DNA from: Gekko japonicus
Taxonomy: Eukaryota
Direction: 5' to 3'
DNA length: 64,000 nucleotides
Assembly (NCBI RefSeq): GCF_001447785.1
Contig: NW_015160838.1
Location: 1,635,097-1,699,096 of the forward strand
Numbering within the stretch: position 1 is the first letter of the stretch; each line of letters begins with the position of its first letter. The position numbers and the translations under genes were made by a program. Below the pieces are notes generated by a model that did not search any database, was not told where the DNA came from, and saw only the letters and a program-made list of their open reading frames with translations. This document shows, piece after piece, positions 1 to 64,000 of this stretch.

Positions 1-310
1 GACAGATCGGGGGCGCAGCAAACGGGCGCGATCTCACCGCAACATCTGGGAAGCGGCGCACACCCGTCCCCAATCCGTCCCTAAACCCAGAAAAGCCGCT
101 GCAAAAAAGAACCTCCTACAGAGGAGGACTTACCTGAAGCACCGCAGCAAGCGTGGCCGTGGGATCACCGCCGCGCCCGTCGTCTGGAGCAATCCAGGCT
201 CCCGACCCCCCCGGCATCTGATCGTGCCAGGGAGAAACTGCGCGGCTGCTCAGGGGATCTATGTGATCCTGCCGCCGCATGTTTCTTTTCCCCCCTGTGT
301 GGCAGGGGCC

Positions 311-428
311 GAAGTTTAATTCTGGGTATAAGCTACTGATACTGAAAAAGTGTGCCTGCACACAAAAGCTTATACCCAGAATTAAGCTCTGTTGGTCTTA
401 AAGTTGCCAGTGGAATCAAACTTTGTTC
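311..428. repeat. Penelope-like terminal fragment with inverted repeat
   Basis: 318-334 and 367-383 are perfect reverse complements; relatives at ~6780, 18585, 25105, 30005, 42450, 51390, 52775, 62195. Confidence 0.55.
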
Positions 429-918
429 CAATAAGTCAAAGACTGGCATGGGCAGCAAGCTTGCCCTTCAGGAAACCAGTCTTCGGCTGCCCTGACCTCA
501 TCAAATCTAAGTAGGGTCTACATAACGTATGTAAATGTATGATTTTTTAAAAACATAAATGAATATAGTTCATATTATATGTCTGTAATTCTATAAATTG
601 AAATAAAATTCATGTTTTAAAAAAGCTAAGCAGGGTCATCCCGGTTAGTACTTGGACAGAGACCACCAAGCAAGTCACAGGTTGCTAATGCAGAGGCAGG
701 CAAAAGCAACCCACCTCTGCCCAAGTCTTAGCTTCTAAACCCTACGGGTTGCCAGAAGCCAGTTGTGACCTGACGGCACTTTCCATCACCAGCCTTAGCA
801 GAAGAAGCCCCAAAACACTTTGCCAAGGAACACCCCCATTGCCTGAAAAGCAGTTTGGGGAAAACACACACACACACACAAACATGTTTAGGAAAAGAGC
901 AACCACTCAGTTGGGTAC

Positions 919-1092
919 CTGTTTGTAGATACAAGTCACCGTTTGTTCGGATAATCCAGGCTGTGTCGTCACTCAAAGACACAAATGCCGCCTGGGGTAA
1001 AGCCTCATACCAGTGACGTTTCCCTTTTATGGTGACTTTCCCACAGGCAAAGGCTTTATTGGTTTTCTGTTCAATCTTCCAGAGAAGAGTCC
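919..1092 (-). CDS. TECPR2: TECPR2 exon 11
   Basis: AG|GGACT..ACAG|GTACC, 174 nt; TLLWKIEQKTNKAFACGKVTIKGKRHWYEALPQAAFVSLSDDTAWIIRTNGDLYLQT matches recalled human TECPR2; gene continues beyond window start. Confidence 0.95.
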
Positions 1093-1863
1093 CTGAGGAA
1101 GAACACGCACGTAAACAAGACGAAGCACATTTCGTGGCCCTGCCCGACCCCTTTTTGCGTGCTCTAGCTCAGCTCATTAGTTGCTTTATAGTTTAAAGGG
1201 GCCTCTATGGAGGAAGGGAGGCAACACAAAGTCGCACTGTTTGAAAGAACAGCCACAAGACAGATGCAGGAGCCAGTATAAGAGAACATCAAAACGGGTT
1301 GGGAAAGCGACGTCTGCCCAAGAGTGCTGTGGCCAATCAGAACAGGCCATACTAGGCCAGAAGGACCAATGGTCTGATTCAGGCACCGCTGTAGGTCCAA
1401 TCCAACACAAAACAAAGCAAAAGCAACTTCCACTTAGCAGATTACTTTCATTACTGCTTCAGATGATGGTGTCGTCGGAGCTGACTTGTCCTGTTTTAAG
1501 TAGGAGCATCCCTAAATGCCACTATTGAACAGAAAGACAGATCCCAAATGTGATTAAAAAAAAAAAAGATAGGATACAGCCTACAGCCTAGCCACAGCAT
1601 TAAATCCTGTATAGTGCTAAAATTTAAAGCAGACACATCCTAGTTTCTTTTAATGGCATTTTCCACAGAAATTAGACATAACTCAAACGGGAGGTCTGAG
1701 AGCCAGTTTATACAACCAGCAGAATCGAGAGGTAAAATTGTCCCCGAACTATACCCAGGCTGAAGAATGGAAAAAAGATCGTGGGTCTGAACACTTCCCC
1801 ACAGAAAAATCTCACTCTACGTAAACACAAGCAGGCAAGCAGAACAAACCACTTTTGTTTTTT

Positions 1864-2092
1864 TCATTCATTTATACCCCACCTTTCTCCCCAACGGGGA
1901 ACCAAAACAGCTCCCATCATTCTCCTCTCCTCCCATTTTATCCTCACAACAACCCTGTGAGGTAGGTTAGGCCGAGAGTGTGTGACTGGCCCCAGGTCAC
2001 CCAGCAAACTTCCATGGCATGAGTAGGGATTCGAGCCTGGGGCTTCCAAATACTAGTCTGGCACTCTTAACCATTACAATCACACTGGCTCT
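1864..2092 (-). mobile_element. Squam3-like tRNA SINE
   Basis: CCTCACAACAACCCTGTGAGGTAGG core with tRNA-like head; related copies at ~22165, 22912, 24250, 30825. Confidence 0.8.
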
Positions 2093-2600
2093 GTTAAGTC
2101 TGCCGGTGTGCATGGGGGGAAAGGGTCTCGTGTTTTTGTGTGTTCCAGGGGGGCTCTGAAATATCCAATCAGCCCAACCCCACCTGCAGCCTGGTACAGT
2201 CCTAAAAAGCTTTACTGCTTTTTTCCTGACTCCCAAAAAGAAATACCTGGTGTGACCTTCCATACGCATGACAGCACTTTTCCTTTGGAGGCAACTTAGC
2301 CACACTGTCTCCAGTTGTATTTTTCATGGTTCCAGCAGCCATACACCCAGCCTCAAAGAATTTAATTTTCAACATGGGAAATCTTAAAAACTTAATGAAA
2401 TGGCATTTGTTACGTTATCAGGCTTTGTAAATGGCTCAGAATCGTGTCAAGGCTAAGGAGCTGCTAACCTCGTGTGCTCTGAGACATAAAACGAAGGACA
2501 GAGCCAAGATGCAGCGATATTAAAGGAACAGCGTTGAAGCTTTCATGCAAATTCGATCTTCCGACCAGGTACAGAAAGCAGAGAGGCAAAGCCAACTCAC

Positions 2601-2784
2601 CTGAAGGGGAGACTGCCACCTGCTGGACATTTTCCTCAAACTTCTGCCACCGCAGACCGGCATTAGGTAAAGCACTACAGTACAGGCCACCTTTGTAATC
2701 CAGGCACCAGATGTATTTATCGGAGACAACCAGGCTCAGTATTCCATAGCCAGGACCCGCGTAGCCCATCCAGCTTTCTGCAAA
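2601..2784 (-). CDS. TECPR2: TECPR2 exon 10
   Basis: 184 nt, AG/GT bounded; FAESWMGYAGPGYGILSLVVSDKYIWCLDYKGG...VAVSPS. Confidence 0.95.
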
Positions 2785-3587
2785 CTAAAGACTGGAGAGT
2801 TAGACGGTAGTGAGGTGTCTTTATCAGTATAAGAAAGCTAACAGTATACACTGACAATGCATCTATCTAAAGAAGGGTGTTCAACTCAAAACAGTTACAT
2901 TGGCCAGAATCAACCCTGATAGGTACATGGGGACATCACCAGACACTCCCCCCACCCCTGATATCATCAGAAGGCCTTGTCCCTGTGAATTTGAGGGTTT
3001 GGGGATACCAGGGAGTGGCAGCACTTACAGATCAAACGGACAAGATGAATATCACCATCTCCTTCTGCAGACCAAAGGACAGGTTTCTGCAACCTCAATT
3101 TGCCTCAGGTTTGTGCAGGGAAAGGTTTAACCCTTCAACCTCCACTTAGTTTCACCATCTAAAACCTGACTCCCTGCTTTGTTGTGTTTTATAGGAAAAA
3201 AGGATCCCAGATGTTGGCACCTCTCGGCTAATATTTGCTGACAATCTCTTGGGGCGCAGCTTTATTGGCACCCAGCTGACTTAACACCACTGAGCAAGAA
3301 GTCCAGCAATTCCTGCTAAGACGCCAAACCAAATCTGTTGGGGGGGGGCCCCTCAGGCAACCCAAAAGATGATTCACTGTACACCCTTGGTCTAAAGCTT
3401 TTGTTTTATATCAGTGCCTGTTTGATGGCTGCCAGAGAACTGCATTCATCTGGTAATACAACAATTTTGGGGGAAACTACATTTATATCAGATTCAAATT
3501 CTTCTACCTTTACCACCACTGACCCCCAGCACTTGCTTTCATAGCCATGAGCAGGATTTGTAGAGAAACTCAGGGCTGGAACACCCA

Positions 3588-3813
3588 ACCCTGATCTGGA
3601 TGGCTCAGGCAAGCCCGATCTTATCAGATCTCAGAAACTAAGCAGGGTTGGCCCTGGTTAGAATTTGGATGGGAGGCCACCAAGGAAGCCTAGGGTCACG
3701 ACACAGAGTCAGGCAATGGCAAACTACCTCTGAATGTCTCTTTCCTTGAGAACACTACTGGGTCACCTAAGTTGGCTGTGACGTGACAGTACTTTCTTCC
3801 ACCACCACCACCA
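3588..3813 (+). mobile_element. 5S rRNA-derived SINE (tail type A)
   Basis: GCCCGATCT..GAAACTAAGCAGGG..CCTGGTTAG..TTGGATGGGAG resembles 5S rRNA with A and C boxes; (CCA)n tail; TSD GAACACCCA. Confidence 0.85.
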
Positions 3814-4333
3814 GAACACCCACCATCAGTTACGGAATGAGGCCTTCTAGCATGCAGTTCCAGAATTCCATCAGCATTCTCAAACCCTCAGCTACCAATT
3901 TAACCAAAAGAACAAAGTTGGGTCATCCTGAAATATTCATAAACCAGAGGGGCTGAGTGCTGTTCTTGGCTAAGAGAACCGTACTTGGTTAAGCTGCCTG
4001 GCTAAGGAAACAGGTGGATTTCCCTTCACGCTATGCTACGTCCAACACCCTCTCCTTCAAAACCACAGCCTCCCATATCTCAGGCCCTCTTACTCCTCCA
4101 TGGTGCCATTCTGTTTTTCTTTTTCATTTCAAAGGCTGGATTTGGGCCACCTGGTGGTGGAAATGCTTGTTAACACAGAACGAGGTGAGTCAGCGCCCAG
4201 CTGGGATGGTTGGGGACCTCCTGGCGGGTCAGCCTGGAGAGGGAGACTGGCTCAACACAAGCCACTTCATTTAAAAGGTGTAACAAAGCCTATTTCTGTA
4301 TGTCGTGCTGCAGCTGCTTGTTCAAGAACATAC

Positions 4334-5307
4334 CTGATCGGACTTTAAAAGCATCCCTTCCTCTACGCTTGCTTGGGTTTTCTCCGGGGGAGCAAGGCAA
4401 CCCCCCGCATCTGCCACACTAGTCTCCGAAGACGAATACGGCAGGCCGTGCCTGTAGATATCCTCTTCATCACTCGAGGCCGATTTCTCAGCTCCAGCAT
4501 CGTTGCTTATCCATTCGCTGGCGGTGTTTGTGTTGCATTTAGGGCTGAATGCCTCCCTGAAGTCCTGCCCAGGTAAGGCATCCTCCTGGTGACATGGCTC
4601 GTCCCTAGAAACAGCAGGAAGATCATTAAGGGGGCTTGGGGGGACTCCGTACACCAGAGGCTGCTGGGATTTCTGCTCTGGGAGGGGCTCAGCCCCTGTT
4701 TCCCAGCCCAAAGATTCCTCAACACGAGAGGACGATATCCCATTTTCCAGCATTCCGTTCACAGTCTCTGTGTCTTTTAGAAGATCCACAATACTTTGTT
4801 GGCCTGGCTGATTTACTGTTTCGCACAGGGCAGAATAATCCTCTTCAGCTTGGGAGGGCTGCTTGGACTTGGTTTCAGCAAGCTCGGGCGGAAGGCTCCT
4901 GTTTTGTTCAGTCTCATCACCACCCCCTTGATCACCAGGCAGCAGCAAGGGGGAGACAGAAGCTGAGAAGTCCGTGGCAGGCAACGCACCTACTTCGTTC
5001 TCCCCATTAGAAAGTTTCAGCAGCTCGGGAGCTTCGCCATTCCCCTCTGGGGTCGGGGCAGCCATCAGCTCTGGAGACTGAAGCATGCTGAAGATTTCAG
5101 GGCTGTTCTCCTCCCCCAGCACACTCTGCGAGTCCAGACTTTCCTGGTCGGGAGAATCCATCCCCGAGCGGTCTACAACGCCGCTCATCAGGCTTGAAGC
5201 AATGGAGAGGGAGTCTGCGTTGGTTGACTGGGGACTGTCGGTAAAACCTTGATATTCCGAGCATGGCGTGCTCTCCAGAGAGCTTGGATTTCTCCTGGAT
5301 CCATTTT
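4334..5307 (-). CDS. TECPR2: TECPR2 exon 9 (large disordered exon)
   Basis: 974 nt, phase 1 to 0; contains SSLESTPCSE, SPDQES, SSDEEDIY.HGLP.SSSETSV, LLKSDQ motifs. Confidence 0.92.
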
Positions 5308-5464
5308 CTAAGCTCATGTATAGTTGGGAGATTAAAGGTGGGGGGGGTGAGAAAAGGGAGAAAGCAAAAAGAACACTGTCAACTGATTGAGGAAATGTCA
5401 TTTAAGGGTGGATTAAAAACAAAATATATGCAACAACTGCATTTGAGGGGGTATTGTTTGCATT

Positions 5465-5688
5465 TGTGTGCGCGTGCGTGCCTGCCTGTGCCTGGAAGAC
5501 ATGGTGACCTCTGGTGACTCCTACTGAGGCATGGAGAACGTTCAGAGAAGTGGCTTGATAGCCTGCCTCTGCCTCCCGGCCCTGGTATTCTTTGGAGGTC
5601 TCCCATTCCAAATACCTACCAGGGTCAGCCCTGCTTAGCTTCTGAGATCTGATGAGATCGGGCTTGCCTGGACTATCCAGGTTAGGGC
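5465..5688 (-). mobile_element. 5S rRNA-derived SINE (tail type B)
   Basis: Same 5S-like head on the minus strand; CA/GC-rich tail. Confidence 0.85.
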
Positions 5689-6853
5689 TACAAGTGCATT
5701 TTTAAAGCCTTGGGCAATCCTGACTTTGACCTATATTGGCAAGCTATAAAAGTGTTTCCGTGATTTAAACAGCAGCAGCATAAAGCATTCTTCTCTAGTC
5801 TTCTCGTACTGGAGATACATCTCCACTGGAACTGCTTTCCATGGTCCAAGTCAGAGGTTTTTCCCATCCCTGCTTCTTAAGGTTCAGTCTTGTTCCAACC
5901 CCCCCCCCCCAAAAAACCTGGAGATTCTGGGGATCACCTGCAGCTGTGGCTCCTCCCAACTCCAACACTGCTGCAATGAAGTACGAAGTCCATCTTCTCA
6001 GAATTTGAATCTTACACTAGATGGGTATCTCTAAGCCAAAAAGGTGTAAATGGGCACCAGATTTAATGGACAAGCCATTGATGAGGTGCTGACCCCGTGC
6101 ATCAATAGGCATAGAAAACTGGATAACTATGCAGTGTTCCCCACCACCAGTACCACATGCTAGATTTCCCACTAACTATTAAACTAGATATTTTGGATTT
6201 ATGCTGATTCAGTCCTTTGGTGTAAATAGGGGACTGGTACAACTTGAATTCAAGAAATCCAATGTACACATCCCAGGACCTCAGGAATGGATTATGCTTG
6301 GTGTGGAGCAGTCCCTGGAAACCCCCCACCTTTGTAAATATACATATTAATGCATTCTGCAAAGCATAGGTTTGCAAAACACAAAACCCTCTTTCAATAA
6401 ATATTAGAGAAGGGGCATTCCCCCCCCACACACACACATATACTGGGTCAACCTGGACTTAGTAAACTGGGCTATTCTGCAAAAACAAAGAAACAAAACT
6501 AGCAAGGAGGGGGGTTTTTTAGGCCCGTTTCAGAATGACTTTGAAAGACAGTCACTAGGAAATGACAGAGACTTCCTCAAAGCCCCCTCAATTGTCCCCA
6601 ATTGCCCCCTTGAGTACTGTTTCTGTGACTGGGCAAGCAGTGACAGCTGAGCAAATGAAGCTCCCTCCCTCTCCTCTCCCTCCCAACCCCACCCTTTCTG
6701 TTTTCCTCCCTCTTTGTCTATACATCTTGGCTACTAGGTAGTCAGCACCTGAAATGTCTAGTGTGTCCTAAGAAACAGATCCAGACAAAGAGAGCTGTGT
6801 TTCTTGAAAACTTATGCTACAAGAAAGTTTGTTAGTCTTAAAAGGTGCTACTG

Positions 6854-6854
<1 letters not shown>

Positions 6855-6917
<63 letters not shown>
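6855..6917 (+). repeat. (TAT)n microsatellite, ~21 units
   Basis: Direct reading. Confidence 0.98.
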
Positions 6918-9670
6918 GGGAGAAGGGGCTGAAAACAAATGTTTAATTAAATAATGCCTGTGACTGGAATCTTTTATGATGTTGTTTAAAACGGCAGTTT
7001 AGGATTGGGGTCATGGTGGGGAGGGAGTGCTTAATCCTTTCCCCCTGTATTTTCCCCAGACCTCTTTCCCCCCCCCACAGGGGGAATATATAGGTACCAG
7101 AAAGATACCTGTATGTCTTCCCCCATCAACCTGGTCATAATCTGACAACCAGTGGGAGATTGGTATGAGGAAATTCACTGCCAGAGGATGTAGTGATGGC
7201 CACAGGAATAAGCAGCTTTAAAAGGGGATTAGATAGATTCATGAAGGATAAGTCTATCAATTACTATTAGCTGTGGTGGTTGAGGGGAACCTCCATATTC
7301 AGAGGCTCTAAACCTCTGAATTCCAGAGCCAAAAGGCAACATCAGGGGAAGGCCTTGGCCTCTATGACCTGTAGGTGGCTGTCCAGAGGAACTGGTTGGC
7401 CACTGTGTGAGACAGGATGCTGGACTAGGGGGACTATTGGTCTGATCTTTTTGGCTGCAGTCACACTGAAAGCTTGACGCAATCTGCAGCCACCCTGAAG
7501 TGGCTTCACCATGAGCTCAGCCCATGGTTGATTGTTCAGATTATGGTGGCATCTTTTTTTTGTCTGTCACCCATGCGCATAAGCATGTATCACAAACTCC
7601 AGCTCCTTTTTGACAGCTCCACAATCCCTCTTTGAAGTACACCGGCCCCTCTTAGCCTCCTTCCCTTTGGCTCTCGTCTTTGGACTATATGAGAGGGGTA
7701 AAGTGCAGATTTACATGAGAGTAGTAATTATAATGTTAGTTGGCACATGATACTTTTGAAAATTTATAAACAAGAGATTACAAAGGGAGCTGGGAACCAT
7801 GGAAGTACAGAGGGTGAACTTGAACCTCTCTCTCTCTCACACACACACATGATCAAACCTGCCCCACAAGTTTGTTGTGAGGATAAAAAAGGAGACGGAG
7901 AACACATGGTACCCCAAACTCCTTGGAGGACAGATGGCATTAAAAAGGCGACAGAGGTCAATAAAAATTATGAATTGGGTACACAAAATGGATAGGCCGG
8001 AAACTGTCTTTCTTGTTCACAACACTAGAATCCAGGATCATTCTATTAAAATGATGGGCTGGAGATTCATAGTAAATAGGGGGGGAAATATGCAGCCATA
8101 GATGCAGCCTATACAGGCCACCACAAGATGTGGCAGGGACCCGAAACTGAAAAAGGTTTTTTAAAAAAAAGGATTAGAAAAAGGCATAGTGGTTGTGTCT
8201 ATCAGTAGCTACAAGTCGTGCAAGTGAAACAGGACCTGCTGCACTTGAAGGCAGTATCCTCAGAATGCCAGCTGATGGAGACAAACATGCAACACATGCA
8301 AATACACAAACACACACGCAAGTGGTTGAGGGCTGTTGACATAACCACTGTATGTTTCATGGAAGCATCTGGCTAGCAAGTGTCTGACTAAATGGGGAAT
8401 TTCTGTAAGACATTCCAATAAAGAAGAGGTACTTTGAAGTATGTGTTTTCTTGAGAAATGAGAAAAATTCAGGTAAAGGGAATACCACCAAAGAACTAAC
8501 ACCTTGTGTTAAAGCCAAACCAATTCTTCCAAGAGCTACAGAATTTGACTACAAACCAGGTTATGCTGAATACTCCAAATTTTAAGTTGCTTTTTTAAAA
8601 AAGTGTCTCCTTTAATCACTAAAAACCAACCCTAGATTAATTTATACTGACAATTGGGTGTAATCTTCCATTGTGATCAAGTGAGTGAACACAGCCATTT
8701 TCACACTAGTGAAAGACTCGTTCTGCTGCTTTGTTTTAGTGGGACGTGTCTGTGTTGAGACGTATCTAATCCTTCAAGACAGAGGCAAAGAAGGTGATGA
8801 ATTATGAGTTGCCTCTGTTGTTCATTCCAAACATATCCTTACAACCTATGTTGGATTACTGAATGAGAATTGTGTGTTATCAGCAACTGGCCAAATGCCC
8901 TACGATCTCTCAGCAACAGGACATTTATGATCCTTATTAAACAAAACAGCCAGAAAGGGAAGAATTAGATGCCTTCCTAACAGAGAGTCTGTCACTGGAC
9001 AGCATGGCCTGAAAAGCAACATTTCCAAGAATGTATATGGCCTACAACCAGTGACCACAAGTCACAGTGGATACTTTAAACCAGGTTATGCAAAGAGATG
9101 CCTTTATAAATGTTTTAAGTCTGGTACCTATCAGTTTCATTGCTTAGCCCATGAGTGTTCAACACCATGTTTTGGATCCAAAGATACTCCTCTGTAAGCC
9201 ACCCAGAGTCTGTTTACAGGGTGGGCGGGGTATAAATATAAGTATAAATAAAAATAAATAATAAGAAGGCATTTCTCGTGCAAGGGAAGGAGGGTTCTGC
9301 GAATTCTCTTCCCTCCCCACCTACAGTGTCTTATGCCACAATGCCTGTTTCTTCTGGAAAGTCCACTGAACTTCAAGCGCTGCCTTCTGAGGAACTCAAA
9401 GAATTGCAGATGAAGGAGCAGGGGTAGGAAAGCCCCCATGCGCAAACAGAACTTCACGCATAGTTTTTTTGGGATCCAAGATCATGTGCATACACTGCAA
9501 GAATCCTACAGCTGACCAAGAATGGTTTGAGATCAATCACCCCATTCTCCCTTTCAAAATATGATTAAATTCAACATAATCAGAGAAGAGAAAACAGCAG
9601 TCAACAGGGACCTGTATCCATGAAGGAGTCAACTAGTTATCTGAATCCATTTAAAGTATAAGGACATAAG

Positions 9671-9909
9671 GCCCTGACCTGGACAGCCCAGGCAAGCCAG
9701 ATCTCATAAAATCTTGGAAGCTAATCAGGGTTGACTCCAGCAAGTACTTGGATGGGAGACCTCCTTGGAATAACAGCAGTCGGGAAGACAGGGGTAAGGA
9801 TTATTCAGCCACCTCTCAAAATATCCTCCAGGCCCCCAGTAGGGGTCAGTCACCAGAGGTGGCTATGACTTCCAGGTGCACGTGCGTGCACACAAACTTT
9901 TTAAAAAAA
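9671..9909 (+). mobile_element. 5S rRNA-derived SINE (tail type B)
   Basis: 5S-like head; TSD TAAGGACATAAG. Confidence 0.85.
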
Positions 9910-9956
9910 TAAGGACATAAGGAGACCCTGCTGACTGCTGAACTGGACCAGTGGTC

Positions 9957-10280
9957 TGTTATGTATTATGTTATGTGAATGAGCCTGAGCTTCAGTCACA
10001 ACCTCCATAGACTCTCAGTATCCTAAAATCGACAGCCTGATTGGCTGCCTTGTGCAATGGACCAATCAAGAAAGACTATGACTTTTGGCGGGAACAAAAT
10101 CTATTGGTCCTAAGTGCTCACTCATGATTGGACCTTACTGTTATAGGGGTGTGGTTTAGCCTGTTCCAAACTGTATATAAGTTGGGGTTGTTCTATGGCG
10201 TTGTGTGTGTTCTCTGTGCTCTGTTCTAATAAACTGAAATCACTGGTTAAGAGCGAGCTGCCTGATCTCGAGTTACAACA
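9957..10280 (+). mobile_element. Solo LTR, 324 bp, inserted in a CR1 fragment
   Basis: TGTT...AACA ends, 5-bp TSD TGGTC, CCAAT/ATTGG boxes, TATATAA 10174, AATAAA 10228. Confidence 0.88.
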
Positions 10281-10486
10281 TGGTCCCATCTAGTCCAGTG
10301 TATGGTTTCACATAGCAGCGAACTGCTATCCCTAGAGGGCCAAACAAACAGGGCATAGAGGCCAAGGCCTTTCCACACGGCTGCCTCCCAGAGATGGTAT
10401 TCAGAGGTTTGCTGCCTCTGGATATGAATGGTCACCACACACCAGTCACTTTACATATGCTATAAATGTAACATGTGCAAAATGCG

Positions 10487-11167
10487 GCATCCAGGCTCCT
10501 GATGGGTCTCTCTATACGAGATCACATCCAGCCTGTGCTGAAGGCACTGCACTGGCTGCCAATATCATAGTGGATTCATTTCAAGGTGCTGGTTCTGACC
10601 TTTAAAGCCCTATATGGCAGGGGGCCTGTTTACCTGAGGGACCACCTTTCCCCATATGTTCCCCAGAGAGCACTGAGGTCAGGGTCACAAAATCGCCTGA
10701 CTCTCCCTGGTCCGAAAGACATCAGATTGGCCACCACTAGAGCCAGGGCCTTCTCAGTGGTGGCTCCACTCTGGTGGAACGAGCTCCCAGAAGACATCAG
10801 GGCCCTGTGGGACTTTTTACAGTTCTGCAGGGCCTGTAAAATGGAGCTCTTCCACCATGCTTTCAATTAGGAGCCGCCACTGCTAAATGAGTCATCGGAA
10901 CTGAACGTGCTATGGTCCTTATGACACAACGCTGGATACTGCCTTCGGACCACTTTATAGGTTGCAACACTGGTTATTGCCTTCTCGTATTGGATTACAT
11001 CATAGGAACCACCATCTGTATGTACCAGCACTTTATGTAATTGTTGTTTATGTGAATTTTATTGCATATTATTGTTTTATTGTATTTTAATCTGTCTGTA
11101 CGCTGCCTTGAGACAGTTTGCCCGGCAAGGCAGGATACAAATTGAAAGTAATAAACAAATAAATAAA
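10487..11167 (+). mobile_element. L2 LINE 3' end
   Basis: LHWLP..FKVLVLTFKALYG..RAFSVVAPLWWNELP; (TAAA)n tail. Confidence 0.85.
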
Positions 11168-11178
11168 TGTGTGCAAAC

Positions 11179-11311
11179 CTATTGACGCCAGCCCTTCAGG
11201 TCTGCTTGAGAGCCTTATGATATCTCGGTCTCCCCTTAAAAGAAAAATCTCGTTTTCGGTACAAGACACAGACACAATATCACCAGACCCTTCCAAGCTG
11301 CCAATCAGAGC
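11179..11311 (-). CDS. TECPR2: TECPR2 exon 7
   Basis: 133 nt; ALIGSLEGSGDIVSVSCTENEIFLLRGDRDIIRLSSRPEGLASI; donor G|GTTTGC. Confidence 0.93.
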
Positions 11312-12378
11312 CTGTGAAAAAGGAGAGAGGAAGAGAAGCTTTGAATGTGCTGAGAATCTCTCTAGAATGCAGACAACACTTGAGATTTTGTACTGTACTC
11401 TTGGCTAGGAACATTATTCGATTAAAACAAAGAGCACCATTGAAAGGAAAGGGGGATTTGAGGTGAGGGTGATTCTCATTAAGCTTGGCAAAGAGCATGG
11501 AACAGAAATGGGTTATACATGTTTTATAAGTTTAACTCTGTGGAGGCATATTCAGCGTCGCTAGCCCAGGAAGCATCATCTCAGATTACGTTTGTCAATG
11601 CTTTCAGCACTCAAAGCACCGCCAAGACGGCTGGCAAGAGCCTTCAGAAGCCTGTTAAGATGAAGGAAAGAAAAACATGCAGCTGTGCTGACAGACGCCT
11701 CATCATTAATCTGGAAATAGTCTACTGACACAGCTTTACGGTTTTGCATCATGAACAGGTCACCCAAAAATCCATTTATGGGAAACCCTACCAGAAGAAG
11801 CCATAACACACACTCGGGAATCTTAACACAAAAATCCTTGGGGACAGGAACCTTAACACAAAAATGCATGTCTTTCATGCATTCATTTTGTTTGCAGTCC
11901 CACTGTGGCTGGATCTTAATATGCACTGTAATACCAGCACTGTGTATCAATTTAATGGTAAGTTAACAATAAATCTAGCATATAGAGAACAGATGACTCA
12001 GCCTGAGTGACCCTCATTCAAATCAAAACCGTAGAACGAGGGACTAGGCAGACAGTGACAAACTCATCTTCTGCTTCCTGCCAGTGTGATCAGGAGCAAT
12101 GGCTGCCTTAATATTATGTCAGTCCAAATACTACGGTGTGGATTGCACTCTAGGATCATGAAAAGCACCATGGTATCCTAATAGCAAGGCAGCTGGCCCC
12201 CATGGCAATTACAAAAGCAGGCCACCCACAGACTATGTAGGGTCCCTACATTCTCGGGGGTGATTTCTAAACTGTTTCCCCCTTTGTGCAATTCCTTACA
12301 GCGTCCTCCCAGTCCCTAGATTGTTGCTATAGCTAACAGCCAAGGAGGTTGCTTGTGCCCATCACAGAAGCAGCAAAA

Positions 12379-12657
12379 GAAGAAGAAGAGATTGGATTTA
12401 TACCCCGCCCTTCACTACCCAAAGGAGTCTCAGAGTGGCTTACAATCTCCTTTCCCTTCCCCTCCGAACAACAGACACCCTGTGAGGTAGGTGGGCCTGA
12501 GAGAGCTCTGACAGGAACTGCTCTTTTTCAAGAACAGCTGTGCCAGAACTATGGCTTGCCCATGGTCATCCAGCAGGTGCAAGTGGAGGAGTGGGGAATC
12601 AAATTTGGTTCTCCCAGATTAGAGTCCGCACACTTAACCACTACACCAAACTGGCTC
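12379..12657 (-). mobile_element. Squam3-like SINE, (CTT)n-tail subfamily
   Basis: GAGCCAGTTTGGTGTAGTGGTTAAG head, (CTT)n tail. Confidence 0.85.
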
Positions 12658-12738
12658 AAAAACATGACAACAGACAGGTTGAATGTTTCTGCATACGAAA
12701 TATGACTCTGTAGATTCACAAAGAGGTAAAGACTGCCT

Positions 12739-12955
12739 CCCTGTCCTGGATAGCCCAGGACTGCCCAACCTTGTCAGATCTCAGAAGCTAAGCAGAGTCG
12801 GCCCTGGCTAGCATTTGGATGGGAGACCTCCGAGGAAGTCCAGGGTTGTGATAGGGAGCCAGGCAATGGCCAACCACCTCTGAACGTCTCTTGCCTCAAA
12901 ATCCCTACGGGGTCGCCATAAGTCAGCTGGGACCTGATGGCACTTTCCACCACCA
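12739..12955 (+). mobile_element. 5S rRNA-derived SINE (tail type A)
   Basis: 5S-like head; tail GGGGTCGCCATAAGTCAGCTG..GGCACTTTCCACCACCA. Confidence 0.85.
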
Positions 12956-13770
12956 AAGAGTGTGTGCGCGCGCACAGACACAAAACTTCCAACTTGATGA
13001 GGACTGAGCGAAAGCAAGTCAAGGTGGTTAAATCCAAGAAATACAAGTGGGTCAAAGCAGAATAATGGAAGGGGGGCATGCTCTTTCCCCCTCCTTCAGA
13101 ATGGCTGGGTCTACTGCTAAGGGACCGGGGTGGGGAGCATTTGGGCCAGGCTGGCCAATGGAAAGGGCCTCGTGCTCTCCCCCTCTTCCAATAAGCAGCC
13201 GCGTGGCTGGCCGCTGATGGAGCAGTGTGCCACTGCCTTACAATACATAACTAAGGGCCATTCAAGTGTACCTTAGGATCAAGCGGCAAACCCATGACGT
13301 TAGTCACAGAGCCAAAACCTTGCTGTGGAAGAACTGGATGCAACAATATTATCTTTTATTGCAAAAGAAATAAGAGAGAGAGAGATACTGCCATTCTGAA
13401 GAACTTCCACCAACACAAAAACATTCAACTACAAATTTCTACCATTCACTGAGCAGCCCACATCAGTCAACAATTGTTAACTACAAGTCAGTCCCATACT
13501 CAAACTATGTTACACTCTTCTTACTAAGTTTCCTTATTCAGAGATATCTTTAAAAACGGTCTCTTTCACTTGCCCATTAGGTTTGTTTCTGTACTCCTAA
13601 AGAATGAGGGGGTAGCCAGGTTCTCAGTAAATTTCTCCTGTACATCGCTTTTCCCTGCTTGAGTTTTCTTTTATAAATTGATTTCACCCATCGACATGAT
13701 ATACTGTATTTTGCGAGACCATATATCTGGCTGAAGTAACTTCAGAAAAGAGCCCACTGCCTTGGTCTTA

Positions 13771-14063
13771 AAGCCAGTTTTGGTGTTGTGGTTAAGTGTG
13801 AGAACTCTCATCTGGGGGAACCGGGTTTGATTCCCCACTCCTCCACTTGCCCCTGGCTGCATGACCTTGGGCAAGCCGTAGTTCCGGGGGGGGGGGGGTC
13901 CCCAGCCCTTTTGAGCCTGCAGTAACCGTTGGAATTCTGACACAGTGTGGGCGGGGGCTGCTGCAGGAGGCGGAGCCAGCCAGTAAATGGCTGCCTCAGC
14001 TAGCCTTCAGACTCCTTTGGGTAGTGAAGGGCGGGGTATAAATCCAATCTCTTCTTCTTCTTC
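13771..14063 (+). mobile_element. Squam3-like SINE with middle replaced by unrelated GC-rich fragment
   Basis: Head 13771-13882, tail ~13995-14063 ending (CTT)n. Confidence 0.75.
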
Positions 14064-14291
14064 AAATGCACTAGCTATAAGCAGGGTTCCCGCTAAACTG
14101 TGCATGTGAGTGGCTGCTCATTAACCGACGAAGCCCCGCTCAGCGGCAATCTGGAGCCACGCAGGGTCTTGCACTGCCCATTTTAAGTTTACAGCAGTTA
14201 TATTCTGCTCAGGATGTGAAATGCTCTGCTCAGTAGGGGAAAACATTAGAGGGATCATTGGCTATAGCACAGCTTTATTGGTTTCACTCAC

Positions 14292-14604
14292 CTGGTTTAC
14301 AGTGTCTAATAAATAGATGCTATATTCATTCCAGCTCAGCACCCAACCTTCCTGGAAAAAGCAGGAAATGAGGCCGAATTGCCTCTCGGGGAAACTGTAA
14401 CTTCCCTTGTCAGCGGGTTCCATCCGGGGATATAATTCAAAAGGTTTCATTCCAGCAGCGAACACGTCTTTCAAAATATAAGTGGCTTGTACAGTCCCGT
14501 GGACGTTCGATTTCCAAAGGCGAATCCCAGGCCTTGCGGCAAACAGCGTCAGGTCGCTTTGCTTACACAACCCAGGTATGAAACATGCTCCGATTTTTCC
14601 AGTG
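14292..14604 (-). CDS. TECPR2: TECPR2 exon 6
   Basis: 313 nt; TGKIGACFIPGLCKQSDLTLFAARPG...WNEYSIYLLDTVNQ; donor CAG|GTGAGT. Confidence 0.96.
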
Positions 14605-14799
14605 CTAAAATTGAAAAGCAAAAGTATGGGCAAACCACATAATGACACCAGGGGGTGGGGTGGAGAGGAGAAAAAGAGACCACCAGCGCCAACCACTTTA
14701 GTGTCCTAGCAAGGCTCTGGAGAGGCAGTATACAAATTTTCTAAACAACATAATTTTTGTGTTGCTTTTGTTTTGGTATTTATGCATTTTTGTGTTTGT

Positions 14800-15072
14800 G
14801 GTGTGTCTGTATGCCTGTGCCTGGAAGTCACGGTGACCGCTGGGGACTCCTACTGGGGCACGGAGGATGTTCAGAGAAGGGGCTCGATTCATATATTTTC
14901 CTCTCTGTGTTGCTTGCCAATAAAGCCCTCTATATTGGTTTGCAGAGGCCTCTGACCTCCCAGCCCTGGTATTCTCTGGAGGTCTCCCATCCAAATACTT
15001 GCCAGGGTCGGCCCTGCTTAGCTTCTGCAATCTGACAAGATCGGGCTTGCCTGGGCTACCCAGGTCAGGGCT
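14800..15072 (-). mobile_element. 5S rRNA-derived SINE (tail type B, internal insert)
   Basis: 5S-like head at ~14965-15072 on the minus strand. Confidence 0.8.
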
Positions 15073-15511
15073 CAAACAACGTAAATTTGAAAATGCTTTG
15101 CAATGTTGAACAAATTAGGAGCCTTGTGCGATGAATAAACAACCTTTGCATATTTGTAACGAATGACCTGAAATACAGAGCAGGAAGAATATAAACCAGG
15201 ATTCACAGAAACATGTGCCATCTTCCTTGCGCATAACAGATATTTGCCAGCTCCTTTCCTGTTGCAGCCTCTAGAAATTTATTTCTGAAGGTCAGAAGAT
15301 TCTCTGGAGCATTTTAGGGCCCAGTACAGGGAAATCTCATCAGATCTTGGAAGCTAAGTCGAGTTGGTCCTGGTTAGTATTTGGATAGGAAGTCTACCAC
15401 CAAGGAAGTCCAGGGTCACTCTGCAGAGGCAGGCACTGACAGACCCACCTCTGAATGTCTCTTGCCTTGAAAATCCTAGATGGTTGCCTGTGACTTGACA
15501 GCACTTTCCAC

Positions 15512-15717
15512 CAGTGTTCCCTCTAAGCTGAGTTAGTGTGAGCTAGCTCCCAGGTTTTTAGTCTCCGGCTCACACATTTTTGTCTTAGCTCGGGAAGGAG
15601 GACTCCAGAGCCAACTCATTTATGCAGTAGCCAAACTGCTCACTCACGACTTTAATGCCAGTAGCTCACAAAGTAGAATTGTTGCTCACAAGACTCCACA
15701 GCTTAGAGGGAGCATTG
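15512..15717 (+). mobile_element. hAT-type MITE (TIR CAGTGTTCCCTCTAAGCTG), inserted in a SINE tail
   Basis: TIRs plus perfect 8-bp TSD CTTTCCAC. Confidence 0.9.
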
Positions 15718-16327
15718 CTTTCCACCACCACAGGGAGAGGCAGTCAGGGAAGAAATCAAGCAATCGGCACTCACACAGAAGTGATTTTTACTTATATACA
15801 GGGTTCTCTGAATTCTGATCAAGTGTCTCCCCCCTCTCACAAAAGAAGGATAGATAACTATTTTCAACCCAGATAATGTAAGGGTATGCCAAAACCAAAC
15901 AATGAATCTGTAAGTCTGGCAGAAATTTATTCTGCTTCCGATTTTTTTTGCTCTGGAAACAAATATAGAGGGCTCTATTGGAAAGCAACACAGAGAGGAA
16001 AATATATGAATGGATACAGAAGTTTGAATTAGACTCAAGGATCATGGGATAATAGCCAAGAAGGGTAAGAGAGCAGCATGGGATATTAATGCCCTGCTCA
16101 TGACAAGCAGGATTTCAGATAAGCACACCTATCTCTCGTCAGAATAATTAAAGTAATAAAACGATCATACTTCAAATGATCTACTTAACAGCTTCAGAGA
16201 AAGGACGCTGAATGGAAAAAAATATTTTATGCAAAGCATTATGTTGAATGACTTCATTACCCAAACCCCATCTCTACAAATCTGAAACTAAATGGTATTT
16301 GTTTGCATCAAAATTTAATGGAGTTAC

Positions 16328-16485
16328 TTTTTCCTGGGCTGGGTTCCAACTTGCTTGACAGATTTCTCTTCTGTGTAAAACAGTAGACTTCGCTGTAGAG
16401 TGGAGACCAGCAACACTTTCTGGCTGTAATCTAGCTGCACAATTGAAGACGGCTCTTCCAAGACCAAACTGGAATTGCAACGACC
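16328..16485 (-). CDS. TECPR2: TECPR2 exon 5 (complete copy, downstream of the L1 in transcription order)
   Basis: 158 nt; GRCNSSLVLEEPSSIVQLDYSQKVLLVSTLQRSLLFYTEEKSVKQVGTQPRK; donor AA|GTAACT; frame fits exons 4 and 6. Confidence 0.95.
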
Positions 16486-16548
16486 CTGGAGAGACATAAC
16501 AGGGACACAGAACACCGTCGTTTCCCAAGTTAAGAACCTGACTATGCT
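16381..16548 (+). repeat. 168-bp direct repeat, left copy (target-site duplication)
   Basis: 167/168 identical to 18157-18324; single C/T difference at 16519 vs 18295. Confidence 0.97.
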
Positions 16549-18156
16549 GCGATGGCGGAGGCTCTCTCCTGAACGGGGGAGGCATTCCGCGCTCCAGGGG
16601 TGCTGGAGGGGTGTCACCTCAAGTGGCACCCCCAGGTGAGCCTCAGTGTGGGGCTCCAAGCCGGGGGCGCTTGAGGGGCGACCTCTTCCACGGCTTGAAG
16701 CCGGGGAATTGAGGCGCTCCTCCCTGCCCCATTCGGTCCACCCCCTGAGAGGCTCGGTTTTTACCGAGCATAGCTGAATGCCGATCGGGACAAGCAAGCG
16801 GGTCAGCGAATGAAGCATGATTAAAAGGAGTCTGTGATCAGACTGTCAAGGAACTGGAGAATGAGACGAGCGAAGAAGCTTTAAAAGTGAGTTCCGATCC
16901 CCCCCCCACCCTCAGCGGCGTCGGGAGGAATCCCAGACGTAAACAAACCGAACTGTGATTTAAAGAGACGGGGAGGGGGAGAAGACAATTAATCACTCAA
17001 GCGTGCCAGAGACTTAGCTGTTTTTTGCGGATAAACCAGCACTTGCTGAAGAAGTGTGAAAAAGCACTCTTTAGTATAAACAAAGCGGAAAATGGCCGGC
17101 TTCCGAGGGAGAGGAGTGAGATGGGGGCGTGGTTCTCAAAGTCCGAGAGTGGAGGAAGGAGATGTTTTCTCCACACTAACAGAGCTGCTTCGGCCCATTC
17201 ATGAAAGACTCGATGGCCTTAACCAATTGATTGCTGCCTCAAACCAGAGCATGGCAAAACAGCAACAGCAGATCACCGAGCTTGTGAAAAAATCGATCCA
17301 AACTGATGAAAAACTTAAAGAGACCACACATGATGCTAAAAAGCTGAAGAAAAGAGTTGGTCTGATGGAACAAAAGCAGGATCTACACGAAAGGAAGCTA
17401 TTGAACCTACAAATGGACAAAGCGAATAAAACCCTTAGATTCCAAGGGGTGGCTGAGACGACAGGAGAAATTTTGAAAGATGTGGCAGCTGAGCTAATCG
17501 CTCTATCGCTCGGCATTGCAACGGCTGAAGCGCATGCAGAGATAGAAGTGACATATCGTTCTTACTCTAAATATATTAAGCAAAACAAACTGCCGGGCGA
17601 GATCGTGGTCAAATTTCTCCGACGACAGACAAGAGATGATATTCTCAAAGCAACAGCAGACAAACCCCTGCAAATGGGATCAGCAAGTATCAGGGTCCTT
17701 AAGGACGTTCCATTTGAGGTTCGACAGAAAAGAAAAGCGTACAAAGAACTCATCTCAACACTTCAGATCAACCAAATTCAATACTCCTGGCTTTTTCCAG
17801 AAGGGGTCCAATTCAAATATAGAGACAAAAGAGAAAAAATCGACTCGGTGTTAAAAGCAGAAGAATGGTTGAAGCAATTCTTCGGACAGAAAGAGGAAGA
17901 GCAGCAAGACGGAGGAGGCCAGGCAGCTGACCTGGAAGAGACGGACAGAGACCTACTTGGAGCAGAAGGAGGCACGGCCAGAGAAGCATATGACTTGCGG
18001 CTAAGAGTTGCCAAATAGCACTTATGAACTAAAAAGACTTATGGATGAGCTGGAAGAAGTCTATGTGCACACTGAGAAGAAATTAGATATACAACAAAAT
18101 GGACTAACTAATCTCCTAAATTCCTTGACTTAATGAAAGCATTAATCTTTATAACT
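16549..18156 (+). mobile_element. L1-clade element: CpG-rich 5'UTR + intact ORF1 + ~140 nt, no ORF2 or poly(A)
   Basis: Starts GCGATGGCGG (YY1-like); bounded by a 168-bp direct repeat; carries ORF1. Confidence 0.88.
17092..18018 (+). CDS. L1 ORF1p-like RNA-binding protein, 308 aa, intact
   Basis: Coiled coil, then TLRFQGVAE..PGEIVVKF..RDDILK (RRM-like), then IRVLKDVP..RQKRKAY..YSWLFP (ORF1p C-terminal domain pattern). Confidence 0.88.
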   Translation: MAGFRGRGVRWGRGSQSPRVEEGDVFSTLTELLRPIHERLDGLNQLIAASNQSMAKQQQQITELVKKSIQTDEKLKETTHDAKKLKKRVGLMEQKQDLHERKLLNLQMDKANKTLRFQGVAETTGEILKDVAAELIALSLGIATAEAHAEIEVTYRSYSKYIKQNKLPGEIVVKFLRRQTRDDILKATADKPLQMGSASIRVLKDVPFEVRQKRKAYKELISTLQINQIQYSWLFPEGVQFKYRDKREKIDSVLKAEEWLKQFFGQKEEEQQDGGGQAADLEETDRDLLGAEGGTAREAYDLRLRVAK

Positions 18157-18324
18157 CAGTAGACTTCGCTGTAGAGTGGAGACCAGCAACACTTTCTGGC
18201 TGTAATCTAGCTGCACAATTGAAGACGGCTCTTCCAAGACCAAACTGGAATTGCAACGACCCTGGAGAGACATAACAGGGACACAGAACACCGTTGTTTC
18301 CCAAGTTAAGAACCTGACTATGCT
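18157..18324 (-). pseudogene. TECPR2: 168-bp direct repeat, right copy: intron end + acceptor + first 105 nt of TECPR2 exon 5 (18261-18157)
   Basis: Same sequence as 16381-16548; reading continues into antisense L1 and stops after SYKD. Confidence 0.93.
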
Positions 18325-20349
18325 TTTAACAGTGCTGGATCAAATTAAAGAAGATAGAACCTGAAACTGATAGGCACCACTGGAGTTCAGTTCACGCTGG
18401 ACCATTTATGCAGAAGGAGCAAGTGTTCTTTTCCCCCCGATACTTGGCTTGACAGATCTCCTTGAACAACCTTGAAGATAGGCAAGGCCCAACAACCCCA
18501 CAGCTGAGCACAGACTGTGAATCTAGTGATGATCCAACATAAACTGGGATATGAGCAAACAAACCCTTTGGGGAAAACTCAGACTCACAAAAGCTTATGC
18601 TGGAATAAATTCTGTTATTCTTTTGAGAGCCACTGGACTCCTACTTTGGGGGAAACCCAGCAATTTCAGCAGACCCTATAGCAAACTGTAGTATATTTCG
18701 GGAAAAGTGAACAAAACCAGCTGGAAAAAGGGATCTATGGATCCCCTAAAGAAGATCCATAGAGCAGACGACACTTACCAGGCCTTCTTCAATGCAGCTG
18801 TGGTATCTTCTAAAAAGCCTCTTCTAATGACCACAGTATTTATAATCAACAATCCACCACAGAAATTCAGGAGGGCTAAGCAGGTTACATAATTTATTGT
18901 GCACCTGGGGTTTGTTACCTGGATACAGCACACATTCTGATCTCTAAACTACAGACTCCTAAGCTGAGGGGCAGAGTGGGAATGATGCACCTTGGAAAAT
19001 TAAGTCACTGTGTTGGATGCATCCACTGCTCCATCCCCAAAGGAATGCAGAGGGTCCATGCTATACTGACCTCCACTGTCTTTGAGCAGTAAGCAGCACC
19101 TCTAAGGAAAGGAGCAAGCATTCGTTCAGATTCCTTGACACTATCTGTGCTGCAGAAGACAGGTACAGTGCAGAAGAAAAGGCCAAAAAGACTGTCATTG
19201 CCAAGATAACAGCAGGCAGAAGGAAGTGTGGGAAGCCAGAAAGCCACACAGACCAGGGTATCCCACAGTTTGGGGGCGGAGGAGGAATGCTTGCTGGACT
19301 GGGAGCTGATTCACTTGATACTTAAAAAGAGATGCAAGCATTTTCTCAGTTGTGCCACCACTATTTTAAAACTTCCCGGGAGAACAAAACAAAGCAGAAA
19401 AAAGCAGCAAACAAAACACGGAAATAAAGAAAGGAGAAGGAAGGAAAGAAAGATGCAAATGTATCCTTAATCAAGTAACAATAGACATGAAAACTATTTA
19501 GAACTTGTTCCGCCTTCCACAGTGAAATCATATAGAACTAATCCAAGCCATGCTGAAGTGGTCATAATACCAAAATAAATGAAGATTAAATCATTTCCAA
19601 CTGTCCAAGAACGGACCATATTGGAAAGTGCAGAATATTTCAGGTAAGGGGACTAAACCGTTAAGAAATTATTCAGACTAGCTTGACAGACAAGCTTTGC
19701 CACCAAACATACATCAGTGCCAGTCTGTTGACTTTTATTGTGAAATCTGGTATTTTTGGATGTCTTGTTATTACTAGCACCACAAAGTCTTTATGAATGG
19801 AACACTGTGCCTTTGTATCAACTACATTAAGCTGCCATAACTCCAAGTCCTCAGGAAACTGGGCTCCAACTATCGTGCTAACTTTAAACAAAGCATTATT
19901 TCCCCCCACCCCCCGCCTGATCCGTAATGTTAAGGTAACTCCACAGCATATTTTCCTATTTTACAACTTCTATCCTACCATAATCCTCAGACCAGCTGGC
20001 AGCAGCTGAAAGCCATGACATTCAATCAATAAAATTGAATCAATTTTAGTAAGAACTGCATAAAGAACAATTGCAAATCCATTAGCAGCAGCAAGTTCCA
20101 ATAAAATATCCTTTAAACTGGGAATATAAATGTCCTTTCTTCCACATTTGCCAGAATAACGCAGTCTTAACCAGTCTCCCAACTCAAAACACAGCAGGTC
20201 TGCCTTAACTCTCTCTAGGAAAGGGTTCCACCACCACAGACAAAGCCCTGCCCCTGGTGCAAGGCAGCCTAATTAAACAACGCCAACACTTGTAGGAAGC
20301 TCCAATCTGGTGACTTAAGCAAACAAAGTGGTTCCTACAGGATGAAGAA

Positions 20350-21042
20350 GTCTTATAGGAGAGGCTAAAGGCCAAAGGCCCATCCAGTCCAACACTCTGT
20401 ATCACACAGTGGCCAGAAATACCAGTGCCATCAGGAGGTCCACCAGTGGGGCCAGGACATTAGAAGCCCTCCCACTGTTGACCCCCCCCCCCAAGCACCA
20501 AGAAGACAGAGCATCACTTGCCCCAGAGTCCCTATCTATACCTTGTGGCTAATAGCCACTGATGGACCTCTGCTCCATATGCTTATCTAATTCCCTTTTG
20601 AAGCCGTCCATGCTTGTAGCCGCCACCACTTCCTGTGGCAGTGAATTCCAAGTGTTAATCACTCTTTGGGTGAAAGAAGTACTTCCTTTTATCCGTTCTA
20701 ACCCGACCGCTCAGCAATTTCATGGTGTGCTCACGAGTTCTTGTATTGTGAGAAAGGGAGAAAAGTACCTCTTTCTCTACCTGCACTTTCCCATGCATAA
20801 TTTTATAAACCTCGATCATGTCACCCCTCAGTCGTCGTTTCTCCAAGCTAAAGAGCCCTAAGCGCCTTGACCTTTCCTCATAGGGAAAGTGTTCCGACCC
20901 TTTTATCATTCGAGTTGCCCTTTTCTGCACTTTTTCCAAAGCTATAATATCCTTTTTAAGGAGTGGTGACCAGAATTGCACACAGTATTCCAAATGAGGT
21001 TGCACCATTGATTTATATAGGGACATTATGATATTGGCTGAT
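20350..21042 (-). mobile_element. CR1 LINE 3' end
   Basis: LYKSMVQPHLEYCVQFWSP..LEKVQKRATRMIKG..LEKRRLRGDMIEVYKI. Confidence 0.93.
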
Positions 21043-21354
21043 CTTATACCGCCTTTCCACCCGATCAGGGTCCACATGGTGGTGAACGTAAAATACATTA
21101 AAACAATTAAAATACAGTTAAAATTATAAAATAATTATATTAAAAACACATAAGGAACACAAGAAGGAGGGCCACTATTATTGTACAGGCCAGAAAAAAC
21201 AAAAAGATGAGATGCCAACAGGCCAGAACATTGTACGATTGCTCATATTAAAAAGGGCTCACAGAAATGAAAGGCCCAGCCTTCCTTGTCTCCAGTACTG
21301 CCTTCAATTTTGATGCAGAAACTACCTGCCCCCTGATCTGGAGCAACTCCTTAC

Positions 21355-21486
21355 CTGATCGAAATCCAACGCAGAGTAGACGATTTTCCCTTTGTCATCT
21401 CCGGAGTATAATTTCATTCCGTTGGGACTCCATGCCAAAGCTGTGATGCTACTTTTGTGGATTCCAGACACGTCAAATCTTCGAAG
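21355..21486 (-). CDS. TECPR2: TECPR2 exon 4
   Basis: 132 nt; LRRFDVSGIHKSSITALAWSPNGMKLYSGDDKGKIVYSALDFDQ (WD40-like). Confidence 0.96.
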
Positions 21487-21830
21487 CTGCAAAAAAGACT
21501 CCCAAGTGAACATACCAAAGGAACTGAGTAAGGGGCAGGAAATGGGCAGAAAGCCTATTCTACGGTCCAATTAACATAGCGGTGCTTTTCTCTGACTAGG
21601 CAAGCGATTTCACTTTAACATGTATCAGGAATTTCACAGAAGCCTGTTTCCAGACAAAGATGACCTGTATAATTAGGGATTTCGAAAAAGCCCTACTCAT
21701 ACCACGAAGCTAAAACACGCTTGCTAGATACTGCGTTAAGCACATGTCCTTAACCTGACGGCCAGGAAACTGCACAATTAATTAGAGGCTGTCTCAAACA
21801 CCACAGGTTTTAATCAAGTTTGGGTCTTAC

Positions 21831-21959
21831 TTGTTTGTTTCTCCCAGGCAACGAAGAGACCAGCTGAAAAACAGCAATCTTGCCTGAAGCTGTTCCAACC
21901 GCAACAAGATCATCAAAGCAGCTCAAGAGTTTCACAACCGTAATAGACTCACTTTTCCC
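21831..21959 (-). CDS. TECPR2: TECPR2 exon 3
   Basis: 129 nt; GKSESITVVKLLSCFDDLVAVGTASGKIAVFQLVSSLPGRNKQ. Confidence 0.96.
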
Positions 21960-23894
21960 CTGATCAAACAAGAGCAAAAACGTTAAGTGTGAAATGAAGG
22001 CAGCAAGTTTCCAGATGCAAGCCCAACAGTTTTATTTGTGCTGGCTGGAACTGGGATGCCCGAGGGAGCGCTTCCTCCATATGGGTCGTCCCCCTGATCC
22101 TCACCCCCCAGAACTTGAAATTCTCCAAGATGTTGCTTCAGAGTCTGTGCTCAGTTATGGAAGAACACCAGTGTGGTGTAGGATCTGGCGTGGCCCCCTA
22201 GCCTCAGGTAGACCCATGTCGAAACTCCCAGCTGCCATGAAACTTACTTGAGCCAGTCATTTGCTCTCGGGCTATCCTACTTCACAGGGTTGTTGGGAGG
22301 GTAAAATGGAGGAGAGGAGAACTACACACGCTACCTTGAGCTGCTTACAGGAAGATGGAGGAATGTACTAAATAGCATGGAGCAGAACCTCCTCAACTGG
22401 GTTCCCTCCAACTTCCACAAAGTTTTCTTCCAGCAAGTTTGTGTATATTGTGTGTATGAATGGAGGATGGAAATTGAACTGGCTCCTTCTATGATTTGTG
22501 AGAGTGCAGGAAGAGGAACTGTTGGGGAACAGCTTGTCAACTACACAACACCTCACCTGTATGCATCTCTTTCCTGTCCTACATATATAAAGCCTAGATA
22601 GGGCCGGAGGCACAAGCCGTTTAACAAAAGAGATTAGTCCATGGCTCAGAGCCAATGACGACTGGGTGAACCAGTCAGCGGACTTAAAACTTGCACAAGA
22701 TTTGGTTTTGTGCTTTAAAAAACAAATACCTGTTTTTTTCTTAATTAAATTATTTAAATTGGATGTTTTTTGTGAGCCACTTGAAAACAGAGCACTAAAC
22801 TACCAAAATAAATAAACACCTTGTTAGACCTCTAGATTTGTTTTGCTAATGTAACCACTTTTCATTTTTATGTTTACACACTGGTCTCAGGGTACTGTTT
22901 ATTACGTTTCTTCATTTATACCCCACTTTTCTCTCCAAGGGGGCCCAAAGCAGCTCATGTTATTTTCCTCTCCTCCATGTTATCCTTACAACAACCCTGT
23001 GAGGTAGGTTAGGCAGAGAGTGGCCCAAAGTCACCCAACAATCTTTCACTGCAGATGCAAATATGGGTCCTCCCAGACCCTATCCTGACATTCTAACCAC
23101 TACATCATGCTGGTATGATGGCACATGATACAGCAACCTTGGTGATGTTAATAAACTATGCTCTGGTCACTGCCCGGATCTCAAATCTCTCCTGGGAACG
23201 TATGTGCAACATCTAAAGCTCCATAGTGAAAGAAAGGTAGGACATCAATGAAATAAATCAATAAAACAAATCATCGGTAACTTTCTGCCATCATGGAATC
23301 TACATTTGGTTGATTTGGTGGGAAATATGTTTTAGTGTGATTAGATAAAAATGTCACCCAGTTGGATTCAAAAGACCTGGTTTTTGGATCATTTAAATAA
23401 AGCACCAGCTATACAACAACAAAAAAAGGATAACTTAAAAGATTAAAAAAGGAGATGCAGCTTAAAACCAACCTGTAAAACATGCTGAACAGAATAACAG
23501 GATTATAGACAATTAGACAGAGAGTGAAACTGAACTTAGTGTTAGATAAATTTACATAAAGGGCTAGAGGGACAGAAGTGTTAGTCTTCCACAGTGAAAA
23601 CAAACAGGTATCTTAAACTTCAAAGACTCTTTTTTTCTTTTAATGCAGCATAAGCTTCCCTGTACTACAGCCCACTTCGTCATGCGTCTGAGAAACTGGG
23701 TTCCAGTCCAATCTTATGCTGGAATACATTTCCTGAGGGGCAGGCGACATGATTCCTCTTTGGTTTTTAAAGCGACCGCCGCACCTTTCGCTCGCAGACA
23801 GCTAACAGATGTTAAAACTGAGGGCAGAAACCTCGGGTATATTCTGGGAAAAAATGAAGCCGTACACTTTTAAACAACGTATGTTCACTCTTAC

Positions 23895-24113
23895 CTCAAA
23901 ATTGTACTTCTTCATCTGGTTCAGGTGCCTGCAGTACAGATACAGCATCCCGATACTGCTGCCCACAGCAATGTAGTCCCCATTAGTGTCGAGGGCAGTG
24001 AGGTACACCACAATGGAACGGAATCCCTTCTGGATCCTCGTAGGGATGGCATTCAGGAGGTAGTACAAGGGGCAGAACTCCTTGAAAGTAAAGGATGGCG
24101 TCACCGATGCCAT
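23895..24113 (-). CDS. TECPR2: TECPR2 exon 2 coding part (ATG at 24113; exon starts at 24135)
   Basis: 219 nt; MASVTPSFTFKEFCPLYYLLNAIPTRIQKGFRSIVVYLTALDTNGDYIAVGSSIGMLYLYCRHLNQMKKYNFE. Confidence 0.97.
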
Positions 24114-24749
24114 GGTCAACAGCCGAATGTGTTACCTGTAAACTGGGAAAGATGCACTTAATTTATTCTCCACAACAGAGACAATGTCTGTTACGCATCC
24201 CCTTTAGAATCCAAATAACTGAGTGTAAATATAAATATATTGCTATTATTTACTTCGTTTACACCTTGCCCCCATCCCCAATCAGGACCCAAAGCAACTT
24301 ATATTGTTCCCCTCTTCTTCATTGTTATCCTCACAACAACCCTGTGAGGTTGGTTCGGATGAGTGTGTGTGTCTGACCCCAAATCACCTCGTAAGCTTTG
24401 CCAGCTCCTATTCCAGAGCTCTAACCGCCATACCACACTGGCTGTCTCCTGATAAATGTGGTTTCAGATTCACAATACCACTGACCGCAGATTAGGGACA
24501 TGAGACGAATGGTTATACTAACCTAGAAATCAAATTACTATGCAATTGCTTTGTGCTTTAAGGCAGACAAGAGGCAACATTTCTTTCGGTTCTGGTTTTC
24601 CAGCATTTTCACTGAAACGTGAAGGGGGGAACACAAATCGCTCTTACACTTTTCCAGTTTAAAATCATGACAGTTCTGGCATTTTTGCAGAAGAAATAAG
24701 GATTTTGCCTATTTTTCCCCCCAGGTGGGTAACCACGCAGGTCTGCAGT

Positions 24750-25085
24750 CAGGGGTCGTTTCGTAGAAAAAGAGCTAGGGGAACTCATTAGCATAACTCA
24801 TTAGCATATGCCACACCCCCTGGCATCAGGGGCCCTGCGGTGGACCTGCAAGGCCGGAGGGAGTGTGAGGAAGCCCCGCCAAGGCCCTCCCTGGCCCCAG
24901 GCAGGAAGGGGTGGGGAGAGGTGGGGAGGAAGCAACTTACCCTCCCTCTTCTCCTGCCTCCTCCTGGCTGAATGAGGGCTGGAAGCGGGGCGGCCGGAAG
25001 CAGGGGGCGGGGCTTCATCGTGTGCCCCCCCGCACCTCACCCGGGGAAATGCGATCCCCCGCGATCCCCCCCAAAATGACCTCTG
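24750..25085. mobile_element. Non-autonomous hAT-type element
   Basis: CAGGGGTCGTTT...AAATGACCTCTG TIRs; 8-bp TSD TCTGCAGT. Confidence 0.85.
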
Positions 25086-25599
25086 TCTGCAGTACAAAAG
25101 CAAGATCTGAGTACAGGACCACCCTGAAGACCAACAAGATTTCCAGGGTATAAGCTTCTGAGAGTCAAAGCTCCACAAGAATGGGGCTTTGACTCTTGAA
25201 AGCTTGGTACCCGATAAATCTTGCAGGTCTTTAAGGTGCTACTGAACTTGAACCTTGCTCTTCTCCTGGATTTTGTTCATAATCCCACAGAACTGACAGC
25301 AGTGAAACTGCAAAGAGAGGCTGCTCACAAGCCATAAAAGTGCTCATGATGCCCGTGACTAATTTAGCACCTAATACACAATTGATTTTCCTACACGGAC
25401 ATCCAGGCTCCATAAATGCTCTTGGCCAGCTCACCAATGGTGAGTCCCATTCCTGGCTTTTGTGAATAGCAAGGAACATGGAAAAGGGGGAAGGGTCTGC
25501 CTTCCTTTGTGCTGGCTTTGCAGAACCAGCCCTAGAAACTCACTTAGCTTCTTCCTCTTGCAAAAACCCTACTTGGGGGCAGGGGGGGGACCCCAAGAC

Positions 25600-25806
25600 C
25601 CGTGTTCCCTCTAAGCTGAGTTAGGGTGAGCCAGCTCGTAGTTTTTTAGCCTCCGGCCCACAGATTTTCGCCTTCGCTCAGGAAGGGATGGCTCCAGAGC
25701 AAACTAATGTACACAGTAGCCAAATTGCTCGCTCACAACTTTACTGCCAGTAGCTCACAAAGCAGACGTTTTGCTCACAAGACTCCACAGCTTAGAGGGA
25801 ACATTG
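25600..25806 (+). mobile_element. hAT-type MITE, same family as 15512
   Basis: TIRs plus 8-bp TSD CCCAAGAC. Confidence 0.9.
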
Positions 25807-28565
25807 CCCAAGACCCCACTCCTGACCATCTTGGTGCTCTGGAATGCACAGAGGAACTGGGGTCAGCAGGGCAGGGCTCTGTTTCACTTCCTGCAGGACT
25901 TGAAGACATCAGTGAGTGGCCGGGTTTTTCTCCCCTCTTCCCTCACATCCACCGTGGAGAGCCAAGAAGTTATTAGGCAACTAGAGGCAAGTCAATACTT
26001 TCTTAGCTTCAGGTCTCTGCACACAAAATGGGGATAATTCTACTGGCCTTCCTTGCAGGACTGTTGTTACAACCGATGCACGCAAAGTGCATCGAAAGCT
26101 TTAAATGTGCTACATAAATGCTAAGCATTATTATTAGACAGGAGTTAACACAAATGTTTGGCTTCATGAAGCCACTGTCTGTACTAGCCACACCATCTTT
26201 GTTTCCTTGCAGGCCTACTTGTGGTCTTAAGCACACAGGCTGGAAATCTAATAAATACATAAATCCCATATCAGCAATCCATTCAATGCCTGTGCTACCA
26301 AGTCTGCCTAAACTAATGGCAATGCAAAAGGCCCAAGGCCACAGGACTGACAGCAACTGAACTAGCTAACTAACACTGCACTGAAAGGGTGTGCAACAGT
26401 GAAACCTAAATCCCAAATAAACACTTTCCTTTTGCCAAAAATGAGAACACAGTAAATCCTGGCATTGCCTAATCTAACATCTCGTTTCCTTCTGGGCTGG
26501 ATCATGTGATTTACACTACCTCCCGGCATAGTTCAGTCATTCAGCCAGAAAGTCTGTACACATCCAGGGGGCAATCATGGTGGTGGAGAGCGCTGTCGAG
26601 TTGCATCCAACATATGGCATCCTGCAGGGTTTTCAAGGCAACCGGCAAACAGAGGTGGTTTTGCCACGGCCCGCCTTTGTGTAGCGAGCCTGGACATCCT
26701 TCACATTCAAATACCAGCCAGAGCTCACCCTGCTTAGCTTCCAAGATCTGAGGAGCTTGGCCTAGCCTGGGCCACCCAGACTTCCCAATCCCTCATGCAA
26801 TATCGAATCACCTTGCATGTAGTACATAAGGCATCCTCATATACAGTTTGCTGCCATGACAACAAACAGGGAAGGTCAGCTGCCATCTGCCTGTACATGA
26901 AACAGGTCAGATTCAAAGTCAGAGTAAGGCCAGCATCAAACGTCAAGGTGAGCATCAGCTATCTGGTTTCATTTCTCAGTTCTCATGTGGAAGATGTGTT
27001 GCGTAACCAGAACTGCATGCCCTGATCTTCCTGATAAAGTGCCCTTTGCTCTTTAGAGGGCTTTATTTTTATTTCAGGAGCGACAAGCTTTTTGGTGCTA
27101 TCTCTCATAAATAAGTAACCAGAGTTTGAAACTCTAATAATTCTACTGTAACCGATTAAGGCTACAGCCCTATTTATGCTTACATGGGAGTCAGTTCCGA
27201 CTGAATAGACTGGGACGTCTGAGAAACTGCACAGAATCTCCACTGTTACTGGCCTACCTCACAAGGCTGTTGTAAGTATTACAAGTGTCAGAATTATACT
27301 GACATTAAAAAAAAAGGGATGCAGTGAGATTGTGATCATGTTGAAAAGCTAATACATGCCTTTTAATCCAAAAAGATATACTGGAGTATAACAACAACAA
27401 CACCTGCAGGGAGCCAGAGTTACATTATATTTCTATTCTTCCCCCAATATGAATATTAGTCTCATGCCTGGTTAAGATTTACAACTCTGCCAACGATGTT
27501 CCATCAAAGAATTTTTATTTATTTTTATTTTTAGAATAGAACTGTAGAATCCTACAGCTTTCCCTGACTTGAATAGCCCAGGCCCACGCTCATCACGTCT
27601 TGGAAGCTAAGCAGGGCTAACCCTTGGAAGCACTTGGAGGGGAGACCTCCAAGGAATACCAGGGCTGGGAAGATGAGGCAGGCAATAATAAGCCACCTCT
27701 CTGAAACGTCCGAGCCCCACTAGGGGTTGCCAGGCCAGCCATGACTTCCAGGCACACACACACACAAAGACTCACCAAAATTTAAAGGAATCCTACAGCT
27801 TCAATAGACCCAGAAGTTCAGCACATTCAGCCCCCTGTCTAAGGTACGATGCATCTCACTAGCTGACCAACACATTAGGGAATGATGGCTATGATTCTTC
27901 TCCAGGAGCAGGAGTGGACAAAGGTCTCTTCTCCTGTAGCTTTAATGAGGAACCAAAGAGAAGGCATATTTTGAAAGACAGCATTAACTGCAGCTCTGCC
28001 AAACCTTCACCTAGTCTTTCCACTCATTCTTTAAAAAAACAAAGTGGGCCATGAGATATATCTCTTCCCACAAAGTCTGCAACCAACATTCGTTAACCCA
28101 CACAGAATGTACCTGAAGGAAAATCCAACAAGTACCACACAGCAAGGCGAGCAAGATAAACTGCTAAAGGGCACAGGGCTGCTAAAAACTGGGAGTCTAT
28201 GGCCAGAAGGAGACTCCACCGAAGTTCCTCCAACCAATGCACCACTTGCAATGGATAGGAAATATGTAACTATGTATTCCTATTCGCTAGGTAAAGACTC
28301 CCAGAGGTCTGTTTTTTTTTGTCTCAGCAGCTGATGAATACACATACTGCAATATTCAACAAAGTGTACTGTATGAAGAGAAGCTCCCTAAGAAGTGTGC
28401 AATTTCCCACTCCAATGCCTGCTGGAGAAGGAGGCAAAAGAAATGGTTGCGCTTCAAAGGGCAGGGGGAGAAAAACCTGGGTCTACAAAGGAAAGAGGAC
28501 AGATGCTTCCCCATTGAACAGAGAGCAGCAATTCTCCCCCCACCCGCCAATGATGAAAAAGATAG

Positions 28566-28685
28566 ATGTACTAAACTATTACAACACCTACAGATATACA
28601 GTACATTCTGGAGTAGCTAACACAGAGTAACATGTACTAAACTATTACAACACCTACAGACATACAGTACATTCTGGAGTAGCTA
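28566..28685 (+). repeat. Tandem duplication, period 66
   Basis: ATGTACTAAACTATTACAACACCTACAGA..GGAGTAGCTA twice. Confidence 0.9.
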
Positions 28686-29354
28686 CCTATTCCCATCTCC
28701 ATGCTCCCAGCCAGTAACTTTATGAGGAAGCCCAAGACCACCTATACGCCAAAAAATACACTCTTGAGGTTAAGTATAAACGGGTGCTTCAAAGTATAGA
28801 ACGGGGGCAAACTAATCTCCATTGAGTAATTCCAAGTAAGTTCCGCTGTCATACTGACTACGCAATTTACATTTAGCAGACTCCGAATTTGCAACGTAGA
28901 CTTAACTTCCCTCGTGTTTATTTGAGAGGTATTTAAGAAATCTGCTCCACAGAACCTCGCCTCAGTATCTACGCCAGGGCTTTGCAACTGCAAGGAGTGC
29001 TTCTGGGAATGTGCAGAGCGGCCGTACAACAACCCTACCGGGGTGACAAATCCCGACGTTTATAAGCACAAGATACTCGTCCACAGAAAGCTCCCACCAC
29101 AATAAGCGTGTTAGTATTTAAGGTGCTCCAAGATTCCCTGGAAAGGGGCTATAGAAGCCAAGAAACCCTGAAAGGGACCGGGCTGATAGGAGCGTCCTTT
29201 CCTTTTGCAAAGTAGTCACGGGTGGGGCGACGACGAGACCCCAGGAGGGACGACTGCACGGCAGGAATTCCCCACAGGCACAACACGGATCCCAGCAACC
29301 CGTTTCGATGGAGACGACGACCACCTCCAGACTAGGCCGCAACCGCCCACTCAC

Positions 29355-29500
29355 CTCAGCAGGGCCCGGGGCCCTTCATGGTTTTCGGGGCGGGCATCGC
29401 CTCTCCCACCCCACAAGCCCCCAGCAGCGCTGGGAAGGGAAAGTCGAGCGTTACCGCGGCCTCCAGGCGGCAGCGGCGGGACGGCCCTGAGGGGCGGAGC
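29355..29500 (-). other. TECPR2: Probable TECPR2 non-coding exon 1 (5' end approximate)
   Basis: Strong minus-strand donor GAG|GTGAGT at 29354 inside the CpG island, head-to-head with CINP. Confidence 0.65.
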
Positions 29501-29568
29501 CGGACGTGAGAACACTTCCGAGGGGAGCGGCCTAAGCCGGAGCGCCGGTCTCTGTAGGCCGCACGAGG

Positions 29569-29575
29569 ATGGCGG
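29569..29575 (+). CDS. CINP: CINP exon 1 coding part (ATG GCG G)
   Basis: AGGATGGCGG|GTGAGT; phase 1 matches exon 2. Confidence 0.8.
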
Positions 29576-29696
29576 GTGAGTGTCGATGCGGGTTCCTTGA
29601 GAGGAGGGCGTCTGTCGCGCTTGTCTTCACGCTAGACCGTGGCGGGGAGCTCGAGCGGGTAAACTGCGGAGTGTTTTGCAGGGAAGGGTTGAGATA

Positions 29697-29896
29697 CAAT
29701 GTTCCCTCTAAGCTGTGGAGTCTTGTGAGCAAAAATTCTACCTTGTGAGCTCCTGGCATTAAAAGCTGTGAGCGAGCAGTTTGGCCACTGCATAAATTAA
29801 GTTTGCTCTGGAGCCATCCTCCCTGAGCTGAGACAAAAAGGTGTGAGCTGGAGGCTAAAAAACTGTGAGCACTAACTCAGTTTAGAGGGAACACTG
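29697..29896 (-). mobile_element. hAT-type MITE, same family, CINP intron 1
   Basis: Reverse complement of the 15512 element; imperfect GTTGAGA TSD. Confidence 0.85.
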
Positions 29897-31231
29897 GTTG
29901 AGAATCCCAGCCGGGATCCCTGTTCGAGGTTACTTCCAGGCAGAGTGCCGTGTCGTTCCAGTCAAAACCCATAGATCCAGGTGGAGAGCGGTAGAAGAAA
30001 GTTTTAGTCCAGTGGCACCTTGAAGACCAGCAAAGTTTAATTCTGCATGCACACGAAAGCTTATATCCAGAGTTAAACTTTGCTGGTCTTCAAAGGCCCA
30101 CTGGACCCAAACTTTATTCTTCTAAACCCATAGGTTTAGGTTGATTTAAACTGGAGCAACTCTGTACAGGGTTGCATTATTAATGCGGCTTACTTATCCC
30201 TTTTCACTCTCTGGGCAAGGCAATTTGCTGTTCAGGTTTGTATTCCTATCTCTCTTGCATTGTTCTTTGTCGATCTTATACTATACGGTCATATTTGTTG
30301 CTCATGTTGTCATTCAGTTTGTACTATTATCCTACTGCATTGCCTTGTTCATTCGAAATCCTTAAGTTATATGATTACCTTTTCTCTCTTTTTGTACTCT
30401 ATAATCCACCTTGAGTCTCAGTGAGAAAGGCGGGCTATAAATAAACTAAATAAAGAATCTTCTTATGTCAGTCTTTTCCTGTGTGTATTCATAGGGAAAT
30501 TAGCTGAGATTTTGATTCACATTAGTGTCAGTGATCACAGGAGCAGGAAATGGTTGTCATTCTTGATTTGCCTAAATAAAGGGCGAATTCTGAGTGCTGT
30601 TGTTGACAAGTGAAATTGCCTTACACTGAATTAGACCTTTAGTCCATCAAGATCAGTATTATCTGCAGACAGGCAGCAACTCTCCAAATGGTTTAGCTTG
30701 AGGTCTCTCACATCACCTCCTTACTTGATCTTTTTAACAGGAGATGCTGGGGGTTGAATCTGGGACCTTTCGCATGCCCAGCAGATGCTCCACCACTGAG
30801 GCATTCATTTTTTATTTAGGTAGTTCATTTATATCACACTTTCCCCCCAAATGGGGACCTAAAGCAGCTTATGTAATTCTCCTTTCCTCCATTTTATTCT
30901 CACAACAGCCCTGCGAGGTAGGTTAGGCTGAGAGTATGTGACTGCCTCAAGGTCACCCAGTGAGCTTCCATGGCACAGACAGGGATTCGAACCTGGGTTT
31001 TCCAGATACTCGTCCAACACTCTTACCCACTACACCACACTGATCTGATGGGATTGGCCTTGCCTGAGCCATCTAGGTCTGGGCTGTACAGATTGCAAAA
31101 AGCATACAGAAATTAGGGGAATGTGATTGGAAGCATGGCATAAAAACCCAGAAGACAGTTTAAAAAATAGGATCCTACAGCTAACTTTAATTTTTCTGAT
31201 TTAAAGCACTTTTGATTGTGTCTTTGAATAG

Positions 31232-31391
31232 GTAGAAGTCTTACTCCCAAGACACCCGGGTTATCAGTCAGTGCAAGAAAAATTAAAGATAATGCAGCAG
31301 ACTGGCATAATTTAATAATGAAGTGGGAGACGCTGAATGAAAACGGTTTTACCAGTGCTACCAAAATCGTGAACATCAAAATTGCTACACA
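31232..31391 (+). CDS. CINP: CINP exon 2
   Basis: 160 nt; RSLTPKTPGLSVSARKIKDNAADWHNLIMKWETLNENGFTSATKIVNIKIAT matches recalled CINP N-terminus. Confidence 0.93.
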
Positions 31392-31658
31392 GTAAGTGCT
31401 GAAATAAAATGTCCACACTACCCATGCAAAGGTTATCTCAGCTGTCAAACTTCAGTTAGCTGGTGGCCTTTTAAATGCTCACACTGTGCAAGTTTAAGAC
31501 CTATATTAAGAAACTATTTACTTACACATCAAGAAAAAACAATGATTCTGCATGCTGTTACACAAACGACTCCCTGTAGGCGGGTATAGCCTTTCTTAAG
31601 TGCACCTAAAGCAGTCTTGGCTTTCTTTTTGGACTTTTAGGTCTGTGTATACATGGTA

Positions 31659-32151
31659 TCCCTGACCTGGGTGGCCCAAGCTAACCCAGTCTTGGAACCT
31701 AAGCAGGCTCAGCCTTGGTTAATATTTGGATGGGAGACCGCCAAGGAAGTCCAGGGTTGCTATTCAGAGGCAGGCAATGGCAAACCACCTCTGAATGTCT
31801 CTTGCCTTGAAAGCCCTGGGGGGTTGCCGTAAGTCATCTGCAACTTGACGGCACTTTCTCCCACCATGTCTAGGTCAAACCTAGCACCGTGTTCCCAGAA
31901 ATGGAAGGAGACAAACTTTTTTTGTAGTTTTTAATATGTTTGTGTGTGTGCGCGCACTTGGAAGTCATGGCGACCTCTGGTGACTGACCCTTCCTGGGGG
32001 CCTGGAGGATGTTCAGAGAGGTGGCTGAATAAAGCTTGCCCCCACCTCCTGCCTCTGGTATTTCAAGGAAGTCTCCCATCCAAGTACTTGGCCAGAGTAA
32101 ACCCTGCTTAGCTTCCGAGATCGGGCTTGCCTGGGCTATCCAGTTCAGGGT
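31659..32151. mobile_element. Two 5S-derived SINEs tail-to-tail (+ 31659-31866, - 31945-32151)
   Basis: 5S-like heads at both outer ends; further copies at ~620-790, 15320-15510, 26575-26780, 27562-27768, 38700-38926. Confidence 0.8.
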
Positions 32152-33017
32152 AAAGAACATTTCAATAATACACTTTTATTTCAAATAAAAGGGACAGCAT
32201 AAAGAAAAGCAAAGAGCGAGAGAGAGCTAATTCAGAATTTAGCAGCTGGTCCAGCAGAATAGCATATACACCCCAAGAAAGCTAGTACACAATCCAGTCC
32301 TATGTAAAGATACCCTGGCGAGGCTGCTGCCTGAATGGAAAATAGAACGGGAGAATGTAAAATAGTTTACCTGTGAGATGAGAAGGGGTGGGGTGGGGGA
32401 TTGTGGTCTAGGATTCCTTGAAGATCATGGAGGGGGGAGCAGCCCTTGAGTGAGAGTGGGAGTGCTTGCCTGGTTCCAAGTTGATCTCTTGAGTTCCAAA
32501 GGTGGCTGAATCCAAATTGTTGGGGAAAATAGCCCCTTTTTTACTTCTTATCTGTTGGAGTTTGAATTTGCACAGGAAAAACCCAGCTCTGGGAAGCACT
32601 AAAAGGGGCCGCAGAGAAGCTGGTAGAGTGTGTGGGGAACTCGACTGAATTAAGAGACAGAAGGACCAGTTTGGTCAGTGGTAGAAATTGGCCTAGTTAA
32701 TGTTCTGCCTCTCTGGGCAAGTTCAAAAGCCTGCTGGAGGCAGTTGATTAGTTTACTACACTGGGAGGGGAGAGAATCATTCACAGATATCGGCCGGGTG
32801 GAATTAAAGTAATTACCAGGTATCCAAGACAGGCTCTTGACAATGGATGCCGTGTGGCTCTCCTGGGCCTGACTGGCATTTTGTTTCACCTCTATATATG
32901 TTTTAAAGTTCTCGTTAATGGCAGAAAATACGCTTTCCAAAACGGGAGAGGGACTCTCGTGGCCATTTCACCTTGTCTAATAACATCAGACAAGGGGAAA
33001 TGGCCACGAAAGTATGC

Positions 33018-33220
33018 AAGAAATTGCAAGTAGATAAATAGGTACCACTTCAGTGGGAAGGTAACAGCATTCCATGTGCCTTGGCATCTAGTCATGCCGG
33101 CCACATGACCACGGAAATGTCTCTGGACAGCGCTGGCTCTTCGGCTTGGAAACGGAGATAAGCACCGCATCCCTAGAGTCGGATTCAACTGGCTTTCGAG
33201 CAAAGGAAACCTTTACCTTT
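33018..33220 (+). mobile_element. Sauria SINE 3' part
   Basis: Matches 43778-43980; (ACCTTT)n tail; another 3' fragment at 53022-53184. Confidence 0.85.
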
Positions 33221-33372
33221 AATAACATCAGAAGTACAAGAAACCAGGGATGGGGGTGCCTTCGCCCTGGTTGGAAGGGGAGGGTGATCTTCTGGGCAAC
33301 AATGCTGCGAACAGGTAGGGAGGGTAGAGGTAACAACCACCGTCCTTAATAATGAAGGATATTTTTCTTCAG

Positions 33373-33496
33373 GTTTAAAGACAAGTTGGAGATAGAATGT
33401 GATAACGTTGCCTCCGATGATAGAAGCCCGCCACCCGATTACAATGTTGAGTTGGAAGAGCACTGCACAGAACTACTCAGGACCTTTGAAAATATG
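33373..33496 (+). CDS. CINP: CINP exon 3
   Basis: 124 nt; FKDKLEIECDNVASDDRSPPPDYNVELEEHCTELLRTFENM. Confidence 0.88.
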
Positions 33497-34003
33497 GTAC
33501 TCTTCTTCACAGCCATAATGGCTACGTTTGTCTCATCTTTTAGACTAAGGCCACATCCTGAGCTAGGAAATATAGGTCTCTCTCTTTTTTAATTAAGTAT
33601 ATCCACCTGTCTGTTTGAGCCAACATCCATTCATAGAGACCTAAACAGGGCATCAAGGATGGAATATGTACACTTTTATGCAAGCCATTCAGAAGTGTTA
33701 CAAAGGGAGGCTTAGAAGCATTCCATCACTTGCAAAAAGCACTTCTTGAGAATGTCTGACCTTGACTAGCTGTTTATCTCCACCCCAGTTCTGGGAGTGG
33801 GGGCAGAGCGGAAATGATGTCACATGGTGACGCTCTGGTTTTTGGGCAGACTCTGGTAAAACCACCCGGCACTGAAATTTCCTAAAGAAGTAAAATGGGA
33901 GAATCAAAGAACCTGATGTGACATAGGCTTACTGTTAAATGAGCTGCGGCCCAGTTATTACATAAAATACCTTACATATGCATTTGTTCTAAATTCTGTT
34001 AAG

Positions 34004-34127
34004 ACAAAAATACATCAGAAAATGGAAAAGCTGTGTTCAACCACTAAAGGAATCTGTGACTTGGAAAAATACCATCATGGAGACCACAGGACACCATTAT
34101 TCCACACATGGCCCACACCCTATTTCT
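34004..34127 (+). CDS. CINP: CINP exon 4
   Basis: 124 nt; TKIHQKMEKLCSTTKGICDLEKYHHGDHRTPLFHTWPTPYF. Confidence 0.93.
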
Positions 34128-34559
34128 GTAAGTAAATTCTTCCTTTGAAATGGGTTGTCTTTCCAATTTGAAGTGCTGGCTGTTAGTTGAAAATGAAAGC
34201 CAAAATACATGCAAAGAATTCCATGCAGCTCATGAGGACTGGACTGCAATTCTGTTGAGAGGATTCTGGATTTCCTGGGGTGCACTGTATTTTCATAATT
34301 AACAATTCCCTGTATCACATACAATTAAATTAAAATTGTATCCGATATTTTTTTCAGCAGGGCTAGGGCAGAAAATCTCCCTTTGGGAATTTAAAAGTTG
34401 CTGTATTTTAATTTTCTAAGATGATAACATGAATGAAGGTAGGAACTTTAATATATGGAGAAGAGAATCCAATATTGTGGTGTTCGGTATAATGAAAAAT
34501 GGAATGTAAAGGAAGATGTGACTGTAGAACGACTTCTTGATTTTGCTTTTTTATTTCAG

Positions 34560-34760
34560 ATGAAACGTCTGTCAAACTCCTAGAAATGTACTCAAAAGAA
34601 CTGAAACTGAAGCAAACTATTGTGCAAGATTGCACATACTGCTGACCGAGATTCCTTAATGGTCTGCTTGTCATCATGGTTGTATCAGCCTTATATTGAA
34701 CACAGCAGCAGAGTTACGCTAGAAAGTATGTTGTTGGAAACAGGACACAGATCACTCTAG
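34560..34760 (+). CDS. CINP: CINP exon 5 (last coding exon) with apparent 2-nt deletion at ~34628
   Basis: YETSVKLLEMYSKELKLKQTIVQ, then in a shifted frame IAHTADRDSLMVCLSSWLYQPYIEHSSRVTLESMLLETGHRSL*; the incoming frame stops at TGA 34643-34645. Confidence 0.9.
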
Positions 34761-35897
34761 CAGGCACTTCAGAACTATTTGAAAAGCTAACTCCTACCCT
34801 GAAAATCCTTGGATGAAAGTTAAGATGCAGAATCAATGTATTTAATATGTTCATAACAATATTTTAAAATATATTTGGGTATTTTTATATAATCCTATTC
34901 TGAAGGGGTTTTTTTACTATGTTTATACTGGTTTTAGTATGACGTTTGTAGGTATACTTGACCAAAAAAAAGTAAAATAGGTGAAATTCTAAAGCAGTAC
35001 TTGACCAACAGTATTCAAGATGTCTGTGTTTTGTTTCAAGCATCTGTTCTCCCCCTGCCCTCAAATTACAAATTTTGTATCATAAGCAAAGCACCTGCTT
35101 CACTACTGATAGCAGAATGCAGTTTCCTTAGCAAATCAGTTCTAGCTGATTCAGGTAGTAGCATTTGCTTGTAGATATTGTGACTGCCTGTACATCAGTG
35201 CCTGAAAAAACTGGCACCTAAACCACATAGGGCCTTGCTTATAGACAAACCCAGTGCTTTTTGACAGTCTGCATAGAAAGTGTTCCAACTCCATAATGAT
35301 CAGGCCCAAGAATCTGAATGGAAGAAATGAGAAGCTGTTTGTGGAAAAAGTCAACTATCATAAAAGACAGGACTTCCAGCTAAAGAAGTAAACAATTCCA
35401 GGTTTGGAATAACAGGGAAATGAAGAATCCGGCTAATAGAATATATAGCGGCGTATCTGCAGAGTTTGTAAGATCAAATCTTCTTTTGTCATACTACACA
35501 CCACAGAAGAACACTAAAGGATAACTGTGCCAAATGATAGGACTTATTGTGACTATAGTAGCCAGATCAACACTGCATTTAAAATGAGGGACATCTTCCA
35601 AAACTTGAATGGGGAACAGGTAAAGCAGTCCCATGTCCCTTAATTTTCCTATCACTTTCCATCACTTGCCCTTTAGCCCATTTAATGGTCTTCAGACAAC
35701 TGGCAAAAAGATTCTAATTTCCTTTAGCAACAAATAATTCACCTTCAAGAGCATGTGGATTTCGACCTTGTCTCATTAACTGTGCTTCTGCTGCTTAATG
35801 ATGTTAAGCAGACAATTGGTCCTGATCAGACAGAATGGAAAACCATTGTTTAACTAAACCCTGATCAGGGGATCTCCTTAGTTAAAGAAATTATGAC

Positions 35898-36422
35898 CAG
35901 GGGTGTGCAAAATTTGTTTTTCCCCGATTCAGGTCTCTTGGACCCCAAAAATATTGGTATTCCAAATACTGCCAAATACCAGTATCGGTATTGAATTGGG
36001 ATTCGGGTAACTATTCAGGAAGACCAAATTTATTTAGCCCCATTATACCCTATGGGGACTGTCCTCATAGGCTATAATGGAGAATTGATCTGGGGGGGTT
36101 GGGGGCTCGGGGGTTTGTTTTTTGAAACAGAGGCACCAAATTTGCAGCATAGCTGCTGTTGCCTCCCTTCAACCCCCCCCCCCATGTTTTAAAAAGATTG
36201 GACCAGGGGGTCAGATGCTATGGGCCCCCCAAAGGAGCCCCCATCCACAGTCTCTTTAAATGCCTTTGAGCAAATAAAAGCCAAATAATATCAGCTTTTA
36301 TTCAGGCACGGTTATTTTGGTAGCCGAATCAGATTCTCCAATCTGTATTCGGCTGAATAAATACTGATAAAGTATTTTTCGGGTATTTATTTAGCTAAGT
36401 ATATACCGAGTGCACACCCCTA
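35898..36422. mobile_element. Non-autonomous DNA transposon (hAT-like)
   Basis: AGGGGTGTGCA...TGCACACCCCT TIRs; TSD degenerate. Confidence 0.7.
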
Positions 36423-36554
36423 GTCATGATTTTGCTTCATATCTGAACTGAACCATCTGTATTCGGCTGAATAAATACTGATAAGATATTTAGCTAAGTA
36501 TATACCAAGCGCACACCCCTAGTCATGATTTCGCTTCGTATCTGAACTGAACCA
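36341..36554 (+). repeat. Tandem duplication (~114/100 bp) spanning a transposon end
   Basis: ATCTGTATTCGGCTGAATAA..CTGAACTGAACCA twice; second copy has an internal deletion. Confidence 0.9.
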
Positions 36555-37101
36555 ATATCTAAGTTAACTATATACTACAATCTGTTGCAGGTCTTTCTAC
36601 ACTCAAATACTGTATGGAATGTAAGAACATACCACTCCTGGCAGGAGCTATTAACGCCATACTTACACATCTGTTTAGTACATAGCCTCACCAGTCTCAA
36701 GGCCTAAAGGTGAGCTTGCCTGGGTCAAGCCATTTGCTAATGCCTTATGTACATAATTGAATTAGTGTTTAAAATTGTGCACCTACCATTTAAGACAAGC
36801 TTGTGCCACCATCCACTTTGCAAAGATAATCAAATAGCCTGATTTCCAACTGAATTTTTCAAGTTGGTGGTTATACAGAACCACCAAATCTGTTGTAAAA
36901 CTTGAGACTACACAGATTTCAAGTATGTCTTTGTTTTTAATATTTCTCAGCAGTTCCATCTCAGAATCCTTTATCAGAACATTGGCAAGAAGCAGTGCAA
37001 CATATCTGCTAACAAACTCATTCTGGGAAGATTGTATCAATTAAGTAGACAACGCAACCTATAAGGAGCATCTCTCTCAAAATTATCAAGCAGTTTAAAT
37101 A

Positions 37102-37225
37102 NNNNNNNNNNNNNNNNNNNNNNNNNNNNNNNNNNNNNNNNNNNNNNNNNNNNNNNNNNNNNNNNNNNNNNNNNNNNNNNNNNNNNNNNNNNNNNNNNNN
37201 NNNNNNNNNNNNNNNNNNNNNNNNN
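37102..37225. other. Assembly gap (124 N)
   Basis: Run of N. Confidence 1.
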
Positions 37226-37611
37226 CTGAAGTTGGTATTTTTCATTATGGCTGTTTTCTTCAAGCACTAACAGATCAGGATTTCGACTAGATTCTTCAGA
37301 TGCAAGAGAGTTATAGAATTCAGAACCCCTCAGTCTGCTTGCTGTATTCCAAGAGGAGTTTGCATCCATGGGTTTCTCTTGCAAATCTTCTGCATTGACA
37401 GATGGTTGCATTTCATCACATGAGAACAGGCAGCTTGGACAATCATCCAGTCCCAAAGTTCTTGAAAGCTGCAGGTTCTCAAGCCCCACATGCATGGGCT
37501 GACAGGGCAGATCAGGATTTTCGCAATCCATTGCAGCTTGTAATTGAAGTGATTCGTGTTGTTCCTGTGCCAGTCTGCTTCTACAGCAGCCATTTGCTGC
37601 AGAGCTCTCTT
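37226..37611 (-). CDS. ZNF839: ZNF839 last coding exon (partial; runs into N gap)
   Basis: Polypyrimidine CAG|AA acceptor in phase 1 matching exon 7; open frame of ~128 codons up to the gap; weak sequence similarity only. Confidence 0.65.
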
Positions 37612-37705
37612 CTGGAAAGAAATATAAATTCAAATTTCAAAAACCTTTAAATGCATATTCCTACTTAAAAGGCCGATTGAAAAATACTTTTAATTGTAGT
37701 ACTTA

Positions 37706-38616
37706 TGTTAGCAGTCAGACCCCTCCGCTTGCTGAGGGGCAGTTTATAGCCAGACAATCATAAACACCCTCTCTAAAATATCCCAAATATCATAAATGCA
37801 ATACGCTGCCTGGCCCAAAGTGACACAAAAATGGATGCCAGCCAGAGACAAGCCTGGATATTTAGTTTAGAATTGTGAGAAAGAGTGGCTGGATAGCTAA
37901 GGATTCTCTCCATACACCCTAAGGAGATGCATAATTTAGGAACAACGGTTCTTAGAACCTGTTGCGCCTCTCATTGGACTAATCCCGACAGCTTCACTTC
38001 CCCTCAACCATTTACTTAATTAAGCAACACTTAACACTATTCACCAAATCTGGTAGCTTTTCCCATCCAGTACTTGCAGGGTCATCAAACACCATTTACA
38101 CCTACAGTCAACCTCAGGAAATCCCATCAAGCGTCTCCCAAATCATTGTCTACTTCCAAAAAAACCATCAAGTTATTGTTTTGAGGGCAAATACATCAGC
38201 CTGTCACAGGCAGAGTTTTGCCCTACATCTGGAGTACTTAGCCACCTCTGTGTGTGTATTCTTGGATCCCCTGCATAACCCCACTTGTGTGTGGTCATTC
38301 TCTTTCACTCCCCAAAATGCTGGTTGTTGTGCTGCTGCTTCCGTGGACCTCTAATTATAGCCTCCTCAAAACTGCTTTCCCCCTCTCCTCCCTGATTTCC
38401 TCTTAGTTAACAAGTGTGTTTGTGTGTGTGTTGCTCTTTTATTCTGTTTTAATAAGAAAACCTTACCAGTGGAACATCTGCCTAGTTTATTTTAAGCACT
38501 CTCTCAAGGGAAAAATATCCCTCAACATAGGTGGAGAATCCCAGTTACCCCCTCTTGCTCTGTCTCCATAAAGCTAATTTCCCCAACTAATTAGGAGACT
38601 GCCTCTTAGAGTAACA
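37706..38616. mobile_element. Probable solo LTR, 911 bp
   Basis: TGTTA...TAACA ends with 4-bp TSD CTTA. Confidence 0.65.
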
Positions 38617-38698
38617 CTTAGACATGTCATCTAGCAACCTATAATAGGAGACTGCCTCTTAGAGTAACACTTAAGACATGTCATCTAGCAACCTATAA
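38592..38698 (+). repeat. Tandem duplication (53/54 bp) spanning the LTR end
   Basis: TAGGAGACTGCCTCTTAGAGTAACACTTA..CCTATAA twice. Confidence 0.9.
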
Positions 38699-39978
38699 GA
38701 AAGAGAGAGTGAGAGTGAAGTGCTGTCAAGTAGCAGCTGACTTATGGTGACCTCCCATGGAGTTTTCAAGGCAAGACACACTCAGAGGTGGTTTCCCATG
38801 CCACCCATGCATAGCAATCCTGGACTTCCTTGGTGGTCTCCCATGTAAGCACTAACTAGAGCCGATCTTGCTTAGCTACTGCAATCTGATGAGATCAGGC
38901 TAGCCTGGGCCATCCAAGTCAGGGCAAACTGAATCACAAGTACAGAACACTATTGGGGAATTTAACATTTAGATTGGCCACCATGTGGCTATAAACAAAA
39001 ACATTTTCCCTACTGGTGCAGCATTTACTCTTTCTAGTGACTTCACTGTGGCATAGTTTTCACCTACCAATGGCAGAAACCATAATCTAGTTTCAGCTCT
39101 AGCCCTGGATCTGGGAGTGCTGTGTTGGAGTATCAACCAAAACACAGGCTCAGAGAAGTGACCTGGTTGCAAGGGCATGATCCAGGGTATCAACCAAAAC
39201 ACAGGCTCAGAGAAGCTTTGGGAACATCCCAGCCTTAATTCCCAGTCCATAAAATAGAAAATGGTGCAAGGGCATGATCCAAGTTCCTCTTCCCCCTCCT
39301 CACAAAACATAAAAGTGCTTCCTGATGGTGGGGGGACTTGTGAGAAACTCATGGAGAAATTCCTTTACTGGTCCCCTGCTTTCTCCTCCAGCTTCTTGTT
39401 ACCCCTCCCAACTTCCTCTGTCCCTACTGCCGCCTCCTCCCAACTCTTTCCTTCCTCACCAGCCTTCTCCACCCTTAAGCCCTCCCCAGCTGTCCACCAC
39501 CTTCTTGCTTCCCCTGTTTCCTTGATCCCCCTCCTTTGCCACCAAGAAAGGAGTTAAGGTTGCAACTTGTCGCTGAACCTCCAGAGGAACTGGTTAGCCA
39601 CTATGTGAGACGGGCTGCTGGACTGGATGACCCACTGGGCTGATCCAGCAGGACTCTTCTTACATTTGGAAGAGGCAGGCACTAAGCACAGACCAGGGGT
39701 GGGCTGGGAGGGAACCTGCAGGTCCAGCTGCCACCTTCGCTGCTCCTTAGCAGTGCCCATTGATGGGGTGGGGTGCTGCTAAGTACCGGAGTGGTCACAG
39801 GTTGTGATACAATTACAAAGTAATACCAGCAAAAGCTATACAAAGTCCTCTGGAAAGTCCAATTCCCATCTAGCAACCTATTATACCACCTCAGCATCTT
39901 TCTATTTAAGAGCTACAGTACCCTTTTTGAATTAAATATCCTTTTAGCTAAAGACAATTTCTACAATTCAAATGGCAC

Positions 39979-40093
39979 CTTCATTTGTAGCACTTATTTC
40001 TTTCCTTCCATGGTGACTCGTGTAATCATTCATGTTCTCCTGCAGGCTTTGCTCTCTACTCCTTTTTGCAAGTGGCAACGTTTCATCTGACCT
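39979..40093 (-). CDS. ZNF839: ZNF839 exon 7
   Basis: 115 nt; RSDETLPLAKRSREQSLQENMNDYTSHHGRKEISATNE; phase 0 to 1. Confidence 0.7.
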
Positions 40094-40506
40094 CTGTAGA
40101 TACAAAATTTAGATGAATGGTTGCTGTCAAGCCACATGTTCATCCAACACCAGAGGACTGTCATACATGCAGAAATGCCTCTTAAATTTTTCAAAGCTGC
40201 AGCATGTCAAAAGGAACCATCCATTGGCATATAATCAAAATGACACTTAAAAGTATCTACATTACAAAATGTTGCAATTTGCTTTGCTATATCAATTGTC
40301 ATTCATCAATGTGGAACATGAATTCCAAAAAGAATAAACCACGATACAGTCCAATTTTATACAGAAATAGAATTACAAAGTAGAGCTATGAAGCTAAAAC
40401 TTTTTATTTTCAACCAATCTATGGTGCAAAGATCACTCTTACTGACACGAAGGTACATCCGTAAAACCAGTTAATCAGAAAGCTCCATATACTGTTTTGA
40501 TATTTA

Positions 40507-40783
40507 GAAGAAGAGGAGAGATTGGATTTATACCTCGCGCCCTTCACTACCCAAAGGAGAGCGGTTTACAATCTCCTTTTCCTGCCCCTCCCCACAACAG
40601 ATACCCTGTGAGGTAGGTGGGGCTGAGAGAGCTCTCTGGAGAGCTGCTCTTGAGAGAACAGCTCTAAGAAAGCCATGACTGACCCAAGGTCACACCAGCA
40701 GCTGCATGTGGAGGAGTGGGGATTCAAACCCAGTTCTCCCAGATTAGAGACTATGCTCCTAACCGCTACACCAAATTGGCTCT
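40507..40783 (-). mobile_element. Squam3-like SINE, (CTT)n-tail subfamily
   Basis: Similar to 12379-12657. Confidence 0.85.
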
Positions 40784-40814
40784 TAGATTAATAGGGTAAA
40801 ATCCACAGTTGTAC

Positions 40815-40949
40815 CTCAGCTGCTCGTTTCTGTCCCGAAGCCTCTGTAAAGACGTGCTCACCAACAATTTTAACATGTTCAGAGGAAGAGCCCACTTGAA
40901 TATTCTGCACTCCAAATAAATCACAATTCATTCCTAATGATTCAGCAAC
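40815..40949 (-). CDS. ZNF839: ZNF839 exon 6
   Basis: 135 nt; VAESLGMNCDLFG...EASGQKRAAE. Confidence 0.85.
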
Positions 40950-41834
40950 CTACAAAAGAAGGGTTGGTCTCATCAGGAAGTATCAGAGAGAAATAACCAA
41001 GTGTTGCTACAGTAATTACTAGAACTTTAAGGTATTGGGACATGTTACCTACACGCTTACTTTACATGTCTGTTTTACTTGTATTCTAAAGATTTACTTA
41101 TAACTTAACACAGGTACGGACTACATCTCAGGCACTTAAAGGGTATTTAGCAGGAGACCATAACTAAATGGTTCCTTCAGCTTGAGTTTAGTCTGCCCAG
41201 AATGATCCAATTATTTTTACTGCACTGCATCATTTTTGGAAAGCACACTTTTTGTGGAGTGAGGTATAGCAACAGGCAATGTCAGTTTTAGTTAACATCA
41301 CAGGCTTGTATCCAAATTCACCCTTAAGAACTTAAGAGAAGCCACGCTGGATAAGGCCAATGGCCCATCCAGTCCAAGGCACCATCAGGAGGTCCACCAG
41401 CAGGGCCAGAACGCCAGATGCCCTCTCACTGTTGCCTCCCCCCACCCAAGTACCAAGGATACAGAGCATCACTGCCCCAGACTGCCACGGCTCAATAAGG
41501 GTGAGTGAATTCTGTTTTTGTCTTTCTCCTTTGGACACCAACACTGCGTCCCACGGCATTTCCAAGGGTCTCTTGATCCTCAGCAGCTGCTTTCTAGAGG
41601 ATGCAGAGACTACAGTGGGAAGGGAGAGGTGGGACAAATTTGGCCTCCAAGCACTGTTAGCAATTCTTGGGATCCAGCCCTCAGTAAAATGTAATACATT
41701 CCATGCCAGAGCAAATGTGAACATTTTATGCCCACCTATCCTTCATCCGTCTTCTTTTCCAGCAAGTTCTGTCTGATTTAACCTGCATGCAATGTGGCTA
41801 GTAAATGTTGGCTAGCAATGAATACCCATATTTA

Positions 41835-42035
<201 letters not shown>

Positions 42036-42410
42036 CTATAAGCATCATTCACATCCACATTATAGCAACAGGAAATACTTTCAGAGATTAACTGCTGAAA
42101 GGACTTTTTAAAGAGAGTCACCGAGTCCTGTTTTTCCTCTCCAGCTCTTACTTCTCATAAGAATATAAGACATGCTGGATCAGGCCAATGGCCCATCCAG
42201 TCCAACACTCTGTGTCACACAGTGGCCAAAATCCAAGTGCCATCAGGCAGTCCACCAGCAAAGCCAGAACTCCAGAAGCCCTCCTACTCTTGCCCCCCAA
42301 GTACCAAGAATACAGAACATCACTGCCCCAGACATAGTGTTCCAGCTATACCTTGTGGCCAATAGCCACAGATGGACCTCTGCACCATATGTTTCTTCAA
42401 TCCCCCCTTG

Positions 42411-43343
42411 AAGCTGTCCATGCTTGTAGCTGCCACGTCTTCCTGCACCACTGAGAAGTGACTCACAAAAGCTCCTACCCTGCCACAAATTCTGTTAGTC
42501 TTTAAGGTGCTACTGGACTGTTGCTCTTTTCTACTAGATATAAGCTGTAATAATAATAAAAAAGCCCACTAAGGTGCCGGCACACAATTGTTGGCCTGTG
42601 CTGGGATTTGATTCCCCACCACCGGCAATATGTTTTTCCTTGGCTCAATATGTTTAGCCAATCCCCTCTTGAAGCTGTCTGCTTCTAGCCACCACCTCTT
42701 CCTGCAGCAGTGAATCCCACATATTACTGTTTGGGCGAATAAGTACTTCCTTTTATCTGTTCTAAGCCTATTGCTCACTGACTTCATTGAGTGACCACGA
42801 GTTCTTATTTTGTGCAAAAGTGAGAGAAGTACATGATTTTGTAAATTTCTATCATGTCTATCAAGAGCCCTAAAAGCTGTCCATGCTTGTAGCTGCCACT
42901 TCTTCCTGCACCACTGAGTGAGAAGTGACTCACAAAAGCTCCTACCCTGCCACAAATTCTGTTAGTCTTTAAGGCGCTACTGGACTGTTGCTCTTTTCTA
43001 CTAGATATAAGCTGTAATAATAATAAAAAAGCCCACCAAGGTGCCGGCACACAATTGTTGGCCTGCAGCTGGGATTTGATCCCCCTCCACCCCCGGCCAT
43101 ATGTTTTCCCTTGGATCAATATGTTTAGCCAATCCCCTCTTGAAGCTGTCTGTGCTTCTAGCCACCACCTCTTCCTGCGGCAGTGAATCCCACATATTAC
43201 TGTTTGGGCGAATAAGTACTTCCTTTTATTTGTTCTAAGCCTATTGCTCACTGACTTCATTGAGCGACCACGAGTTCTTATATTGTGGGAAAGAGAGAGT
43301 ACATGATTTTGTACATTTCTATCATGTCTATCAAGAGCCCTAA
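42411..43343 (+). repeat. Tandem duplication (463 + 470 bp)
   Basis: AAGCTGTCCATGC...TCAAGAGCCCTAA at 42411-42873 and 42874-43343, with scattered differences. Confidence 0.92.
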
Positions 43344-43515
43344 CCTCTTTAACCTTTCTTCATAGTGAAGGTGTTCCACCCTCTTAATCATTTTAGTTGC
43401 CGTTTTCAGCACCTTTTCCAATGCTATAATATTTTCTGAGATGTGGTCACCAGAACTATACACAGTACTCTAGATGAGGCCACACCACAGATTTATACAG
43501 GGGTATTAGGATACT

Positions 43516-43980
43516 AGGAGCCGCAGTGGCTCAGTGGTTAAGAAGCTGAACTGAGGCCACACCACAGATTTATACAGGGGTATTAGGAGAGTCGGACTCG
43601 ACTGTGCGACTGAACAACAACAAATTAGGATACTAGGAGCCGCAGTGGCCCAGTGGTTAAGAAGCTGAACTGCAGACCGGAAGGTTAATAGTTCAGCAGT
43701 TCGAGACCCAAGTGCTGTGTGATGGAGTGAGTTCCCATCTCTGGTCCCAGCTCCTGCTAACCTAGCAATTCTAAAGCAAGAAATTGCAAGTAGATAAATA
43801 GGTACCGCTTTGGTGGGAAGGTAACAGTGTTCCATGCACCTTGGCGTCTAGTCATGCCGGCCACATGACCATGGAGAAGTCTTTAGACAGCGCTGGCTCT
43901 TCGGCTTGGAATCAGAGATGAGCACCGCCCCCTACAGTCGGATTCGACTGGTTTTCGAGCAAGGGAAACCTTCACCTTTT
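43516..43980 (+). mobile_element. Sauria SINE (full length) inside CR1, itself interrupted near its head
   Basis: GGAGCCGCAGTGGC head, AGTAGATAAATAGGTACC body, ACCTT tail; TSD TATTA(G/T)GATACT. Confidence 0.85.
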
Positions 43981-44357
43981 TATTATGATACTGGCTGATT
44001 TGTTTTCCCAGCACAGCATTTCCCCTTTTTTATTGCAGTCACACACTGAGCTGACATCTTCAATGAGTTATCCACCATGACTCTAAGATCTCTCACCTTG
44101 TCAGTTACCACCAGTGTGGCCACCATCAATGTATATTTATAGTTAGGATTTTTGGCTACAGTATGCATTACTTCGCACTTGCCCACACTGAACCTCATTT
44201 GCCATGTTGATGCCCACTCCCCCAGCCAGATCCCTCTGGAGTCCTCCCTGGTTCTCACTGCCCTGAACAACTTAGTGTCATCTGCAGACTTAGCCACTTC
44301 ACTGCTTACCCCAACGCTAAATCATTAACAAACAAGTTAAAAGGCAATGGGCCTAGC

Positions 44358-44940
44358 TAGAGATGTAACATTTCCGGAGGGAAACCGGAAATTTTTGGAA
44401 ATTTTTTAAAAAATGCTACATTAAGCACTTTTTTTTTCTTTTTCAGATTGAAAGTCATTCTGTAACTTTAGGAACATAAAATATGACTATGGACATTTTT
44501 ACTTGGCATGAAATTATCACAGCTAGCATATTAAAAATATATTGTATCCAAACAATTGTTACAAACAGAATACCCACCCGCATGCAAAAACAAAACTGAA
44601 ACCTTTTTCTTTTCTTGTGACAATAGCGCCTCCTAAAGGAAGAAATGCATCTTGTTCTTGCATTGGAGAGTTCAGTTTGTAACCTAGCACTTGCTTGTCC
44701 TCAGTGCACAGAAATTAGATCAATCTGATACCATACATATTTTTTAGAAATGATTTGAAAAATATTTGAACACCTTGTCTTAAAATATTTTATTCATCTA
44801 AAATAAAATGTTCCATAATCAATTTTTCTTTTCTTTTTTCAATTTGTCGGGAAAAAACAAGAAAGACTTCAAGGAAAAACCGGAAAAACCCATTTCCCCC
44901 CCGAATTTTTCTGGTTTTTTCCTGGGCCTTCACATCTCTA
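44358..44940. mobile_element. Non-autonomous DNA transposon inserted in CR1
   Basis: TAGAGATGT...ACATCTCTA TIRs; CCTAG duplicated on both sides. Confidence 0.75.
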
Positions 44941-45231
44941 CCTAGTACCGAGCCCTGCGGTATCCCACTGCTTATCATCTTCCACCCATTTATACTCACT
45001 GTTTCCTGTTAATTAACCAGTTTTTAACCTGTTTTAACATCTACTAGGTCACCTATTTGAACCTTTCCTAATCTGCAGTATACATTGTATTTGAGCTTCC
45101 AATACTGTCATTTTAAATCATCTCCTAGCTTCCCGAAAGGATTTGAGCCTCCTTTCCTTTCAGTTTCTTCTTCACAAACCCCCTCATTTTAGAGAAGTTA
45201 CCACTTCTAAAATTAAATGTGGTTGTGTTGG

Positions 45232-45522
45232 TGTCAGCTCTGCTGCCATTGTACGTGGAGGGAGGCGGGAGGCTGCTGGATGAACAACTTAATGTGCTGT
45301 AATGTTAACTTTCATTTCTTCCGCTGTGCCTTATCTTTTATCCTGATTGGCTCAACTCCATCAGGGGACCCCACTTTGAATCCTGTATATCTTCCTTTCT
45401 CCCACCCTTAGGGTTAGTTCTAACACTGAATGTATGCACAGATGACCTGCCTTTACTGTACTCAATAAACTCGATCCTTCTGAAGGAACGTTGTTGAGAC
45501 TGATTGCTGTAGGACTCTGACA
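45232..45522 (+). mobile_element. Solo LTR, 291 bp, inserted in CR1
   Basis: TGTCAG...CTGACA ends, 5-bp TSD GTTGG, ATTGG box, AATAAA 45464. Confidence 0.85.
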
Positions 45523-46616
45523 GTTGGTCTCTTGGGGCAACTCCCTATTTACATAAATGCTAAACTTAATAGCATTGTGGTCACTGTTCCCAACCAGTGC
45601 TATCACATTTACATCTCTCACCAGGTATTTAGCATTACTTACGATCAAGTCCAGGATCCCCTCCCCCTGGTAGGTTCAATGACCATCTGCTCCATGGCAG
45701 CGTCACTGAGAGTATCTAGAAACCCAATCTCTTTCTCCTGACTTGAACACATATGGACCCAATCAATGTGTGGGTAGTTAAAAATCACCTGTTATGACAG
45801 TTATTTTGTCTAGCTGCTTTCCTTAATTCTTTTGCTGTTTAAGTCATCCTCTAACCTTTGATCTCGTGAGCAATAACAAACTCCCAGAGTTAAGCTTCCT
45901 TTTTGGGCCCACTATTTCCACACACAGTGTTTCTGTAAGTGAATCTATTTCTTATATTGTCAGTTTTCCTGGACTGTATACCCTCTCTGACATACAGAGC
46001 CACTCCACACCTATCCTTCTGATATCAGTTATATCCAGGAATCACTGCATCCCACTTAGTCTGACACTGTCTCTCTGGATAACACTGGCTGCTCTGCCCT
46101 TGCAATGCGGCGGGGATTTGCAAACAGGAATAATAGCCTTGCTTCTGTAATGCTACAAGGGAAGCTAAATACCTGAGTTTTAACAATTCTAGGGATTGCA
46201 GAGGTTGATTCCCAAAGGTTACGAACATCTGGAATGCCTTTTAATCAAAGTAGTGCATACGTCATGCTGAGAACATGACAACACAAACTGGTTGGGAAAT
46301 TTGAGTCTTTGGAGGGAAGCTACTAGCCTCTGACAAATGGCACTTCTCAGGAGAAGAATCTATTATTGAAATAACTATTAAAGCTGGATTCACAGGTTCT
46401 GATCCACTAATGGTGGAGCCTGCCTTCAGCATAAGAGGCATGCTCCACAGGAGAAAGACCCTGCTATTAGTGGAGCAAAGCAAGTGGATCCATTCTCACT
46501 TTCAGACTTCCCCTTGACCATGCCCCACTTTACTTTTGATTTGGCGTCAACCTCAGCTCCACAGCAGGAAGACTGACTTAAGGCAGTTGTCCGATGATAG
46601 TGAAATATTTCCCCAT

Positions 46617-46888
46617 GAAGAAGAAGAAATTGGATTTATACCCCACCCTTCTCTCAGAGTCTCAGAACGGCTTACAAACTCCTTTCCCTTCCCCTCCCCA
46701 CAACAGACACCCTGTGAGGTAGGTGGGGCTGGGAGAGCTCTTTCCAGAACCGTCCTTGAGAGAACAGCTCTGACAGAACTATGGCTTGTCTAAGGTCATC
46801 CAGCAGCTGCAAGTGGAAGAGTGGGGAATGAAACACAGCTCTCCCAGATTAAAGCCCACACACTTAGCCACGACACCAAACTGGCTCT
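46617..46888 (-). mobile_element. Squam3-like SINE, (CTT)n-tail subfamily
   Basis: Similar to 12379-12657. Confidence 0.85.
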
Positions 46889-47298
46889 CGACACAGCAAG
46901 AACTTACTGTGCAGACTCTAACTAAAAAGATTTCTGCAACCTCTAATTCCTTCCTTATTTACAAGAGTGGTTTGTATCATTTAATGTGTCCTGTTAATAC
47001 CTATGCTTGACTTCAGTTCTGTTTTTAGACTTCTGATTGGTTCTACAAGCCTAATTCCTATCACAGTGCTCACTGAATGTCCCATCTGGTTGAATGTATT
47101 GCCTTGTTCAGCGTAATCCGCTTCACTCAGGGTAATCCGCCTTGTCCAAGTGAGAAAGATGAACTACAAATAACATAAATAAATAAGAATGCAATGGCTC
47201 AATCAGCACATTCTTAGCCCAAAATAAACTTTAACCTGATTAAAGAAGCTTCAGCTGCTTAGACTGTGAAATTTCAAGACTTAACATTATAAACTTGC

Positions 47299-47391
47299 CT
47301 TCATAAGTAGGAATTCAAACACAGTAACAAATGCTGTAAGATGTGGAACCACCAACTCCATGAAATCTTCACTGGTGTATTGCTGAATCAG
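47299..47391 (-). CDS. ZNF839: ZNF839 exon 4 (GC donor)
   Basis: 93 nt; LIQQYTSEDFMELVVPHLTAFVTVFEFLLMK; donor AAG|GCAAGT. Confidence 0.9.
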
Positions 47392-48236
47392 CTGTTAAAG
47401 ACCACAATGATTTCTTTAGAGAAGCCATAAATCACATTGCTAAAACGCCAACTCTAAACATATGAGGATTAAGAGAGAAAGAAGGATATATGAAATCATG
47501 GAACGCAAGTCAAATCAGCGAGTAATATCAATTTTAGGAATTAGCTCCTATCTTCATTACCAGGATAGAAGCTGTTTACGGTGCATTTAAAGAAATCCCA
47601 AATGGTAATACCCAAAGAAACTTCACACTACCTATGTAGGAAACAGATGTACAAGACATATACACCATCACATGAACCACTTATGGCAAACTTTCCCAGT
47701 TGTGAACAGATACAGCACGAGCACACCATGCCAGTTTTATTTCAAACACTCCCCTTTCCTTAACCACAAGAACTGCTAATTACTATGCACTGTGTCAATT
47801 AGCTGTACACGTTTTAGTTCATTCAAATGGCACCAATGTGCATACTAACCTAATTATTCCGGCAAAAGCACACACACTTAGTTTCAGAAAACTGTGAGTA
47901 AATAAAGCTTATGGAACAGATCACTGCCGCATCTCCCCTCTTGCTGCAGCTCTGAACCCCTTCCGAATGCTGCTCTTGAGGGTCAGGGACCCTCCGGAAC
48001 AACACAAGATGCGGCATGGAAGGCTGCAGTGGGAATCCACAGCAATCATCACCTTGTGCCAGTGGAAGGCTGCCCATTGTAAAGTGAGGAGGGGGAGAAT
48101 AGATCCAATTTAAATGCTTGTAAATGGTGCACAGAAGCATTGCAATAGGTAGTATCTTAAAAGGGGAAATGCCTCTAAGCTCATATCTGCATTTTCATAA
48201 ACATGCCCTTTTAATATATCCATGTCACCCTATGAG

Positions 48237-48442
48237 CAGTGTTCCCTCTAAGCTGAGTTAGTGTGAGCCAGCTCACAGTTTTTTAGCCTCCAGCTCACAC
48301 ATTTTTGTCTTTGTTCAGGAAGGATGGCACCAGAGCAAACTAATTTAGGCAGCAGCCAAATCACTCACTCACAACTTTAGCGCCAGTAGCTCACAAAGTA
48401 GAATTTTTGCTCACAAGACTCCACAGCTTAGAGGGAACATTG
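48237..48442 (+). mobile_element. hAT-type MITE, same family
   Basis: TIRs plus 8-bp TSD CCTATGAG. Confidence 0.9.
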
Positions 48443-48499
48443 CCTATGAGCCAGGGGCACTGTTTAATATGATAAAAAGGCTTTGAATAGACTAGTTAA

Positions 48500-49170
48500 T
48501 CACAAAAAGAGCCCTGCTGGATCAGTGGTACATCTAGTCCAGCATCCTGTCTCACATAGTGGCCAACCTGGAGATTTAACAACAGGACATAGAAGCTTCC
48601 CAATGTTGCCTCCTGGCACTGAGATTCAGAGGCTTACTGCTTCTGAACATGGCGGTTCCCTCTACCCACCATGGCTAGTAGCCACTCACAGATCTATCCT
48701 CCATGAATCTGTCTAATCCCCTTTTAAAGCTATCTATGCCTGCAGCTATCACTATATCCTCTGGCAGCGAATTCCACATTTTAATCACTCGCTGTGTAAA
48801 GAAGTATTTTGCCTGTCCTATATCTACTGCCCATCAGCTTCACTAAAAGCCCAGAAGTTCTAGTATTTGGGGAGAGAGGGAAAAGTTCTTCGGCAACCGT
48901 CTCCACTCCATGCACAACTTTATAAGCCTCTATCATGTCACCTGTTAGTAATTTCTTTTCTAAAATATAAAGTCCCAGAATCTTCGGCCTTTCATCACAT
49001 GGAAAGCACTCCAACCTCCTAATCATCTTGGTTGGCCTCTCCTGTACTTTCTGCAGCTCTGTGATGTCCTGTGGAGATGCAGTGACCAGAACTACACACA
49101 GAATTCCAAATGAGAGAGACCACACCATAGATCTATACAGAGCCATTATAATATTAGCTGTTTTATTTTC
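48500..49170 (-). mobile_element. CR1 LINE 3' end
   Basis: ELQKVQERPTKMIRRLE..LEKKLLTGDMIEAYK; smaller CR1 3' pieces at ~7160-7450, 7985-8290, 41325-41485, 58130-58450, 59110-59525. Confidence 0.85.
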
Positions 49171-49335
49171 AGGCCCTTTTTCACTGCTACAGCACAGTGG
49201 GTCTAAATTAACTGACTAAAATCACAACCCTAGAGAGGAAGGTAGACTCTGGTTCTGATGAGGACAGAAAAGCAGGGTATATAAATTTTTTCAATAAAAC
49301 AAATAAAATTGTGCAATTATGAAAACAAGTCATAC

Positions 49336-49569
49336 CTCTTTTAGCCTAGCTTTCCTTCTAAATACACTGTGATGCTCTGCAGGTATACTGTTACATGACT
49401 TGGAAGGGAACTGTCCAGGTCTGCTAAATCTTCCAGGATATTTTGATCTTTCAGCATTCCTTGGGCGGCCACGGCGCCTTGGTTTCCGAGGTCTCCCCGG
49501 ACTCAAGTGTAACAAACGGATGTCCTTTTGATGTACTGCAACCGTTCTCTTTCCTCCACCTGTATCAGA
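49336..49569 (-). CDS. ZNF839: ZNF839 exon 3
   Basis: 234 nt; SDTGGGKRT...PGRPRKPRRRGRPR...RKARLKE; donor GAG|GTATGA. Confidence 0.85.
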
Positions 49570-49850
49570 CTTTTAATAGAAAACTAAACGTCAGAACAGT
49601 CTTTTCAACACTCTGGCCTTTATGTATTTATTTTCCAGCCTGAAATGATGGCAGCAATAACCTTTGAGCCCATGCCCCAAAGTACACACTTGTCAAATCA
49701 AGCAAGGAAACTCATTTGTTGAAGGCATACTATGCCAGACTGACAGTGGTCTGTGCTTACCCCATTACTACATCACTGCATCATGGGTAGAGTTTGTATC
49801 CAGTCTAGGGGTACCTCGCAAAGGGAGCCTTGACTCTTGAAAGCCTACAT

Positions 49851-50145
49851 CAAGGGTGGCCAAACTTGCTTAACGTGACAGCCACATAGTATAAACGTCA
49901 GATGTTTGAGAGCCAGAAGACATGAACAAATATTACGCATTTTTACTGGGAAATATGCAAATTTGCTTTTTATTAACATTATAAATGAGACTGCTAAAAA
50001 TAACAACAAAAGTGGTAAAAGCAGATATCGATAATGATATTTATTTGTCCAATGATGTTTGTTTGCTAATGATATTTAGCTTCCCTAGCCACCCTGCCAG
50101 GAGCCACACAATATGTGTGAAAGAGCCACAGTTTGGTCACCCCCG
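49851..50145. mobile_element. Non-autonomous hAT-type element splitting a Penelope-like fragment
   Basis: GGGTGGCCAAACT...AGTTTGGTCACCC TIRs; TSD GCCTACAT/GCCTACAC. Confidence 0.8.
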
Positions 50146-50271
50146 GCCTACACCTTGGAAATCTTGCTGGTCTCTAAGGTGCTACTGTACTCAAATCTCG
50201 CTCCGTGAATAATTCACAATGCTGGGATTGTGTCCTCAAATTTACTAAGGGGACAAAATAAACCTTTTTAC

Positions 50272-51153
50272 CTGTTGCCCATTTTCTGTGGCATCTGCCT
50301 TTTCATTTGTTACAGTACCCTGTGGGGGTACAAGAGTCCGATGGCTACTTTCACCGTTTGCTTTCCCAGTGTCTTCCAGCAATGTCACACTACAAAGCCG
50401 ATTCACAGGGGAAGATGGTGAAGATTCTTGTGGCCCGTGGTCAGGATTCAATCTGTAATGTCGTGCTAATCCTCCTTTTCCTATGTAGGATTTTTCACAA
50501 GTCTGACACTTGAACAATTTTGGCCTCAAGTCATAGGTCAAGGGACCAAACAAGGGCATTTCCTTCTCCTTGCCCTCTTCATCCTCTTCTACGCTGAGCT
50601 CAGAATAGTCATCAGAATCAGACTGATGACAGTCCGCCAAGTCTTCAGTTTTAATAAATTTGTAATCCTTAGCTTTATATTTGGGAGGACGTGAAATCCG
50701 CCCAGATCGGGTTTTCACCTTCAGGTTCTTTTTAAGTTTTTGTTCTCTTTGTTTCTTCTCACAGTTTACGATAGGGTTTGCTGGATTTTTTGAATCCACA
50801 GTACCACATGGAGTTTGTGTAAAGGACTTGTTTCTATGCTCATTTAATGTTTGGTGTGTCATTATCTTATCTGCAGATACTTGTCCATGGGAATGTAAAG
50901 GTCTCTGCAGAAGCAGCTGAATTGCTGGCCCAGAGGAGTTGTGTAAGAAAAACTGATGTGATCCAGTCACTGTAAGAGGCTCTATCCTAATGATCTGAGG
51001 ATTAACAACATTGAGTCCCAAAATCTTTGCATTCTTCTCAACTGGCTGAGCTGTGGTTACATTCCGGGGTTGATTTGTGGCAAAAAATACTGCTGGTCTT
51101 TCATTTTCTTTTGTCTGATCAGGCTGCACTGGGACACACATGGTTTCCAAATG
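50272..51153 (-). CDS. ZNF839: ZNF839 exon 2 (contains the single C2H2 finger)
   Basis: 882 nt; KLKKNLKVKTRSGRISRPPKYKAKDYKFIKTEDLAD..SDSDDYSEL..FKCQTCEKSYIGKGGLARHYRLNPDH. Confidence 0.96.
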
Positions 51154-51750
51154 CTTTAAGAAATAAAGATTATTTAAGCATAAGATTACATAGACTTCTC
51201 TCAAACTCTTGAACATTAGAGACCTACAACACCATATTGCTTTCCAAACAGATCTGAACTAGTATTTAAATTGATCCTTTTTAATTTAATCTAGATCTCC
51301 TATACACAGAAAAACATTACTCACAGTAATGTTATTATAAGGACATCTTGCTATTAATGCAAAATATTCTAGCTCTTCTAGTAGGAATTAGAAAAGAGCA
51401 ATAGTCCAGTAGCACCTTCAAGGCTGAAAGCTCATACCCTGCCACAAACTTTGTTGTTTCGTAAGATGCTGCGAGACTCTTGCTCTCTTCTCCTGCTACA
51501 AACAGATTAACACAGCTACCCATCTTGATCTAGCAGGAATTAAAGGCCAGGAAGAAGAGTAAAAAAAAAAAAGTCCCTAAAGGAGGATGACTTTCTGCAA
51601 TGCAAGTGAAGGAGACTTGTCTCATTCTGCTCTTTTTACCTGCCACAGGAAGTGACTGAAGTAAAGCCAAAGCAGTGGCACTCACTCCCACAAGACACAA
51701 CATTCCAGAGTCTTTAACGCTGCAGTCCACTTGACCCCCTCCCTCCCTGC

Positions 51751-51942
51751 AAGGGTTGCCAACTCAAGGCTGGAAAACTTCTGAAGATTTTGTAGTGGAG
51801 CCTGGAGAGGGAACTCAGTGGGGTATAATGCCAAAGAGCGCACGGCAAAGCCGTCATTTTCTCCAGAGGAAGTGATTTCCAGTCTGGAGAGCAGCTATAA
51901 TTCCAGGAGAACTCCAGACCCCACCCAGAGGTTGGCAAGGCC
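51751..51942. mobile_element. Degenerate hAT-like MITE (AGGGTTGCCAAC type)
   Basis: TTGCCAAC...GTTGGCAA inverted termini. Confidence 0.6.
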
Positions 51943-51999
51943 CGGCATGTATAAAAGACACCCCAGAAAACCATTCCGAGCCACCCTCCCGCCCTCCTC

Positions 52000-52740
52000 C
52001 TCCTCCTCCTTCTGTAACTCCACAGACGTGCCTGGGGTGGAAGCAGCCTGGCGGGAGGAACAGCAGTAGCGCCCGCTTCCGACTTGCCCTGCTGGAGGGC
52101 GATCCGCCGGGCTACATCCTGCAACTGCTGCGCCGCGTTGTGCGGGGCCTGGGACACTAGCAGGGGCTCCGTAGGAGGGTCGGTCGAGCCGCCGAAAGGC
52201 CGCCTTGCGGAGGAAGTGGCAGGGAGCGCCAAAGAAGAGCCGCTCTCCGCGGCCGCCAACGAAGGCCCCACGTTCCTCGGAGGAGCTGGGGCGGGAGCCG
52301 GCTGCTGTAGGAGGCCGAAGGACAACACCAGCTCCGTGGCGGCCTTTCTTCCAGGAGGCGCCTCGCCGGACGGCCCTTCCTCGGCCACGACCCCCAACCG
52401 CTGGTCCTCAGCCGCAACCGCGGGATGATTCTGGAAGAGCTGCGCCGGTAGAGCAGCCCCAGAGGGAGCCGCCGGCCCCTGAGCAACGGCATCGTCGTTC
52501 CCGTCAGAAAGCGACAAGGCAGCGTCCCCTTCGCTTTCCACAAGAGCCGCCATCTTAATGCCGGTCCGCGGCACACGGTTTGAAGAGACGATCAACCATA
52601 GAGACCGGAAAGGGCTCGGGAGAGGACTTCCGGTTTAAAAGTGGAAAGCCGCTATTGGGCACGGAGGAGGCGTCGCGGAGAAGAGCGACGCCTCTTTCTA
52701 TTGCACTGGAATGATTCCAGCGGAGTAGTGCAACAAAATT
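52000..52740. promoter_or_regulatory. ZNF839 CpG island / promoter
   Basis: CpG-dense; ETS site ACTTCCGG (~52626), ATTGG box, YY1-like motif over the ATG. Confidence 0.75.
52032..52553 (-). CDS. ZNF839: ZNF839 exon 1 coding part
   Basis: AAGATGGCGGC start; 174 codons ending ARLLPPQ (recalled human PRLLPPQ); donor CAG|GCACGT. Confidence 0.8.
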
Positions 52741-52875
52741 AAAACGGGAGAGTGGCTCATTAAAGGGTTACAAACTTTATTCCAGCATAAGCGTTCCTCA
52801 GTCACGCCTCACTTCCTCGTATCTATATATCTAACTCTCAACAGTCCCCTAAATCCGCAGATGGGGACATAGTGC

Positions 52876-54092
52876 TTTAAAGAGCCCCTAACGAGAGCTG
52901 GGGGCACCGGAATTTGCCCCTAGGAGTCCAAGGCCACCACCCCGGGGCTCAGGGAGGAGGGGGAACCTTTCTCTCCCCCCACCCACGGCCATAACTTTTT
53001 AAAGAGCCCCTAACCAGAGCTGTGGGAAGGTAACAGCGTTCTGTGCCTTGGTGTTTAGTCATGCTGGCCACAAGACCACAGAAACGTCTTCGGACAGCGC
53101 TGGCTCTTCGGCTTTGAAACGGAGATGAGCACCGCAACCCTAGAGTCGGACTCGAATTGGCTTTCGAGCAAGGGAACCTTTACCAAACCCGGAATGACCA
53201 CGCCTGTGTGTCACCCGTGAGAGGTGGAATTTGCCCGTAGGAGGACATCACAGGAGAGAGGTGGAATTTGTCCCTATGAGTCCAGAGCCGGAATGACCAT
53301 TCGCCTGTGACCTCTGGCTTGTCACCCGCGAGAGGTGGAATTTGCCCCATAGGAGGACATCACACGCGAGAGGTGGAATTTCCCCCTAGGAGTCCAAGGC
53401 CACCACCCCAGGGGTCAGGGAGGGGGGGTCTGCCCCCCCATTGCAGCTGATGGCACCAGCGGCCATTGCAGCTGATGGCACCAACGGCCATTGCAGCTGC
53501 CAGCGCTGGCGGTCATCACTTTTTAAAGATCTGGGGGAGCCGGAATGACCTCTCGCTGTTGCCGCTCGGACATCACACGCAAGAGGTAGAATTTATCCCT
53601 AGGAGTCCAAGGCCACCACCCCGGGGCTCAGGGAGACGGGAAGTTTCTCGACCCCCCCCCCCCATTGCCGCTGACCGCCGCGGAAGACCTGGGAGAGCCG
53701 GAATGACCTCTTACTGTGATGTCCGAGCAGCAATGCAAGAGGTGGAATTTGCCCCTAGGAGTCCAAGGCCACCACCCCAGGGGTCAGGGAGGGGGGGTCT
53801 GCCCCCCCATTGCAGCTGATGGCACCAGCGGCCATTGCAGCTGCTGCTGCCCATAACTTTTTAAAGAGCCCCTAACAAGACCTGGGGGAGCCGGAATGAC
53901 CTCTCGCGTGTGATGTCTGAGCGGCTGGGACATCACAGGCCAGAGGTGGAATTTGCCCCTAGGAGTCCAAAGAGTCCGGGGCTCAGTGAGGCGGGGAACG
54001 TTTCTCGCACACACACACACACACCCATTGCAGCTGCCGGCGCTGGCGGCCATAACTTTTAAAAGAGCCCCTAACGAGCGCTAGCGGAGCCG
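52876..54092 (+). repeat. Modular GC-rich repeat array between ZNF839 and MOK
   Basis: Shuffled modules GAGGTGGAATTTGCCCCTAGGAG (~8x), CCGGAATGACC (5x), TAAAGAGCCCCTAAC (4x), CCATTGCAGCTG (6x). Confidence 0.85.
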
Positions 54093-54094
54093 GG

Positions 54095-54470
54095 TGCGAT
54101 CACTACTTGAAGCACTACTACAGAGACGCAGAAACAAGACACCGCGCATGTGCTTAAATGCTGGCGGGTGGGGGCGGCTGCGCACAGCGAGCGTCCTCGG
54201 CGCAAGGAGAAAGCTGGGCGGTGCCCGCTAGTGCGCGTGCGCGAATGTCAAAGCCCCGCGATCATGAAGACCACTTTGTGTTTCCCGCAGTTAATAGGAG
54301 AGGGCGGAGGTGAGCCACTGCGCTTGCGTTACCCTAGGGGCGGGTGAGGTGAGGCGGTGTGTGCAAAGGTTCGGAGGGCGGCGCCACGGCGTTTGCGCCA
54401 CTCGGCAAGCGAGCGGAGGATGAACAGTAAGGAAGGGCAAGAGGAGTAGGATAGGATCTCGTCGAGGGGA
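54095..54470. promoter_or_regulatory. MOK CpG island / promoter
   Basis: CpG-dense, GC boxes, NRF1-like GCGCATGTGC and TGCGCGTGCGCG upstream of the MOK ATG. Confidence 0.7.
54420..54426 (+). CDS. MOK: MOK exon 1 coding part (ATG AAC A)
   Basis: AGGATGAACA|GTAAGG; 7-nt phase-1 exon fits exon 2. Confidence 0.75.
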
Positions 54471-55997
54471 AGGTTGGGGAGGGGGCTCTGGTCTGCTTGT
54501 GGGAAGGGTGTTTTTATCTGCATTTAACGGTGGCAATAAGCAGGCGTATGTGGGCGGGGAGAGAAGAAATAGAGGAAGGGGGTGGGTGGGCGTGGATATG
54601 CCCCTGCACCACCCCCAATGGCTATGCAAAAAATAATTTCACCAGAGTTGTTCTTCTGGGGATATGATTCCCACCATGTTCACACACACCCAAATATAAC
54701 AATTAATACTGGCCCGTAGTAGAAAGAGACAACTTACACATTGTCTGCATGCCTAAGAATACTTTTCTGGGAATAAGCCCCACTGAATAGAGCTGAGTAG
54801 GGTTCTGAGTAGACCAGCTGAGAAGTGTCTAGTCACCTTTAGTGTAGGGGTATAAATCTTGTAAATCAATAAATACAACATTAACGCCTTGCCCTCTTTC
54901 TCTTCCCCCATCTCTCTCTGCCCCAAATTAGGTGGGTATGTAATGCTGTAGCCCTAGTAATGAATTTGTGGTGCTAGCAATGGAAGATATGAGCATTTGG
55001 GGGGGGGGATAGGGAAAAATAGGTAAGATGAAAGAAGCTTGTGAGAACTTGAAAGGAAATCAGTAACATGGCATTAAGCTTTTCATGTTGGAATGTGATG
55101 CTACAGAAGATTTCCAGTCCATGCCACTCAGGAAAAGCACAGCATCAAGTACCTTGATCCTAATGAACTAGAACTCAATTAACATGGCTTCGTTTATAAA
55201 CCTGACTCTTAAGAACTGCATAAAGATTAAGGACACTTCTCATATTGCTAAAATAAAATTAAATCCTCTTACATTTAGCTAGGCATGGGTTGAAACTGAG
55301 TGTGTTGCCCCTTTAATTCTTATTGGTCCACCATCCAACTTCTCTCTTTTCCAAGTAAGTAAACCTAGACTTATCATGTTTTCAGTCCGTTTCATGCACC
55401 TGGTGGTCATACTGGCTATGAGGGCTCTTGTTAAAAAGATACATTTGCATCGCAGCCCATCCTAAATACATTTCCTAAAAGCTAATCCTGTGTGTGTGTG
55501 CTCAGAAACAGTGTTTCATGGGTCTTACTCTCAGGCATAGGTGTATGCTTTATTTGAATAAATAGAATAGTCAACAGAAAGCTAATGTACATAGACCACA
55601 TATCGTAATTCTAAACAAAGAAGCAGGGGAAGAATTTTTGTAGGGTCCATAGTTCAGTCATACACCATATGGTTCATATGCATAAAACCCCTCCCTTGTA
55701 TCTTCAGGCAAAGGTACTCAGATAGCACAGCAGGAAAATATCCACCTGAGACCCTGGAGAGCAAACAATACCTTGGTGGGTGGACTAGTGTTATTTTTCT
55801 TATCATATAGTCTGTGGGAAAGAGACATCAAGTATTATGGGGTGTGTGCAACAGCTGTACTTTCAGACTGTGCTTTGTGCACTGGTCTTGATAAGATCCG
55901 TTGTGTTATGTGAGCTAGAAAGGATCAGTATGGAGGATTGGTGTGGTCACAATGTGGCTAGCGGCTACCAGGTGTGCTGCTGGGGAACACCTGATGC

Positions 55998-56288
55998 TAG
56001 GGTTCCCAAGTAATTACCGTGATCCGGTGGGGGAAACATGCTCCCCGGCCAGACCATTCCTCCCTGTAACACACCATGCTGTCGCCATGAAGTGACGCCG
56101 GGCGACGCTCTGGCAATGGGACTGAAAACTCGATGGTACCATCGAGTTTCCAGCCCCATTCCCAGAACGTTGCCCGGCGTCACTTCCTGGCGACAGCATG
56201 GTGCGGCGCATCTGTTGTCCCCGCAGGAATGATCCTGCAAGGATGTCTGTGTCCCCCGCTGAATCACGGTAAGTACTTGGGAAGCCTG
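55998..56288. mobile_element. Palindromic hAT-type MITE
   Basis: Long TIRs, inner 66-bp arms 56072-56203, TSD CCTGATGC/CCTTATGC. Confidence 0.85.
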
Positions 56289-56292
56289 CCTT

Positions 56293-56627
56293 ATGCTTAA
56301 TAAAATTCTGTTTAGATATTACATTTCATTTAATTAGAAGCAACTTCTACTTTTACAGATCCCCAGGGTAGTTCATAGATTCAAAACAATGTAACAACCT
56401 TAGAAAATACATAGTATGCAGGGTTTTTTAAGTGAAAAAGAGACCTAAAAGTCATTTGAATGCTTAATAAAATTCTGTTTAGATATCACATTTCATTTAA
56501 TTAGAAGCACCTTCAACTTTTACAGATCCCCAGGGTGGTTCATAGATTCAAAACAATGTAACAACCTTAGAAAATACATAGTATGCAGGGTTTTTTAAGT
56601 GAAAAAGAGACCTAAAAGTCATTTGAA
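56293..56627 (+). repeat. Tandem duplication, 2 x 167 bp
   Basis: TGCTTAATAAAATTCTG..GTCATTTGAA at 56294 and 56461, few mismatches. Confidence 0.95.
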
Positions 56628-56999
56628 AGATGAAAAGCATAAAGGAAATGCCACTGAAACCACATATAATGCCGTGTAATTAGCCCACAATTTAAGCAGA
56701 ATGTACAGACTTAAAATCATTTATTTATTCATTCAAATTTATATTCCACCCTCCCTGTGAACGGGCTCAGGGCAGATCACAACAGATAATTAGGCCATTC
56801 GGCATCACAAAAAGCACAATAATAAATAGCTAATTAAAACAAGGAATTTAAAACAGATTGCACCAGTTATTGCACAGTCTCCGATATCGGTGCCACCAGA
56901 CTCTCAAAGATGGCCATCAAAGGCCCTCTCAGAGATGACAATCTCAAGACCAAGACAAGATGGGTCAGGTGACCTTTCTCCTAGGAGGCCATTCTAGAA

Positions 57000-57425
57000 T
57001 CTTGTCACTCCTGTGATTGTCCTGTCTCTTGTAGCCACTCACAGTATTTCAGGTGATGGAAGCACATTAAGTAAGGTATCCAAAGATGCTCATGGAGTGC
57101 AGGCAGGCAGAACTGTATAGGGAAAGCTACTGTAGCTCCAGGCTTGTCTAGGATTTTAAAGATCTCTGAAGTGGGCTCAGAAACAGCCAGCCAGAAGATG
57201 GAACAGAATAGTAGGTGTTCGCTCCCAGCATTACAGCAGCAGCATTTTGAGTGAGCAGCATTTCTCAGACACTCTTCTGAATACTGTACATAGACCCTAC
57301 TACAGTCATCTAGTCTGTGTGTCACAAAGGCATGAGTAGCCACGGCCAAAGCCCTCCTCTCATGAAAGGAATACAGCTGGCCAATCAACCAAAGTGGATT
57401 AAAAGTGTTCCTGACCATAGCTGTC
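57000..57425 (-). mobile_element. Degenerate L2 fragment
   Basis: LAVATHAFVTHRLDDCS resembles the L2 RT C-terminal motif (HALVTSRLDYCN). Confidence 0.6.
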
Positions 57426-60400
57426 CCCTAACTATCCTAAAGCAGCATGCCAAGACTCAGTAATCTCCACTGGGGTCCACAGTTTTGGAAGCAAGATGGA
57501 AGGTAATTTGTTTAAACCAGGAGTTCTAAGTGCAGGTCTTTAAAGTCCTCAGAGTTGTACTGGGCCAGTGTTATGGGGCCAATGCAGCTCCCAAGATGTA
57601 GAAACCAGCAGGTGCCTTTCTTACAGTGTAGTCCTTAAGCAGAGTTACTCCACACTTAGACTGGAGTAATTCTGCTGTAGGATTGCATTGGTAGCTGCCA
57701 GCTCAGGTTTTCCTCCCTTTTCCCTCCCCAGTGTTACTGTGAAGAGATAGCAGTAGTGCATACAGGAAATAACTTACATACCTAATGGGGGGTGGGGGAA
57801 GAAGTGCACCTTTGTAACCAACGGCTGCCCCAGCCTGCAGAGACAAAAGGGATGCAGAGGAAGCCATGGCACCTGGGTTCATGGAGGGGAGCAGGAGAGC
57901 TTTGTGAAGGCTGCTGGAGAATATGTGACAGTGCACTGCACTGCAGTGGTTGCAAGGGTGAATAAAGAGGAAAGTATATTCACATCTGGAATGCAAAATT
58001 TGCTAAAGACATGCAGGCACATGCATTTGTGTGCTATGCCATGTCACAGTGTAATCCTGGGAAGAGTTACTCCAGTGAAACCAGTAGGCTTACACTGAAG
58101 TGATTCTGCATAGGATTGTCCTGCCACTGTCCAAGAAAACCCCTGATGGATCAGGCCAGTGGTCCATCTAGTCCAGCATCCCATTTCACACAGAGGCCAA
58201 CAAACGGGGCACAGAAGCCGAAGCTTTCCCTAATGTTGCCTCCCAACACCGGGCTTCAGAGGTTTAATGTCTCTGAATGTGGAGATTCACTTTACTCACC
58301 ATGGTTAGTGGCCGTTGATGGACCTCTCCTCTGTGAATCTATGTAACCAGCCTCCTTTTGGCCCATCATTACATCCGCTGGCAGCAAATGCCACAGTTTA
58401 ATTACTCACTGAGTAAAGAAATACTTCATTTTGTTTGTCCTGTACCTATTAATAATCATTCTTACACATCCGTAGTATATTGTATATATTTCTGTTTTCT
58501 GAAAAATTTCCATACTCCCCCATGGTTCTAAAAATTTCCATACATTTTACCTCTCTACATGGCCCTGCTTGAAAGACAGATATCTCTGCCTGCCTCTGTC
58601 TCTTTGGAAGATCCACCCAAGCAGTGCTGTTTTTGACCCTGCAGCCTGGTCGCCAGGGACCAGAATTCTGCAGGGAGGCCCCAGGCCCTTCCAAGCAGCG
58701 GTCTCACATAGTGAGGTAGGGACTCACACACTTCAGCTGTGGCAATGCCCATGACCCTTGGGTGTATGTCGAGGAATGAACAGTGCATCAGAATGAAGAG
58801 GGTGTAGCCAGACAGTATACCCTAAACTGGTGTTCTGATATACCTGGTTAATTTATTTATTTATACATTCAACTTTATAATGTGACCGTCTGACATTCTA
58901 CAAGAAATCACATTGTGTGTGACTGATGTCCCACATAATCCCATTAACTCCAAAGTCAGCCAGTCTGGCTGTTGTATGTGAACAAGCTGTTCTCCCTTTA
59001 TGCCTTCAGTGACTTTTCCTCACCTTTCTCTGCCCATTCCACCGAGACCAAAGGGTGCCTGATGAGTTATGAACACACAAGATAGGTTGAGGGGATGCAA
59101 TGTTTTTTTCTGTTATCAAAAACCAATTAGAGCAGTTCGTCAGGGGGAAAGGCTTCCTTGGGAGATGGTGGTGGCCCTCTGGAGGTTTTTAAGCAGAGGC
59201 TGGAAGCCCGTCTGACTGCAATGCTGATTTTACGACTATGAATTTCGGCAGATGATGAGAAGGAGGGTAGGAAGGGATGAGCCTGTGATCAGCTCTCATG
59301 GCCCTTTTCTTACATGCCCAGGGTAATGCCAGTTGCCACCTTGGGGTCAGGGAGGAATTTCCCTCCAGGCAAGATTGGGCCAGGGATCCTTGAGGTTTTT
59401 TGCCTTCCTCTGGGCATTGAGCAGGGAGTCAGTGGAGGGAGTGGGGGGCCGGGGAGGCAGCTGTGAATTTCTTGCATTATGCAGGGAGTTGGACTAGATG
59501 ACCCTTGGGGAACCCTTCCTGCTCTATACACAAGACTTGGCCAGACCAGTGCCTGAATGGGAGGTAGTGGGTTTTTGTTTCATTGGGGTTTTTTTGCATC
59601 AAAGACATTCCAGGGACTAGCAGCACAAAAAAATAGACAGCAAAAGAAGCTTGGCCTGTACTTGAATGCAAAGGGCAGGGTTGTTCTTTGAGCATTTGCA
59701 CAACTATGCAGTGTAAATTGTGCTGCTACAGTATAGTGCAAATGTACAGGCATTTTGTTTTAAATGGGGATGGGGGTAGGGGAGCCTCCCCCCCCCAACC
59801 GATTTCTAGTTCTTTGGCATAGTGTTGCTGACTGTTTTGTAAAAAGAGTAGCAGTAGATGGGTATAAATATAGAATTCAGGACTCCTAAACCCTGCCTTC
59901 CTCCTTGAGCTGCAGTGTAAACAGATTCACAAGTGGAGGCCTCCAGTGGGAAAGAATAGCAACAGGGGAAGAGATCTGCTTCTTCCATTCTTGAAATAAG
60001 GACTCAGTAAAGCGGTTTGTAGAAAGCCTCCGTAGGGGTTAATGGCGACAATTATGTCACAAGAAATTAGCCAGTAGAGCGCTTGGGAGCCACATGTGGC
60101 TCTTCTGAGCACCATTCCCCAACATGGCATCTGCTCCATGCTTCAGGAAAATGGGCAAGGCCCTTGCCTATTGGAGGTTGTGGTTGGCTGGTGGCTCCCT
60201 CTTAGGACAGAGAGAGGTTCTCTTGGAATGCTAGAGTTCAACCCTGTTTCTTGGAACGCTAGAGTTCAACTTGAAGGATAGTCTTAAGGAAGCATTTAAC
60301 ATCCAGCCTAATCAAGAGTTGAGGAGAACTTAAAGCTTTTTAGAAGCACTTGCTGTAGAGCTCATATGCAGAACACTAGAGATTCCTCTCTGCTTTCTAA

Positions 60401-61136
60401 TTCAGAAAATGGCTGGGCAGAACGTTAGTACGGATCTGCAAGTACTTATTGTAAAACGGATAAAGTATAGTCGAAAGAGTGATAAAATAAACTAGAGTCT
60501 TGCCAAACACAAAAGCTAAGGAAAAACAATGGATCAAGATTATGTTTTAGATCTGTGGGACATCACAAAATCTTGCTTCAGCTGTGAACTGTGATACAGA
60601 TGTTATAGAGATTCTCAAGAGGACAAAACCAGCCCAATAAATGTCCGCTTAATTTAAACACTATAGTTGTCAAGCTTTTTGCATGTCTGCAACTTGTTTC
60701 TGGCATGGATGCACATCCAGTTTGAACTTCAGAATACCAAATAGGCATGTATCTGATTAGCATTTTAATTCTGTGAACCACTGTTGAAGAAAATGACTAT
60801 CTGTGCTTGTCTTAATTGGAATTTAAAGTGCATTTAAAATCCCAGGAATTAATTCATCGCTGGACATGATCTTTCCACATAACATTCCGTAGTAAGAGCT
60901 GTACTTCTCAGAATCATTATGCATTCATGAAAGATGTAACCTTAGCTTTTGACAGCTATAGTGATCATAGAGAGTTGGTTCAAAGGGCTCAATTTGCTGA
61001 ATCTCTAGATGGGAAATGAGGATACCATTAGTAAGCCACAAGTACAACTGTTTTCTCAAGCAGAATTTTCTCAAGGTATCTTAAAGATAATAACCTCGCA
61101 ATCTGCACTAAAACCTAGTCTTGCTGATCTTTTTAG

Positions 61137-61251
61137 AATACAAAACAATTGGTAAAATTGGAGAGGGAACTTTTTCCGATGTTCTGAAGGTACAGTGTCT
61201 GAGAGACGGAAAATATTATGCATGTAAACAAATGAAACAGCATTTTGAAAG
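61137..61251 (+). CDS. MOK: MOK exon 2 (kinase Gly loop and catalytic Lys)
   Basis: 115 nt; YKTIGKIGEGTFSDVLKVQCLRDGKYYACKQMKQHFE. Confidence 0.95.
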
Positions 61252-61671
61252 GTAAGCACAAATGGTATTTTCAATTTTTTTAAAAACATTGACCTCAGAT
61301 TCCAAACCAATTTGTTTAACCTTCCTTATCAAAAAATGATTCTAAAGTGGATTCTGAATATTTTAAAATGCCGTACAAAAACCCTGTTGGTGAGTAACCC
61401 TATAATCTTACTCGATTCAAGGGTTATCAGTATGAATATCCCAGCTTCTTCCTCTTCACATGGTTGAGAAATCAGTGTAGGGGAAGAGATGGTCTAGATG
61501 AGCTTGTGGGGGCAGGGCTCACCTTGTGTATAAAATAGGCTTGATGGAAACAGAAAAAGAGGACCATCTTTAGAGCTCAAACTGAGTGGCTTGTCTTCCA
61601 GAGATCAACATACGTGGCTTTCAGACTACAGGGGAACATCTCAAGGGGGTTCTGATGCAACATAAGAAGCT

Positions 61672-62165
61672 GTTGCCGGGAGGGAAAATGCCATCGAATC
61701 CCAGCACTGGCCAACAATTGCGTGCAAGCACCTTAGTGGATTTTTCTATTATTGTTGTTACAGCTTATATCTAGTAGAAAAGAGCAACAGTCCAAGAGAA
61801 CCTTAAAGACTAACAGAACCTGTGGCAAGGTAGGAGCTTTTGTGAGTCACTTCTCACTAAGTGACTGCTGCAGGAAAGGGTGGCAGCTATAAGCACGAGC
61901 AGCTTTAAGAGGGGACTGGAGAAACCTATGGAGCAGAGATCCATCAGTGACTATTAGCCACAAGGTATAGATGGAACTCTATGTCTACGGCAGTGATGCT
62001 CTGTATTCTTGGTCCTTGGGCGGCAGCGGTGGGAGGGCTTCTGGAGTTCTGGCCCCGCTGGTGGACCTCCTGTTGGCACCTGGGTTTTGACCACTGTGTG
62101 ACACAGAGTGTTGGACTAAGTGGGCCACTGGCCTGATCCAACATGGCTTCTCTTATGTTCTTATG
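61672..62165 (+). mobile_element. Chimeric CR1 3' end carrying a Penelope-like + unique segment
   Basis: Collinear with the reverse complement of 42157-42628 across both internal junctions; ends CTTATGTTCTTATG. Confidence 0.8.
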
Positions 62166-62466
62166 ATTCCAAACAATTTGTTTGCTCACTAAGTGTCACT
62201 GAGTGAGCAGTGACTCAGGAGAGAGCCTATGCTGCCACAAATTTTGTTAGTCTTTACAGTGCTACTGGACTCTTGCTCTTTTCTACTGCTACAGACAAGA
62301 CTAACACAGCTACCCATCTTGAGTTTTTGTATCTACATGATCTGACCCAACAACTCCACAGAACCACATAAAAGAAAGCAGTGTTTATTCTTTAATTAGG
62401 GAGTGTTAGTTACAATTTCATCCTAAACAGTCTAGCCTGGTTTTCTCACTTTAAACCGTGTTTTAG

Positions 62467-62556
62467 TCTTGAACATGTGAACAACATGAGAGAAATACAG
62501 GCGTTGAGGCGACTGAATCCACACCAAAACATCCTTACGCTGCATGAAGTGATATT
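62467..62556 (+). CDS. MOK: MOK exon 3
   Basis: 90 nt; LEHVNNMREIQALRRLNPHQNILTLHEVI; gene continues beyond the window. Confidence 0.95.
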
Positions 62557-62670
62557 GTAAGTACTGTGTTTTTTTACCCCTTCCTGTTTCCTGTTTAGTC
62601 TTCGCCAGTGGGTTGTTTTTTTTTTTTTTAAAGAAATGAGATTGCGGGAGGTGTTTGATCATTACTTAAT

Positions 62671-63092
62671 GAGGCTCTGTGGCTCACTGGCAGAGCATCT
62701 GCTTGGCATGCAGAAGGTCCCAGGTTCAATCCCCAGAATCTCCAGTTAAAAAAAACAAAAAAGATCAGGCAGGAGGTGATGTGAAAGACCTCAGCCTGAG
62801 ACTCTGGAGAGCTACTGCCAGTCTGAGTAGACAATACTGACTTTCATGGACCAAGGCTCTGATTCAGAATAAGGCAGCTGGGAAGGGGCTGTGTCTCAGT
62901 GGAAGAACCTCTGCTTGGCAAGCAGAAGGTCCCAAGTTCAATCGCCCACACCTCCAGTTAAATGGATATGTTAGCAGGGGCCATGAAAGACCTCTGCCTG
63001 AGACCCTGGAGAGCCACTGCCAGTCTGAGTGGACAATACTAACTTTGATGGACCAAGGGTCTGATTCAGTATACGGCAGCTTCATGTGTTCA
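62671..63092 (+). mobile_element. Two tandem tRNA(Ala-like)-derived SINEs
   Basis: GGCTCAGTGG A box and GGTTCAATCC B box twice (62671, 62881); a third copy at ~30620-30800 on the minus strand. Confidence 0.8.
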
Positions 63093-64000
63093 ATTCAACA
63101 ACGTCAATCACATTAATATTTGAGGCAACCACCCTCCTTCTTGCTATTGAATGGCGACAGCCTGCCCTTTGTTGCATGTCTGTCTCCCAACATGGCCGCC
63201 AAGGGCCACACAAGACATGAGAAAAGATCTGTGATCAGATCTCTACACTTAAAAAGAAAAAGAGTTAATAATTGCTGGAGAGTTCAGATCGGGGACTACA
63301 ATGAAATGGTATTTAGCTAGCAGACTGTAGTTGAACCACTTCTGTTACTCTCTTTACTACCCTCTCTGAACTGTTTCTTACAAGACAGTGAGAAATAAGC
63401 TTTACAGAACCACAGCAGTGGGAAAGGGTGAGTCCCTGTGCAAATCGCCCACCCCCCCAAATGGTTTTTCTTTTGCCCCACAAGGAGGAAATGTACAGGC
63501 ACTTTCTTTTCAGGCAACTTTTAAAAAGCCAGGTCTGACCCAGAGGTGTGAGCCGAAGGGCAAGAGTCCAAGTGTTCTTGCCCTTTAGATTTTTAACGGG
63601 TTGACCTAGCTGGGAGCAAGGAGGAAGATCTGCTGGCAGAGAGAAAGACATGTCCTGTACATGGAAGCCGTTTCTTTCCCCCTTTTTCGGTGGTTTACAT
63701 TGTGTTTTGGTATTGAACACTGCTTTGGGTCCCCACTGGGGAGAAAAGCAGCACAGAAATGCTTAAATAGTTGAAAAATACATGGGTGCCTGTATGATTT
63801 CTGCAACAGGAAGTGAGGAGTCTGCATCACAAAAAAAGGGCAGAGGAGAAAAGGTTAAACTCACTCCTAAGGCTGTAGATCCAATCCAAATAGACTCCTC
63901 CTCTCATACTACCGCTATTACGTCTTTTTAAAAAAGATGTACACAGGAAAAACCCAGTCACAAATCTCTCACTGTCCTGCCAAGTTGTTCCCCAAGACCC

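Follow-up and report, generated by a model that had tools for sequence, protein, structure and literature searches.

A tailless L1-type ORF1 fragment flanked by a 168-bp duplication that may have rebuilt a TECPR2 coding exon in a gecko

In a stretch of 64,000 nucleotides from Gekko japonicus (the 64-kb window), a tailless fragment of an L1-type element lies between two nearly identical 168-bp copies of the start of a TECPR2 coding exon and the end of the intron that precedes it. The copy that lies downstream in the gene is joined to the remainder of the exon, which is complete. This architecture, the identities of its parts and the T-rich motifs at both of its edges are direct observations (Table 1). 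We favor, with a probability of about 0.6, the reading that one retrotransposition-type event carried out by L1 machinery made both the 168-bp duplication and the tailless insert and left a complete TECPR2 exon behind; judged from the sequence, a single event explains the duplication and the insertion most simply.

Table 1. Coordinates of the TECPR2 exons, repeat copies, insert and candidate nick motifs in the window (a slash marks an exon boundary)
Feature	Position	Strand	Description
'Exon 4' of TECPR2, upstream	21355..21486	-	132 nt; donor CAG/GTAAGG
'Exon 5' (fourth coding exon) of TECPR2	16485 to 16328	-	158 nt, intact; acceptor AG 16487-16486, donor GT 16327-16326
'Exon 6' of TECPR2, downstream	14292..14604	-	First base completes the split codon
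Left repeat copy	16381..16548		Downstream copy in gene orientation, joined to the remainder of the exon
Contents of left copy			Intron 16486-16548 (63 nt), TCTTAAC 16535-16529, pyrimidine tract, AG, exon nt 1-105
Right repeat copy	18157..18324		Upstream decoy in gene orientation: 63-nt intron end with AG (18262-18324), exon nt 1-105 (18261 to 18157)
L1-type insert	16549..18156	+	1,608 bp, antisense to TECPR2
Leader of insert	16549-17091		543 bp, GC/CpG-rich
ORF1 of insert	17092-18018	+	Intact, 308 aa; sole intact ORF of the insert
Remainder of insert after ORF1	18019-18156		138 bp, A/T-rich
TTTTAC	16375..16380	-	Candidate endonuclease site inside the exon, directly outside the left edge of the duplication
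TTTTAA	18324..18329	+	Candidate site of the other nick, intronic; its first T is also the final base of the right copy

Judged by its collinear, near-identical exons and by the names of its annotated orthologues, the interrupted gene is the orthologue of TECPR2. Ten collinear tblastn blocks match TECPR2, with gene names taken from NCBI and UniRef; the exons were compared with the reference one by one and not as a joined spliced model. 'Exon 5' begins in phase 0, and its last two bases belong to a split codon; its peptide is 100% identical to amino acids 161-212 of Heteronotia TECPR2, and it matches positions 149-196 of the Pfam family Beta-prop_HPS5 (E 3.3e-10). 'Exon 6' is 100% identical to amino acids 214-317 of Gekko japonicus TECPR2. 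Exons 4, 5 and 6 join without a shift of frame and match the annotated Gekko japonicus protein, which reads DFDQ/GRCN...PRK/N/TGK over the junctions of 'exon 5', and the remaining TECPR2 exons in the window are all open and highly conserved. Starting from 'exon 6', no TECPR2 or HPS5 propeller was detectable in the PDB, and a protein atlas search returned only generic bacterial beta-propellers below a useful score. Upstream of TECPR2 lies a ZNF839-type gene with DUF4764, a neighborhood that we take to be the same in human.

An earlier note on this DNA had described repeats of 167/168 identity around the insert, each made of 63 nt of intron (with TCTTAAC, a pyrimidine tract and AG) and 105 nt of exon. 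Base-by-base comparison of 16381-16548 with 18157-18324 confirms both the identity and the content: 167 of the 168 positions agree (BLAST E 1e-83 between the copies), and the repeat comprises 63 nt of intron followed by nucleotides 1-105 of the 158-nt coding exon, on the minus strand. The sole mismatch, C at 16519 and T at 18295, is a CpG to TpG change on the + strand that sits 34 nt 5' of the splice acceptor; the acceptors in the two copies are identical from -33 to +105. A repeat search reported a larger extent (16370-16548 and 18146-18324), but we rejected a 179-bp duplication because the 11 extra bases, which lie to the left of the clean 168-bp repeat and match at 8/11 positions, contain three mismatches versus one in the other 168. 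BLAST found no third copy of the repeat within the 64-kb window. At 168 bp, the duplication falls outside the ~7-20 bp of canonical endonuclease-dependent TPRT. In gene orientation, the half-exon of the right copy runs into the antisense insert and reaches a stop after four further codons; its 35 amino acids match Beta-prop_HPS5 with an E of 1.3e-4.

The sequence between the repeats is an ORF1-only, tailless L1-type fragment rather than a whole L1. The earlier note had called it a 1.6-kb L1, which holds for its length and for its intact L1-type ORF1, but the fragment is without ORF2, poly(A) signal and A-tail. In phmmer searches of the PDB, ORF1 matches human L1 ORF1p (2ykp, E 6.9e-5 over amino acids 69-241) and mouse L1 ORF1p (2ldy, E 1.9e-3); a two-sequence profile of ORF1 retrieves the same matches, and the homology to solved L1 ORF1p spans the end of the coiled coil, the RRM and the CTD. 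By these matches, ORF1 is of the coiled-coil/RRM/CTD type found in the L1 clade. Pfam searches with ORF1 gave only coiled-coil noise at E 0.01 and at E 10, and an AlphaFold model built from the two-sequence alignment (pLDDT 47.6) was too poor for use. The single database homologue of ORF1 (P0001) is 58% identical and lies on a 1,540-bp contig.

ORF2 is absent from the insert: only 138 bp follow ORF1, with three frames that are closed or short and no endonuclease-like start. A motif scan of the insert found no AATAAA or ATTAAA after 17425 and no A-run at 18156, and neither signal was found on the gene strand anywhere inside it. Lizard L1s all end in AATAAA followed by poly(A) (PMC5381506); the insert, unlike them, has neither signal nor tail and is not a product of ordinary poly(A)-primed TPRT. 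We considered loss of ORF2 and the tail after insertion and rejected it, because the deletion would have to end exactly at the edge of the duplication. Rather than an ORF1-only retroposon, the insert may just as well represent the 5' third of a full-length L1 RNA. BLAST found no second copy of it within the 64-kb window.

The edges of the duplication carry further information about how it may have arisen. A T4-A motif lies exactly at each edge, in each case on the strand with its 3' end directed into the insert, and from window frequencies the joint chance of this is ~1e-5, a value that comes from a post-hoc test. The TTTTAA on the + strand at 18324-18329 is a perfect L1 endonuclease consensus. 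The earlier note had placed the endonuclease cut at TTTT/AC (16380-16375), inside the coding exon. That motif is present next to the repeat, and one of the two strand breaks does fall within the exon, between exon nucleotides 105 and 106, but the junction itself does not fit a cut there: cutting at TTTT/AC would give AAAA at the start of the right copy, whereas the right junction reads ...ataact/cagtag, so this site is compatible only with a trimmed T-tail. Neither junction keeps the T/A run expected from a TTTT/A cut. In addition, the perfect intronic TTTT/AA at the other edge means that the initiating cut may have been intronic, which makes it doubtful that the insertion would otherwise have been a null, as the earlier note had supposed. 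The opposite orientation of the insert, primed from TTTT/AA on the + strand, was rejected in its simple form: the + strand is the sense strand of ORF1, and the left copy is not followed by a run of Ts.

We propose that the two strands of TECPR2 were nicked ~168-176 bp apart, each beside a T4-A motif. One nick would have been made in the coding exon (minus strand, TTTTAC) and the other in the intron, 63-66 nt upstream of the exon (+ strand, TTTTAA); copying of both long 3' overhangs would then have produced the 168-bp target-site duplication. The insert would be a cDNA of the 5' leader, ORF1 and a further 138 nt of an L1-type RNA, primed internally rather than on a poly(A) tail and tailless as a result, with copying having reached the apparent 5' end of the RNA. 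Either nick may have initiated this process. If the exon was cut first, priming would have been internal; if the intronic TTTT/AA was cut first, only the 'second' (twin-priming) arm would have survived. The order of the nicks, the trimming of the T-tail and the origin of the insert from RNA are steps that we infer from the arrangement at the locus.

Other origins for the same layout have to be weighed. In one, TECPR2 suffered a double-strand break with staggered ends or the collapse of a fork, the long overhangs were filled in, and repair captured a fragment of L1 cDNA or DNA, as an endonuclease-independent or templated insertion. The insert is tailless and has no L1 3' end, as is typical of endonuclease-independent insertions (PMC1920257), and the junctions do not keep the T-runs. 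Against capture of this kind, a T4-A motif is present at each edge, on the correct strand, and the insert extends to the apparent 5' end of the element, unlike an arbitrary fragment. Target duplications are usually missing from endonuclease-independent L1 insertions, which carry deletions instead; this also counts against repair-mediated capture, and we consider it rather improbable. An assembly artefact is highly doubtful. In that reading the animal would have an ordinary insertion or none at all, and one 168-bp sequence would have been set on either side of the repeat-derived insert during assembly, for instance when haplotypes were mixed. At least one run of Ns occurs in the vicinity (37102-37225), but neither junction contains Ns or quality breaks, and the copies differ at one base, so the same reads cannot have been used twice unless a heterozygous SNP lies there. 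Moreover, the two junctions have clean edges that fall on T4-A motifs, a pattern that assembly software would not create.

The event looks young. The repeat copies differ at one position in 168, ORF1 is intact, and the CpG observed/expected ratio is 0.67-0.72 in the insert versus 0.22-0.35 in the flanks; the point estimate for the age of the insertion is ~3 My, with an interval of 0.1-17 My. The suggestion of a recent event, made earlier from the CpG-type mismatch, is thus backed by ORF1 and by the CpG content of the insert as well.

Because the duplicated block holds the branch point, the pyrimidine tract, the AG and the start of the exon, the downstream copy and the 53 nt that were left untouched together make a complete exon, and the insert and the upstream half-exon now lie in a lengthened intron 4. 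The earlier note had held that the duplication rebuilt an acceptor and an exon, and in the DNA it has done so, as the downstream copy has the full exon and 63 nt of native intron with a branch-point-like motif. From this DNA layout, TECPR2 would be rescued, with normal splicing predicted to the downstream copy.

It is also possible, although we think it unlikely, that the structure is real and the gene is not rescued. The decoy acceptor would compete with the true one, the half-exon would join cryptic donors in the antisense insert, and a premature stop would follow; the TECPR2 allele would then be of recent origin, defective in part or in full, and tolerated because it is rare or heterozygous. 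Both acceptors are identical over the interval given above, the spliceosome meets the decoy first, and the decoy frame stops soon after the half-exon ends. The true donor, AAA/GTAACT, is weak: on a rough matrix whose scores are indicative only, it reaches 5.1, whereas two GT sites in the antisense insert, 17931 and 17956, reach 7.0 and 6.8 and follow the decoy acceptor by 330 and 305 nt, respectively. Human TECPR2 disease is recessive, and a recessive or partly mis-spliced allele carried by one individual would give the same picture; at the estimated age, selection may not yet have acted. However, the downstream copy is an exon of normal size with its native donor, which favors exon definition there, the insert offers no AATAAA or ATTAAA on the gene strand, and all other TECPR2 exons in the window have stayed open and highly conserved.

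We regard the TECPR2 insertion as a rare natural case of a known oddity, the very long target-site duplication. If the structure is real, it provides a natural germline-type example of an L1 duplication that copies functional sequence, which is mainly known from cell-culture assays, and it shows in concrete form how a duplication that re-creates acceptor and exon can undo the harm of an insertion into coding sequence. What would remain 63 nt upstream of a conserved exon in a neurodegeneration-related autophagy gene is a decoy half-exon, together with an antisense L1 promoter region. The insertion would also be reversible, since the original allele returns if the 168-bp repeats recombine with each other. 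As one locus on its own it is a curiosity, and its weight would grow if long, nucleosome-scale duplications turned out to be frequent in this genome. We raise, as a quite improbable extension, that in this gecko lineage the second L1 nick may recur about one chromatosome (165-170 bp) away, at the next accessible T4-A. Were this so, there would be a class of nucleosome-length target duplications, and hits in exons near splice sites could become harmless intronic insertions that repeat recombination could later cleanly erase.

The closest parallels come from cultured cells, in which L1 target duplications of >100 bp, up to kilobases, and 'tailless' inserts have been described, and the authors foresaw that exons might be duplicated and that the insert might be lost again when the long repeats recombine (PMC5223499). 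The same source reports long L1 duplications in NER-deficient cells, and it cites Gilbert 2002/2005 and Symer 2002 for L1 insertions in human cell culture whose target-site duplications are very long. These cases and the TECPR2 insert share a duplication of >100 bp around an L1-derived insert that is, in some of them, tailless. They involve engineered human L1s, however, whereas the TECPR2 case is a natural germline-type event in a gecko, in which the fragment carries ORF1 only and the duplicated block happens to span an entire splice acceptor.

Twin priming, in which the reciprocal end primes internally, is well established among the outcomes of L1 insertion (PMC11702581). There, the reciprocal 3' end copies toward the 5' end of the RNA and leaves a sense-oriented tailless arm beside a target copy (PMC11702581), and the right junction in TECPR2 resembles such an arm if TTTT/AA on the + strand was nicked first. 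Classical products, in contrast, keep the poly(A)-primed arm and have 12-18-bp duplications, whereas TECPR2 has one arm and a 168-bp stagger. HAL1 or 'half-L1' retroposons likewise consist of a 5' leader and an L1-type ORF1 with no reverse transcriptase; set against a HAL1-like family, the TECPR2 insert is ORF1-only, but it lacks a tail of its own and is the only copy in the window. Finally, introners are alike in that a duplication made by insertion supplies a splice site, so that an element landing in coding sequence can be spliced out of the mRNA (bioRxiv 10.1101/2022.06.06.494994). Most introners are DNA transposons of protists and fungi whose duplications measure 4-8 bp, and in them this is a systematic property of the family; in TECPR2, by contrast, it would be the one-off by-product of an outsized duplication, which lengthened an existing intron and created none.

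A repeat search of the window recovers a direct repeat, 16370-16548 and 18146-18324, with a spacing of 1,776 bp. Compared base by base, 16381-16548 and 18157-18324 are identical at 167 of 168 positions, and the sole mismatch (C at 16519, T at 18295) is a CpG-to-TpG change on the plus strand. Because the 11 bases to the left of this block match at only 8 positions, we take the duplication to be 168 bp. The match has an E of about 1e-83 by BLAST, so a chance origin is of no concern, and BLAST found no further copies of the repeat or the insert in the whole window. These results confirm the repeat that the earlier note had placed around the insert, and its description of the contents was also correct: a branch-point-like TCTTAAC (16535-16529, ~45 nt upstream of the exon), a pyrimidine tract and an AG, in 63 nt of intron followed by 105 nt of exon.

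The duplicated exon belongs to TECPR2. In translation, it and the exons on either side are mutually in frame on the minus strand, and the three cover consecutive stretches of the Pfam Beta-prop_HPS5 profile (positions 106-136, 149-196 and 197-297 for exons 4, 5 and 6). In searches with one TECPR2 exon at a time, a HMMER scan with exon 6 retrieves proteins named tectonin beta-propeller repeat-containing protein 2 (NCBI, UniRef). The affected exon encodes 52 aa that show 100% identity to residues 161-212 of Heteronotia binoei TECPR2, exon 6 is 100% identical to residues 214-317 of Gekko japonicus TECPR2, and a large TECPR2 exon shows 99.7% identity with the latter protein. These identities place the window in G. 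japonicus or a very close relative, and the inferred exon junctions match the annotated G. japonicus protein exactly. Among the coding exons the affected one is the fourth, and the label "exon 5" is valid if a non-coding exon precedes them, as in human TECPR2. Because the exon is 158 nt long, skipping it would shift the reading frame.

Features of the interrupted TECPR2 locus, listed in gene orientation, with the parts of the insert in plus-strand order; numbers in the first column give the order of elements across the insertion
Order	Feature	Position	Strand	Length	Remarks
	Upstream exon (exon 4)	21486->21355	-	132 nt	
1	Intron 4				
2	Upstream (right) repeat copy	18324->18157		168 bp	63 nt intron end plus exon nt 1-105
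3	Insert	16549-18156		1,608 bp	Antisense to TECPR2; leader, ORF and A/T-rich remainder
	Insert leader			543 bp	Rich in G+C and CpG
	Insert ORF	17092-18018	+	308 aa	Intact, single
	Insert remainder after ORF			138 bases	A/T-rich
4	Downstream (left) repeat copy	16548->16381		168 bp	Second 63 nt plus exon nt 1-105, running on into exon nt 106-158
	Affected exon (exon 5)	16485->16328	-	158 nt	
5	Donor of affected exon	16326-16331	-		
	Downstream exon (exon 6)	14604->14292	-		First base completes the split codon

Several other features of the region were observed. Upstream of TECPR2, and likewise on the minus strand, is a ZNF839-type gene (323-aa ORF, 50245-51216; Pfam DUF4764, E 3e-98, plus a C2H2 finger), the same arrangement as in human. 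By tblastn, nothing in the window corresponds to residues 362-523 of TECPR2 from Heteronotia, Paroedura and Eublepharis; instead, there are small blocks (10365-10276 and 8770-8651; region 5308-11180, minus) that match the annotated protein of Gekko japonicus, which is shorter at 1,295 aa. In the disordered middle of the protein, the Gekko TECPR2 models are ~160 aa short. A CR1-type reverse transcriptase C-terminal motif pattern (…LGLFSLEKRRLRGDMIEVYK…-like) occurs in minus-strand ORFs at 20655-21098, 42569-43260 and 48781-49146, one of which sits in TECPR2 intron 4, 250 bp from exon 4. A 124-base N-run (37102-37225) breaks a 198-aa minus-strand ORF.

The ORF of the insert matches the human L1 ORF1 structure 2ykp (E 6.9e-5, residues 69-241, spanning the coiled-coil end, the RRM and the C-terminal domain) and the mouse L1 ORF1 structure 2ldy (E 1.9e-3). 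Among 5.8 billion clustered proteins it has a single homologue, P0001 (305 aa, 58% identical), which lies on a Logan contig of 1,540 bp, a length close to that of a half-L1; public protein sets contain hardly anything of this ORF1 lineage. A profile built from the two sequences gives identical 2ykp and 2ldy hits. The ORF goes unrecognised by Pfam, and the AlphaFold model built on the two-sequence alignment was unusably poor (pLDDT 48), so the ORF is identified as an L1-type ORF1 by sequence similarity only. The insert contains no ORF2, no A-run at its 3′ end and, by motif scan, no AATAAA or ATTAAA in its last 700 bp. In all vertebrate species surveyed, lizard included, the L1 3′ end consists of AATAAA and then a poly(A) tail (PMC5381506). 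Lacking ORF2, a polyadenylation signal and an A-run, the insert therefore probably represents the 5′ part of an L1-type RNA, without its tail, whose source could be an ORF1-only "half-L1" or the first third of a full-length L1. The "1.6-kb L1" of the earlier note thus holds as to ORF1, but this is not a canonical L1.

The duplication that brackets the insert is most simply read as a target-site duplication. The two strands of TECPR2 would have been cut at least 168 bp apart (168 or slightly more) and both overhangs filled in. Given the orientation of ORF1, the left edge, which lies inside the exon, is where the minus-strand 3′ end would have carried the cDNA, and the right edge, which lies in the intron, is where the plus-strand 3′ end would have been joined to the 5′ end of the element. 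Each 3′ end is abutted on its own strand by a T4-A motif, TTTTAC on the minus strand (16380-16375) and TTTTAA on the plus strand (18324-18329); the chance of both falling at the exact edges is ~1e-5 from window frequencies, in a post-hoc test. This favours nicking of the L1-endonuclease type on each of the two strands. A T/A run is missing from both junctions: in front of the right copy stands ...ataact rather than AAAA, and the left copy directly abuts the first bases of the element. It follows that the T-tails had been trimmed by the time of priming or joining, unless the cuts lay just 5′ of the runs. The TTTT/AC at which the element was claimed to have cut the exon is present at the edge of the duplication, but its junction is without the AAAA.

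Two orders of events fit equally well. The exon may have been nicked first, with the cDNA primed internally on the RNA and the plus strand then cut at the distant TTTT/AA; internal priming would explain the missing tail. Alternatively, the perfect TTTT/AA in the intron may have been nicked first and the exon second, in which case the sole surviving arm would be an internally primed "twin-priming" arm copied to the 5′ end of the RNA, a mechanism set out in PMC11702581. Under this second order, the premise that a duplication of normal size would have destroyed the exon fails.

The layout of the DNA would allow rescue of the gene, in that the downstream copy is a full exon preceded by 63 nt of its native intron, and no AATAAA or ATTAAA occurs on the gene strand within the insert. 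The same sequence nevertheless makes a degree of mis-splicing, followed by nonsense-mediated decay, plausible. From -33 to +105 the two acceptors do not differ, and the one that comes first is the decoy, at the upstream half-exon. By a rough position matrix, the native donor (AAA|GTAACT) is weak at 5.1, against 11.5 and 12.6 for the donors of the neighbouring TECPR2 exons, and GT sites in the antisense insert at 17931 and 17956 score 7.0 and 6.8. Either site would close a decoy exon of 305-330 nt, which meets a stop four codons into the insert. With so weak a donor, the affected exon leans on exon-definition context more than its neighbours do. In a heterozygote, a young allele that has lost some or all of its function could also persist. 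Separately, a 164-aa ATG-started ORF (16324-16818, minus) begins antisense in the 5′ leader of the insert and passes through the 63 duplicated intron bases, then the whole TECPR2 exon in frame, to the donor. Should the leader act as an antisense promoter, a TECPR2 transcript with a replaced N-terminus is possible.

With one difference over 168 sites and an assumed rate of 1e-9 substitutions per site per year, the age comes to ~3 My (Poisson interval ~0.1-17 My). The mismatch lies at a CpG, where mutation is fast, and this points to a younger age; any gene conversion that has acted on the two copies would make the event seem younger than it truly is. The CpG observed/expected ratio, 0.67-0.72 in the insert versus 0.22-0.35 in the flanks, fits a young copy, and the recent origin proposed earlier holds. 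That the structure is an artefact of assembly is improbable, as the copies differ by one base, the junctions are clean and endonuclease-like motifs stand at the edges. Overall, the proposed architecture and recency stand, but a canonical L1 mechanism is unsupported, the insert being tailless and the T/A runs not kept, and the exon-first cut and the functional rescue are no more than possible.

Human full-length and 5′-inverted insertions normally have duplications of 10-18 bp (PMC2912911; PMC11702581). It is conceivable, though improbable, that long duplications of roughly nucleosome length are a feature of this genome. Among engineered L1 insertions in HeLa cells, duplications >100 bp occur in up to ~10%, and in nucleotide-excision-repair-deficient cells they reach 5.3 kb, with "tailless" inserts also frequent; both the copying of exons by long duplications and the removal of the insert by recombination between them were foreseen (PMC5223499). 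The gecko locus shares with these cell-culture insertions a duplication >100 bp and a tailless insert. Introner elements are an established case of a target duplication that can provide a splice site and thereby let an insertion in coding sequence be spliced out (bioRxiv 10.1101/2022.06.06.494994); in them the duplication is 4-8 bp, in contrast to 168 bp here. The TECPR2 insertion thus represents an outcome that is already known, though rare, occurring here naturally and at a fortunate position.
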